A stretch of 63,939 nt of DNA, the filler included, from Licmophora abbreviata (Eukaryota): the NCBI GenBank assembly GCA_900291995.1. It is 17 parts of 17 records of this genome, joined end to end, with 100 filler letters (N's around TTAATTAATTAA, not from the genome) between each part and the next. Parts side by side here need not be neighbours in the genome. Positions count along the whole stretch, not along the records: positions 4,355 to 11,552 come from OLMU01004334.1; 16 more parts are not named here. One strand, given 5' to 3'. Shown here piece by piece: positions 1 through 63,939 of the stretch. The translations under genes and the position numbers were made by a program. Each line of letters opens with the position of its first letter. Within the stretch, counting starts at the first letter, position 1. The notes under the pieces were generated by a model. It made no database searches. It was given only the letters and a program-made list of their open reading frames with translations, and was not told the origin of the DNA.

Positions 1-2
<2 letters not shown>

Positions 3-31
<29 letters not shown>
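3..31. repeat. (CT)n microsatellite
   Basis: Uninterrupted CTCTCT run at the window start. Confidence 0.95.
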
Positions 32-34
<3 letters not shown>

Positions 35-497
35 GCTACTAGTCAGAGAGAGCGTCTTTTGATACATAGAATTCTGGCGCCAAACTGTGTTCAAAATTGT
101 TTCATCGCAAGCGAAAATCAAACCCGTTGCTTCCAACGAATTCTACCATTTCTATGATTATACATTCTTGTAGAGTGTACTGGATCAGGGGATATGTAGA
201 AAACGGGATCATTGGAAGTTGATAGAGAGTGATGTTTTATATTACAAAAGTACGGTTATAGTGTGTATTTGAATTCGGTGTCGTCGTACAAAGGATACTG
301 CGTTGTACGCAACATCACGCAAACCGGCATTGCCGCGCGAGCGAAAAGAATGTCGCAAAGACCGAACGGAAAAAGAGCACCAAAGCCGCCTTTTGATGTG
401 TGCTTGTATCATACTGAATACTGTCCCTTTGGAGGAGAGGAATGCTTCGTAGATTGTCACTCTTCAGCACCGCCCACGACTCTAAGAGACAGCCAGA

Positions 498-1999
498 ATG
501 ACGAAATCTCCTGTCCCTGCCTCTGCGCCGAAAGGAGGGGCCTCCACGACGCCAAAGAACGGCAGCAGCAGCAATAACTACGCCGCACCGCATACACCGA
601 TTGCCAGCATCAAGCGACCACGCAGCAGTCTCGAACGGGCTCCTGGCAGTGCTAGAGCTCTCAAGAGCTCTTCCAAGACTCCCCTGACTCCCATGGACAC
701 GTCCTCGTCGACTCCTTTGAAGCAGCAGCAGCAGCGCGCCGCCATGTCGCCCCTGCATCCGCCGAAACCTCTCGAAACACTGCCAGAAACAGAGAGTACC
801 TCGTGGATGTCGAATATTGTCAGTACGAACTCACTCTTCAGTCCGATGCTGCACTTCCTCAATGGAAGTACCGGTAGCGCGAGTCAGGGGGAGGGTGCGG
901 AAGCAGAAGAAGAAGAAGTAGCCACCATTACGGACGACGATGTCTGCATGGCCAACGGAACGACTTCGGTCCCCGACTTGACGTCTCCCACGGCTGCCAG
1001 GGCCTCCACTGTTACCGGTGCGAGCTCTGCCTCGCCTTCGACAGCCTCCAGTACAGCGTCCCCAGCTTCAATCAAGCTGAAACCCAGCGAGGACTTGTCG
1101 GAGTTCGACTACCAAGCCGACTTTATGAGTTCCACTTCTGATGGCGACTCTATCAGCGAAGACGAAGAAGACGAATTCAATCCCTACCTATTCATCAAGT
1201 CGCTACCGCCCTATCCACTCGTCAGCAGCTCGCGTCCCGACGTTGCCTTGCCCCCGATCGACACTAGTACTACTACCGGTATGCAAAAACTGTCCTTGGT
1301 GCTGGACCTCGACGAGACCCTCGTTCACTGCCAAGTGGACCCTCCGGCCTCCCCTGCCGATCTGATCTTCCCAGTCGTCTTTCATGGAACCGAATACACT
1401 GTCTATGTCAAGTTGCGCCCTTTTCTGATGGAATTCTTGGAAAAAATATCCAAAATGCCCTATGAAATTATTGTCTTTACGGCCAGTCAACAAGTCTACG
1501 CAGAAGAGCTACTGAAGCGCGTGGATCCAGGTACGTGTGGCGACCGAATCGAGCCCTTGTAGTAGAGGCCAGGGTGGGAAAGGGCAGCCCAGGCTGAAAT
1601 GAAAACGCTCTCAAGAGCCAGTCTGCCGTTTCACGAGCGCGCGACTCACACGTATAGCACGTCCCCTTGTTGTTTGTCTTACTCGCTCGCGTGACAGAAT
1701 CCAAATACATTCATCACACTCTCTTCCGTGACTCCTGTCTTGCCGTTGAAGGAAACTTCTTGAAGGATCTTACCGTGCTCGGTAGAGACCTCTCGCGCAC
1801 TGTACTAGTCGATAACTCGCCCCATGCCTTTGGCTATCAAATGGACAATGGTATTCCAATCGAAAGCTGGTTTGAAGACCCGGAGGATGTCGAGTTGCTT
1901 AAACTGGAAAAGTTCTTGCGACAGCTGGTCGATGTCGAGGATGTGAGAAACGTGTTGAAGGAGAAATTCAAGACTCGCGAGCGAGTCGAGAACGCGTAG
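498..1999 (+). CDS. SCP/CTD small phosphatase-like protein (FCP1-homology HAD phosphatase, CTDSPL2-like); exons 498-1530, 1698-1999
   Basis: Motifs FNPYLFIKSLP, LVLDLDETLVH, VFTAS, FLKDLTVLGRDL, VDNSPHAF and NGIPIESWF. GT-AG intron 1531-1697 joins DP-E-SKYIHH in frame. Confidence 0.92.
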
Positions 2000-2753
2000 C
2001 AAGGCGGGGGAGGGGAGGAGCGTGTGACTGAATCAAATCGGCACGCTGGTTTGAGGCGGATGAATCTTCGTGTGTGTGTGTGTACTGTGAAACGAGTGAA
2101 CCATGGGGGAAACCGCATGTCACATGGCATGTGTTAGCTAGTGAAAATCGGCAGTGTGGCGTTGTCGATGTGCGTACCTTCCATAGGATGCGCCATGGCA
2201 GTGCTGACGATGGACTGCAAATAGGTCATAAAGAATTCATAGTTTGAATCTCGTTCAAGAGTACCTTGTTCCGTACCGGAAGTGTCGGTGATTAAAATGC
2301 ATGGTGATATAATTACAGTTACTCGCTAGTCTCATCCGATCCTTGATTCAGTCACTTCGAAGAAGCACCTTTCGTGCTTATTGTCCTGTTGTTACTGCAG
2401 TTACCATTCGCTCCAAAGAAATAGGCTGGCATTTAGATTCTATTCGATTTGCTCCTCTTTTCTATGTACCCGATAGGGCTGGCTCGCTCGTACAAAATGT
2501 CCATCAGTACCGGTGATCCACGAAATAAACCGGCGAGAGATGCAAGATGAAAGATGGCGTCTGTAGCAGGTACCGGTACAGACTGTCTGTACCTCCGCGT
2601 CGACAGATTTCAGATTGAAGATAGCTTCGTTCGAAAGATCGCTTCGAAAGCTGCTTGCAGCCGCCTTCTTTGTCATTCAGCGTTCTGATCGAGACCAATC
2701 ATACGCCAGCACCCCTGACACCTCGCAAGAACCAAAGCCATCCTGTGACCACC

Positions 2754-3984
2754 ATGAAGCTTTCTTCTGTCCTTCTTCTCGTCGTCTTGGGTTGTCCTGA
2801 TGGAGCCCGCGGGGGGAAAACCCCCCTTCGCCGCCTCGCGGGAGTTCGAAAGAGCAATCGAGACATTGATGAACCGAGACAAGCTGATGAACCGGCAGAA
2901 GCAGAAGTCGGTTGTGCGGGCCCCTTGGAACCACCGTTGCCTGGGGTCATGGCTGGGAAAGACATACCCAGGATCATCCTTGCCCAAGACGTTGACTATC
3001 CCCCCTATTCTCAGCTCGGTCCTGCCGAAGAAGACTTTCCAGTCTCTGGATTTGGAGCCGAGTTCGCCATGGGTCTTGAGGACGTTTGCGAAATCGACAT
3101 TACAGTCGTGCAAACCCAATGGGCTCGTTGCTGGAACAGTGATCGTATTGGAGAAGGCTTGGGCGCAGGAGAGTATCATGGATGCACCACCTACACGCAT
3201 GCCAGTGGTGTTCGAAACCGTTACCTCGAATTTTCGACTCCCATTCTGAACGACAACAAGGCGGCTGGTATCTTGACGCGCTTGGATGCTTCTGGCCAGC
3301 CTATCATCGACGGAAACTCGAACCTGGATGGTGTCAAAGTCGTGGATGTGGTGGGCTTTGCCCCGACGGCGGACAATCTTGCCTTGATTGACAACGCGTG
3401 CACTGGGGAAAAGTTCACTGGCTACGAGATTGTAGCCCCGACGACAACCACAGACTACCCTAACGATGATGCTCTCAATACTTTGTTGTCGGGCGAAGCC
3501 GATGCCATGTGGGTTTGTAAGTGACATTCGGGATCTCGGCATACTCCCTTTATGAAAGTGATATCACTAACCGCTTCGTCATGTACCTCGTATCGTTTTC
3601 TTCACAGACGCTGATCAAGCAGAACGCTTTCAGTGTGCCAACAACGAAGGTGAAACGCCGTGGAACTGTGCCTTGTGGGATAAGCTTGGAGTGGACTTTG
3701 CGTATATTCAGACAGGCAACTTTGGTTGGTTCCGCGGAGGCACGACCTTGTCAATTAGCAAGAAGGGAGCCAGACTGACTGAAATCCTGAATCCCTGCAT
3801 CGATGCCTTTATGGAAACGGAGGCTTACTATGACTTGTGCGTCAAATATGATTTTGTTGGATCCTGCTTTGAGAATGAATTCTTTCCAGAGACGATGGCG
3901 ACAGAAACGCCTTTGTACGATACGCCCACAAACGAGCTGACCTCCAGCTGTAGCGATGGATATTGTGCTTGCCCTGCCCGTTGA
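2754..3984 (+). CDS. Secreted periplasmic/solute-binding-protein (type 2 fold, SBP family 3-like) protein; exons 2754-3516, 3608-3984
   Basis: Signal peptide MKLSSVLLLVVLG; QDVDYPPY and RNRYLEFSTPIL resemble amino-acid SBP motifs. Intron GTAAGT 3517-3607 gives ADAMWV-Y-ADQA. Confidence 0.7.
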
Positions 3985-4254
3985 AGCATCCAAGCGGGAA
4001 AGCATGTCACCACACAGCGTCTGTTGGCCAAATTCGCCATCTACGGATAACATGAAGTGATCATTTACATGTGAAGTGAGCGTCAATAGCCTGCTAGTGG
4101 TACTTTAGTCTAGCTACCCGTTCCGACACTGAACATGTAATTGATGCGAAACTTTGAGATAGGCGACTGTTGAGAATATGACGCGAGTTTCAGTGCGGCA
4201 GAAGCTCGCAGGCATCTCATTGCGATGTGTGTGATGCGCACGCGTCGCGCAAAA

Positions 4255-4354
4255 NNNNNNNNNNNNNNNNNNNNNNNNNNNNNNNNNNNNNNNNNNNNTT
4301 AATTAATTAANNNNNNNNNNNNNNNNNNNNNNNNNNNNNNNNNNNNNNNNNNNN
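4255..4354. other. Artificial contig spacer N44-TTAATTAATTAA-N44 (stops in all six frames). Identical spacers at 11553, 13005, 17335, 18688, 20424, 31065, 32514, 35183, 41361, 43049, 53353, 56790, 58306, 60703 and 62806 (each 100 bp).
   Basis: 16 identical 100-bp blocks in the window. Confidence 0.98.
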
Positions 4355-4476
4355 GTGTCCACTACAGTCTCACAGCATAGCATCCGCATCGATCGCCTCT
4401 GCACTGTTTCCTGCCTTCGCCGCCGATTGAGCCTACGCCTTCGTTCTCCCACCCAACCTATATTCAGTATCGTACC

Positions 4477-4955
4477 ATGTCCGCAGACGAAGTAGCGAAT
4501 GCGTTTGTGCAACATTTCTATCAAGCCTTCGACAGCAATGCCGAAAGTCTTCGCGCGCTCTTCGTAAGTACTGAAACGCCGTAGAACTGTACTCGACCCT
4601 CTCGCTGTGCTGCTCCCATGGCGAAGTCGTCTGACTCGTTGCCCTGCCCTGGTCTGCCCTTTCTGTTCTCTCCCAGCACAACGACTCCATGATGACGTTC
4701 GAAGGTCAGCAGCTGCAAGGAGCGGACGCCATCGTGGGCAAGCTCGTGAGCGTCGGCAGTGTCAAGCACGTTGTCAAGAGCATCGATATCCAGCCCACGC
4801 ACACGGCGGGCACTAGCATCTTGATTTTCGTCACGGGCACCGTTCGGATTGGAGGAGATGGCGAGATCCACTTTTGTGAATGCTTCAATCTGGTGAGCTC
4901 TTCGCCTGGGAACTACTATGTCCACAACGATGTCTTTCGATTGAACTATGGGTGA
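4477..4955 (+). CDS. NTF2: Nuclear transport factor 2; exons 4477-4563, 4677-4955
   Basis: MSADEVANAFVQHFYQAFD...SMMTFEGQQLQG...YYVHNDVFRLNYG; intron GTAAGT..CAG 4564-4676. Confidence 0.95.
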
Positions 4956-5280
4956 GAGTCAGGCTACGACGGGAAGCGAGGCCCAGAGAGAGGAGGAGGA
5001 ATTTGGTCCCTCATCAGTGGAGAGAGCCAGTCAGTCACTCCGAGACTGGAACAGACGGACGAGCGTGTAGCGCGAACGGACAAGCTTCGGTATCGGGAAG
5101 TCGATTTTATGTAGCCTAGCATGCTAGCGAAAGAGACGATGTTCACATTTCTCTTGCACTTTCGAATCCGTTTCTACACTACTCGTAGACCAGTTCGCTC
5201 GACTCTTGTACCTCGCGCGCTAGTACTGTCTAAAGCAGTACCAGGTATGATACACTGTGAGAAGTATTGCCGATTGCGCA

Positions 5281-6151
5281 CTAGACTTGCTGCTGATTGG
5301 CTGGATTCTCGGGACTCTTCTTCCACAGCTGCCAAATCTTCTCCTTGTATTGCGACAGTCTCAGTCCTGGCGATTCCTCCTTGATCACCGGCAGCATACG
5401 TTCCTCAAACTCCTTGAACAAGGCCTTTGCAGACTTGGTACTCACCGCCACCACTGCCGCCGACTGTCATACTCTCCAATGCTGCGTCAATGCCACTCGC
5501 TCCTTGATCCTCTAGCGCCTTGTTCACATGTCGCCCCGCAGCATGGACACCCAACATGCCTTGCGTGTTGAGAAGCAGCGGATCCATCGACTTTTCTTGC
5601 TCTTCGACACGCCTCCGTGCTTCTTCTTCTTGCTGTTGGAGTTGTTGTTGTTTCTTCTTTTCTAATTCTCGTTTGGCCCGCGTCTTTTTCTCGGCCGTCT
5701 GGACGAGTGCATCTGCCAAGAGCGAGAGGTCGTCTTGCTTTTTCTTGTTCTTTTTGGCCGACCGAGTCGTTTTGATCTTTGCAGTAGTAGTAGTAGTAGT
5801 AGTAGAAGTAGCTATGGCCTCTTCGGCAGCCAAGAGTTCTTCTTTTTCGCGTCGTTTGCGTGCCGCCTCGTCCGCCTTGGCCGCTGTACAAGGAGCGTGT
5901 TTACGAGTAAGAAGATGTGGGATACAAAACAAGGCTGAGTATACTCGGTACGACCAAGAGAGTGAGTGCGTCCTGCTTCCGTACTCACCGGCCGCTTCTT
6001 TTCTCCCAGCACCTCGTAGATCGGAGCCCTTTTGCCACTCGACTGCTTCTTGTTGATCGCGTTGGCGTTCTTCCGCGGCTTGCTTTTGTGACTTCTGCTC
6101 GGCCTTGCGATCTCGGCCTGCCTGCGCTTTAGAATTCGTTCGTGGGGGCAT
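5281..6151 (-). CDS. CCDC124: Coiled-coil domain-containing protein 124 (CCDC124/Oxs1/Lso2-like); intron 5884-5988; apparent +1 frameshift near 5435-5465
   Basis: N-terminus MPPRTNSKAQAGRDRKAEQK..W.KG, then SGIDAALE. The conserved tail KALFKEFEERMLPVIKEESPGLRLSQYKEKIWQLWKKSPENPAN lies in a different frame and ends at TAG 5281-5283. Confidence 0.85.
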
Positions 6152-6172
6152 TGGATCGATTGGATGAATGAC

Positions 6173-6208
6173 AATGGATGGATTCAATCAGAATGGATGG
6201 ATTCAATC
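6173..6208. repeat. 17-bp direct repeat AATGGATGGATTCAATC x2 just upstream of the CCDC124 start
   Basis: Copies at 6173-6189 and 6192-6208. Confidence 0.85.
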
Positions 6209-6472
6209 TCAATCAGTCGGTCCTGTCCGCAATGAATGAGGATTCTTTTCTCTTTGCGGTGTTTATTTCTGGTACGAAGCACAGACTTTTGCGGGTTCCT
6301 TCGACTAGTTCGACTATCATGTACACCGCAGTACTCACTCTACGAGGGGTGCCCGACATCCATCCAAACCTTTTTTCAGCAAAAGATCTTTCACACAGCA
6401 CCACGATACGACAGGCCAGCCAGGTATCCCACTTGAGTCTCTCGTACAACAACAACAACAACAACAGCAAGA

Positions 6473-7674
6473 ATGAGCGGACGAGGACGAGGATTCTCAC
6501 CCGGCGGACGAGGAGGAGGAGGCCGCGGTGGCTTTGGACGCGGTGGAGGTCGCGCATTCTCTCCCGGTGGCTTTGGACGCGGAGGAGGAAGGTGCGTCGT
6601 GTTTGCTGTTTTTGAGACTTTCGTCAGTGAGCGCGACTCACTCTTTTCCCATACTCTCCTTTTTTAGAGGAGGCGGTCGCGGAGGCCGGGGTGGTCGCGG
6701 AGGACGTGATGGTGGTGGTCGAGGAGGAGGTGATGGTGGTGGTCGCGGAGGACGTGGTGGGAGGGGAGGAGGACGTGGCGGAAGGGGCATGAAGGGTGGC
6801 ACCAAGGTGGTGCTGGAACCTCATCGCCACGAGGGCATCTTTGTCGCACGCGGCAAGGAGGATGCTCTGGTCACACTCAACTCGACTCCTGGAGTCGCGG
6901 TCTATGGGGAAAAGCGTATCAGTGTGGATGGACCGCCTGGGGCCGATGGGAATGCCACCAAGGTCGAGTACCGTGTATGGAATCCGTTCCGATCCAAGTG
7001 TGAGTTTTTGAAACGCTGTGTGTGACACAAAAGAGAGGGAGGGGGCTACTATGTTACACGTGCGCTGGAATCAAGGACTCACCCTATCCTCGCAATCACA
7101 CACCCTCTTTCGTGAATCCAATTTTACTTGTTCAGTGGCAGCCGCTGTCTTGGGCGGTGTCGATGACATTTGGATCAAGCCGGGCAGCAAGGTGCTCTAC
7201 ATTGGCGCTGCAGCCGGCACTAGTGTCAGTCACGTGTCAGATATCGTGGGCCCCTCCGGTGCCGTCTATGCCGTCGAATTCTCGCATCGTCCGGGACGCG
7301 ATCTCATTAACGTTGCAAAGTCTCGCACCAATATCATCCCCATTATTGAAGATGCCCGGCATCCACTCAAATACCGCATGTTGATTGGCATGGTCGACAC
7401 GGTCTTTGCCGACGTCGCGCAGCCAGATCAAGCCCGTATTGTGGCATTGAATTCTCATTACTTTCTAAAGAACGGTGGTCACGCTGTGATTGCCGTCAAG
7501 GCCTCTTGCATTGACAGTACGGCGGCGCCGGAAGCCGTCTTTCGGAGAGAAGTGAGCAAATTGCAAGAGGAAAAGTTCAAGCCACTGGAACAGTTGACAC
7601 TGGAACCCTATGAACGAGACCATGCGGTCGTCATTGCAGAATACAGGCCGTCGAAAAAGAGCGAGAGTCAGTAG
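6473..7674 (+). CDS. NOP1: Fibrillarin (rRNA 2'-O-methyltransferase); exons 6473-6591, 6668-6999, 7136-7674
   Basis: RGG/GAR N-terminus, [15 protein letters not shown] after splicing, [32 protein letters not shown]. Confidence 0.98.
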
Positions 7675-8366
7675 GAGGGACGGGACAAGTCGAGTGCTCT
7701 TGCGTGGTATGGTCCATGTCTATACCAGTAGCTAGATTGCGCCGTATAGTAACTCCCACTGGTTTGTTGCCGGGTATTTTGTTTATGCGATCAAGTGGTA
7801 TCATGTTGACTATTTACACAGCGAGAGCTACGATCAATCGTCATGAGGCTGCCCAATCATGTGCTCGTTGAGATCGATCGATCCGGCCGCCCAGGCCAGT
7901 AGGACTATCAAAATGGCGATCCCATGCGAGCCTTCCAGTGAGAGTACTAGAGAATCGTAAAACAGATATGTAGCTACTGTCACGATGCATGTGCAAACCA
8001 CAAATCGGAGAGTGATGAAAGGCATGGCGAACGCCGGTTTGTTGGTCCACGTTTGCATTCACCATGGCATCAGCAACGCACGCCCTCCTCTCGTCCACGT
8101 CGTCCGTCCGACGCGCGTCACAAGTGCCGCCGACCACCAGCTATGACACCCGGGTACCGGCAGACCTAGTGTAGGATAGACAATCAGCCCGTCGATCACC
8201 ACAGTACTGGTAGCCCCTCCCTTATAAGACGTCTGGCATACCTGCTACTCGAAGTCTAAACTGCCCTAGTTTATGAGCTTCTTTCGGTCGACCGTATATG
8301 CCCGCGAGGTTCACCGATTCGACCTTGCGAATCCTACGAATAGTATGATACCGCACCTATGGGCCT

Positions 8367-10316
8367 CTATTGATCGTCGTCTTTGTCGTCATTCGGTGGC
8401 TTGTTCTCGTCTGCCAAATCGAAAAAGTAGGTAACTACGCCAAAGTCAGAACGCCGCGTATATCGAATTCCTGATTTCTTGAAAATGGCATTCATACCCG
8501 TATTATCCGCCAGCACATCAGCCTTCAATTTGCAAAGCCCTTGCACTCTTGCTATCTCCACCAGCCTCTGAAACAAGTACGACCCCAGGCCTTCCGTCTG
8601 CCAGTCATCGCGTACCTGAAATGCCATTTCAGGAATACTACCACTACTGCTCTCTCGTGGATCACTGACCCATTGCGCAATTCCGACTATTTCGTGTTGG
8701 TACGCGTCCGGCGGGCAAAGTACGACGATGGCCATATCACTCGAGTAGTCCACATCGGCAGTCCGTTGTAAAATGCGTTGCGGCATGGATCGCAGCTTTC
8801 GGAAGTAGCGAAGATATACCGAGTGGTCAGAAAGTTTGTGAAAAAAGTTGCGCAATTCATCTTCATCCGTTGGCTTGATGGGTCTCACGAGAACCTTCCT
8901 CTGTTTCCTCGTCGTGTGAAAGCATTCAAACTCAACCGGATAGTTGCTACCAATCGATTTTCCAGGCTGAGACTGAGATACATATTGATGCTCCTTTGCT
9001 TGGCCAAGCAACTCTGGCCGAAAGTCAGGGTGAGCAATATCAATCAGTGCCAAGCATCGTTCCCTAATGGACTTGCCGTAAAGATAGGCAGTGCCGTACT
9101 CCGTCACGACGTACTCAACATCCGACCGGGTGATCGATACTCCCGTGCCAGGCGGTAAAGCAAATACGAGGTTCGATCTACCTCGGAGACTCTTGGAGGG
9201 GAGCATGACGATAGCCTTCCCGCCGTTGGAGTATTGCGAACCCCGCACTGAGTCTTCGTCGCTCCACACGCCGCCGTAAAACTTGTGAGCAATCGAGTCG
9301 GTCGCAACCTGACCAGTTAAATCAACCTTGAGGGCAGCAACAATGGAGATGAGATTGTCAATCTTGCCCAAAACCAGTGGATCGCAGACAAAACTGGAGG
9401 GGTGAAACTCAATAACCGGGTTTCGATCTAGAAAGTCATAAAGCTCTGAGCTTCCATGAGCCTGGGACGCGACAGAGCGCCCCGTAGTGAGCGTCTTGAA
9501 CTTGTTGTTGATGACACCTGTTTGATGTAATCGAAACAATTCTTCAGTAAGTAGGTCCGTGTGGAGACCCAGATCTTTGCGTTGGTCCAGAAACGGAAAG
9601 ACAACATGGACTCGTGGGGTCACACCGAACCGCAGCGTGGCTCCATCCGGGATTTCTTTGACGACATTTTGTCCAATAGCATCTCGAACTTCAATAGGAT
9701 AATTTTGAGAGTTGAAGAGACTAGGCCAGAGTTGTTCGGTCGTTTTGAGGGGTTCATCGTGCGAGATCCACCAATCGATTTGAGAAACAGATAGTTTCGA
9801 CGGCCCTTCGGTCCATGGCATGAACTGATTTACTTCGGCAATCACGACGCGAGCATGTCGAACGAAATCAAGAGTAGTTTCCACCCCCATGCCCAAGCTG
9901 ACAAAGCCCTTGTGAGGTTTGGTAACCTTGATTATGGCAACATCGACGTGCAGCTTGTGTTCGCTGAGGAGTCGAGGTATTCTTGCGATAGAAATCGGTT
10001 TGTAGTCCTCGAGTCCCTCCTGCGGGCGGTCTGCATCTGGCCTGAAGTATCCGCCTTTCGTAAAGGAATAGAACGACACAGTCCGGAACCGATCAATGTT
10101 CTTGGACAGATGCGGTAGGTTTCCTCCAGGGATCATTTGAATGATCTGAATGTTCTCAAGCATGGCACTATCGACCATGTGTTCGAGTGTCGCGTCTGCC
10201 GTCGCCGCGCAGCTCCCGATGTAGACGGAGCTGCCATTCGGAATCTTTTCATCGACCGTTTCCAGCCGGATCTCTTTCGCAGACCACAACGACGACGATG
10301 ATGCTCCTTGACTCAT
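8367..10316 (-). CDS. Acetyl-CoA hydrolase/4-hydroxybutyrate CoA-transferase-like domain fused to a C-terminal GNAT (Pat-like) acetyltransferase; intronless
   Basis: SLGMGVE, VIAEVNQFMP, DLTGQVATDS, VVTEYGTAYLYGKSIRERCLALIDIAHPDFR, followed by VRPIKPTDE, YLRYF, VDYSSDMAIV, AFQVRDDWQTEGLG and NTGMNAIF. First ATG is at 10316. Confidence 0.9.
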   Translation of the reverse strand: MSQGASSSSLWSAKEIRLETVDEKIPNGSSVYIGSCAATADATLEHMVDSAMLENIQIIQMIPGGNLPHLSKNIDRFRTVSFYSFTKGGYFRPDADRPQEGLEDYKPISIARIPRLLSEHKLHVDVAIIKVTKPHKGFVSLGMGVETTLDFVRHARVVIAEVNQFMPWTEGPSKLSVSQIDWWISHDEPLKTTEQLWPSLFNSQNYPIEVRDAIGQNVVKEIPDGATLRFGVTPRVHVVFPFLDQRKDLGLHTDLLTEELFRLHQTGVINNKFKTLTTGRSVASQAHGSSELYDFLDRNPVIEFHPSSFVCDPLVLGKIDNLISIVAALKVDLTGQVATDSIAHKFYGGVWSDEDSVRGSQYSNGGKAIVMLPSKSLRGRSNLVFALPPGTGVSITRSDVEYVVTEYGTAYLYGKSIRERCLALIDIAHPDFRPELLGQAKEHQYVSQSQPGKSIGSNYPVEFECFHTTRKQRKVLVRPIKPTDEDELRNFFHKLSDHSVYLRYFRKLRSMPQRILQRTADVDYSSDMAIVVLCPPDAYQHEIVGIAQWVSDPRESSSGSIPEMAFQVRDDWQTEGLGSYLFQRLVEIARVQGLCKLKADVLADNTGMNAIFKKSGIRYTRRSDFGVVTYFFDLADENKPPNDDKDDDQ

Positions 10317-10640
10317 GCTCGACTTTTTTGTGTGTTTTCTTTTCACCGTTTCACTATTTCTAACTATTTCGACACTCTCACAGAAATGGCGGGAAGCGCA
10401 CCTCCGTCCGTCTGCCGGTCGTGAGCTCACATATCGCCGCCGGACGTCATCTCAGCCGCCCGTTTCAAAGTGAAAAGAGCCGAAATTCGAAATTCAGAAC
10501 CATCATCACCGACGACGAGGACGAGTGCATTCATTGCATTTCTGCCTCGGCAGAGACCCAAATTGGATCACATTCATGCTGTAGCGCTACCTTGGAGACA
10601 CAAGGATTCGCGAGAGGACCCATAACTTCTCAAAAGAATC

Positions 10641-11396
10641 ATGACTCCTGCTGAAAGCAGCCAGAAACGCAAAGCCGCAGATGCAGCCACCAACGACGAT
10701 GGAGCGATGACGTTGTCGGGAGCTTCGAACGCAAGGAAGAAGAAGGCGAAAACAACGAACCACAATGGTATTGGAACCCCGGCAGCGGAGGCCTCCACGT
10801 CACAGGCTTCTGCTCAGACAACCCCTGGCGATGGCACGTACGAGGCGCTCTCGCTGGCAGACATTCAAGCACGGATTCTGTTGCTCTGTGACCGCGTGCC
10901 GACGATACCGCAGAACGGACTAGCCGGTGCTACTCAGATACTGAGTTTTGCTACCGCCCTTCAGTCAACGCTGGAGGAGTTCTGGCTGTTGTGTGGCTGT
11001 GTCAATGCCGCGACGTATACTTGGGGAACGGAACGAAGTGGGGCGGCTGATCAGAATTTGTCGTTGCTTTCCAATGAACTTACCAATTCGCAAGAACAGT
11101 TGAATAGTGTTGTGACGCCGCGATTGACCAATGTTCTTGCGCCAGTCGTTGATCTGGTAGTTGAAAAAATTGTTACTACTACCGATTCTAACTCGGCAGA
11201 AACTAAACATCATCACTACAGGTCCCAAACAGTTGACCCGGAGTTTGTGCAGCTGTGTCGAGTGGTTCTATGTCGGAACGCCAAACTGCTGCGACAAGTT
11301 ACGCTATCGCATCTTCACAAGATTAATACGTGCATCAGTGACTATCTAGAGGCAAAACAGAAGGACAATTCACACGATTCGAGGTTTGCGTACTGA
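10641..11396 (+). CDS. Conserved-looking hypothetical protein (251 aa, basic NLS-like N-terminus)
   Basis: ATG-initiated ORF with a globular-looking C-terminal half (ATYTWGTERSGAADQNLSLLSNEL), divergent from the upstream gene. Confidence 0.7.
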   Translation: MTPAESSQKRKAADAATNDDGAMTLSGASNARKKKAKTTNHNGIGTPAAEASTSQASAQTTPGDGTYEALSLADIQARILLLCDRVPTIPQNGLAGATQILSFATALQSTLEEFWLLCGCVNAATYTWGTERSGAADQNLSLLSNELTNSQEQLNSVVTPRLTNVLAPVVDLVVEKIVTTTDSNSAETKHHHYRSQTVDPEFVQLCRVVLCRNAKLLRQVTLSHLHKINTCISDYLEAKQKDNSHDSRFAY

Positions 11397-11858
11397 CAAA
11401 CAGTCGCGCGTGCGGGTGTTGGCTGCCTTGTAGGATGCGCACAGGGTTGCAGCTGCCGCAAGGACTCTGTTGCTGACTCTGCTGCTACTTCAGGTGCCAA
11501 TCAAGAAAAGAGGAAGAAACCTGGGAAATTTGGCATGGCCAAGCGAACTATTNNNNNNNNNNNNNNNNNNNNNNNNNNNNNNNNNNNNNNNNNNNNTTAA
11601 TTAATTAANNNNNNNNNNNNNNNNNNNNNNNNNNNNNNNNNNNNNNNNNNNNTCTAATAGAGCGCTACTGTAAGACAATATTGCAGTTTGAAAACACACA
11701 CAAAAAGCATCTATTCACGAGCCAGGAGCCATACTCAGTAGTACTCGGTGTATACTTTGCACGACGACAAGGCTCACGAGTCCAAGCCTCCCCCTCTCAT
11801 AACCTTTTATCATTTGCTAGCTAGCAAGCTTTGCAACGATTCTGCATAGCCACACCAC

Positions 11859-12371
11859 CTATTTCTTCCTTCCCGTCGTGACCTCCGGTTCCTTGCCAGC
11901 ATATTGCGCCAACCAGCCAGCCCCCGCCGAGACTCCCCAAACTCCAAGGACTGCGGCAGCAACCTTTTTGGCATCCGAGGACGAAACGTTTTTGATTCGA
12001 TCGACCACTGCACCCGACTTTTCCGAAAAGGCCTCGAGCACGCCACCAATCTTGGACTTGTCACCCTCCACAGCATCATCGACCGCCTCCTTGGCTTCAT
12101 TGGCCATTTCCGCGACCTTTTCCTGTGCTGCTTGAGCCATCTTGTCTGCTTCAGCCTGCGCCGCCTTCTTGGCCTCGTCGGCAGCATCCATGGCGGCCTG
12201 TTGCATGTCTTGGGCCTGTTTCGTCGCTTCCTCCATTGCTTCGTCCACCGCCTCGGCAGCGGCATCGACAGCAGCCTCCGCTTCTTCGTTTGCCAATGCG
12301 GACGGTATCGTGGTGGCCATTAGCAGCAGCAGGGCCAAGAAAAAGTGCGAGAATCGTATCATGCGAGCCAT
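11859..12371 (-). CDS. Small Ala/Glu-rich (LEA-like helical) protein with signal peptide and C-terminal hydrophobic helix
   Basis: MARMIRFSHFFLALLLLMATTIPSALA signal; AAEAVDEAMEEA repeats; KKVAAAVLGVWGVSAGAGWL TM-like segment. Confidence 0.8.
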   Translation of the reverse strand: MARMIRFSHFFLALLLLMATTIPSALANEEAEAAVDAAAEAVDEAMEEATKQAQDMQQAAMDAADEAKKAAQAEADKMAQAAQEKVAEMANEAKEAVDDAVEGDKSKIGGVLEAFSEKSGAVVDRIKNVSSSDAKKVAAAVLGVWGVSAGAGWLAQYAGKEPEVTTGRKK

Positions 12372-13343
12372 TCTGTTTGGTTGATTTGTTATGTTCTCCG
12401 TTAGAGTGCGATATCGAGTCTTCTGTGTGATTCTGTAGACCGGCGACAACGACGACGACGACGCGACAACAAGAAAGAAGACACTTGCGTGAGTACAGAG
12501 AGGAGTGTTCAAGGTCGGATCTGTCCAGTGAATGCCTCGAAGCTACAGTAGTTGTCAACCGGTCATCTGGCACTGTACCGCGATAGGACTACGGAAAAAC
12601 GCCAGTGCCACGAGACATGACTGCACGCGCAGAGTGTCAAGACGCGAATCTTGGCTTCTCGCCGTCGCCTCTTCTCCTTTTCATCCCTCCTCCCTCTCAC
12701 GACTATCCGCCATGCTCTGTAGTCTCTGCGCTTCCTCCAAAACGGCCAAAATGGATCTCCATGGTCACCAATGATCGCACCTCTTACACGTGTCTAACAA
12801 GATGATGTCTGTTTGGATGGCGGTCGGTGCCCCTCCACGCGGTACGTATGCCCATGGAATCTGGAGTCCGAGTGGTTTCGAGTAGGCAACGAGCGTAGAA
12901 CCAGTACTGGAGTGTACACAAGTTGCACCGTATCTTTGATAGAGCTTGGATCGACTCACTCGACTGAACCACTCGACTGATTCGACTTTCTTGACTGACT
13001 CGACNNNNNNNNNNNNNNNNNNNNNNNNNNNNNNNNNNNNNNNNNNNNTTAATTAATTAANNNNNNNNNNNNNNNNNNNNNNNNNNNNNNNNNNNNNNNN
13101 NNNNATGCATCTCAATGCAGAATCACGTCAAGTACACAAACAACCAAGACAGAATACATACCTTGATTGTATGTGTCGAAGGTGGCCGGCAAGAACAAGA
13201 AAAGCCTAAAAAGACCACCACCGCCGCTGCGGCAGTGAGTGATCATGATCATGATGACAAAAATGGCGCCAGCGGGTGAGTGCGTGGGGGGTTGGCTGGC
13301 TGGAGTGGAGTATAAGAATCTTCGTTGCGGACATAAATGTATT

Positions 13344-13411
13344 GTAATGGGCGCCCATTACTAACATAGGCTTGGAGCGAGGATGCAGGGCCAAAAGTAA
13401 TGGGCGCCCAT
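13344..13411. repeat. Perfect 18-bp palindrome GTAATGGGCGCCCATTAC with a 15-bp second copy 53 bp downstream
   Basis: Copies at 13344-13361 and 13397-13411. Confidence 0.85.
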
Positions 13412-14228
13412 GTTTTACTTAGAGAAAAGCCGTATACCTTAGGTCTAGAGCACGATTGTCATACATTGCGTTCGACAAGATGCGGGATGCTCAGGCGACG
13501 GACATTCGTTTCCCTTGAGAAAGCTCGTAAAGAGATGCTTAACCCTGGGAAAAATGAGCTTGGTTTGAATTCTCATGAATCAACGTCAATAAGGAATCCT
13601 TGTTGCGAGCACCTGGGACAGTGAGTAGCCCTGATGGCTTGTTGACGACAATGAGGTGGTCGTCTTGATGAAGAATGTCAGGCTGGAAAATGGATTTGCC
13701 TGGGAAGATTGCCGTAGCGACGAGCGGAATTCCTCACGAGTCTCATTGTCTTCGACGACCACCACCAAGTCATGACGAGCGACGCGGCCATGTCTACCAA
13801 TTTACCGATTTGGCATGATTTTTTCTCATTTTTCAGACAAAGCGTCTCCCCCAGTAGGACGTAGGGCTCTCTTGTTCGTGTCTTCCATCAGAGGAAAGCA
13901 CAAAAGCATTCAATAATTCAATCAAACCGCTTCTCTGCACAAAACCAATGAGTTGAGACTCATCGTTTGCGATCTGCGATTGTGGCTGATTTGCCAGTAC
14001 AAAAAAATGTCTTATAAGATATCTGAATCGCTAGCAAATGCTAGTGAAAAATACGTCGTTCAAACGTACTCACTTTTGCCGCGTCGCGCGCCCACCATGA
14101 CGCGCAGCATCAGTCTGGAAACACTGACGGTCGCGGCTCGCGGTCCTTCGAGTTCACTTGAATCACAATGGCGGCCGCCGCTTGTTGCCTTGTCACCGCC
14201 TTTTTCTCGTACTCTCTGTCGATCGACC

Positions 14229-15202
14229 ATGTCGGGGGAGGATCCCGAGCCGGCTTGGCTGGATTCCAGCAACGAGTACGTGTCTTCTGCTTGTACTGTA
14301 TTGAGGCGATGGCGATTAGACTAATGTCATTAAATTTCATTTCGCCCATTCTGAATCACAGCGCGCCAGACGACGGCGAGACTGACCTAAGCGAGACAAC
14401 CCCGCTTTTCGGAACAGGCCCGCTACCTTCAGCTGACAATCCCGATGATGTCGAGGCGCCAGCGCTATACGGAAGTGTCGATGAAGAGGAGGAGGCCCTG
14501 CCTGCTGAAAAGGACGAATCGTGGCACGATGACAACGCGCGAAAGGAGACGAAAAAGATATCGAAGCGGGAATCTTTCCAGGATTTCCTCAATCGGCCTC
14601 CAAAGCCATGCTTTCTTCACGTTTTTCATTTTGTCGAGACGATTGCTATCATCGGGTGCTGCTGTCTCTTGGCGACTCAAGTTATCCCATTGTTTATCTT
14701 GCCTGTATCGGAGATCGGTTACCTTCAGCTTGCCTTACGGTACGAGAACTTCCGTGTCGGTCGCCGTATGATAATGTCACTTCTTGCTGACAAAGATGTG
14801 TCGTTGCTGTTCTGATTTACGCATAGTACATACCTCTCGCTTTTTTGTGTCGCTTTCATTCTGGTTGAATGGAACGCGCCGCTTCCCTTCTTGCGGGGCA
14901 GTAGGATCCTTCAGACGTATTTCAGTCGAGGATTCCTTTACACCTTCATTGGTCTGATCGGGATGGAGGAGGCATTCGGAGTCATGGTAGAAGACAAACT
15001 GGCGCATGCCAAGAACCAGTTTACTGTATCATGGGCGTCGCTGTTCATGGAGCTCTCCAGTTGGCTGATCGTTGCCGTCGGTGTAGTGTACTGCTTGTTT
15101 GGACTTTTCTGTCTCCAACCTTTGCGGAAGAAGCTGGCGGACGACTGGCAGGAAAAACTCAGGGCCTATAAAGAGCTCAAAGGATCGGAAAAGACGTCTT
15201 AA
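14229..15202 (+). CDS. COPI-associated/Tvp15-like Golgi membrane protein; exons 14229-14275, 14362-14739, 14827-15202
   Basis: Both GT-AG introns restore frame; four hydrophobic helices; LQTYFSRGFLYTFIGLI motif. Confidence 0.75.
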
Positions 15203-15326
15203 GAAAACACGTCCTTTGGAAAAGAGAGAGAACGAGAGGAACTGCATCTACCCCTTGAGCGAATGAGATAGGAGGAAGTACCGCGGGGTTCTAGAGAAGA
15301 ATGAGGCACTCTAGAGAGTAATGATA

Positions 15327-17084
15327 TTACGTGACAAAGTTTGGGCTTCTCATTCTGTCTCCGCTCGGTCGATACCGTCCCGCGTCCGGATTCCGCCTCT
15401 GCCACTTTCTTCGACGATCCTCCGCCATTTCCTCATGCTTCTTTTCGTTCTCGAAACGCAGGTGACGGCGCTGCTTAGCACGACTGTGAACGCTTCCTCG
15501 GTACCTCATTCCCTGCGTTTGGCGAGCCAAAGTTTGCTTCGTCTGCGTCAATACGGACTTTTCGATCGACTGCGCCAGAGTCGACGCTATGAGGAGCGCA
15601 GTTTTCCTATGCAGCTGTAATTGATCAATTTGATGTGAAACGAACGAAAAATTACATATTGCCGAAACGATAGATGCCACGACACGATGAGTTTGAGCAG
15701 AGGCTAAACGACGCGGAATGAAATTTTACACCAGCACGAAGCTCACCTTTCTCCCTTTCTTAGGCACCACGACTCGAACTCGTATAGAAACAGCATCATC
15801 GTTCCTTTGTGAAACATCAATACGTATCTGGCCGTCGAAATGGCCGCCTTTGAGAGTGGAGTACACCAACGACGACGTGCTTTCGCCCTCGTGCTGCTCG
15901 GTTACCTTCAGGGGCTGTAGACCGAAACGACCCCAGTCACCCATCCTTTTTACAGTCAGCATACCTAGTCGCTTCCGTTCTCTTGTACTACTCTGCAGTA
16001 CAACCGACTTGCGGTCGACAAATTCAGTCAGTCGTCTCGTCGACAGCACCGTCGCAGCAGCATCATAAATCGTGTCGATCACAGCCTCGCGAAGACTCGG
16101 ATCTTCCCCCCCTTCTTCCTTTTCCACCAGGTCATCTTGTTCCTCAGACAAAAACGTGTCTACACGAACGGTCTGCTGTGCTGTTGTAGCTTGCGCTAAG
16201 GCTGATTTTCGATTTAGCTGTGGTTGCGGGGACGGCCAGTTGTCAACGTCAACACACATTGTCTCGACCCATGATGCGATTACTGCAGTCATACAACTCA
16301 CCTTGTGAAACTCAACGCCGTCTGTATCTAAAAAATGCGGTAGATCCTCTAGACTCAGTGCCCCCTTGGTACCCTTTGGCAAGCTTACAAGCTTGCTTTC
16401 AAAGCGCGACGAGTCGATGTATCTATCAACGTAGCTTTGCGGTGGACTCCACACCGTCGTATGACCTTTGGACCACAGACTACGACCAGACGAAATCACA
16501 AACCCAGTTCTAAAACACAAGCGTTGCAAGCAAACGGTTAGCGCAGCAGAAAAATCGAATCGCCGTCGCCCACCACACGCCAACGCATACCTCGGAGCAG
16601 TTGCAACAGTGTACAGAAGAAGCAGCGCCGTCGCGGCGAGAATCGAAAAGAGCTTTGGATTTCGTTTATACGATTGAGTCATCAGAGCCCCCATCGCTCC
16701 AAGGACCTTTAGAATTTTCTGGGGCCACGAGTTGACGACTCTCCCAGCGCCCCCTCCGGCCGCCTCGATGTCCCTTCGGTTGCGTTGGAGCATATCGACG
16801 AGCTCTTGCGGATCCATGTCGTTCGCCTGTGCCACTTTATTCAACGTCCCTTGTGGGTCAGGGGACTGCACGATCGTCTGTTCTAATTGAAGAAGCTGCT
16901 GTCGCTGAGCCTGTGATAGGGGAAGCGGTCCACCGTCGTCGTTTGGGTTTGGCGTCCACGTGGCTTCCATAGCGGCGACCACGGAGGTTCGAAACGTCAC
17001 GCACAACAAGAGCGTTACCAGCAGTTCCAATCGGAATTTTCGATACCCCCTCACGCATCTCCTTCGTTCTCTACTTTGAAGCAT
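15327..17084 (-). CDS. Hypothetical membrane/secretory protein; predicted introns 16510-16590, 16218-16301, 15615-15746; start uncertain
   Basis: Long ORF with signal-like and TM segments; canonical splice sites join it to an Arg-rich last exon (EEMAEDRRRKWQRRNPDAGRYRPSG). Confidence 0.7.
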
Positions 17085-17681
17085 CGTGCGTGGCTGACGA
17101 AGATCAATCGAAGGCCCAACAATACGGTACAGGTGGTTGCCGGCCCGCAGTGCCATTGGTCTTTTGTTGCGGGTTTCGCGGGAAGCTAGTTTCAAGTTTC
17201 AGTTTTGGAGTGACAGGATGATGAGTGATGGCCTCCTCCCTGCGCGCTCCACGTGGAATTACTCTGCAGGACGGACAGACCGTTGCTTCTGCCATCATTT
17301 TATCATTTTGAACTTGTTCGATTGTGAGATTCAANNNNNNNNNNNNNNNNNNNNNNNNNNNNNNNNNNNNNNNNNNNNTTAATTAATTAANNNNNNNNNN
17401 NNNNNNNNNNNNNNNNNNNNNNNNNNNNNNNNNNCTCGACACACTCACTTTGCAGAGATGATGGGGAACCGACGACGGAGGATAGACGCGACTGAGGACA
17501 ACGGGACATAGCAGCGCCTCGACTAGCTTGTGGAGAGGATCCCTACTCATGTGGTGCAGTGTGTCTTAGCTAGCTAGAGATCTTTCCATGTCGACATTCG
17601 TTGTCGTAGCAACGACGTTACCTTAGCTTCGAGCGTCGGCTTCGTCGATTTTACGGAGTAACTGGTAATGAGAGGGCAAGC

Positions 17682-18588
17682 TCAGCCACGAACAAAACCA
17701 CCCTTTCCATTGGGCTTGTCGACACGGATGACCTTCACATTGAAAAGCAGCGTTCTGTCCACTCTAGGATTGTCTAGGACAAAGTTGAGGGCCCGTTGTC
17801 CGCTGAATGTCGATGGTTTCGGGCCCATGCGGTCGTGCGTAGCGTCGTCTTTTGGATACGACAAGGGACCGTAAGGAACAACCACTTGCCGTACACCTCC
17901 TGGCTTCATGTCCACGAATGCTTCTTCCAATCCTTTGACAAGCGCGTTGGAACCAATCACCGTTCGTTCATAATCTATGTCCTTGTCGAATGCACCCCCT
18001 TGCGGCCCGCTGCGGCAGGACAAAGAGAACAGTGGGGTGAGCTGTGAGAGCTCGCTTCATTGCTCCTTGTCGGGTCTCAAGGTCAGCTGCCTAAGTCCAC
18101 GCATTAAAGAAATGAAGGTCAAGCCATGTGACCTGATCAGCTAAGCGCACCTACCCTTTGGCTTGGAACGGTCGTCCAAAGTAGCCAATCGTATAGCCAC
18201 TCCAGTCATACACAACGCGATCTCCCCTCTGTACAGCGCCCTCGCCCTTTCCCAGCTTGACATCGCGATATGACCATCCGTCCTGGGTCTTCGTGAAATC
18301 TTCGTACTCCTGGACGAATTTCGGTGAGTACAGGTCCGTCTCTTCGGCGAGCGCAAGTTCCGGGACAAGCAAGGCTGCGAAGCAAAGTACTCCACTCGAC
18401 AGGAAGGAGCGCCTTGAAGTCAAGTCGAGTGTATCTGCGACAGGTGACATGCGCAACGGCACCCCGGCCGATCCAGTAGTTCTGGGAGTCTTCCTCTGTT
18501 GGTTCACAAGCGCGAGGCATGGCACCGCGAGCATCATGCCGATTATGCCCGATACGGCCATTACAGGGCCGAGGCCGAGACTTCTCAT
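17682..18588 (-). CDS. FKBP19: Plastid thylakoid-lumen FKBP-type PPIase (FKBP19-like); intron 18010-18154
   Basis: Signal peptide plus SRRSFL Tat motif; YDWSGYTIGYFGRPFQAKGGPQGGAF; TFSGQRALNFVL; DRTLLFNV. Confidence 0.88.
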
Positions 18589-19000
18589 CCTTCGAAGCTC
18601 TGGAGGAAAACCGAAATCGAGAATAGGTTAAGGCCAAGGAGGCGTCGGTGACAGAAGCAAAGACGACAGACGGATTTCAAGTTGGCANNNNNNNNNNNNN
18701 NNNNNNNNNNNNNNNNNNNNNNNNNNNNNNNTTAATTAATTAANNNNNNNNNNNNNNNNNNNNNNNNNNNNNNNNNNNNNNNNNNNNATACTGCTCTACG
18801 TGATCTGCCGTACAAACCTACGTGATGACGCACGCGCGTGCGATGGTTCGATCTTTCGAATCTTTCGCGTCACACATCACTGAGAAAACCACTGAAATCG
18901 ATTAGTCTATCGTAGTATACCCATGTCTGTGATGGCATTACAATCGTCAAATTGGAAATACAGGGTCGTTCCGCTGGATACATTGAACGTCACTTGAGCA

Positions 19001-20231
19001 ATGGTCAGCTTCGCCCGTATCCTTGTGATTGCATCATTGACAGCGTCGTCGTCAGCATGGCTTTCATGCCCAAGGCTCGTTTTCCAAGGGAGATCCGGAC
19101 TTTCAACTACTAAATTTCGCGCTGCCCCTTCGAACAAGCGTGACTTCCAGGACGACAGCGAGAGACAGACGCAACATGCTCAGACTACTCGTCGAGATAT
19201 ATTGGGGAGTCTAGTGTTCTTGTCGACGTCTGCTGTCGGGAGCCCTCCTTCGCACGCACTGGTCAAAGGAAACGCCCCTCCGCCAAAGGCGAAGCCTATG
19301 GGCGACAAGCCAAAGTGCACCAACGTCGAAGAGTGTCAGGCCCTGGCTGAAAAGAAACAACAAGAAGAAATAGAGGAAATGGCACAAGGGCCTCCACCGA
19401 AAGTCACTGCGAAAGGCACTCGCTATCTCGATTTCCAGACTGGCAGTGGACAAGTCGTCAAGGACGGAAATGAAGTCGAATTGTTCTACAAAGTGCTGAA
19501 GCTTGGAAAGCGTAGCTATGATGGTCTTAGTGGAGAGGGCACAGTTGTATTTTCAAGAGGTGAGATTGGTGGATTTGGATGCGGATTGGCTGTTGCCCGT
19601 AAATCACTGGCGCTAACGAAGAAGCTACGATGTTGTATGGCCCGATATCTATTTCAATGCAGGCTACGGACTGGAGGATGACGAAAAGGAACCTGGCAAA
19701 AAAACGTTTACGACGACAGTGGGAGCATTCCAAAATATTGCAGCTTTGAATGACGCGGTTGTCGGTATGAATAAGGGCGGCGTAAGGAGGTTTGCCATTC
19801 TTCCGCAACAAGGCTGGGAGCGAGCTACGAGGGTAGGACCCGCTTCTTCGCAAATACGTTTTTGTGTTGGCGATCCTGGATGCTTACGTCAATCTTCACT
19901 CTTTCTAATTTAGGCCTGTGATGGAGGGCCCGGGGGCAGAGGCGCCGGTGGTGACCTCAAAACTGACTAGTAAGGAAGACTTTGTGATTGTTGATTTGAC
20001 GCATTGCCTGACCTCAAGGTCTCACACGTTCGCTTGGAAAAACTCTCCAAACCTTCCTCTGCATGTAGCGTGGTAGTTCCAACAGCCACAATGGTCGCGA
20101 CCGAGGCATGTTTTGACTCGAGTAAGCTGCCTTTCCCGGCTACGTATGCACAACAGAGACGAATGGCTCAGCGCTTTGACCAGAGTTTGATTATGGAGGT
20201 ACAGATCGTAGACGTTCGAACAGGAGCGTAA
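19001..20231 (+). CDS. Plastid (lumenal) FKBP-type PPIase; introns 19560-19662, 19833-19913, 19970-20068
   Basis: Bipartite signal (SSAW), TRRDIL Tat motif, YLDFQTGSG, GMNKGGVRRFAILPQQGW, SLIMEVQIVDVR; all three introns restore frame. Confidence 0.88.
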
Positions 20232-20524
20232 CCTGGGCCCAAGTGTTTGGATGTCGTCTTAGCTAGCTAAAGGAAGCCAACGGGAGTTTCCCACACCAGT
20301 GCCGCTAGAGTAGCTATGATACAAGGTTGCAACAAGGTCTTCATTGAGTGAATGCCGTCGAGAACCTAACTAGCTACGTAGTCGAGTGAGTCAAAGGTCT
20401 CCGATAGATGCTCACTGCACTCANNNNNNNNNNNNNNNNNNNNNNNNNNNNNNNNNNNNNNNNNNNNTTAATTAATTAANNNNNNNNNNNNNNNNNNNNN
20501 NNNNNNNNNNNNNNNNNNNNNNNG

Positions 20525-20713
20525 AGCCAGACTCAGGTCAACAAGGTATATGAACAGGCACTGGAGGCAGGGGGTGTTACGAATGGAGCGCCCGGTGTCC
20601 GGCCAGAGTATTCAGACAAGTACTATGGCGCCTTTTTCATCGACCCTTGCGGCAACAAGCTCGAGGCCGTTTTCTTCGACATGGGTTTCTTCAACTATTG
20701 CAACATACTCTAA
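20525..20713 (+). CDS. Glyoxalase/bleomycin-resistance (VOC) family protein, 3' fragment (5' end lost in the gap); ends in CaaX box
   Basis: Manual translation SQTQVNKVYEQALEAGGVTNGAPGVRPEYSDKYYGAFFIDPCGNKLEAVFFDMGFFNYCNIL*; this frame is absent from the ORF track. Confidence 0.88.
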   Translation, partial: SQTQVNKVYEQALEAGGVTNGAPGVRPEYSDKYYGAFFIDPCGNKLEAVFFDMGFFNYCNIL

Positions 20714-20828
20714 AGCAATTATGAATTTAGTGGTTGGGATGCCTGGGCGCTGAGAAGCTAGAGAAGAGCGGCAGACGTACCTATACATTTTAAATACAAG
20801 GTAATAGCAACACAAAAAATGTCACGAA

Positions 20829-22077
20829 TCACTCGACCTTTCCCCGACGGCCATGTCCAGCAGTGTCACGGGCTTCACCTTCGCCATCACCTATCATCGC
20901 CAGAAGTTTCGTAGCTATGCGTCCAACTAGAGCAAGGTACCATTGCCAATACGAGGGCGTTCCAACTGCTTCTTCTCTGACGTCCTCGCACTTGGAGCGC
21001 CGAGCTCTCAGCGTCGAGTAATTGCGACGCGGCCGACTATTCGACGCCGCTAACGACGCACGCTGCGCCTCGTTCGCCGCCGACGCGACTGGTTTGCGAC
21101 TATTAGAGTCGCCCTGGCCAGGGTCTTGACGACTCAAAGGAGATGAGGCGTCGCGACTCGCACTACTGCCCAAGGCCTTCTTCATGGCTCGTTCCTGTCG
21201 TTTCCGATTGTGCTCTGCCTCCGATTCGGCCCGATCTAGCAACGCATACTCGCGATCAATGGCTTGTCTTTCAGACGAATCATATTCCGACAATAATAAG
21301 CACGCCCGTCTTAAGTCATCACGTGACGAAGGATATGAGCCAAGCAATCGTCTCGCCTTTGCTCGTCGAAAATGCAGTTTCGAAATCATTGTCGGCGCAT
21401 ACTGTGTGTTGCTCGACGGGGTCGCCTTTTCCATTTCATCCAGAGTCATGGTGACAAACTTTTCTGTTTTCCGATACATATTGAGCTGAAGTGTGCACTG
21501 CGCCAGATTGTTCATGACTGGGATAAAAATACAAGACATAAATTGTGATTGATCTGCCGGGGATACCGCATCAGTGGACGAAGGCTTGGCCACAAGGCAC
21601 GTCAAGTACACATCCATTGCAGCGACATAATCCCCTTTTCGGTACAGCGTATTTCCATCTCGTCTTTGTTGCTCTGCCCACTCGAGTCGCTGTGTTGGAG
21701 TCAACATCTCGACCAGCTTGGCAGCCTGTAGCGGCGATGACGACCAAAAGTGGTTGAGAGTAGGATCGAGGACTGACAGAGCACCCAGACGACAGATCCA
21801 TACCGGTAGTGATAGCCTCGCAGTCAGGCAGTTTCCGTTGACTCGACGTACTCACCTGCTGAAATTTGGATTCCATATCGGCTGCCGCCACCTCTCGGCC
21901 GTCAGCTCGTCGTGTACTGCCATCGGGAAGCCGTCGCTGGAGCTCAAATTTGGGCTGCACTGCGTCGTCAGGGTCGGCCAAGGTCTCGAGTGTCTGATTC
22001 ATGGAATTCATCAGATCCGACGTCGTAAAGAAAAGTTTCTTGTCATCGTCGCCTTCTATGTTGGTCATGGTTGTCAT
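20829..22077 (-). CDS. TPR-repeat protein; intron 21726-21855
   Basis: RRDGNTLYRKGDYVAAMDVY, NNLAQCTLQL and KLHFRRAKARRLLG TPR motifs; splicing joins FQQ-AAKLVEML. Confidence 0.88.
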
Positions 22078-22747
22078 GAGTGTGTGCGGATGCTGAGAAC
22101 ACTGTTAGGGAAAGCGATGCGCTCGTCCTGGTCAAATGAAACTTGATGCTCTTGTTGTTCTTGTATCTCATGTTTATGCTCTTGTTGACTTCGGGTGGCG
22201 CGCGTCGACGACTGACTCGACTCACGACCGTGTTGGAGGGCGCGCAAAACGTTGGTGCGGGACAATTTCGAAATTCTGTCAATTGTCTTTGTCATGACAA
22301 TGTCGTATTTCTCCGAACACGTCATCTCCCTTTATGGTGAAATTGCACAGTGGACTTTTGCGCTCGGCCGCAGTCGAACACACATTGTTCATGACCCCTC
22401 TGCGAAAGTGCACCGCCTCACAATCACTCCTTTCCAACAGAGTGGAAGAAAAAGAGCACGACTTGGAATAGATCAAATCGATTCTCAATCAGGTAGAGTA
22501 TCGTCAGGGTGCAATGCGATGAGCGATGAGTTAGTTCGATGAAGCATATTTATTTCTCGTTTTCAGGTCGTCGCCGAAACGAAAAAGATAGATAGACTTC
22601 GGTACACTATTCGCATCGTTTCGTTTCGTTTCGTGTTTTTAGCCACGACGCTTCCCTCACACAATCTCCCCCGTTCTACTCTACTCAATTCAGACGAATT
22701 CTACTCCTATCCCCAGTGTCGTTGGCCAAATCCTAGAAAACTAAGAT

Positions 22748-22969
22748 ATGGGCTGCGGGGCATCAAAAGGAGGCCTGGAGCACGTCGACGACAGTGTTCA
22801 CGTCATGCTAAAGCACGATAAGAAGCTTCAAAAGAAGCGCGGGGAGAAGCCACACGGCTACGTTCCACGAGCGGAACATCCCCTAATGAAGGAGGCACAT
22901 GATCAGCATCAAGTGGCGGAGACCAATGCGGACGATGTGCCTGCCTTGGCGGACAATGGACAGCAATAG
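22748..22969 (+). CDS. Small (73 aa) protein with N-myristoylation/palmitoylation motif
   Basis: MGCGASK N-terminus; compact ORF after a pyrimidine-rich leader. Confidence 0.7.
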   Translation: MGCGASKGGLEHVDDSVHVMLKHDKKLQKKRGEKPHGYVPRAEHPLMKEAHDQHQVAETNADDVPALADNGQQ

Positions 22970-23864
22970 GCAGACCGTTGGAGGAAAGTAGAAGGGGACT
23001 TTCAACTTGGGCGATGAGATGTCGAGAGTGTTTCCCTGGATCGTTTCGACTAGCGCGGCTGCCTACGTGCCTACGGGACGTGGAGGCAACCAGTGATGGG
23101 GCGGATGTCGCTTTTAGTATATTTGTATTTGTGCTTGTTGCTGTTGCTCTCTAGTGAAAGGTGAAAGGCATACATGAGGATGATGAAGGAGGCCGACGAC
23201 AATTTCTTCTTAGGATGCGAAGCGAGATTTTGCTGTTCACCAGGCTGGTTGTTATGACAAAAACTGAAAACTACTAATAGAATGATTGATCGTTGACGTA
23301 ACGTTGGCAGAGATCGCTCGTCGGTACTTCGTACTACAGTAGGTGCATCGCATACCCGGTACCAGATACAACCAGAGTTTGGTTAACCCCAACCCCTGTC
23401 GTCATTGTTGAGCCAGCACCACAGCACCACATATATATTGAATATGCATCTTGAACGCCATTGAGCACGAATCTTGGGAAGCGTTGGCATGTGTGTCACG
23501 CTGGATCGGTCGGATGCACAGACTGTACTGATTCCTCTGTAGCCACAACGTAGACCGCGCCGCAGAATGGGATACTTTTGGCGGGAAACACGTAGAGCCC
23601 AGTACTGAGTCTACGATGACGGGACTGGTATGGTCCACGCACGATCGAATTCAGAATGCTCTCAGGCATCACTCCGTGGAGAACACAGAGAGCAGAAGAT
23701 CCGTGACAACGACGGAGTTGTGTCGTTTACAGCGTTGAGAACGGCCCATTCGAAGCTCAGCAGCCGTTGAGACACGACAAAGGAAGCGGTGTGTGAGTCT
23801 TGCAGAGTCAAGCGGCAAAGAGAGCTCAGACGAGTGGATCGTGCATTCGCAAGAACACACGACA

Positions 23865-24563
23865 ATGGCGACTTGGAAACGCGCGTCCACGCATCAACGA
23901 GAGCGGAGGCGACGACGACACCCTCTCATGGAGTGGTACGAGAAGACGACGGGCGTCTTGATCGACAGAATGTGCTGCTGCTCCTACTCCGAGGGCCAGA
24001 TCTTCAATGAGGCCGAACCGATCGCCTTCGACGCCTTCAAGACGGCAATCGTGCCTCCTGCCTGGGCTGCGATGGACGACACGTACGTCGACGATCTAGA
24101 TCCAGAGGTGGCGTCGTCGGCCAAAACGTCAAGCAAGAGCAAGATCACTTCGACGGCACAGCCTGCCGGACACTTGACGCTTCGTGGAAGCGATCCGTAC
24201 AAGACAGGCTTGCGTCTCGACCACAGCCCGGTTGGTCTTCGATCCGTCACTACCGAGACGACAGTATCCTCGTCTACCGTTCGGACTCTACCGACTTTCG
24301 AAGAATACTCGACTGACCATCTCGATGGGTATGGACAGCGTGACGGTCTCGATTCCGTGCAGATCCGAGGTTCGAAGCATGCTCCTGTCAAGACACACGA
24401 CATCGGCCGAAGGAGGAACGTCTATCACCACTCGTGTTCAGACTCCCAGCAGCCGGCGCGATACGAGAGCGAGCGACACTCCAAGCGTTTGACTTGCCCT
24501 ATCAACTGCAACTCTCTGCCCAACCTCCCGTACCTCACACTCACTGAAGGATACGAGGTCTGA
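23865..24563 (+). CDS. Hypothetical, largely disordered protein with MCCC (possible palmitoylation) motif
   Basis: Open ATG-initiated frame of about 232 aa with coding-like composition. Confidence 0.55.
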   Translation: MATWKRASTHQRERRRRRHPLMEWYEKTTGVLIDRMCCCSYSEGQIFNEAEPIAFDAFKTAIVPPAWAAMDDTYVDDLDPEVASSAKTSSKSKITSTAQPAGHLTLRGSDPYKTGLRLDHSPVGLRSVTTETTVSSSTVRTLPTFEEYSTDHLDGYGQRDGLDSVQIRGSKHAPVKTHDIGRRRNVYHHSCSDSQQPARYESERHSKRLTCPINCNSLPNLPYLTLTEGYEV

Positions 24564-24738
24564 TCTGCTGATCTGGATCGACACGACAAATGTACTCCAC
24601 CGTCGACTGTTGACCCGCCTCACGACTCACAACACCAAGTCTTCGCAAAGCATAATCATATAGTGTACAGTTTTCAATGCCATCTACTATGTTATCTCTT
24701 TGTCAACCCGCCATCTTGCGCGTATGATACGTGAATTT

Positions 24739-26112
24739 TCATTCCTCAACAGCTCGACAGGCGACATGATTCCATCCCGCGCTCAAAGAAACTACTCTCT
24801 TGTCGCTCAGGGCCTCCACTAGCTCTGGCTGGTTTAGCTTCTTCACACTTGCCTGACCCAAGACGCCGCTCTTACCATTGCCAAATGAGTATAACTTTCC
24901 ATTGTTGTCCAGCGCAATTGTATACTCTTTGCCACAGAATACATCCACGATCTGCTCAAGCGATGAATCGAGGCGAAGACGCCGAAAAAGGAGAGCGAGA
25001 ACGATATGAGTCAGGAGTCGAATCAAACCTTCGATACCGGTACAACCGCAAAGCCCCATCGCCCTCAGCCTCATACCGGTACGTACCTTGGTATGCAGTA
25101 GCGAGGTCAATCGTACGGGTTCAAAGTGAAGTGACATACCCCAGAAGAAAAGCTCACCGCCATCCGTAATGGCCGCAGCGTGAGATGCCCCGGCAGCAAT
25201 CTTGGTGACGCGACGCCCAGCCAGCTCGTCAGCAGTGATGGGAGAGGGAGCATCCGTCATGGCATACATGTCGACGGCCATTCCTAAGCCCGTTCCGAGC
25301 TGTCCTTTGTGGTTTCGTCCCCAACTGTGTACCAGTCCATCTTTGGTCAAGGCCATCGTGAAAGACCTGCCGCCGACAATTTGTACAACGTCCATTACGA
25401 GCAATTCGACCGGTTCAAAGTAGAGCTGGTCGAGGGTACTGAAGTTTCCCAAGCGCCCATACGCGCCGCAACCGGCCGTAAGCACTTCTCCTTCTGTCGT
25501 CAAGATGGCCATGTGCGAATCGCCAACATGGACTTGCTTTGCAAAGCATCCGTCCTCCACAAGACTCTCTACGAGTTTCGGTGTCAGATACGATTCGCCG
25601 TCTCCTTGTCCTAGCTGTCCTAGGCCGGAAGTGAAGCCCCCGCCAAAGCCAAAAGTATACAGCTCGCCTTCAGTGTCAATTGCGGCAGAGCTAGTCGGGC
25701 CAAGAAAAATGGACGAAACTCCCCTGTCGAATTGAGTATCCAGTCGCGTCGGTGTTTCCACAGGGTCCTTATGTCCAAGACCCAGCTGTCCAGATTTATT
25801 TTCTCCGCATACGAAACATTGGCCATCCGACAGGACAAACGCTGTATCGGTCGGTCCGCAGTCAACCTGCTTGAGCGAAATATCGGGGTGCTGGACGTCC
25901 AACACATCCCTCCACCGCACTGGCGTCGGAACATCTACTAATTTGGCCATTCCAGGCAAAATTCCCTTTGTATTGGAACCCCACATGTACAGTTCAGAAT
26001 CGTCAGGCTCAGGTGAAGAATCAGCAGAGAAACAGCGACCAGGTGTCACGCGTGTCGACAGTCTAGCGGCCCACGACGAGTGTCGGCCTCTCCGAAGCAA
26101 TAAGGTCCACAT
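24739..26112 (-). CDS. RCC1-repeat protein with mitochondrial-type presequence (RCC1L-like); intron 24952-25086
   Basis: MWTLLLRRGRHSSWAARLSTR presequence; repeated GxNxxGQLG motifs; VSLSAGWNHV. Confidence 0.9.
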   Translation of the reverse strand: MWTLLLRRGRHSSWAARLSTRVTPGRCFSADSSPEPDDSELYMWGSNTKGILPGMAKLVDVPTPVRWRDVLDVQHPDISLKQVDCGPTDTAFVLSDGQCFVCGENKSGQLGLGHKDPVETPTRLDTQFDRGVSSIFLGPTSSAAIDTEGELYTFGFGGGFTSGLGQLGQGDGESYLTPKLVESLVEDGCFAKQVHVGDSHMAILTTEGEVLTAGCGAYGRLGNFSTLDQLYFEPVELLVMDVVQIVGGRSFTMALTKDGLVHSWGRNHKGQLGTGLGMAVDMYAMTDAPSPITADELAGRRVTKIAAGASHAAAITDGGELFFWGMSLHFEPVRLTSLLHTKVRTGMRLRAMGLCGCTGIEGLIRLLTHIVLALLFRRLRLDSSLEQIVDVFCGKEYTIALDNNGKLYSFGNGKSGVLGQASVKKLNQPELVEALSDKRVVSLSAGWNHVACRAVEE

Positions 26113-26567
26113 GTCTCTTCTCGGTACGATTCGTGTCAGACGGTAGACTGGCAGCAAATCTCTGTCTTCACTATGAAGCAGCGCAACCGTCCGGTCCCAT
26201 GGAGCAATGAGAGAGCTCGATGTGACTTGCGATCTTTTTTCTTTGTGCGGCTGTCGACAGATGGACTGACGAGCAGACGGGACACGTCCATCCGCCGTCA
26301 CAGCACACAGATTGATCGACTTTGAACTTGTTTCGCATCGGTCGACGCCTCGAATGAAAGCGGCAAAGACAGTAGTACCCCCCAAAAAAGCGATCTAAAA
26401 TGCATAGTGAAGACATATCCAATGATAGCTTAGTCCAAGCTCTCTCTAGAAAGAGAGAAAGCTTGTACTGTGCGATCCTCACACCACGGCGACCTCTAAC
26501 GCGCAAAAATAAGTCCAAAAACTAGCTATTCTTACAGATACTGTAGCGCGCCTGCTGGCGACGTTCG

Positions 26568-27962
26568 CTACAATCCTACTTCAGGCTGCTGCCAGCGCTT
26601 CGCCGCTTGGCGATCTCCTTCATACACGCAAGCGACCCACCCGTAGGCTGTAAAGCAAATCATCCACGGGAATATAATCATGCACTGCATGGCACGGGAT
26701 AATGCTAGTGCGTTCTCCGCCGACTCTTGCTCGCTGTCGTACCCGAACACACGCTCTGCCAAAATACCCACAACCGGCGCTCCCAGCAATGCTGCACTAC
26801 ACCCCTCCAATGCTATGGACCATGCCATGACGGAGGCTCGTTGTGATGATGGAACTACCTCTGATAAGATGGGTCTGTTGACTCCTGATCGAGTCCAGCT
26901 GCTCACCAGCCCAAGTACAAAGAATGACAGTGACAGATGGAAGCCCAAGAAAGGATCCCGACGGACCGGAAACGCGTTGAAGATCACGTACGCCATTATA
27001 ACAGACCCTGCCTTGGCAACTTGCGCAACACGCACTCTCCCTGTTGCGGGGTAGCGTATGGCGGCCATATCACCGAGCTTGCCACCGAGTACGGTGCCAC
27101 AGCCAGCGCCAAAAAGATGCCACGATGCTATCCCTGATGCCACCGCGTCCGAGTATCCGCGCTTCTGAAGCCACAATGTAGCAAACGTCAATGCGTTCCA
27201 GGGAATGGCCCCGAAGAGACCTTGAAGGACAATGAGTTGGAAGGTACGGACTCGACAGAGATCACGAATTACAAGTAGTCCTGAGGTTCGCTTCTTCTCC
27301 TTATCAGCTCTGGAACGCCCGGATCCTTGTTCCGGAGTCTTCAGAGCAAACGCAATGATCGCTCCTAGTACCACGGACAGAAGTCCGACAGAAAGTAAGA
27401 CGAATCGCCACCCAGGCATGGCTGTGGATGTACCCCATAAGATGACCTCCCGTCCACCAACCGACGCTGCAAAGATGCCGCCCAGGATGCCACCTATACT
27501 GGCTAGGCCATCGAGAGTACCAAAGACTGAGCCCCGCTGAGACTCTGGAGTGATTTCAGCGACCACCGCCTGTGACAATGGCACGAGACATGAGAGAGCG
27601 ACTCCAGCCAAAGAGCGAAAGAAGAACAATGAATGAAAGCCGAACGAGTACCCCATGGCGATAGTAGCGACTCCCCAAGTTGTACAACCCACTGCCAGCA
27701 AGGATGACCTTGAGAACTTGGAGCCATCCGCGTAATGTCCCCAGAACGGAGAAGAAAGAGCCATGGATAGGCTCTGCGCGACCATGAGTTTGGAAAGCAT
27801 CTCGGGCCCAAAGTTGAAGTGTTTCTCAAAAGCATGAAAAAGGTTGGGTAGCACTCTCGCATCAGCAACGTCTACTGCTGCAACCAGTCCCAAAAGAATC
27901 AAAGTGCGATTCTTCCATAGCGGTGCCTTTTCGGCGGTTGGAGGCTTTACCGGTATCGCCAT
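26568..27962 (-). CDS. MFS transporter (Spinster-like)
   Basis: About 12 TM helices, SPFWGHYAD, QGLFGAIPWNAL, GGKLGD; intronless. Confidence 0.92.
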   Translation of the reverse strand: MAIPVKPPTAEKAPLWKNRTLILLGLVAAVDVADARVLPNLFHAFEKHFNFGPEMLSKLMVAQSLSMALSSPFWGHYADGSKFSRSSLLAVGCTTWGVATIAMGYSFGFHSLFFFRSLAGVALSCLVPLSQAVVAEITPESQRGSVFGTLDGLASIGGILGGIFAASVGGREVILWGTSTAMPGWRFVLLSVGLLSVVLGAIIAFALKTPEQGSGRSRADKEKKRTSGLLVIRDLCRVRTFQLIVLQGLFGAIPWNALTFATLWLQKRGYSDAVASGIASWHLFGAGCGTVLGGKLGDMAAIRYPATGRVRVAQVAKAGSVIMAYVIFNAFPVRRDPFLGFHLSLSFFVLGLVSSWTRSGVNRPILSEVVPSSQRASVMAWSIALEGCSAALLGAPVVGILAERVFGYDSEQESAENALALSRAMQCMIIFPWMICFTAYGWVACVYEGDRQAAKRWQQPEVGL

Positions 27963-28386
27963 GTCGGACTGAAAAGATCTGTCAAGTTTCGCTGGGTGCC
28001 GCGGTATATCGAACGTTTTTTTCACTCTTGTGGTCTACCCGCAGTGTCGAGCCCTGTTTCAATTCCACTGAATGGCATCAAACTTGACAGAGAGTAGCAG
28101 ACTATCGAGTGAGTGAACGAGAGTCTTTCGAAACAGGCGACAGCCGCCAGACGTTCGCAAATCATCACCATCATCGTCGGCCCCAAACAACACTACACGT
28201 ATTTTCAATTTCGGGTCCAAGCAGTCGAATCTGAAATCTGGCCGCGCACCTCTCAACATCACAAAACATTCACATAAAACATAAAAAGACACCAATGGCG
28301 TTGCTGTGTGTCCACCAAGTTGCATTCATTTATTCAGTCTTTCTTTCTTTGCTGCAGCGGTAGAACACTCTTGAGCGCTTTTCACA

Positions 28387-31064
28387 ATGAGTGCAGAAAA
28401 GAAAGCCTCTGTCGCAGAGGCCGCAGCCCTAGAGGACACGGACGAGCCGTCCTTGTCGAAGCTTCTTGGCGCGCTGGCCATGGGAGCTCGTGCGGTCCAC
28501 AATATCCCCTTGGACGACGACTTTGACTATCAGTCTTCCTTTCCAGAGTTCTCTCAGCTCGCCAAGGAGACGAACGCTTCCTTGGTCCAGGTCCTGGGAA
28601 TTGCCTTGCAGGATATCGAAAGCGACGATCCGATGCTCTGGGACAAATGCGCCGATACCTGCGAGTCCCTCTTGGAACAGGCCGAGTCTTATAGTACTGC
28701 CGCAGGCAGCACCGTTGAACCACAAACTTTGCAGAACTTGTCTGCAATGGCTCGACAGAAAGCCAAGGGCGGATACGGGCGCATGATGGAGGGGATCGTT
28801 GACATGGAAAAGCCACAGGAGACTTACAACATTCAAGTCCAGAATGATCGCACTTTGCCATTCGTCCCGCGCGTCCATCCCAACAAGCCATACTCGAAAG
28901 TTCCCTTGAACTTGGAACTTAAGGATGGGCACGGACTTGAGTCGCGCATTTACGGAAGAACTCGTGCCATCGCTGCCAACGCAATTGCGCCATCCCAGCA
29001 CGTGTCGCATGTCTACGAAGAAGAACTACTCTCTCTAAAGTATTTGCCCTGGCAACTCAAGGCACCCGACTCTAGGCCTCCCAGGATTGTCGAGACGCCT
29101 GTCGAACATCTCATGGCCAAATGGGTCGATACCAAGGAGGAGCTAGCAAAGCTCGCCCATCGCTTGGAGGCTACCGATCGCGTCGCCGTGGATCTGGAAG
29201 CACACTCCTATCGGAGCTTCAGCGGACTCACTTGTCTCATGCAAATGACAGTGCCTGTTCAGGACGGCGGTCATGAGAATTTTCTTGTGGATACACTGAA
29301 GCTCTGGCACGATATCAACGCGTACTTGGCTCCAATGTAAGTACCGACATTTGGTCGTTCGTGTTAGGTACTGAGAAAAACAATGATGTTGAATGAATCT
29401 TTTTGTCGGTCTCGATGTTCTTTTTTACAGCTTTGCAAATCCCAACATACTCAAGGTAATGCATGGAGCAGATTCCGATGTCCAATGGCTGCAGCGGGAC
29501 TTTGGTATCTACGTTGTCAACATGTTCGATACTGTCCGGGCCGCACGTGCCTTGCCCCATCATCCCGCGGCGGGTCTGGCGCACCTGCTGAAGCACTACG
29601 TTGGCTTCGACGCGGACAAGAGCTTGGCTCTATCAGACTGGCGACGACGACCATTGCTTGACGAAATGAGATCTTACGCCATTATGGATACTCATTACTT
29701 GCTGGACATCTACGAGCATCTGATGTTTGAGCTGGAGCAACACCAGGAAACAAGTGTCGAAAAGGTACTTGACGACAGTCGAAATGTCTGCTTGATTCGC
29801 TACGACAAAGAGCCTTTTCAGCCCGATGGTTACAAATTGATTCGACGGAAGCCACGAAATTCGCGTTCGGAACCGATGCAGCAACAACAGGTGATCGCCA
29901 GCTTGTATGAGTGGCGTGACGCCACGGCTCGCGCTTGCGACGAGTCCCTCCACTACGTATGCGCCAACAAAGCTCTTCTTCGCATTGGCGTGGCATGCCC
30001 TACGACGGTGGCATCTCTGCAGTCCCTCTGTAATCCCATGCCGCCTCTAATGATGAGATTCTCGCAAGAAATTCTTGGTCGCATCAAACGTTGCCTTGCA
30101 GCCGATGGCGATGACGACGATGCCGAATTGGCGAGTCCACAGCGTGGAATAGCAGGAGCACCGTCATCGGCTTTCTTCAAGCCGGCTGAAATCGACGACG
30201 ACGTCGAAGAGCGTGGCGACAACGGTATTCTGAGCCCAGTGCTTCCAACGGAAGAAATGTACAAGCAAGCTGGGTGGATGACCCCACAAGTCGGTGACGT
30301 CGTCACGACCACGACGGACGAAGATGACGGAGACTCGTCGTCGAAGCCACGCAAGCTCCTCGTTGTTGTTGACGCGAACAAAGGTTATCTGTCCAATGAG
30401 TATACGGCACACAGCATAGGAATGGGGAACAGCTGGAGTAAGAAGGCCCATAGGGCGGATGGCCTTGGTCCCGCTCGCGCTGCAGGCCGAGAGGAGGATC
30501 ACGTCGACGAGCAGGCCAAGCAAGCTCAACTAAATGCCGCCCGAATCCGAAGCAGACTATCTCAAGACGAGGCCCTTCTGGGCCCATCCTCGCCCGCAAC
30601 GGAGCTTGTTGGTGACAGGGCAGGCGATGTCAGTACCGCAAATGCCATATCTAAAGTCGCAAACGTTGATGATGACAGTGACGAAGAATTTGTTATTCCC
30701 AAATCGGTCGCAGAAATTTACAAGATCAGCAACCAAAACAGACGGAATCGGAACTCTATCTCCCCCACAAACTTGGAAAGGGGCGGGATCGCTCCCGAGC
30801 AGATGGATGTCGATACACCTGATGGCGCCAAAGCGGCGATTTCTGACAGCGGGTACTACGGAGGCGGGATCGGGGGAAAGCGTCAACGCACCAAGTCCGA
30901 TGCCGGCGAGGGAAAGAGCGGCGCCTCTTTACGCGAGGAAAACATCGAATTTATGAAGGGGCTGGGTTGGATCAAGAGCAAAGAAGAGCTAGAAGCCAAG
31001 ATGAGCCGACCACGCGGCGAAGAAGCTGCCGCCGAGAGTGCTTGTGATGGGAGCGCTGACCGTG
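28387..31064 (+). CDS. RRP6: Exosome exonuclease RRP6/EXOSC10 (PMC2NT, DEDDy exonuclease, HRDC); intron 29337-29430; 3' end lost in the gap
   Basis: VAVDLEAHSYRSFSGLTCLMQ, KVMHGADSDVQWLQRDFG, DWRRRPL, DTHYLLDIY, WRDATARACDES. Confidence 0.95.
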
Positions 31065-31164
31065 NNNNNNNNNNNNNNNNNNNNNNNNNNNNNNNNNNNN
31101 NNNNNNNNTTAATTAATTAANNNNNNNNNNNNNNNNNNNNNNNNNNNNNNNNNNNNNNNNNNNN

Positions 31165-32513
31165 CAGCATGTCGTGCAACAGCTGCATTGAATCTCGGGT
31201 GGATCTCCCAAGCAGTCTGCGTGGAACATCTCAATCGGACCATCGATGCGAGCGCAAAAAAACTCGTCTAGGCTCCCTTCAAAATTATTCTTACTGACGA
31301 GCAGTTCTTCTGTGAAACATCGAGAGGAAAGAAACAATGAGAAAAGAAACTTGCTGTAGACACTCTGTCGGTATGAGTCTCATTTCGAAACGCTTTGTCA
31401 TTGGCCAACAACTCTTACGAAGTTTCGGTATGGCAGCGATTTCGGTTGGGACGGATCCAGTCAACTCGTTGTCTTCGAGTCCAATGCCTAGCGCGCTCGT
31501 GAGCTGACCGATCTCGACCGGGAGCGTACTGTTGAACTTGTTCCCGCCAACGTACAGCCGCTGAAGATCCACCAGCATACCAATCTCACTGGGGAGGAAC
31601 CCCTCTAACTCGTTGTCAAATAGATATAGAAACCCTTTCAAGCCAGAGAGAAGCCCAACCTCGGTAGGGATAGTACCAGTTATTTGATTCGCATTGAGTC
31701 GCAGGTCTCGTAAATCTGAAAATCGCCCAATCAAGGTAGGAATTGAGCCTGAAAGCAAGTGTTCTCCGACATCCAGCAAATCGAGTCCCGTGGGATACAA
31801 GGACGTCAACAGAATTTCGATGCTTCCAGTTAACTGATTCGTGGACAGCTGAAGGGTGGTCAACGAGGTGCTACCTGCCATTGAGGGAATTGTTCCATTG
31901 AGCCTGTTGTCCGACATCGACAGGACACGAAGTTTGGGGAGCGAGCCAAGTGATGCCGGTATTTTGCCAGTGAGCGCGTTCTGATCGAGAGCCAGAACAG
32001 TGAGATTCGACGACGTAAAAGCCGGCACCGGGCCGTTGAGAGAAGCTCCAACGAGACTGAGCTGTTCCAATGACGGCATCTTCGTGATTGACGTCGGGAT
32101 AGAACCAGAGAGACCGCGGCATTCAGATAGCGACAGAATCTTCAGTCTTGGAGCGTTTCCAATGTTTTCGGGAATATTTCCTATGAGGCGCGTGTTGTTA
32201 GATAACGCAAGCCGCTCAAGCATCGGAAGCTCAAAAATCCCATCTGGAATCGTCCCGGCAAAGTCGTTGTTCTCGACCGTGAAAAACTGTAGACCCGTGA
32301 GCTCTCCAATCCAGTCAGGAACGCTGCCACCTAGATCGTTATCGTCAAGATTGATCCTCGCCAGAGATTCGAGCGCGCCAATCTCCTGACTGAGCGTCCC
32401 AACAAGATTGTTGCTCTCTGCGTCCGAGTTGTTTATCGGTAAGAACATAGAGGGTTGGCATATGAAGCAGCAACAAAACGCAGTAAGACTGTCGATCTTA
32501 CCGATTGCGATGC
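31165..32513 (-). CDS. Leucine-rich-repeat protein fragment (diatom LRR family); introns 32418-32501, 31310-31418; both ends in gaps
   Basis: About 14 plant-type LxxLxLxxNxLxGxIP repeats and a Cys cap ADC...IQCSCCTTC. Confidence 0.9.
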
Positions 32514-32717
32514 NNNNNNNNNNNNNNNNNNNNNNNNNNNNNNNNNNNNNNNNNNNNTTAATTAATTAANNNNNNNNNNNNNNNNNNNNNNNNNNNNNNN
32601 NNNNNNNNNNNNNCCTGGAACCATGGTGTGGCGGCTGTCCATTGCTGTCGACATCAGAGAACTGATGTGAAGGGACCGTGACACCATGACCGAAGTTCAG
32701 CTTAAACGACTCACAAA

Positions 32718-34330
32718 ATGGCGCCATCACAGAGCAGCAGCGCTACCCGCAGCACTCCCCCGGATGGGTGGGTCGTTGAGCTTTCCATCGCGAGGTCGGA
32801 AGCGAATGCCGACAAGAAATCGGCGACCAAGCAGCTGAGAGTCGCTCTCGCTGCTACCAAGCTGAGACTATGGCGTAAATGCATCAAAGCAGCCAATCGA
32901 GGTCTCCTGCTCAGCCCGACGAACCAAGAGCGTCATACGCTTTCCATCTGTAAGGGTATTGCTGAGAAAGAGGAAGAGCGAAAGCACGACAGCTTCGTGA
33001 ACTTCGACCAGTACAAGAGCTGGTGGCGGCCAAAGATGTACAGCGGTGAAATGGTCAGCGACTGTCACCCTCATATATTTTGGTGGGAATCCCTGCTATG
33101 CGAACGTCGACTTACTTCAAACGGCTGCGCTGCGAGGAGATGTAGCCTGGCTCGAGGACCTGGTTGCGCTCGGACCGGCGATCGATCATCCAGTTGAAGC
33201 TGAGAGCTCAGAGGGCGTCACTCCCTGCTTGGCTCCTCTAGGGGTCACAGCGCTGGTTCTAGTGTGCACCAATCTTGCCATGAACTACAGACTTTCGACC
33301 TTGCCACGCATATCTGGTCCATAGACTCAAGTGTCGCTGGATGGACAGCTCGACTGCGCTATTCGTTTGGTGCGACTCGGTGCGAATGTCAATCGCAAGC
33401 TCGAGCTTCATCGTACCGGGACGACCGGGAATCCGGTGACGGATGTGCTGGGGGATGCCTGTCGATAACTCGGTGTCGTCGGAAAAACGGTGAGGGAGCT
33501 ATCCGCTTGCAGCATGAAGGAGAAATTGATTGAGGCCATTGGCGAAATGAGTTCTGACGAAAAGGCCGTCGAGCTTGTGCAGTGTCGCTGTGGATCGCGT
33601 CTTCCGTGGACGCTCTGACGCCAACTTACCAGGATGACTCCAGTGGTGCACTGCTACGGACGCAGACGTGGCCGCCGAGCGGTCCTAGGGGAGAAGCATT
33701 CGCACGGGCACTTGAAATCAGCCGTGCGGCGGCAGAAGCCGATTCAAAATACGACGATAGTGGATTGTTATTCCCCGCTCTCGACGATCAAGGCAGATCA
33801 CTGGGACGACCAAGGACGCTCAAGGAGGTGGCAGACACTCATGCGTCAGTCATTCGAGCCTGAGGTCGGATAGGTCTTCAGGAGATGGCAGCCAATTGGG
33901 GGCCAAAATGCAACATGGGAGACTGGGATCCAGAAGTGGTCGCGGGATGCGTAGAGCGTATTGAAAGCTGCTTCATCTGGTCTGATGTCCATTGGCGCTT
34001 CGAGAAGTCAGACCTTCTATCGCGAGTCTGGAAAGGTGGAACGAAGCACTGGAGAAATAGTGCGACGAGACTGGGCTGACTGGGGCAAGACGAGCGGCAG
34101 TCGTCGAAAAACACACCGCTCTACCAACTGCACCCTGCGCAAACCAAGACTGCACCAAGGTCGAAAAGTCAGTGAAGGAATTCAAGCGGTGCGGCGATTG
34201 CAAGCAGGTCGCATATTGCTCTGTAAGTTGCCAGCGGGACGATTGGACGAAGGGGCACAAGAAATGCTGCGCCAATGCCTCCGCACAGGTGAGGATTCTA
34301 CACGAACGCACACGTAAAGGGATGGAGTGA
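32718..34330 (+). pseudogene. Decayed TPR-like/ankyrin-like/SEC-C-like/MYND zinc-finger gene
   Basis: Frameshift near 33080; in-frame stops at 33322, 33466, 33616 and 34058. Remnants LLQTAALRGDV, LVRLGANVN and QCRCGSRLPW; intact MYND CANQDC..FKRCGDCKQVAYCSVSCQRDDWTKGHKKCC at 34136-34270. Confidence 0.82.
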
Positions 34331-34622
34331 GTATCACCTGGTACCGGTACATGTGATTTATTAAAATGCTAAATAATGAAGTAGGATGAAGAGAAATACA
34401 GTGCCGTAGGGCTGATATGTCCTCCTAGTATGATATGCTATAGATACTGAGTCAGTCTACCGGTAGCAGACAGTGTCCCTGAGTTGCGACCTGTTGAAGC
34501 TACCGCTACTGCAGTGCGGATCAGCGGAGAGACATTGCTCTCCGCTCTTGTCGCTTTGAAAGAAACGTACCCATTTTGCCTTTCTACCTTGGAGTCTAGT
34601 AGCAAGAGGCATCCGATATCAT

Positions 34623-35736
34623 CTATCTGATATCTTTCATAGCCAGCTTCTTGATTTCGTCACAGTCACAGTGCTTCTGCATCAGCTCACGAATGACGAT
34701 GTGAAACGCGTCGTTGGTGCCATCGTCATGCCACAAGTGCTCGAACGGTGGAGGCGACCAGATCGTGACCGGCTCCTCGCCATCATGAAGCGCCACCTGC
34801 AAGGCTGCCGCATGCAAGCATGTTCTCTTCGACGTGTTGATAAAAGTGTCCGTCCCGTCCCGATATATTGGGTCACCTAGTAGCGCAAGTCCGACGCTCT
34901 TTGCCGCAACTCGCAGCTGATGCGAGCGCCCAGTCTGTGGTTTCAACAGCAGGCATGTACGCGGGGTACCTGATTCCAGAGAGCTAACATCATTGTTCTG
35001 GGAAAGTCGGGATAGACTTGCTGTAAAGAAACGAGTAACAGCCCAGTTATCTGACCTGTCGTCTCCTCGCGCAAGATACCATGACTTTCGGCGACCCCGA
35101 ACCATGCTTCCCCGAATCCACCCCTGCTTTTTCTTTGGCTTTCTCGCTGATACTCCAATATAGTACTTGGTGGCATGTCCCTNNNNNNNNNNNNNNNNNN
35201 NNNNNNNNNNNNNNNNNNNNNNNNNNTTAATTAATTAANNNNNNNNNNNNNNNNNNNNNNNNNNNNNNNNNNNNNNNNNNNNCCTGCTTTTTCTTTGGCT
35301 TTCTCGCTGATACTCCAATATAGTACTTGGTGACATGTCCCTCCCGGAATGCTCTCGTTAGTTTCGATGCTGCTTCTTGGGTCTTGGCCAGCAGCAGAAT
35401 TCCCGAAGTCACTCGGTCGAGGCGGTGCACACCGAAAATTCGGCCTGGGTATTCGATACTTCCTTCTGACTGGCACTTCCGCACAACGCTCAAGATTCCC
35501 GGCTCATTTTCACTATCGTGGTGTGACACACCCTCTGGTTTGTCAATGGCCAAGAGTGAGTCGTTTTCGTACAGCACACGGATCCTGATGTCTTCGTCGC
35601 ATATCTTCAGTCCGTCGGCGCGATGAGCCGTCAGCGGCGGATGATGTCTCCAGGATACTTTTTGCTTTGTCAATTCAAAGGCAGGACGCTCATAAACCAA
35701 CAGAATCCATAGAAACCACCACATCGAAGCATGCAA
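34623..35736 (-). CDS. RluA-family RNA pseudouridine synthase, artificially split by spacer 35183-35282
   Basis: IDKPEG, GVHRLDRVTSGILL, PQTGRSHQLRVA, LLGDPIY, CLHA. The 60-bp overlap (35123-35182 = 35283-35342) merges both parts in frame. Confidence 0.93.
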
Positions 35737-36244
35737 CTCAGCTGCAAGGCATTAGATTGCATGTTGAATTGTCGTTTCGTCTTGCTATGCAGTACCTATA
35801 ATACCCCACGTTCACGAATTTTCAAAAGGTGTGATCAAGAGAATTAAGTTCGCGCCAGACTCTAGGAAAGGACGACTCCTCCGACTCGACTCATACGAGA
35901 GGCGAGATCGGCGTCATCATCAGTGAAGCGAGCGAGGCGATGCGCTCTCCATCATCGGACATCCTCTTTGTCGATCTGCGTTGTTTTCCTCGTCCTGGTA
36001 TCGTGAGAGCAAGTCGACCGTGCGACATGCGATGGGCGCGAGACGTCTCAACTAGACAACTCTCGTGGGAATGTACTGGGTGAGATTGAGAAAAGTACCG
36101 GTATTTTGCATGTTCGCAATTCGAGTATGGTGTATGATATGCATAGAATTACGAATTAACCCAGCCCCTAAAACCACACACACATTGTCACTCCACGACG
36201 AACTTAGGCAAATGGTTGTAGGATTGACTGCTTTTCGTGAACCC

Positions 36245-39200
36245 TCAAAAGCCCGCGACGCTATCCTCGAGCATTTTTATCTCCTTCGCGGCAATCTGCA
36301 GTTGGTTGAAAAGCGCTTCCATTTCCGCGTCGTCGTCGCTCATCGTTCCTGTCGACGCCAGTTCGCGGAAGTACGACATGCAACTACTTTGATCGTCATC
36401 TTCTGTAGTAGTGTCCGAACGATCTTCTTCTCTATCGTCTCGTGCGTCGCCATCGATCGATTCGAACCGACTAGATGGACTGTCCACTAACTTCATCGAG
36501 ACGTTGTTGGCTGGTGTCTTAACGTTTTTCAACTGTTGCGCAAAGTCCATATCCAGGAATGTTTCCAAGTTTTGAAGCTGCGCAAATGTCATACTTGGAG
36601 CTCGAGCGCTAATGTCGGTCCGTGTCTCCTGTTCGAACAGTCCAACTGCCTCTGTCGGAATCATGAAAAGCTCGCATTCCTGGTTCATACAAAGATCATC
36701 TTCGATTATTTCGTCCTTTTGCAGGCAATCTCCACAACCAGAACAGGGACGCAGCTTCGAGGTTCGAGTATTGGTCTGCTCTGATACCGAGCGGCGTTCT
36801 GAATTCTCCAACGAGCGATCTAACGTTTTGAGCGACTCCAGCGACTCGTACGTAAGCTTCCTTCCGGGTCGACCAGGAGATCCGCTCTCGGAACTGGCTG
36901 CCAGATTCAGTTGTTCGTCAAACTTTCTGAGAAAGTCTTCCGACAGAGGCACGGCGGTGCTGTCATGATCCCATTCATCGACATACGAAGATGCCTCCGC
37001 CTCGCGTTGATCCCAGGCGCTGAAGGTCATAAACCTGTCTCCGGAATCCACACAAGGCGATTCCACTGAAAGTGACTCAATGTTGTGTGAGATATCAAAA
37101 GAAGCGATGTCGCGTTCGATACCTTTCGGTGACATTGAACGAGGTTTCATAGAATACCATGAGACCTCTTCTTGAGTATCGACGAGATCTTGGTCTTCCC
37201 CTCTTACATCGAAGTGCGTCGTGTTGGAAGTTGAAGTCTGGATTCCCTCTGCTTCTTCTCCTAGTGAGACCTCTTCTTGAGTATCCACGAAATCCTGCTC
37301 CTCCCCTGTTGCATCGAAGTGCGTTGTATTATAAGTTGAAGTCTGGGTTCCCTCTTCTTCTCCTAGAACATCGTCTGACGGCCCTCCGCTCGCGATGAAG
37401 TCAAGTACTGCATCCTCGTCGCCAATATCCAAGTCGTCAGGGACGGGCATATACCACAGTTGGGACGCAGGGCTTCCGTATGGATTTGGGAGATGGTTCT
37501 CTACTTGCGAGTTTTCATGATGAATCATTGATGTCAAACCTCTCGAGTCGGAGACTGGGGACAATACTAGAATCCCCGAGCTTGGTTTGTTGACGTGGGA
37601 ATTGAGAGGCAGCGAACTAGGCGTACGAGGAGCTGCTGTATCTCCACTCCCCGAGTACGCTGCATCACTGCAAAACGCACACTCTCTTTCACCTTCAGGA
37701 GCCTGCATAAGCCGCGACTCGCATTTCGGACAGGTCGCATTCACCAAAAGCCAACCATCAACGAGGCGCTGATAGATCGCATTACTGGCTTCGATGTCGC
37801 TGGAAAGTACAGGTAATACAACTGGTGAGTTCCATAGCACAAGCAAACACAAAATGAGATCAAGACAGGCGAATGCTTACGTTTCTGGCTTTTCGTTGCT
37901 ATCATGAGAATGGAGGAAGAGCTGCGCTGTACCTTCGACATCAGGGTTTGAGGACGAATTAATATCCTCTGTACCGCTAGGCTTGACACTGCCAGTACCT
38001 GGACTTTGCTCGGCCTCCGATTCACCGGTATGTTCGAAGGCATCAAAAAGATCCGTGCGTTCCATGATACGAACCATCCCATCTTGAGGCGCCACGACGA
38101 GTTTGTCCTGGATCAGCTGCGGAGGAGTTGTTGAACCAAGGTTCGCAAGGCTCGATATCCCTTCAAACTCAGGGACCGCCGTCTCCTTTGATGTATCCAA
38201 GGCATCCATTTCTGCAACGAGTTTACTCTCACCTTCATTTTGGTGATTCTCATCCGAGCTCTCCACCTGTCTCGCCGAGCTCTTCGGAGTCGTTCGTTTC
38301 TGATGAGCTCGCTTTTTTGCCCTTTTGTGGACATTTGGACACACGACGCAATGTTGCTGTCCGTCTTTTTCCATCAGTGGCATCGCACATCGATCACACT
38401 GCGACTGTGTAAGCGTGAATCCCTCACCGAGCAACCGTCCGATGGCCTTCGTTGCGATAGCTCGGCTAAAAATGGAATGACGGCAAACAATGTCAGTGAG
38501 CACATCGAACAAGGAATTGGCACCAGGCAGTAGGCCCTATCGAACGTACGTTTCTTCGTATTGTGCAATTATACCATCCTCTTCGTCGCGTGTGTTCACA
38601 GTCGGATCGTCAACATCGACGCGTATTGTAGGGCAACGCTTTTCGCTGTGTGCGTTTCGCTTCTCATCAGTCTGCTCGCACACCTCGTCCTCCACCGAGT
38701 CCTTACCCCGAACACTTTCCGCCGAGCTGCTTTCTCGCACACGGTAGTAGTCCGCTAGGGGATCGGGCTTGGAGAGAGTCGGCGACAGACCCTGAGGGCG
38801 TGGACGCTGTCCGATCTCTGTCTCATGAATAGACGATTCGACGTCGGACGGCTCGGGGTCGCCTCCCGTGGCCTCGCTTTTGTTTTCTACTTCATTCTTG
38901 CTGTCGTTCACAGAAACTGGTTCGACCGTTGGCTCATTCAGATCGGACTGCGCTTCTTTCCGAGCAGGCTGCTCATTGTCAAGAATCACCACTCCACGTC
39001 TCCGATTCGTCTTTCCAGATTCCGATCCCTCGGCAAGTCGAATTTCGATCCCCTCCCCAGCACCCTCACTCAATGATCCCATTGATAGCAACCCGTTAGA
39101 AAGATTCAGGAGTTGCTGATCCTGATTACGATCAACCCCGGCTTCCGAAACGGCGAACACCTTTCTCTTTTCACGGGACGGTGGCTGGGTTCTGGTATCG

Positions 39201-39969
39201 ACCATCGAAAGCCCCGTCGGTACGTGCTCCCCCCGTCTATTTTCCTGTTGTCTTTGATCGTCTTTTGTCTCCTCCACTATTCTGGTAGAATGTGATACGT
39301 CAGTAGGGCTCACGGTGTGGCAAAGGCCGTCCAGTAGAGTATTGAGTGGGTATATCAACGAGTAGTCCTGACGTTGTTCGGTGCACTCGTGCACTCCGTC
39401 AACGCAGCCGTAATTCACCGTTTCAGTCGATTCATTCAAGACTGAGAAGACTTGAGAAAGATTCGTGATCACGTTTGCGTCTCTTCAGAGTCTAGAGTTT
39501 CGGTGAGACTATTCTGGGGCAGAGGCGTCGTACAAGTCAGACGTGGGTCGCTGACAGCGTAAGCCACTCTTTGTTGCAGGCATACATCGTCCCGTTGTTC
39601 CAGAGGAGATTTATCATCAACAATTTGCTCCTCTGTAGCCTCAGCCTTAAGAAATGGCTTTGCGATCCGTGTCGCACAATGACGAGCGAATTTCTGTTTG
39701 GCGGCCAGTGCGTTGCTAGTGATTTCCGTCTCAGCACTCTTGTCCGCCAGAGACCCTTCCACAACAGAGCCTGCTCGAGATGGAGAGAAGAAGGATTGCG
39801 AGGCCCCAACTCTCTCATAGTTCCACGGCGATGGGTCATCTATCTGAATAGAGTACCGGTGTGGGTGTTCCATTGCGGTGGTCATCGTTGCACATCGGTC
39901 GCCCTCCTTACTCGCAATACAGCTCGAAGGCAAGCCTGGATGGACAGGAGGCCGCCCGGAAGAATCCAT
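36245..39969 (-). CDS. Large acidic disordered protein with two Auto_anti-p27 (SSSCA1/ZNRD2-like) zinc ribbons; introns 38466-38549, 37800-37880; apparent frameshift at about 39472
   Basis: AIGRLLGEGFTLTQSQCDRCAMPLMEKDGQQHCVVC and AIYQRLVDGWLLVNATCPKCESRLM..ECAFC; the two introns restore frame. Confidence 0.72.
37161..37367. repeat. Intragenic tandem duplication with 105-bp period (about 35 aa)
   Basis: GAGACCTCTTCTTGAGTATC at 37161 and 37266; encodes EEEGTQTSTYNTTHFD..VDTQEEVS / EEAEGIQTSTSNTTHFD..VDTQEEVS. Confidence 0.9.
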
Positions 39970-40411
39970 GCTCTACCTACTGTACAATTACCCTGGTTCA
40001 GTAAGAAATGAACTCAAGATCAATGCTTAGGACTTTTGAGTAGAACGCAACGCAATGCAGTGTGACTCTTATCGCCTTTCATCGCTTTTTCTGCCATCTT
40101 GTGATCATCATGATGTGTTGGCGATCGCAGAGACGCGGCCAGCTTCCTTTGGGCCTTTGTAATGTACATCAACATCCGTACTCGTAGCATATTATTCAAC
40201 TGCATATTTAACGACAAATCATCCACCTGTGACGTCACCAGTGAAAGAATACTCAGTCCCGAGTCCCATCTCGCCTTGAGCATGCCATCTTCAATCTTGC
40301 CTTCTCACCCCTCACCCCATCACCCTGCACAGTTCCGTCGCTGCGACTATGTTTACGTCCCTCTGGGTTGCCTCCGCCGTCTTTGTTAACCCCAGAGGCA
40401 TTACTGATATC

Positions 40412-40981
40412 ATGAACAAATTGCTGTGTCCGCTTACGGGAGAACGATTGCCGGAAAAAGAACAAGAGCAGGCTGTAGTGTACGCCGCCGCAGTCCCGTC
40501 TTCCATCATGAACGCGTGTGGCCATGTTTGTACGTTTGGTGCCCTGATGGATCGCCTCGAGACCGAGAAAGGTGTATTTAAGTGCCCTTCATGCAATGAT
40601 TCTTATATAATTTCAGTTTGTGATGGTGTGGCGTCCAGAGTTCTATGCCGAGAAGACGAAGCGCAGGATGACGTGAATCTCCTGGCATTCCGGTACGGGC
40701 AGCAGGTCTTTTGGTTGACGGTAACAGCTCTGCATGACGCAAATAGTAAAGAGACAGCTCAAGATCGAATTAAAGAGGCACTAGGAGCTGGTAACGATAT
40801 AAGGGTTCTATATCGAGGTCGAGCGGTCTATCCAGATTCAACCAAATCCGCTGGCGAGATTTCGGAGGCTTTGCTACAGATTTCGGCGCACGAGCGGAAA
40901 TCCAAAAAGAAGCCCTCTCTGATCGTGATGGGAAAACGAACTGGTCACTGGGGTACACAGGCCGGGCATGTGCACCGATAG
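40412..40981 (+). CDS. Small protein with RING/U-box-like N-terminus and possible ubiquitin-like C-terminus
   Basis: CPLTGE..CGHVC..CPSC; AQDRIKEALG..IRVLYRGR..LIVMG. Confidence 0.55.
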   Translation: MNKLLCPLTGERLPEKEQEQAVVYAAAVPSSIMNACGHVCTFGALMDRLETEKGVFKCPSCNDSYIISVCDGVASRVLCREDEAQDDVNLLAFRYGQQVFWLTVTALHDANSKETAQDRIKEALGAGNDIRVLYRGRAVYPDSTKSAGEISEALLQISAHERKSKKKPSLIVMGKRTGHWGTQAGHVHR

Positions 40982-41182
40982 GGACTCCCGAATGACTGGT
41001 ACTAGACAACATCCACTGCATATCGGCGCCAAACAAGAGGCAACGTATGATAGTGTGTCTCGTGGCGGTCGCATCAAGCTAACAACGAAAGAGTTATCAT
41101 GCAATACCAATATGGTAAGAACTTCTAGTATAGTTTAATTTTCTCGTGTGCAGCACGTGTACCGGGTAAGCCATTCGTCATA

Positions 41183-43029
41183 CTAGCCAAAAGTAAAGCC
41201 GAATCCTAGTTGAACAGACCGTCTCGCATCGCGTGGACCATATCGTATTGGAACGGCATACGTTGCCTCGAGTCGCCCAAACGCCGTCCCCGCACTCAGA
41301 CCACCGCCTACAGCGGCACGCGTACTCTTGACTATCGACATGGGGCCGACGCCGTTCAACNNNNNNNNNNNNNNNNNNNNNNNNNNNNNNNNNNNNNNNN
41401 NNNNTTAATTAATTAANNNNNNNNNNNNNNNNNNNNNNNNNNNNNNNNNNNNNNNNNNNNCCGTTAGTGTACCGAGATTACAAAAGCCGAAGAGTCGGCC
41501 ATCATTGTCTTGCAGTAATTTCCACCCTGGAAACGGTACCGACGCGGCTATCGTAGTCGTGTAAAAGAAATCCCCACCCAACGAATCGCCCCCCGGTGTA
41601 GAAGAGCCACCCTATGGACGTACAAAATACGAGCGGTGAGTCGACGACGACGATGCGAGTCTCGCAGAAGGCACACGATAGTTTCAACGCACCGTCTTAG
41701 CTCTGCGACCGATTCCTGCTGGAACAAACCCTCGCAGCTGCATCGGTCCACCGACAAAGAAACGATCAGAAACTGTTGGCGGTCCACACAGTCCACCAAA
41801 TGTAAACGGATGCAAAATTCCGGTATGAAGCCACGAGTGCAGCGCCACGGCTGAAAGAAATGGCAACACCTCTCCACCACCACCATTCCACGAGACGCCA
41901 CCCTGTGCCTTGACAAACCCCACATCCCCTGGCGGTCCTGCTACTTCTAGTTTCAAATGCCCATCTATACCATTTGTGGGATTGAATCGATTGTCTGTCA
42001 GACTGCCATTGGTGCGATATTCAAGCGTTAACGAGTGCTTCAACGAGGCTCCAGTCTGAGTGACAATTTCCGGGCTAGCGTCGGCGGCATAAGGCAATGT
42101 TGCATGTCGCCGAGGTATCAAATCACGAAAAAGAATCGACCAGTCCAATCCCGTGTACGCCTCCTTGGACTGTTGAGCGCAGGTGAAAGAGATGAGTGCC
42201 TTGCGCCTGCAGAAGCGCACATCAGCAGTATGCACATTACACTCACCATTTCTGGATGAGACACGTTGGATACATTCGAAAGCCGAGCTCCAACTAGTCT
42301 CTGATACTCCTTGTAGCTTCGAGTCCACTCGTAATCCACAGTATCCATCACGGCCCGAAGGGAGAGTGAGATCTGGCTGCCCTTGTTGAGAGTCAATAGA
42401 TTGCTGTACAGGTCCCCGTGTTCTGGCAGGAAGGTATACAGCGGCCGCTCGTGCAGGAACGATAACGACGAAGCTGCCGTCTGATCAATCGTATAGCGAA
42501 GTGACGTTGTGTCCAAGTTTCCCGTCAAGTTCAACAATCCCCCCGACGTTTCAAACTGAACCTTCGGGAGCAACGAGTCCGTCGCATCCCGCATCAAACC
42601 CTCCTGTTTCAAGCCGCCACCAATGTATAGTCGATACCACTTTTTCTCATGCAAAATGACCTCCAGCTGTTCTGCTGGGACACGTTTTCTATCAGCAGGC
42701 TGCTCTTGGCGAGGTCCACCGCCAAGCTTGACTTGGACTGCGTTGAAACACCCACTTCGTTCCAGATTGGTACAAAAGTCCGCCACCGCCTCGGTCACCT
42801 CTCCCACAGATTGCGTATCGGTAAATAACACTCCTGATTCTAATAGTCGATGCTGAATCAGCTCGGAACTTGTTCGAATTGCTGAATCGGCGGAAGGCGA
42901 CGATACTGCGGCTGGAAACTCCAAGGATATTGGAAAGCCGCTGATGTGTTGATCAAACTTCTGCTGCATCTGAGCTTGTACCTGCTCTTGCGCCTGTTGT
43001 CGACGAGCAGCGGCTTCCGGGTCAGACAT
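41183..43029 (-). CDS. SAM50: SAM50 (Omp85 family mitochondrial outer-membrane beta-barrel); introns 42170-42246, 41612-41692; last exon spans spacer 41361-41460
   Basis: POTRA-like N-terminus, SDRFFVGGPMQLRGF, DSLGGDFFY; after the gap RLEATYAVP..VQLGFGFTFG* (beta-signal). Confidence 0.92.
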
Positions 43030-43463
43030 GGCGATGAAGTACTATACTNNNNNNNNNNNNNNNNNNNNNNNNNNNNNNNNNNNNNNNNNNNNTTAATTAA
43101 TTAANNNNNNNNNNNNNNNNNNNNNNNNNNNNNNNNNNNNNNNNNNNNCTTGGACCATCATGGCATTCACTTTGAACAAAATTCTTCAGCAGCATGTGCA
43201 GGCGAAAGCTGCACAAGGTCGAAGGTGAACGCTATTATCTGTCACAATACAATACAAGAGCATCAGAACAATATTTTGTGGGGAGGCTATACAGTGGAGG
43301 GTGCTGGTCTCACTACTACTAGTGTACTCCTACTAGTAGAGACTGCCATCTAGTTCGCGCCACCATCGATCCCGTACCGCCGATCCGAACGGGGAATCCA
43401 GCCGTACTCTCAAACACAACAAACACTAGATAATACTAGGCACCGTAGCCCACAAATGACTCT

Positions 43464-45372
43464 TCAGAACGCAACAGACGGCGGGTCTGCCGTCACAACC
43501 TCGGCGTCCCGAAATGTGCACGTAATGTCCATATAACCCGCATTGTCGCCACCAAAAGTTCCGTCTTCCTTGCAGAGAGGAGATGCAGAATTCTGAGCAT
43601 GCAACAGGTCGACTTGAGACTTGGTAACGTTCCCGTAGAACATCATCCTCGGTCCGGAGCGGTCGCCCTTCATGGTACGATTCGCCTTGTGAAAGGCAAG
43701 TCCAAAGCCACTCTTGGCGTGGGACTGGTACCCGTCAAATTTCTTGACCAAACGAGGCATGGGAGTCTTGGTGCACGAGAGACCCTTCTGCGCGACAATG
43801 GCTTGGGCAGAGATCGCATAGCTCTTGCCATCGGGAGCTATCCACACGACCGATCCCGGCGTCGTCGCGACAGCGCGAGCCATTTCCGAATCAAACACAA
43901 TGCCTCCACTCGAGTTGATAGTGAGTCCTTGGAAGAGCTGCACAATCTTGAGGGACTTGTCGACGAGATGAGCCGCTCCGGCCTGAGCAGCCTCCTTCTT
44001 GGCGCCAGATGGGGCGAGCCAAACGACGCCCCCGTTGAGACGAAGCTCGAGGCGCGATCCCTTCATGAACGTGCCACGCTGGGAATGATACTCGTAGACC
44101 TGACTGCAACCAGTTACAAAGGCGCAGAGCTGATTGAGCTTCTTCAGATCTGTCGCGCCCGAAATGACGACGAGGTCACGCTTGCTCGGATCGTCAAGGC
44201 TGGAAATCTTGATCTGCAGGGCTGTCTTGACACGGAGAGTGAGTTTATTGGCGATTCCATAGAGGTACTGCACCAGAGCGGTAGAGGCGGCAGAAGACGG
44301 GACCGAAGAAGCGACAGCAACCGAGGGCTGCGAGGTCGTCTTGGCCTTCTTGGCGCTCGATGCGGGAGCATGCGCACGACCAAGTCCCCTGCCGTTCTTG
44401 GCGCACTTGATAACGACGTTTCCACAGAGGTCGGACCAATCCTTCACCATGGTGCTTTCAAGCTGATTAAGAAGGGCAGAGCGCGTGAAGGGGTCGACAA
44501 TTCCCAGCTCTGCATCGGAGAACCAGAATAGGTTCTTTAGAAGATTGGAGACTTTCTTGCCAATCTTTTCGCAATCCTCCGGCGATTCCGTGTCGATGCG
44601 CCAATGGTCGACTTGGTCGCAGGCGATCACAGTCGCCAGCGTCTTCTTGAAGGCTTCCGAGGCCACGCCAGCCTCCGACATCGTCAAGACCTTCTTCATG
44701 GCCTTATTGACATCACGAGTGGCCGCCGAGAGCATCTTGTTGATGACAGGATACATGCACTGTAGACGCGAGTCATGGGAAGAAGACAAAGAGAGTGAGT
44801 TGAAACTGAAAGAGATACCTTTCAGGCAAAGATCGAAAAAAAGGGCAGCAAGATCAGACGTGTGTATCGAACAAGAAGTTTGACTCACCCAGCTAGAGTA
44901 CGTGTTGAGCATGATGAAGCCGCTGCTCATATCGTTACACGTGTCGGCTGACATGATTTGGTTCGAAAGCTTTCCTTGGAGTTCAGCAATGTCACGGCGC
45001 ACGAGGATGACGCCGTGATACGAGTCCACCTGGGCCTGCGTGATGGAATCCAATGCTTCGGAGAGTTCCTCTTCGCTGAGAGACTCGATGTCATCGGCAT
45101 CATAGTTCCTGCTTTTCCGGAACAGCGGTGAGAATGTGCGGGCCGATGCCCCACAGGACGTAGTCGTTTCCAGTGCCGTTGGCGGCCTCCTGGTGTTGCT
45201 TTAGAGCCTTGACACGTGCTTTGTAGGGCGAGAGATCGTCGACGTCAATCTGGACGCCTGTAGGCGTAATTGTGGCCGCAGGAGCGCCCCTGGCATCAGG
45301 GGAGACATCCACGGTAAGATGTTCAGCCTTGCGCTTTGCCTGGGAGCTGTCGGAAGCGATGATGGACGACAT
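43464..45372 (-). CDS. Hypothetical two-domain protein; intron 44760-44888; apparent +1 frameshift at about 45100-45120
   Basis: The ATG ORF 45372-45100 continues in another frame as NYDADDIESLSEEELSEALDSITQ into the 529-aa ORF. Confidence 0.65.
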
Positions 45373-45956
45373 CGTGAACAGCCAATGCGACCAATGACCA
45401 AGACGATTGATTCAACTTTGAACATGCAATCTTGTGAGAGTGTTTCCCTTGTGGGCGCGCCAAAAAAATCTTCGTTTGCACCACGCGATTTAACATCTAC
45501 GAGCTCGTAGAGTTGGATAACTTCTCAGTCCGTCCACTACCGTTCTTTGCGCTGACGTACTTTCAACTCTTTTCAAGTACTCAAATCTGCGTACAATTTC
45601 TACGGGCACGTGTTGACGTCACCCTCTCCGAGGTCAAATCCAGATCCAAGTGCAAAATTGTTGAAAGTGTGAAGTGTCATCTCTCATCTCACGAGTATCA
45701 AGGTGAGGAATGTACTTGGCGAACCAAGCTATATCAAATTGAGCTCACCAGAGATATGGAGCGTCATAAAGTCGCCCACATCTGCCTATTCTATTTCGTC
45801 TATGTACTGTTATCGTAGCTCACAATCGACAACAGCATACTTTCTCTCTAGCTAGCCCCTCGTTTTGTCAAATTCTGTAGTGCGATGCGCTGCCTGCAAC
45901 ATCGCTAGTGATATCATAGCTAGTGTAATCGTTTCCCGACGGTCGTCTCGTCCATG

Positions 45957-46816
45957 TCAACCGACAAGAACGTCCAGGTCTCTTCGTGGTCGTTTCAGAC
46001 TGGATTCTTCCCCATGATGCTCGTCCGTTACGGGAGGAGTCGAAGATGCCACTGCCCGATTTGGATCTTGTTCCGGGTGCTTCTTATAATACTCAACTAG
46101 CTCGGCCTAGAACAGTAGGAGTAAGAATACGCAGTCAGAGAGGGGCATCGGAAAATGTGACACGTTAGGCATTCACGTATCTGTTCGATCATCAGTCACT
46201 CCCAATATAATTCGAAAGCAACACTGCTTCATCTTCCACGTACCTTTGTCAAGAATCTCCCCCCTGGTCCCCGTGGTCGCTTCATAGCATGTCGATGGCG
46301 TGATTCATGCAAGTAGCTCTTCTTAGTTCCCGCCGCTTCCGCCGCAGCACGCTTCTGTCGATGATACTCTTCCAGTCGCGCTCGCGCCTCTCGTCTCTTC
46401 AAGATGCGGCCATATTGCTTGGCATTGACAAAGGTCGGTCGCTGCGCTTCTTGTTGCGGTGGTGCGATAGTAGGAACAGGTGCAGCAGTCATTGTTGGCA
46501 CAGCTCCGTAGAGTCCGGCGGGAATTGTCGGCATGGCGGCAGGCATGCTGGCCCAGGGCGCCGTGACAGCAGTCGACAGCGACTGTCCCAGAAGCTGTTG
46601 CGTCGTCCCCAGCGGTTGACCGAAATTGGGCACTGCAGGACCCGTCTGTCCCCCCAAAGTCAGAGGCGCACCCAGTAGAGCAGCCTGAGCGGCCGTTTGC
46701 ATTGTAGGAGCTGCCAGGACCTGCCCAGTCTGACCGCCAAAAACGTCCGGGTTGTAGGCGTCCTGAGTACCCGGGTTTACGGGAGTAGGGTCGAAAGATG
46801 GGTTCATTGCGTTCAT
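45957..46816 (-). CDS. NFYA: CCAAT-binding transcription factor subunit NF-YA (HAP2/CBF-B); intron 46107-46243
   Basis: [45 protein letters not shown], spliced to [15 protein letters not shown]. Confidence 0.95.
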
Positions 46817-47570
46817 GGCAACGCTAGAATTCTTTCACTATTCTGGAATGAAAGACAGAACTCTATTGCGGAGTTACTGATATGTCGTAAACGAGAGTTT
46901 CTAAACGAAAAGGATCTCTTCAAGAGCCTCAAAGATATGCCTTTGACGATGATGTGGTTGACACTCTCTGATCGATCATGTGTCGAGGAGCGACAGTGAA
47001 AGCGAGGATGCCAGGCACTTTCAGCTTGAACTTGCTAGGCTCGTTGAGAACATTTCAGCCAATCATTGATGCTGACGTAGAATCCGCCATAAGTAGAAAA
47101 CATCAATGCGACTTTGTCTCACTGAAAAGTGTGGAAAGCAAGACGCACGGTGCATCATTGACGACAGAGTGTGGCTTCAAAGCTTGGAATGGTATTACAG
47201 CACCACGGTAGACTATGATATAATACCTGGTAGGCCCGACCAGTCACTTGGGACTTCACTACAGCTAGCTTGACCATCTAGCGTGCGGTTTTTGAACTTT
47301 ATCCGTACAACGGAGTGCTCCGTCAGCGAGTTAGTCGACAAGGAGCTCTCGACTAAACATCGTTTACCACAGATTTAGATGCCTATTTACAATAGGAGTC
47401 ACTCCAATCATTTGATGCTACATTAAAGTATCAGATAGGGCTGTCTATCGTATGGAAGCTAGCAGCTAGCATCTCGAAGCCCATTCGTTGCTCTTTCGTC
47501 GACGTCGATAGAGTTGCCAAACATTCTCCATTCGTCTCGTTACATGCAACATCCAACTATCACCAGCACA

Positions 47571-48310
47571 CTATTGCTTCGGTGTCTCTGTATCGACGAG
47601 TCGTCCTTCCTTGTACAGACAATAAAAGCCTGTGTTGGGATCCGGTCGCCCTTCAAAGCCAATCTGCTTTTCCATGCCTTTCTCCATCGACACGCTCTTG
47701 TGATCTACTACTATCCACTCTTCATCATCTTCGTTCCAATATGCCCACTCCAACGCGTCTTTCGTTGATACCTGAAGCGGAAATAGCCGCCGGGCGTGCT
47801 GTAATTGGTGCCATGGAATGTACAACACGGGAGAAGATGAAGCAAGTTTGTTTGACACGTGAGAACCGGCATGAACAACCACCGCACCAACGCTACTCTT
47901 TTTTCTATCACACGTCATACCTCAGCAATCAGTGCACGCTGTCGCGCCACGGCTACAGTCGTCGAGGTGCTCCCCTTGCTTCGCACTCGGCCTGCTTCAA
48001 GCCACTCGCTGTCTCCCTCGCCTCCAACTTTCCGGACACCGACTCGAACCATTGTTTCTCCCTTGAGATCCACGTATCGATCCCACTGGGCCTTGGGTTT
48101 CAGCTTGATCTCCTTACTCTTCTTCTTGTTGTCTCCACCGGCAGCTCCAAAGCCTGCCATGAATGTGACGACGGGGTGGGGAGCGGGTTGACGCGTCGTC
48201 GTTCTCGACAGGGGATGATGCGTTGGTGGCACGATGACGCCAAAGGCATCGATGGACGCCAGGAACATCCAGAAGCTCAGCAAGCTGACAGATTGTCGAC
48301 CCATGATCAC
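47571..48310 (-). CDS. Plastid-targeted conserved hypothetical protein; intron 47799-47920
   Basis: Signal peptide ending DAF, then a transit-like region; splicing gives RQRALIAE-HARRLFPL; tail IGFEGRPDPNTGFYC. Confidence 0.78.
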
Positions 48311-48627
48311 GGTGCAGACTCGTCAATGAAGCAAACTCTGTTTTCTACGAGAAGTCTGATTCAGCACGTTAAAATGCGGCTGACACTGCGCCGTCGTGTG
48401 TCAGCATGACGGTGCAATGTTGAAAGTGTGTTGGCGGAAACCAACTCAAAAGTCGCCGCCGAAATCGCGCGCGCGTAAAATCGATGACGTACAACGAATG
48501 TACGAGTATTGATTCATACCGGTATCATATGATAGGCATAAGGAGCACTAGGATAACGTAAACTCTCGGCTTTTACAGATCTACCAACACGACGCGACTT
48601 GTTGCTACGGTACGGGCGTGTCTCTCC

Positions 48628-49524
48628 TCAGATGGGCGACACGCCCTCGTGATGCACAAGATGCTTTCCAATGCCGCAAGTGCCAAGTACCACTGCTTGG
48701 CCAATCATCCAGACGCACATGGGCAGCTTTGGCACCTTCAAGTCGTCGTATCGCTTGGTGATGAACATCTCTTTCACGTTAAGTAGCAAGAACGGAGCCC
48801 AAGCCAACGAAAACGCCTTCAAAGGATCAACCTCCCATGCAAGAGCCGTTTGGTAGGCGCCGACTCCCAGTACGGTTGCTCCCACGGCGGCCATGAACAA
48901 CGAATGCCATTCACTTTCGGGGAACTTTCGAGCCTTCACAGAGACACCTGGTAAAACGAAGCTGACCAGTCCATTCAGAATGTTCCACACGGCGTAAACC
49001 TTGACGACGCTCTTGACATACGAAACGTCTGTCAGGCAAGCTCGCAAGACAAACGTCCCGAAAGCAAGCTGCAGCAGCGGTTGCACAGGCGAAAAGCCAA
49101 CAGTCTGGTAATCCTCATTCCAAAGAATCTTTGCAGCATACAGGCATCGAGGGATCGCACTGACAGCGACTGCCGTCGTCAAATCTGCTTCACGAAATAC
49201 CAGAAGGTAGGCCTGTAGCGCAAAGCCGAGAGTTTCTGCTCCTTGGTAGCCTGTAAATAACTCCATCATGACACCCTCAGGAAAGCCATACACTTCGAGA
49301 GTCTTTCGTGGCGACAGGAGGGTCAGAGTCGCTTGCGTGCCTACCAACATGGTGGCTACCTTGGCGGTGTCGGTCGGGTTGAGAGGTCCTGCGCCGCCGC
49401 GCATGTGCGCCAGCGCAACGAGGGCCGGAGAGTGTCTCGACGAAAACGACGCCTCTTTGGCTCCAACAGGCCGTGCTAGCAGCACCAGCAGGCATACAAG
49501 GAGGCGATGGATCATTGCGCTCAT
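48628..49524 (-). CDS. Multi-pass membrane protein with signal peptide and RGG motif
   Basis: Signal MIHRLLVCLLVLLARPVGA, MRGGAGPL, about 8 hydrophobic helices in two internal repeats. Confidence 0.78.
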   Translation of the reverse strand: MSAMIHRLLVCLLVLLARPVGAKEASFSSRHSPALVALAHMRGGAGPLNPTDTAKVATMLVGTQATLTLLSPRKTLEVYGFPEGVMMELFTGYQGAETLGFALQAYLLVFREADLTTAVAVSAIPRCLYAAKILWNEDYQTVGFSPVQPLLQLAFGTFVLRACLTDVSYVKSVVKVYAVWNILNGLVSFVLPGVSVKARKFPESEWHSLFMAAVGATVLGVGAYQTALAWEVDPLKAFSLAWAPFLLLNVKEMFITKRYDDLKVPKLPMCVWMIGQAVVLGTCGIGKHLVHHEGVSPI

Positions 49525-50309
49525 CGTCACTCCTGGTTGCGACTGTGTTCCAGAGCCGAATGAATGCAATGAATGAATCGGGATCGGATCTTTCATCTTG
49601 GCATCTTGGTGATCTTTATGCGTTCAACTTCATCGAATGACGTCATACGGGACCCAACCCCGAGTCAGGAGCGCCTTGGATGTTGAGTCGGAAATTCAAC
49701 TTTGAATGCGCTTTCGTGCTGAGCTCGGAGCAACAAGACGCACGGACTCTCCTTCAACACTACTGGTACATCAGAAGTGTATCGAATCGTCACCCGAACG
49801 ATGAGCGAAAGCACCAGTAGATGAAGCGCTCGTCCATGTGGACTGAGCATGTCGGCGCGTCTACCCTCGTCAAGTGACTGCATCAGCTATGATACGCATG
49901 CGAGTTGAGCAGCTTGACCCCTCCCTATGAGGATGCGTTGACAGGTGGCGCTACAGACGTGCTTCAATCAGAGCTCCCTGCGAGTTGCGATGAAGTGCTC
50001 AACGCCATTGCTACTCATGGATTATTCCGAAGACTTATTTCAAATCACTGCGCCAAACATATTCCAGCATTTTCAGGACTCTGCGCCACCTTGTCTGTGA
50101 TCTTCAAAGCTTTTTCACAGAAAACCGTGCTCGTCCAGTTGCTCCGCCTGAAGCGCTGCGTATGGTGCGTACGGTGACACTCATTTTTCACGTTCCACCA
50201 CTCTCGACATGAAAGCAATCTAGGGGTGAGCAATTTGCCTGGTGGAGAGAACAAAGTGTAAGAACAATGCGGGCCATATAATCAGATACTGCCGTTCCTT
50301 CGATTAAAC

Positions 50310-53135
50310 TTACTCTTTTACTAATGATGCCACGTCCATCTTCCATTGACGAAAACTAGAATCGTCTACCGTGAGTGAATCCTCAATGAACGAATCGAGT
50401 AGCCTTGCAGAATACCTGCGTCCATCATCCGAATCTAGCTTGTACACCACAGGAGGTAACACGCGGTGGCGTTGCATCGCCACTTCAATACCTTGCTTCA
50501 AGCCATCACCAATGCGCAATCTGTTTCGAGTGCCCTTTCTGGGAGTGGAGACGACCAAGTCACTACCAATCACAAGTAGTTCCCGGGGTGAATCCAAAAA
50601 GAGCACGGTATCGTCTCGACAATGTTCACCCACGACAAACTTGACGGTTTCAAGACAGAGATCGACATCTTCAAGAATAGGTGCACCAGACACTCTTTCC
50701 CAGAGCTCCAAGCGAGGGGCGATGGACCTCGTTAACGCGCCTGGCGACATGGAATACATCTGCGCGAACGCCGCACAACGAGCATCGAATGAAGGATGGT
50801 AGGACCCGCTGCTTGGCCGAAGAGCGTCACATTGCATCAGCGCGAAAATGATTCGCGGGATATGTCGGAGCCGCTCGTGTCCTTGACCAAGCAAGACTTC
50901 TTCTGGGAGAAGCTCTCCTCCCGGACGATCCAAGAGACGTTCCTGCGCGAAAAACTGTTGGTTACTCTCAGTCAATCCGTGTTCCGCGTTGGCTAACTGG
51001 CGCAGTTCTTCTCGCTCGGCAGACCGATGAGCATTGACCAAGAGCGATTCTAGCCAGCTGACCGCAATCTCTTGCGTTCCTACAAGGCCATCATCCAGTG
51101 AAGCTATCGAGAGTTTGTGATACAAGATGACCGCCAACACCTCAAGGTCGAGCGTGGAATACAGCGCTTCCGTGTCCTTCGCCAGCGGCATTGCGATACT
51201 GGTCACGCGCATTTTTCGAACAGCGATCCATTGACCATCGCTACTGGGCTCCACTGCTGTGAAAGCGACACAGATCTGCATCGCCGACGGTAGAGCCACG
51301 TCACCATAACCATCCAAGTGTGCGATGTCGTGCGTTATGGCCTTACCGACCTTAAGATCCACAGTCAGCGTCGTCGTATCATCACATGCACCCATCATCC
51401 AGAGTCCATCTTCATCTAGAGCTGTCGCAGGTCCCATGCACCCACCACTTGCATAGAGTGGAGCAAGCTGTGGACCCTTGTCTTCGGGGAGTGGATCGAC
51501 GGGAGTCCTGTCCACATGAAAGCCGCGCGACAGGCGAAGTCGCAACAAGCTACCAAAGCCATGCGGACGATGCCATGGTGTGCGCGACAAGGCTTCACGT
51601 TCGAACAGCTCTAGCGATTCCGGATTATCCAACGAGAACAACAGAGGCGCAGGAGCCCCGCTCCGATCCGATAGGCCTCTCAGAAGGGAGACCCCAATGT
51701 CGTGCTTCTCTTCATCGTCTGACGACAGTATCAGCACGTCGACACCGATTGCCGCCTCGGCGTACCCACAGCCAAGATCATGAAAATATGCTTCTACGTG
51801 CTCTATCGTCGTTCTTGGAAAATGTGACTGCAAGTTGGACGGAGTCATGTCGTCGTTGTTGTGCGAGGACGTGGCACGATGCGTCCCGTTTCTCTGGTGT
51901 TCGCGTCTTCGTGTGCCCAATTCCGGATCGTCTTCGTTTCCGCCCTCATGATCCTCCCCGACTGCGTCCACAACACGATTGACGTGAACTGAGTTTCGCA
52001 GATACCGTCTTCCTGGTACAGCGCAGCTTCCGCCGAATCCTCCAGTCCCGTGGCTAGTCGTCGACAGTTCCCCGTCACTATTGTCGGCCATTCTCATTAA
52101 CACTTCATGTTGAGGTCGTCGACCGACCTCGACCGGTGGCCCCGACAAGAGGCACAAAACTCGTCCGCCTGCATAGCTGGGAATATGGGGCGATGTATGG
52201 TCGGTTCCTGTAGCGGACGCGCTTCCATTCACGGCCGTATCAAGTGTTCTTCCACCTCCGTGCAGACGAGCATGATTACCAGGATGAGTATGCTTCTGCA
52301 TCGTCTCAAGTATCGCCTCCAATGTTGCTCCTAGTGGCATCCCTCCACTTCTGCTCGTCGTATCTTGCATGCTGGTATCAGCTAAAGCCCGTAGGGCTGC
52401 CGGCAAGTGGAACGACGAAGCTGGCGACAAGGGCAGGGTAAGAGTCGACTGAGACTCGAACGAGGGCAGAGGCCACGCGACGTGTCGAGCGTGTGGCACT
52501 GGACTGGACAAATCCCAAATGACCAAGGAGTCTGACGATGCAACGAGCAATCCGACATGTACATAGGATGGAATCTTCCGTGTGATGCGCTGCAAGACCG
52601 TGCCGACGGTATTCCAATAGTTCGGCTTGCCAGAGGAGCCATCGACGGCAATCCAGTAGACGGGAGGACAGACGTGTGCCGGGAGCGATGCCATGTTCTG
52701 GTACAAGGGCAACCTGAACTCCTGCGTAGCGGGGGGAGCCGTCACGTTGCCGGTCAGCAGATGAGTCTTGTTCATAAGGCTGACAGCTTCCTGATAGTCT
52801 TCTCGAGGCAAGTCTTCCTCGAATCTCGCAGTGGCTTGGTCGTGGTAGCGGGTAGAAGACGCCTTGCCACACAAATAACAGAGCAGCGTGTTTCGAACGA
52901 GCTTGTGGTTGTGACTGTTGCCTTGATGATCCATTGGATGGGGTGCCCCGCAATGAAGGCACTTGGGGACGCACGACAAGGGCAACGAGGACTGCGTGTG
53001 GGCCGTGTAGTGTTCTTGGTCATTTCCGGACAGGCCATGCAAAGGCGTTACGACCACGCCGAGTGGCAAACTCGTCGAGTCCCAAAGAGCAGCCGAAGAC
53101 GGCCATTCCTCGGTAACAGGACGCAGACCTGTCAT
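50310..53135 (-). CDS. Divergent Sec23/Sec24 family (COPII) protein; probable further 3' exon after the GTAAGT donor at 50313
   Basis: SLPLGVVVTPL, zinc finger CLHC..CYLC, vWA trunk (WIAVDGS, GGRVLCLLSGPP, IGVDV), LRLRLSRGF, RKMRVTS, VLFLDSP gelsolin-like end. Confidence 0.85.
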   Translation of the reverse strand: MTGLRPVTEEWPSSAALWDSTSLPLGVVVTPLHGLSGNDQEHYTAHTQSSLPLSCVPKCLHCGAPHPMDHQGNSHNHKLVRNTLLCYLCGKASSTRYHDQATARFEEDLPREDYQEAVSLMNKTHLLTGNVTAPPATQEFRLPLYQNMASLPAHVCPPVYWIAVDGSSGKPNYWNTVGTVLQRITRKIPSYVHVGLLVASSDSLVIWDLSSPVPHARHVAWPLPSFESQSTLTLPLSPASSFHLPAALRALADTSMQDTTSRSGGMPLGATLEAILETMQKHTHPGNHARLHGGGRTLDTAVNGSASATGTDHTSPHIPSYAGGRVLCLLSGPPVEVGRRPQHEVLMRMADNSDGELSTTSHGTGGFGGSCAVPGRRYLRNSVHVNRVVDAVGEDHEGGNEDDPELGTRRREHQRNGTHRATSSHNNDDMTPSNLQSHFPRTTIEHVEAYFHDLGCGYAEAAIGVDVLILSSDDEEKHDIGVSLLRGLSDRSGAPAPLLFSLDNPESLELFEREALSRTPWHRPHGFGSLLRLRLSRGFHVDRTPVDPLPEDKGPQLAPLYASGGCMGPATALDEDGLWMMGACDDTTTLTVDLKVGKAITHDIAHLDGYGDVALPSAMQICVAFTAVEPSSDGQWIAVRKMRVTSIAMPLAKDTEALYSTLDLEVLAVILYHKLSIASLDDGLVGTQEIAVSWLESLLVNAHRSAEREELRQLANAEHGLTESNQQFFAQERLLDRPGGELLPEEVLLGQGHERLRHIPRIIFALMQCDALRPSSGSYHPSFDARCAAFAQMYSMSPGALTRSIAPRLELWERVSGAPILEDVDLCLETVKFVVGEHCRDDTVLFLDSPRELLVIGSDLVVSTPRKGTRNRLRIGDGLKQGIEVAMQRHRVLPPVVYKLDSDDGRRYSARLLDSFIEDSLTVDDSSFRQWKMDVASLVKE

Positions 53136-53455
53136 GCTGGAACAGGACAACGGCAGTGGGAGATAATCGGCCAACGTGCGGTCATCGGCGACCGGAGCGA
53201 CGCCATTGTGAAATCCATCTTTTTCTGCGCGCGCTGTATCATTTCGAGTCGAGCGAGTCAAACATTCGGAGCGCGGCTGGCGCGCACACCCAAGACTAAA
53301 AGCTCGTTCTGCGCGCACGCAATGTCGGGATAGTCTTGCTTTGCCTATCATANNNNNNNNNNNNNNNNNNNNNNNNNNNNNNNNNNNNNNNNNNNNTTAA
53401 TTAATTAANNNNNNNNNNNNNNNNNNNNNNNNNNNNNNNNNNNNNNNNNNNNTGA

Positions 53456-56400
53456 TCATTTTCACCCTTTGGCGAGCCGGGTCGCAATCAGGCGCTTTCT
53501 GCGGGGTCGAGAGAAGACCAGGACGTTGTACTGGCCCCTCCTCTCGCAAGTCGCACCAAGGGACGCGCTCCGGCTCTCGAGGCCATAGCTTCTCCGTCCG
53601 ACGTACCTCCTTATGAAGACAAGAAGCCCTCTTCTACGTCAAAGTCGGGCGTTTCTAGCGACGATGATATCAACTCCCATGCGCATGCATCGGCACATGG
53701 CAGTCGCCCTGACACCGGTACTACTACATGTCCTCCTATCGGCACAACAAAAGATTATGAACACGACATTATCGAAAAGAAGATTGCAACAACGGGCGCG
53801 ACCGGGCTTGTATCAGAAGACAAGGATGACGTAGCTCGAGTTTCGCCTGCAGCCTCTGCCCCCGTGCTGTCCAGGAATATCACTGAATTCGACGCTACTG
53901 CTGCTGATGGTGATGGGGACGTCTCCATCTCATCGGGGATGTCAGAATCATACCAGATCGATACGGTCGACGCTCAAAAGCCGCCTTCGCAGGCTACTGG
54001 CAGGATCTACGCTCAGGGACGTGAACAGAGCAAAGACGAGTCGAAGCTGGCTTATGCGACGACTGCATCGCACTTTGTTAGCAACACTACGGATATTGTC
54101 TCAATTGAGGAAGCGAATGAGCATCATGGTAACTGGATCTCAAGTCAAGTGGACACTGAGTCTCCGAAGGACACGGCCGTGCCGGGAGTGCGTGGAGCCG
54201 ATGCTACGCCTGGGGCTGTTCCCGTACAAGGCCTGAATTATCTCCCACGTTCATCGGACACAACGACTGTTGGAATAGGAAGCCGCGAGCGAAGCGACGA
54301 GCAATTAGACTCACTTCACCGGACTAGTGGCAGTATGGCTCGAGCCACTGTCATTGATGCTGAGCTGGCGGAGAGTCAAGCCCAGCGGGAGAGGCAACGT
54401 GTCATTGATGAAGCCCAATGGGCAGAGCTCGTTGATGACACTCAGTTGGGAAATGGCTCTGTCATCTTCAGAAATCGATGGTTTTGGGCTGGTCTTGCGC
54501 TTGTGGTGCTTGTAATTGTCGGTGCCGTTGTCGGTGCCGTTGTTGGTACCCGTACCGATCCTAAGAAAGATGATCGTATCTCATCGCCAGCGCCAATACC
54601 GACCTTTGCTCCCACTATGGCACCAACAGGCCGCGAAGATATCTTACGTGAGAAACTTGAGGCGGAGTTCGGGGAGATCGAGCCTCAGTCTGCTCAACAG
54701 CGGGCCCTCGAGTGGCTTACTTCTGAGGACAAAATGCAGCTGTCAGAGGACACGCCATTCAGGGTGATCAAAGAGCGCTTTGTCGCTGTTGTATTGTACT
54801 ACGCAACTACTGGAGATGAATGGAGTAGTCGACATGGTTTTCTTGGTAGTGGCCCTGTGTGCACTTGGAATAGAGTCCCGGAGATTGAAACTGAGGGTGG
54901 AACTGAGCTTGGAAGTGGGACTGGAACTGCTGGGGGGTCACTATCACCTTCGAAAGGAGCATTCTGCGACGAGAACGACGAATTCATAGTCACCCTCAGA
55001 CTCGGCAAGTAATTGCGCCAAGTTTCTCGCGGTTTTATGCTCTCGTGATGAAAAGTTTCTCATTCACTTCTCGTCTTTGCATCTCAGACAATAACAACCT
55101 TCATGGTCGGCTGCCGACGGAGCTTTCTGCTTTGGCTGCACTGACGAGTCTAAATTTTGGTGGGAACCTCATCTCTGGAACGCTACCTTCTAGTTTCGCA
55201 AACTTCAGTAGACTCGAGAAACTGCTACTGCCAGGAAATCCCATGCTGTCAGGAGGTATCCCTCAAGCACTTTTCTCTCTCCCGACGCTCACAGTTCTTG
55301 ATTTGTCATTCAATCGGGGCCTGAGTGGTAGCTTGCCCGAAAATATTGGGAACTCGACCATGATGAAGGAGCTAGTCCTTGGGCAGTGTAAAGGCTTCAG
55401 GGGCTCCATTCCATTAGCAATCGCCAGCCTTGTCGAATTGGAGGTTCTTGACCTTTCGGGCAACTTTTTCTCGGGGAACGTATCCGCCGTCCTTATCGGC
55501 CAAAATTTACGCGTGGTCAAGCTACAGGAAAATATTCTTAGTGGTGAGCTTCCAGTATCGCTTGGCTTTCTTCCGAAGCTCGAAATTCTAGACCTGTCGA
55601 AAAACAGATTCGAAGGTCCTGTACCATCGTTGGCGAACAATATAATGCTTTCGTCAATTCGACTTTTCGACAATCGGCTCATATCAGGAAATCTCACTGA
55701 GATTCTGAAATCGATCGACCCGATCGGCCTCCGGGAGTTCGACGTTGGAAAGAACCAGCTCACAGGTCCTTTGCCGACTTTTATCGAACGCTTTACTGAC
55801 TTGGTCGAGCTTGGACTTAGTGACAATGGACTTGTCGGTTCTTTGCCGTCTCAACTTGGGTCGCTCTTGAATCTTTCGCGGGCTCTCAACCTTCACGAAA
55901 ATCATTTTTCTGGTGAAGTTCCGTCAGAGCTCGGTAAACTTGTAAGCTTGGAAGAACTCACTCTGGGCAAAAACAGGCTCGTGAGCTCGGTACCCTCGAT
56001 GTTGGGCCAGATGCGTCGCCTTTCAAAACTCAATCTAGAACTAAACGGATTCAATGGCACGTTTCCGACCGAAATTGCGGCTTTGCCACGCCTCAGTAAG
56101 TTTCTCTCTGCTGTGTGGTATTGAAGACTGTCGTAATTTGCTCAAAACTCACAGCCAGTATTTGTGTATCTCGCATCGCTGAGGAAGATTTGCTTCTTCT
56201 TGGCGGGAACAACTTTGAAGGGGACCTCGAATACTTCTGTACGCGGTCAGACCGAATCAGTGAATTTCAAGCAGATTGCTCAAGCCAAGAAAGAGGCATC
56301 GAGTGCAGCTGTTGCACCAGGTGCTGCAGCCTGGATGAGTCTGGTTTGAACTGCACTGTTCGCGAAGGCATATTAAGCTTGAGAGATCTCCTGGAAGAAG

Positions 56401-56789
56401 AGTTTGGCGACATCTTGCCCAACACGCCGCAGGCCGACGCACTCGTCTGGCTTGTGACGTCTGATCCATTGCAGCTTTCGGTAGACACGCCGCTCAGGGA
56501 AGTCAAGGAGCGCTACACGATGGCTGTGATATACTTCGCGACAAAGGGTGGGAGCTGGCTCAATGACTTTGGCTTTCTAGGTGGAAGCTCCGTGTGTTCC
56601 TGGAACGATGATGGCAGCATTTCGTTCGGCGACGGTGTGTTCTGTGACGATAGCGACTCTGTCACACACATTCGCATGCGTACGTCCATTGGGTTGTGGT
56701 GTGCTTCTTAACTATGGTTGCGCTGGTCTCTCTTGTCTAACCATGAGTCTTACTTTCGTCTTTTTATTCTTTAGAGGCGAACAACCTGC
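53456..56789 (+). CDS. Type-II membrane LRR receptor-like protein with tandem cap-LRR-Cys cassettes; introns 55005-55087 (GC-AG), 56096 to about 56154/56187, 56680-56774; both ends incomplete
   Basis: Disordered N-terminus with PGAVPV, TM FWAGLALVVLVIVGAVVGAVV, cap AQQRALEWL..ERFVAVVLYYATTG..VCTW, LRRs, ECSCCTRC, then a second cap PQADALVWL..ERYTMAVIYFATKG..VCSW. Confidence 0.9.
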
Positions 56790-57079
56790 NNNNNNNNNNN
56801 NNNNNNNNNNNNNNNNNNNNNNNNNNNNNNNNNTTAATTAATTAANNNNNNNNNNNNNNNNNNNNNNNNNNNNNNNNNNNNNNNNNNNNAAGGCGGTCAC
56901 CAATGGATGGATTCGATTCTAAGCGTCTTTCGTGTTAGCTACAAGGTACAATAAGTACGGTAATGCGCAGTGGCACACCAAACAACCTCGGCGGGCGTTG
57001 CATGTCGTCACTCTCACACCTGTCCCAAAAGACGATACCGCACCAGCAATAGCCGGACTGCCAAACCTCACTTTTTTTG

Positions 57080-58085
57080 TCAGTGCGCCGCCTCGTCCTT
57101 CCAACACCCCTCATGACACGCCACTAGCAGTTCCCGAGCAACGTTATTGATATGTGCAAATCGTTTCGGCCCGAGGTGAATGCCCCCGAACCATCGCGAT
57201 ACTACCACTACAACATTCTGTTCCTTGCGCAATTCGAGCAAGTGTGCCAAACACCTCCCGGCTCCGTCCTCGCCGTCGTCGTCATTGTCGTATTTGTGAA
57301 CAGGAGGAGAGTCATCCTCGGGAATTTCCGTGACTCGATAGGCAAACTGGGAAATCAAACGAGTGAGACGGTATCAATACTAGGAAATTTGCAAGAGGAA
57401 AGATGGAATCTGTCGATTCATTGTGGTTCGCCGCAGTACCGGCACGTACCATGTTGTGTGACGCTCGCTTCAACTTGGAGCTACTGGTCAGCAACTGACT
57501 CAAAGCTTCCTGCACAGCCTGTTCCGATTCAAGACGACAAGCATGTGCCTGAAAGGTCGATTTGCGATCCATGAATGGTTCTCCAGTGATCCAATTGTAG
57601 TAGAACGTCGACTGCAATGGTATTGACGAGGAAGGAGTCGTCGCCGTTTGTCCATTCGATCGCAGCATGTCTTGCGTTACTTCATCGCCACGATTGTCAT
57701 CAAAGTCATTCCACGCTTCCATAGCAGCGGCACAACACGCAAAAGCCGCTTCGCATTCATCGGTGTGACAGGTTTTGGCCGTCTTTCGAATGGCAGTCAA
57801 GACAGCTTCGATCCGAGCCTTGGGCGTATGGGACGACGACCGATGGGACGCGATCTGAAGCGAGCGTGTGACTGGATAACCGGACTGAAACTCCAATACG
57901 ACATATGCATCGGAGGATAGGTGAAACGTGACCTGAATTGGAAATTCTGGACGCTGACCATCATCGGTAGTACTACCTACTGCACCGCCAGACGCCGTGA
58001 ACTCGATCTCATCGGGGTACGCCGCCTGAAGCATTTCTACATCGGCCAGAGCGCGCTCCAGAGACTCCTCGCTTTCAATATTCAT
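57080..58085 (-). CDS. IMPACT: IMPACT protein (RWD + UPF0029 domain); intron 57347-57449
   Basis: DRKSTFQAH, RASHNM-FAYRV after splicing, DDDGEDGAG, VVVSRWFGGIHLGPKRFAHINNVAR. Confidence 0.95.
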
Positions 58086-58405
58086 CCTGGCGATCGTTCT
58101 TCCCAGTAGCAAGAGCTGGAAAACAGTGATTGGAGCGTGAGGATCGCGCACAGCATGTTATTGCCGTCCGTGTCGTCATGGTCGAGAGGGGAGAGATGAC
58201 TGACAGCTTTGCGTCTACTTTCAACTTGTACCTTATTCACATCCGGGTTCGAACTATTGCGAGCTCCAAAAGACCTCGCCGGCATTGCTCATCGGGGTAC
58301 TCGTANNNNNNNNNNNNNNNNNNNNNNNNNNNNNNNNNNNNNNNNNNNNTTAATTAATTAANNNNNNNNNNNNNNNNNNNNNNNNNNNNNNNNNNNNNNN
58401 NNNNN

Positions 58406-59413
58406 ACGCATCTCGAAGATGCTTGTGTAGATCGCGACAACGCTCTTGTCGATCGAGACGCAACTCTGCAGGACCTTCGCGCTCAGGTGGAACGCCTCAG
58501 TATGACACAACGCGATTCGCAGGAGGCTGAGGTTTTGCGCGAGTCACTCCAAAAGTCGGAGCAATCGGCTGCTCACTATCTTGAGAAGCTCCAGGCTGTC
58601 CAGACCAAGCTGGACAAGACGAATCTTCAATTGCAGGAAACTGCGGACAAGCTGTCGAAAACAGAGGCTGCGCTGCTTGACCTGGAGCTCGATATGGATG
58701 TGCAAGACCAAGGAGCATCCGAACGTGATGATTTGGAGTCGCGTTTGCGCGATGCCGAATCACGACTGGAAGAAAAGTCCCGCCTCGTCCAAGAATTATC
58801 AAGGTCGCCCCGAGATATGGAATCGTCTTTGACCGACGCGCAGTCGGAGCTTGGCGCTGCTGGGCAGTCCACAAGGTCCGCCTCAGAGGTGTCAAGGGAG
58901 CAGCTGCAGCAGCTTCAGGCACAGCTTGAGACGCTAAAGCAAGACTATCAGACTTCAGTCGCAAAACATCAAGCACGGGAAGAACAGACTCACCAAGAAG
59001 TGCTATCTTTGAACGACACTATAGGTGAGAAAAAGGACAAAATATCCGGTCTTGAACAGGAGCTTCAATCTCTGAGCGTTGAGCTCTCTACATGTCAAGG
59101 TCAACTAGTGTCCAAGGAGACCGAGTTCCGTCGTGTTGCGATGGACCTCGAAGAAACGCGTTCGCAGCAACTCCGCTCGACGCAGCAAGCGACTTCACAA
59201 GTGCTCGACGTGTCAACTAAGGACGAAGCCGAATCAATTGAGCATATGCGAACTCACATAATTTCGTTGGCGGTAGCTCTCGAAAAGTCAGAGCACCAGC
59301 GAGCCGATGCCATCGATCGACTGTTGAAGGATCGCAAGGCTCACGCGGATAGTTTACGGCGACTCGGCGAATCAGTCAAGCGATTCTATTCGACATTAAG
59401 TTGCACCGAATGA
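58406..59413 (+). CDS. Long coiled-coil protein, 3' fragment
   Basis: Frame open from the contig edge with heptad-rich E/Q/L/K composition; ends SLRRLGESVKRFYSTLS. Confidence 0.8.
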   Translation, partial: THLEDACVDRDNALVDRDATLQDLRAQVERLSMTQRDSQEAEVLRESLQKSEQSAAHYLEKLQAVQTKLDKTNLQLQETADKLSKTEAALLDLELDMDVQDQGASERDDLESRLRDAESRLEEKSRLVQELSRSPRDMESSLTDAQSELGAAGQSTRSASEVSREQLQQLQAQLETLKQDYQTSVAKHQAREEQTHQEVLSLNDTIGEKKDKISGLEQELQSLSVELSTCQGQLVSKETEFRRVAMDLEETRSQQLRSTQQATSQVLDVSTKDEAESIEHMRTHIISLAVALEKSEHQRADAIDRLLKDRKAHADSLRRLGESVKRFYSTLSCTE

Positions 59414-59837
59414 CGGAAGTCCGATTGTACTAAACGCTATTTAAGATACAGCCAATTTACACTACTCTCGTCCGACTGTTGTTAGGGCAGCGATCTTTCT
59501 CACTGACGCCCACCAATCATCTATGCGTAGTGCCCGCCACTCTTCCGTTTGTCGGATTGCTATGCTTTACCTCGCCCCTCTGTAGCAGGCTAGAGAAAGA
59601 GGACGAGCCCAGGCCGGTCCGCGAAAAGTGGTCCTTGAATAGCGATGGAAGTCAGTGAAACTAGAATGCGAGCTCTGACTACACTTCTTCTAAAACTAGA
59701 GCGCGATATGTCTACGAGATCTTTTTACACAGAGTGAAGATCTTGTTATGATGTTTGACGACATTCAACATCAGATGGCACTCACTCGCTTCCTCCGTTC
59801 TCATGAACCCAAAGCTCAAAGCAGAAGCCCCAGAAGC

Positions 59838-61269
59838 ATGAAACACTCGGCAATCTGCAGCTTACTTTTGGTAGCTGCATGCAGTTGTCAATACGCCCTG
59901 GGCTGGTCCTCGTTCTTGTCGACACGGAAACCATCCGCGGCAGCGTTCTGTCCTCATTTTGCGGATGACACAGCCACCCGAATCATCGGGCGCGGAAGAG
60001 CTTGTGTGAGTCTCGCTCCGTCGTCTAGTGAAAACAATGATAAAGAATCCTCTCTGGAACCAAGAGATCTAAGAGACAAAGTGCTGGTGCAGCGCATTCG
60101 GCATACTCTCTCCCCCCACTCCGACGTGGCCTCTCACGATGCACTCATTATCGAAGAACGAATTCGGTTCGTGCTCGACCCGGACAACAGCGACGATGGC
60201 ATCACGCTTCAGCCATATCAGAAACGCACTTTGCACTTGTTGGATGGAACGAGTCGAAAGGAATTTTATCGAATGGCTATCAACGAACGTACCAGTACGC
60301 ATCGCGGTGTCAGTACTGCTCTTCTCTCAACATATGCGCTCGTTCTGTACCTAGCAGCGAATCCCAAATTGCTTCAAGGGACGGTACTGGAACTCGAATG
60401 TCAATTAGGACTGGGGACACTCCTGTCCGCCATTGCGCTGGCGCATCTGGGTGGGATGGACATGGATGTCGATGGTGATGAGGATCTCTTGTTACCTTCT
60501 GCCAACAACAGGGACAAGGTCGCCTTGCCAACATCCATCGATTCGCTCATCCTCACCGACGCAGACGAACGCGATCTCAATGTTGCCTTTGCCAATGTCA
60601 AGAGCAGTGGTGTCACGAGCAGCAAGGTGTTTTTGGAAGAGCTCGACTGGAAGCATCGACACCGGACGGTTGGAATCACGAGTGGTGGAATGAGTAGGAA
60701 CTNNNNNNNNNNNNNNNNNNNNNNNNNNNNNNNNNNNNNNNNNNNNTTAATTAATTAANNNNNNNNNNNNNNNNNNNNNNNNNNNNNNNNNNNNNNNNNN
60801 NNCGGATGATCCCTCGAAGCGATTTCTCCGAACCATCGTCGGTGCCGACCTCGACTACTCGTATCCGACGGCAAAACAGTTGGCACGCACTGTCGCACAG
60901 CTGCTCATGCCTTCGGATGGTACCTTTGTTCACGTGTGTCCCGACAATCGTCCCGATCTTGCACAGTTCCATAAGCTTTTGAGAGAAGGATACCTGATGC
61001 AAGTCAACTCGGGCTACTTGAAACTTTTGTCGCATGCCTATCCTTATCAAATCTTGGAGAAGGGTCAAGATGAGAGTGATTTGGATGCGTTGAAATTGAA
61101 CGAAGCGCCGACAGTCAAAGAATCAACCTTTGAGGGACTAACGGCCTTTCATTCCATGGATTACGATGGATTTAACGGAGAGTACGTGTGGCCGATCGAA
61201 ACCGGTCAATTCGATTCCAAGGGACAGGGTCGCTATTTGGAAAGCGATGGCGGGAGTAGTCCATGGTAG
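59838..61269 (+). CDS. Class I SAM-methyltransferase-like (METTL21/family 16-like) protein with signal/transit peptide, split by spacer 60703-60802
   Basis: GTVLELECQLGL, LILTD, EELDW before the gap; RTIVGADLDY..LARTVAQLL after the gap. Confidence 0.68.
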
Positions 61270-61475
61270 TAGTAGCGAACGGAAGCTAACAGGCGATAGA
61301 CGGGATGCAGAATCGCTAACTCTAAACTCATCTTTCTCAGAAATATCACGAGCTACGAGGTCGTATCACCGAGCACCACGCGGACCACACCTCTGGCGCG
61401 AAAAAGACACACCTTTCCAAGAATGGTCATTATCCCGCGTCGCCTCCGATCCGATCGCCGATACCAACCGCGACC

Positions 61476-62027
61476 ATGATGTTGTCCTCCTCTCGTTTTA
61501 CTCGTCTTGCACTTGCTGCAGTCTTCATTCTTGCTAGCGTCGTCAGTGGCACAAACTGTGACGACGCTGACTGTGGAGATCTGGTGGCAGAGCGCACTCT
61601 CGACTTGTCGCAAGAAATGGAGTCTGTCAAGATGGACGTCACTGCGTGCGAAGCGCAAAAGGCCCAAGACAACGAGAAGTTCGAAGCTGAAAGGTCGAAA
61701 CTAGAGCAAGATCTGCAGGTCCTTAAGAATGACATGGAGAAGGAAAGTAGGCGGCTTGCTCAACAGTTGGAAGAACAAAAGGCCCTCTTTCTCGACACCA
61801 AGGACGGTTTGACTGCGGAGATTGGGAACTATAAGAAGCTCCTGCGTCAGTCGGAGGATACGATCAAGCAGAGCCAGGAAGAATTGGCGAAACTTATGAC
61901 TCAGATCTACGATTTCCAGAATCGCAAGATTTTCGGTGTGAACTTCAGCGCTGTTTCACGCAGGATTGTTGGCTTGTGGAAGAGGGTCACAAGAGGGAGG
62001 AAGATATCGAAAGAAGAAGAGCTATAG
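61476..62027 (+). CDS. Secretory-pathway coiled-coil protein with C-terminal EEEL (ER-retention-like)
   Basis: Signal peptide LALAAVFILASVVSG; heptad repeats; ends KEEEL*. Confidence 0.78.
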   Translation: MMLSSSRFTRLALAAVFILASVVSGTNCDDADCGDLVAERTLDLSQEMESVKMDVTACEAQKAQDNEKFEAERSKLEQDLQVLKNDMEKESRRLAQQLEEQKALFLDTKDGLTAEIGNYKKLLRQSEDTIKQSQEELAKLMTQIYDFQNRKIFGVNFSAVSRRIVGLWKRVTRGRKISKEEEL

Positions 62028-63279
62028 ATGCATTGGCTAAAACTGCAGGAAGACGGCTTACGAGCCATCGACTGCTGATATCATAGGATTGCTAACGACT
62101 GGAGGAAGAATGCCGAGGCCGCCGACGGACAAGTTTGAAGCTCATCTGTCAGCCAACGACATACCTACGATGTGTATTAGAGACAATGCTTTGTCAAGAG
62201 CTCAGCTTGGTAAAGATTGCGAAAGAGCTTTGGTTTGTGTATAAACAAGTAGACTAGGAAACAAGTCAGCGCATCATTAGGTGTAGAGTCGAGACCAAAA
62301 AGTCGACATGGATGTGCAACGTGCTACCCGGTACCCTCTCGGCGCGCCATTTTGGCCGCCTGCACCACTTTTGGCGGGTTTTGCGCGCCAAACTTAGTAT
62401 TGATTTCTATAGGTCATGTAGAACATTTAATGATGCGGTCTCGCTACATAGAGAAATCGATCCCGGCCGGGAGTAATCGACTATTCTTTGGGAGGCAAGA
62501 AGAAGAGACCATGATGCTCTGATGATGAAAGCCACTTGGTCTACGGCCCTGGGGAGCCCCAGTCGTTGACTCAGTCGTTGACTGTAGGCAGTAGTGGTAC
62601 AAGGGGAGAAGTCCGATCGAGACAAAAGTTGTACATTGCCGTTTATTCATGTCGAACGAGACCGCTGAGGCGCGCCCCCCGTTTCGTGGCCGACGCGCCT
62701 CGTCGTGGTGGGGTCGACGGCGTTCGGACGCGAGTGAAGCCACCACGACAGCAGAGTGTGTGCCCGCGGCCACTATAGAACCCTCTTTGTCTGTCGGACA
62801 GGAGGNNNNNNNNNNNNNNNNNNNNNNNNNNNNNNNNNNNNNNNNNNNNTTAATTAATTAANNNNNNNNNNNNNNNNNNNNNNNNNNNNNNNNNNNNNNN
62901 NNNNNCTACTATATCTACATTTCGGGCAAAAACTATGCTCATAATCTTAACAAGTAACGCAAACGAGCAACAACGTTATCAACATCTTTTGAGCCCTTTG
63001 AGCACTAAACCCTACTCCAGTGCTAGGCAATATACCGTCACACTTGAGTATTCCAACATGCTGCCCATTGACCATGAGCGACGATCCTGAGCCCGTTCCA
63101 AGGCGAGAATAGGCATTTGACGCTCCCGATACCCTCACCAGACTCAAGAGGGACTGAACGATCCGAGCGCGGGCGCATATCGCGGGCTTCCGCCGTCGTT
63201 TTGCCCAGAAGAGCTGCATGGCGGTGCCAATTGCACCCGTAACACCGAGCAGACAAGGGCGTCGATCAATTCTACCTTT

Positions 63280-63939
63280 TGCTGTTGTGGAGAGTGCCCC
63301 TCGTCGACTGACAGTGTCCCATCAGATCCCATATCTGCAAAGGATTCAGAAGGTCAAGCTACCTTGCGGGATGCGTTGATGGGGAAATCGAGACAGCCCG
63401 TCGAAATGAGACATGGGCTAGCTAACGACGGCCCTGGCATCGATAACAACACTGTAGCTACTATTGGTACCAGTACCAACGACGTCAACCAAGAAGTCAT
63501 TGACGTTACCAATCACAGTGGTGAGATGATGCCGCAACTGGACAGGTAGTTCATGGGGAACGTCTCTCTTTCCTTCGATACTATGGTGATGGGATCTGAC
63601 TATCCCGGTGGGGAGACCGTGAACTGTGGCTATGGGCGAGACCTAATCGATGGATGCGGAGCTCGACTTCATCCACCGCACGCAAGCCTTTGCAGCCATG
63701 AGGAGCTTAGCAAGGTATTTTGATCGAGTGTGGAGCAGGACGAGATACCTGATGTTCTTACGTGGAGAGAGATCATGAAGATGCCGCATACGAGCACAAG
63801 AATGCCGTCGAAGAATCGAACGCTCTGTCGTCGCCCTGAGACGGAGGAACTGTTCAACATGTCTCATGCCAGAGGTGACCAGGGAGAAGAGAGAAAGCAA
63901 CGTCGCCGTCATCCGCCTGCTGGTCAGTCAGAAGCTCAC
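63280..63939 (+). pseudogene. Possible decayed coding sequence
   Basis: One + frame reads protein-like to the window end with only two stops (63547, 63721); no recognisable domain. Confidence 0.25.

Follow-up and report, generated by a model that had tools for sequence, protein, structure and literature searches.

The genome of the pennate diatom Licmophora abbreviata encodes a protein (P0001) in which an N-terminal domain resembling 4-hydroxybutyrate CoA-transferases, with Asp where the catalytic Glu would stand and with both glycine loops rebuilt, is joined to a Pat-type GNAT acetyltransferase domain. On the phylogenetic evidence, this odd active site is an inheritance from (marine) bacteria and not an invention of the alga. 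We tentatively regard the protein as a lysine acetyltransferase resembling Pat, in which the N-terminal domain has no catalytic role and binds a ligand.

The window, which is the whole stretch of DNA analysed (63,939 nucleotides), contains the full, uninterrupted coding sequence of 649 codons plus TAG on the minus strand (8367..10316), which aligns over its full length with homologues from bacteria and diatoms. The open reading frame spans 8367..10430, with its first ATG at 10316 and TAG at 8367-8369. Bacterial homologues can be aligned from approximately residue 11 to approximately residue 640 with no gaps that would require splicing, and the coding region is therefore intronless, as a prior reading of the DNA from sequence alone (the sequence-only reading) had claimed. 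Its further claim that there is no targeting peptide fits the alignment, in which ten residues precede the conserved W11 (where bacterial homologues also begin to align), and the in-frame stop that precedes the ATG at 10316. A 324-bp spacer (10317..10640, unstranded) extends to a divergent open reading frame (10641-11396, plus strand) and is presumed, from the ORF positions, to be a bidirectional promoter region.

The gene is located in eukaryotic DNA and belongs to the nuclear genome of the diatom. It is flanked by a eukaryotic gene for fibrillarin, split over two frames; other eukaryotic genes in the window encode RCC1, NIF and a split Rrp6-like exonuclease; and the GC content of the gene (0.503) is that of the window (0.507). 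Orthologues are present in many pennate diatoms, named species among them, in MMETSP transcriptomes as well as in genome assemblies, and introns interrupt some copies within the diatom clade. Contamination from a bacterium, or a recent unexpressed insertion that is no functional diatom gene, would agree with the intronless reading frame and with the fact that the closest non-diatom relatives are bacterial, but is extremely unlikely in view of the eukaryotic neighbours, the matching GC content, the transcriptome and assembly orthologues and the intron-bearing copies.

The 4-hydroxybutyrate-CoA-transferase-like N-domain (residues 1-445; 8982..10316, minus strand) was identified by Pfam, by PDB sequence matches, and by Foldseek with an AF2 model. 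Pfam places AcetylCoA_hydro at residues 99-188 (E 8.6e-07) and AcetylCoA_hyd_C (PF13336) at residues 288-439 (E 2.7e-49), and in a PDB sequence search 4-hydroxybutyrate CoA-transferases match residues 15-454 (E 1e-73 to 1e-53). The AF2 model of the protein (pLDDT 94.2, pTM 0.92) yields Foldseek matches of the N-domain to 2oas, 3qli and 3gk7 with TM (target) of 0.88-0.91 (for 2oas, E 8e-46 and TM 0.91). From the model, Foldseek and Pfam, the two-lobed alpha/beta CoA-transferase fold is predicted to be present. The NCBIfam equivalog TIGR03948 (butyryl-CoA:acetate CoA-transferase) is not reached (180.2 bits versus a cut-off of 674.8). An interdomain linker (residues 446-471; 8904..8981, minus strand), recognised from the secondary structure and pLDDT of the model and from the domain limits, leads into the GNAT domain.

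The GNAT domain (residues 472-640; 8397..8903, minus strand) is of the Pat type according to profile and sequence matches and Foldseek. Pfam GNAT models match residues 475-617 (E 3e-05 and 1.1e-04), the GNATs of Pat and PatZ in the PDB match residues 457-636 (E ~1e-17 to 2e-11; top matches PatZ, MsPat, MtPat and SlPatA), and the TM (target) to the Streptomyces lividans Pat GNAT (4u5y) is 0.91. The fusion of a family I CoA-transferase fold to a Pat-type GNAT, proposed earlier, is thus upheld by Pfam, PDB sequence matches and Foldseek alike. The NCBIfam equivalog NF058543 (acetyltransferase Pat) is not reached (82.2 bits versus a cut-off of 460), the GNAT part alone matching. The presumed general base, E563 (codon GAA, 8628..8630, minus strand), was located by alignment to M. 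smegmatis Pat, where it falls on the Glu/Ala site that separates chains 4oll and 4onu (Ala in 4onu); it is invariant in one alignment of homologues (A1) and is found in 81/84 sequences of the Asp-bearing clade to which the diatom protein belongs (the D-clade). The Q-x-x-G-x-G loop that binds the pyrophosphate of acetyl-CoA (VRDDWQTEGLG, residues 568-578; 8583..8615, minus strand), recognised by reading the sequence and by its conservation, contains QTEGLG at 573-578, and NTGM follows at 605-608, so both motifs named in the sequence-only reading are in place; across the D-clade, Q573 is conserved in 81/84 sequences, G576 in 84/84, G578 in 83/84 and N605 in 84/84. Because every catalytic and acetyl-CoA-binding feature that can be checked is present, the GNAT domain is taken to be the working enzyme, and from its sequence it would be a protein N-epsilon-lysine acetyltransferase acting on protein lysines.

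The transferase site of the N-domain, in contrast, lacks its canonical elements. Alignments and the codon read place D254 (GAC, 9555..9557, minus strand) at the position of the family I catalytic Glu. LRFGVTP (residues 228-234; 9615..9635, minus strand) is the counterpart of the LQxGIG loop, equivalent to the Gly-Val-Gly gating loop of RipA, and GGVWSDEDS (residues 348-356; 9249..9275, minus strand) corresponds to the SGxGGQxDF glycine loop. The three substitutions all fall in register, because the printed alignments to 4-hydroxybutyrate CoA-transferases in the PDB pair the motifs directly (DLGLHTDLL with DLGIHTEMF, LRFGVTP with LQLGIGA, and GGVWSDEDS with SGTGGQVDY). The active-site Glu of family I is not present, its column being occupied by Asp, and neither the conserved LQxGIG loop nor SGxGGQxDF is present in the diatom protein. 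The Glu-to-Asp register, for which an alignment to these enzymes had been proposed as a check, is confirmed, and the changes from LQxGIG to LRFGVT and from SGxGGQxDF to GGVWSDEDS stand as first described.

These replacements are strictly maintained. Position 254 is Asp in 44/44 bacterial members of the D-clade and in 40/40 diatom-type sequences, and the same is true of S356. In the D-clade as a whole (n=84), D254, S356 and N382 occur in 84/84 and W168 in 82/84, where the Glu-type fused proteins (n=101) have E254 (101/101), F356 (98/101), R382 (84/101) and R168 (74/101), along with G233 (93), G351 (91) and G352 (91). The change of G351 to Trp is limited to diatoms, bacterial members of the D-clade retaining G-V-G-S in the glycine loop, whereas the changes of G352 and F356 to Ser are common to bacteria and diatoms. 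Of 80 positions conserved at 85% or more in Glu-type proteins, 51 stay at or above 85% in the D-clade, including H252, K274, N299, D332, Q336, R397, E406, R420 and R433. We infer from these alignments that the site has been remodelled, beyond mere decay, with CoA-transfer chemistry probably lost and with the fold and most family-conserved residues kept.

The nearby Glu residues of LTEE, either of which the sequence-only reading had allowed might occupy the catalytic position, do not stand in for the nucleophile: relatives that bear the Glu already have an acidic residue at position 258 (D in 85/101, E in 11/101), and position 259 varies among diatoms. A coupling of the Glu-to-Asp change with replacement of Gln229 by Lys or Arg was also rejected, phylogenetically independent pairs giving a median p of 1; the raw counts for positions 254 and 229 are 108 rows with Asp and a basic residue, 136 rows with Glu and a non-basic residue, and 19 discordant rows. 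Loss of the Glu is not significantly coupled with loss of the Gly-Gly pair (median p 0.34, independent pairs).

Because engineered CoA-transferases with Glu changed to Asp turn into hydrolases, the main rival explanation is that the N-domain is an acyl-CoA thioesterase in which Asp254 activates water, making the protein a bifunctional hydrolase and acetyltransferase that might trim competing acyl-CoAs or limit local acetyl-CoA. Such a conversion is described for Thermosipho melanesiensis CtfAB E46D, and for a glutaconate CoA-transferase cited there, in the available portion of PMC12400318; a structure of RipA E249D (4n8l) exists within the same subfamily; and position 254 is never a non-carboxylate in the 84 D-clade sequences, whose bacterial members keep the G-V-G-S of the glycine loop. 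The engineered enzymes are otherwise intact, however, whereas here the glycine loops, F356, R168 and R382 have been replaced too and diatoms have Trp at G351, and even the engineered hydrolase was only partially active, according to the same portion of PMC12400318. We consider a hydrolase unlikely.

The fused architecture is widespread, occurring in at least 589 prokaryote species genomes and in 104/201 genomes of one family, with abundant representation in Thermodesulfobacteriota, Planctomycetota, archaea and Alteromonadaceae. The statement that it is typical of bacteria was correct, and it extends to archaea as well; archaea commonly have the fusion, as do bacteria of marine and sediment habitats. 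Among 180 matches in plasmid records, none covers 80% or more of the query, and no fused form was found among them. A search of the main texts of open-access papers turned up no description or experimental study of a CoA-transferase/GNAT fusion. The residue at position 254 among 247 full-length fused proteins is Asp in 106, Glu in 101, Gln in 20 and another residue in 20, and the Glu/non-Glu state has changed at least 23 times on a tree of 313 rows. Judging from these sequences, the catalytic Glu is dispensable in the fused family. In a small and biased sample of stand-alone relatives, gathered by similarity to the query, the Glu is replaced about as often, a point against a non-catalytic, ligand-sensing N-domain: 16/42 have no Glu, although 5 of these 16 are pieces of fused proteins from the D-clade.

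The canonical Glu is nevertheless found together with the same GNAT at 57/80 genome loci of the fused form and in 19/19 Alteromonadaceae-family copies examined. Such canonical fused relatives being common, the fusion may have begun as a catalytic partnership, and in the diatom clade one sequence (P0042) carries Glu at position 254. The N-domain might accordingly still be a CoA-transferase, with Asp as its nucleophile, that makes acyl-CoA in situ for lysine acylation by the GNAT (channelling). This is very unlikely, since Glu-to-Asp replacement abolished transfer in the enzymes tested (PMC12400318, available portion) and the glycine loops are changed as well.

Diatoms and D-type bacteria are contained in a single clade of 102 sequences (101 with Asp, 1 with Glu), supported by SH-aLRT values of 99-100 and by a FastTree value of 100 after removal of the motif columns, and the sister sequences of this clade carry Glu. 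With diatoms and D-type bacteria united in this way and the Glu kept by the sister sequences, the remodelling took place in bacteria and predates transfer to diatoms. The closest bacterial relatives, one of them from a Paraglaciecola-labelled genome, are approximately 50% identical to the diatom protein and have the same D254 and altered loops. Horizontal acquisition, as first suggested, is supported by the trees, the eukaryotic neighbours, the pennate-diatom sources and the intron-bearing copies, but repurposing within the alga is not, since the closest bacterial homologues already have the altered site. The sequence-only reading had said that closest bacterial homologues with the same substitutions and with activity would count against it; as to the substitutions, this is what was found. 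The diatoms are sister to the bacterial D-clade in some trees and nested within it in another, from which the motif columns had been removed. The sister of the diatom clade is the pair P0056/P0105; a metagenome scan with P0056 found no relative, and a second metagenome scan (alignment A3) returned 80 loci, none near P0056/P0105 in the tree.

The alignments show purifying selection on both domains. Mean pairwise identity is 0.663 for the N-domain and 0.660 for the GNAT domain among 40 diatom-type sequences, and 0.661 and 0.666, respectively, among 42 bacterial D-type sequences. The N-domain is highly conserved (0.768) in a Gln-type group from Desulfobacterales, and the ratio of N-domain to GNAT conservation is 1.00 in the D-clade versus 1.15-1.18 in the Glu-type and Gln-type groups. 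This somewhat lower relative conservation of the N-domain counts against the reading that we prefer.

An N-domain that binds no small molecule and acts purely as a scaffold, for oligomerisation or substrate docking, with the old pocket filled or given over to protein contacts, would account for several of these features. 4-Hydroxybutyrate-CoA transferases are obligate dimers or tetramers, as stated for RipA in the available text of PMC3180442; the pTM of the model (0.92) points to domains fixed in place relative to each other; CoA binding is poorly compatible with an acidic rebuilt loop and two missing arginines; and the regulatory domain of PatZ also shapes the substrate pocket (PMC12184503, in the text available). 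A mere scaffold would not need the 51/80 family-conserved positions that are kept, many of them polar or charged, and the strict conservation of residues specific to the D-clade suggests a defined new site. A pure scaffold is, like the hydrolase, improbable in our estimation.

The preferred reading, a lysine acetyltransferase with a ligand-binding N-domain, is modelled on PatZ, whose regulatory domain is catalytically dead, binds acetyl-CoA and activates the GNAT, according to the available portions of PMC12184503 and PMC8556138. By analogy with Pat, the N-domain of the diatom protein, now non-catalytic, would bind CoA or acyl-CoA, perhaps mediate oligomerisation, and gate the GNAT domain. Several observations run against this reading. 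An Asp at position 254 is not inert, as the hydrolase activity of engineered Glu-to-Asp enzymes indicates. CoA is polyanionic, and both the acidic new loop (SDEDS) and the two lost conserved arginines may disfavour its binding at the former site. The 32 proteins flanking five bacterial D-type loci include no common metabolic partner, acyl-CoA synthetase or deacetylase and point to no substrate; two of the five have in common an HrpB helicase, an ion channel and DUF885, and the other three differ.

A broader proposal, which is possible but doubtful, is that the CoA-transferase fold constitutes a sixth, so far undescribed class of Pat regulatory domain, present in hundreds of species of bacteria and archaea and recurrently converted from an active transferase supplying or sensing acyl-CoA to a pure sensor of acyl-CoA or CoA (with Asp, Gln or His variants), and that one such sensor passed to the ancestor of pennate diatoms, where it would serve as a bacterial-style, metabolite-gated switch for the acetylation of metabolic enzymes in the cytosol.

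[quoted passage not shown] Through these sensor domains, enzymes of central metabolism are acetylated in response to acetyl-CoA, cAMP, amino acids or NADP+. If the N-domain is regulatory, the fused family would represent a new class of input, together with a natural series that begins with an active enzyme and ends with a pseudoenzyme. Diatoms would have gained, by gene transfer, an acetylation writer of bacterial type and a candidate link between acyl-CoA pools and enzyme regulation in ecologically dominant algae.

Among known systems, the best sequence match of the GNAT domain (8e-18) is PatZ/Pat of E. coli and S. enterica (Type I; PDB 9it0, 9isq), which likewise has a large N-terminal domain derived from a CoA-handling enzyme minus a catalytic residue. 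The PatZ regulatory module, however, resembles NDP-forming acyl-CoA synthetases and is not homologous to the family I CoA-transferase fold, and full-length Foldseek matches to PatZ are poor (TM 0.20-0.27). The cAMP-gated Pat of M. smegmatis and M. tuberculosis (Type III; 4oll, 4onu, 4ava) has a homologous GNAT (5e-13 to 3e-12) that aligns with the diatom domain at the catalytic Glu, the QxxGxG loop and the YxRF-type N-terminal helices, and its regulatory domain is also N-terminal to the GNAT, but is a cyclic-nucleotide-binding domain of approximately 150 residues as opposed to a CoA-transferase-like domain of approximately 445 residues. In the available portions of PMC12184503 and PMC8556138, Pat types are distinguished as ACD-like (I and II), cAMP-, ACT- or NADP-binding (III), without a regulatory domain (IV) and tandem GNAT (V), and a regulatory domain of the CoA-transferase fold is not named among types I-V.

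AbfT, RipA and their relatives (3gk7, 3qli, 2oas, 3eh7) have the same fold as the N-domain and are 29-35% identical to it, but the diatom protein differs from them in having Asp for Glu, a rebuilt Gly-x-Gly gating loop and GxGG loop, and a GNAT fused at the C-terminus. Glu249 of RipA forms acyl-anhydride and CoA-thioester intermediates, and its Gly-Val-Gly loop has a gating role, according to the available text of PMC3180442. The engineered enzymes CtfAB E46D, glutaconate CoA-transferase beta-E54D and RipA E249D (4n8l) have the same change of nucleophile; these are point changes associated with hydrolase activity, whereas the change in the diatom protein is natural, ancient and accompanied by at least five further replacements at conserved sites. 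The automatic database cluster [quoted passage not shown] has the same two-domain architecture, but many of its members keep the canonical Glu and glycine loops, whereas the L. abbreviata protein belongs to the Asp-type clade.

The gene for P0001, the 649-residue fused protein, occupies a minus-strand ORF from 10430 to 8367, in which the first ATG (10316), preceded by an in-frame stop, opens 649 codons that end in TAG; a 324-bp intergenic spacer lies upstream of this ATG, beyond which the neighbouring ORF is divergently oriented. Pfam models place the two halves of the acetyl-CoA hydrolase/transferase family at residues 99-188 (PF02550) and 288-439 (PF13336, E 2.7e-49), followed by GNAT models at residues 475-617. 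Among PDB sequences, residues 15-454 match 4-hydroxybutyrate CoA-transferases (1e-73 to 1e-53) and residues 457-636 match PatZ and the Pat enzymes of mycobacteria and Streptomyces. A confident AlphaFold2 model built from a 150-sequence alignment (pLDDT 94.2, pTM 0.92) retrieved the same two protein groups in Foldseek: 2oas, 3qli and 3gk7 at TM (target) 0.88-0.91, and the S. lividans Pat GNAT 4u5y at 0.91.

The non-canonical transferase site described in the sequence-only reading is real. HMMER alignments to PDB sequences pair DLGLHTDLL of P0001 with DLGIHTEMF, LRFGVTP with LQLGIGA and GGVWSDEDS with SGTGGQVDY, so that the replacement of the catalytic Glu by Asp (D254, codon GAC, 9555-9557, minus strand) and both glycine-loop changes are in register. 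The Gly-Val-Gly loop of RipA is described in a passage of PMC3180442 as gating the pocket for acyl-CoA. A glutamate of the nearby LTEE does not take the catalytic position, as the reading had allowed: of 101 relatives that keep the catalytic Glu, 85 also have D and 11 also have E at position 258, and position 259 varies among diatoms, so that neither residue is a relocated nucleophile. The N-domain has kept its fold and, of 80 positions conserved to 85% or more among Glu-type relatives, 51; gone are F356, two conserved arginines, both glycine loops and the nucleophile. With a defining feature checked and absent, P0001 is, as judged from its sequence, not a CoA-transferase in the catalytic sense; that CoA transfer persists and its product is channelled to the GNAT is unlikely.

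By sequence and fold, P0001 fits the Pat-type GNATs, and its GNAT half is intact, all catalytic features checked being present. E563 aligns with a residue of M. smegmatis Pat for which chains 4oll and 4orf have Glu, whereas 4onu, which we take to be the catalytic-base mutant, has Ala. The persistence of GNAT motifs proposed earlier extends across the D-clade (the Asp-type clade of fused proteins), in which each of E563, Q573, G576, G578 and N605 is retained by 81-84 of 84 sequences.

The window consists of eukaryotic nuclear DNA. About 0.7 kb from the P0001 gene is a fibrillarin gene that is split between two frames, and farther along are RCC1, a NIF phosphatase, LRR proteins and an Rrp6-like exonuclease that is split as well. 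The fibrillarin gene (6528-7674, plus strand) encodes a Gly/Arg-rich N-terminus, and its two overlapping frames meet near 7018-7025, where the Pfam profile resumes at position 50 after reaching position 55; the split is probably due to a short intron. An intron also likely lies behind the two ORFs of the Rrp6-like exosome exonuclease (28387-31120, plus strand; PMC2NT, 3'-5' exonuclease and HRDC domains), whose profile carries on across 29340/29393. Two adjoining ORFs at 36245-38512 (minus strand), each starting with an Auto_anti-p27 (zinc-ribbon) domain, represent a tandem duplication or one intron-containing gene. Two 289-residue ORFs lie nearly exactly antisense at 2655-3542, on both strands, and neither has a Pfam match.

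P0001 itself is encoded by a resident diatom gene. Its GC content equals that of the window (0.503 versus 0.507), and a protein search of genome assemblies and transcriptomes found homologues at 58-77% identity, of which the named minority are all from pennate diatoms (Nitzschia, Cylindrotheca, Seminavis, Entomoneis, Synedropsis, Tryblionella and a Bacillariaceae MAG). Several metagenomic sequences within the diatom clade are broken into three (L132-L134, L136) or four (L137) ORF pieces, likely owing to introns gained after transfer, frameshift being the other possibility. Eukaryotic neighbours, matching GC, pennate homologues and these split copies pointing to introns rule out contamination. 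The breaks in L132-L134 and L136 fall at about residues 335 and 398; L132 and L136 are placed within the diatom clade near Seminavis-like sequences, and two further metagenomic homologues (L135, L128) are in two pieces.

The proposed bacterial origin of the gene is borne out by its nearest relatives and by trees. The nearest non-diatom relatives, about 50% identical to P0001, carry names or record titles of Paraglaciecola, Alteromonadaceae, Aestuariibacter and a Desulfobacteraceae MAG. In a 346-sequence alignment, D254, S356 and N382 are each present in 44/44 bacterial D-clade and 40/40 diatom-type sequences, W168 in 43/44 and 39/40, Lys or Arg at 229 in 42/44 and 40/40, and S352 in 42/44 and 32/40 (Thr in the other eight). 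Diatoms have in addition replaced G351 by W (40/40) and kept Gly at 231, which is Asp or Asn in the bacterial D-clade. In a 71-row IQ-TREE quick tree the D-type proteins of diatoms and bacteria group in a single clade (SH-aLRT 99), sister to Glu-type proteins, of which two are named SAR324 (support 100); the same single clade appears in a second tree with metagenomic rows and, with support 100, in a 313-row FastTree from which the three motif regions were left out. The first two trees make diatoms the sister group of the bacterial D-clade, and the third nests them within it. From the shared substitutions and the single clade, the remodelling evidently occurred once, in bacteria, ahead of transfer to diatoms. 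Repurposing in the alga, as first suggested, is therefore wrong; of the case that the reading named as refuting it, closest bacterial homologues that share the substitutions and are active, the sharing holds. The replacement residues are themselves invariant, which argues that the site was rebuilt and did not simply decay. N-domain and GNAT are equally conserved (mean identity 0.663 and 0.660 within diatoms, 0.661 and 0.666 within D-type bacteria). The D-clade of the FastTree has 102 tips, 101 with Asp and one, the Bacillariaceae sp. MAG protein P0042, with Glu (HNE); its other motifs are D-clade-like (VKFGVS, GGIWSDIESLL), and one nucleotide change may have restored its Glu.

The interest of P0001 lies chiefly in the large uncharacterised prokaryotic family to which it points. 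The fusion is widespread. Scanning one genome for each prokaryote species with a pattern gave at least 589 confirmed relatives, the best 80 loci being from Planctomycetota, Desulfobacterales, Chloroflexota, Bathyarchaeia, Thermoplasmata and Asgard archaea, with E (57), Q (17), D (3) or H (3) at position 254. The 17 Gln-variant loci (HTQ, glycine loop GIGDQVDF; L029, L031, L035, L036, L041, L042, L046, L048, L057, L058, L063, L066, L069, L071, L072, L077, L078) are mostly from Desulfobacterales-type genomes, the fused gene lying at about 8001-9800 in loci with the full 8-kb flank, and their N-domain is highly conserved (mean identity 0.768). Among 201 genomes of the gammaproteobacterial family that includes the Paraglaciecola-titled genome, 104 have a fused gene: six are D-type and 98 have a form that shares about 35% identity with the query protein P0067. 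All 19 copies of this form examined (L087-L105) are fully canonical (HSE or HTE, LQLGIG, GIGGQVDF), with a GNAT motif E-V-A-F...Q-G-K-G-M-A, and are candidates for a truly bifunctional enzyme. The Glu/non-Glu state changed at least 23 times on the 313-row tree; tests of correlated evolution (Glu to Asp with basic 229, Glu loss with Gly-Gly loss) were not significant, and the gene neighbourhoods of five bacterial D-type loci gave no functional clue. The architecture is already annotated, in that clusters of this kind in the protein atlas are automatically named 'bifunctional acetyl-CoA hydrolase/transferase family protein/GNAT...'; literature searches found no paper characterising a CoA-transferase-GNAT fusion.

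On the favoured reading, the N-domain of P0001 may be a non-catalytic regulator, ligand-binding or oligomerising, and the protein, which has ten residues ahead of the conserved alignment start, would act in the cytosol and acetylate metabolic enzymes on lysine. Asp is not inert, as a Glu-to-Asp change makes CtfAB a partially active CoA hydrolase, according to part of PMC12400318, which cites the same outcome for glutaconate CoA-transferase; the main rival, that the N-domain is a thioesterase, is less likely. Loss of the arginines and the acidic character of the new loop could mean that CoA binding is gone from the old site, which favours a pure scaffold, about as likely as the thioesterase. 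A regulatory N-domain is suggested by analogy with PatZ, in which, according to a portion of PMC12184503, the GNAT is activated by a dead acyl-CoA-synthetase-like domain that binds acetyl-CoA. The regulatory domains of Pat enzymes given in the relevant passages of PMC12184503 and the review PMC8556138 are only ACD-like, cAMP-, ACT- and NADP-binding, and P0001 fits none of the described architectural types: where PatZ has its dead acyl-CoA-synthetase-like domain, P0001 has a CoA-transferase-like one.
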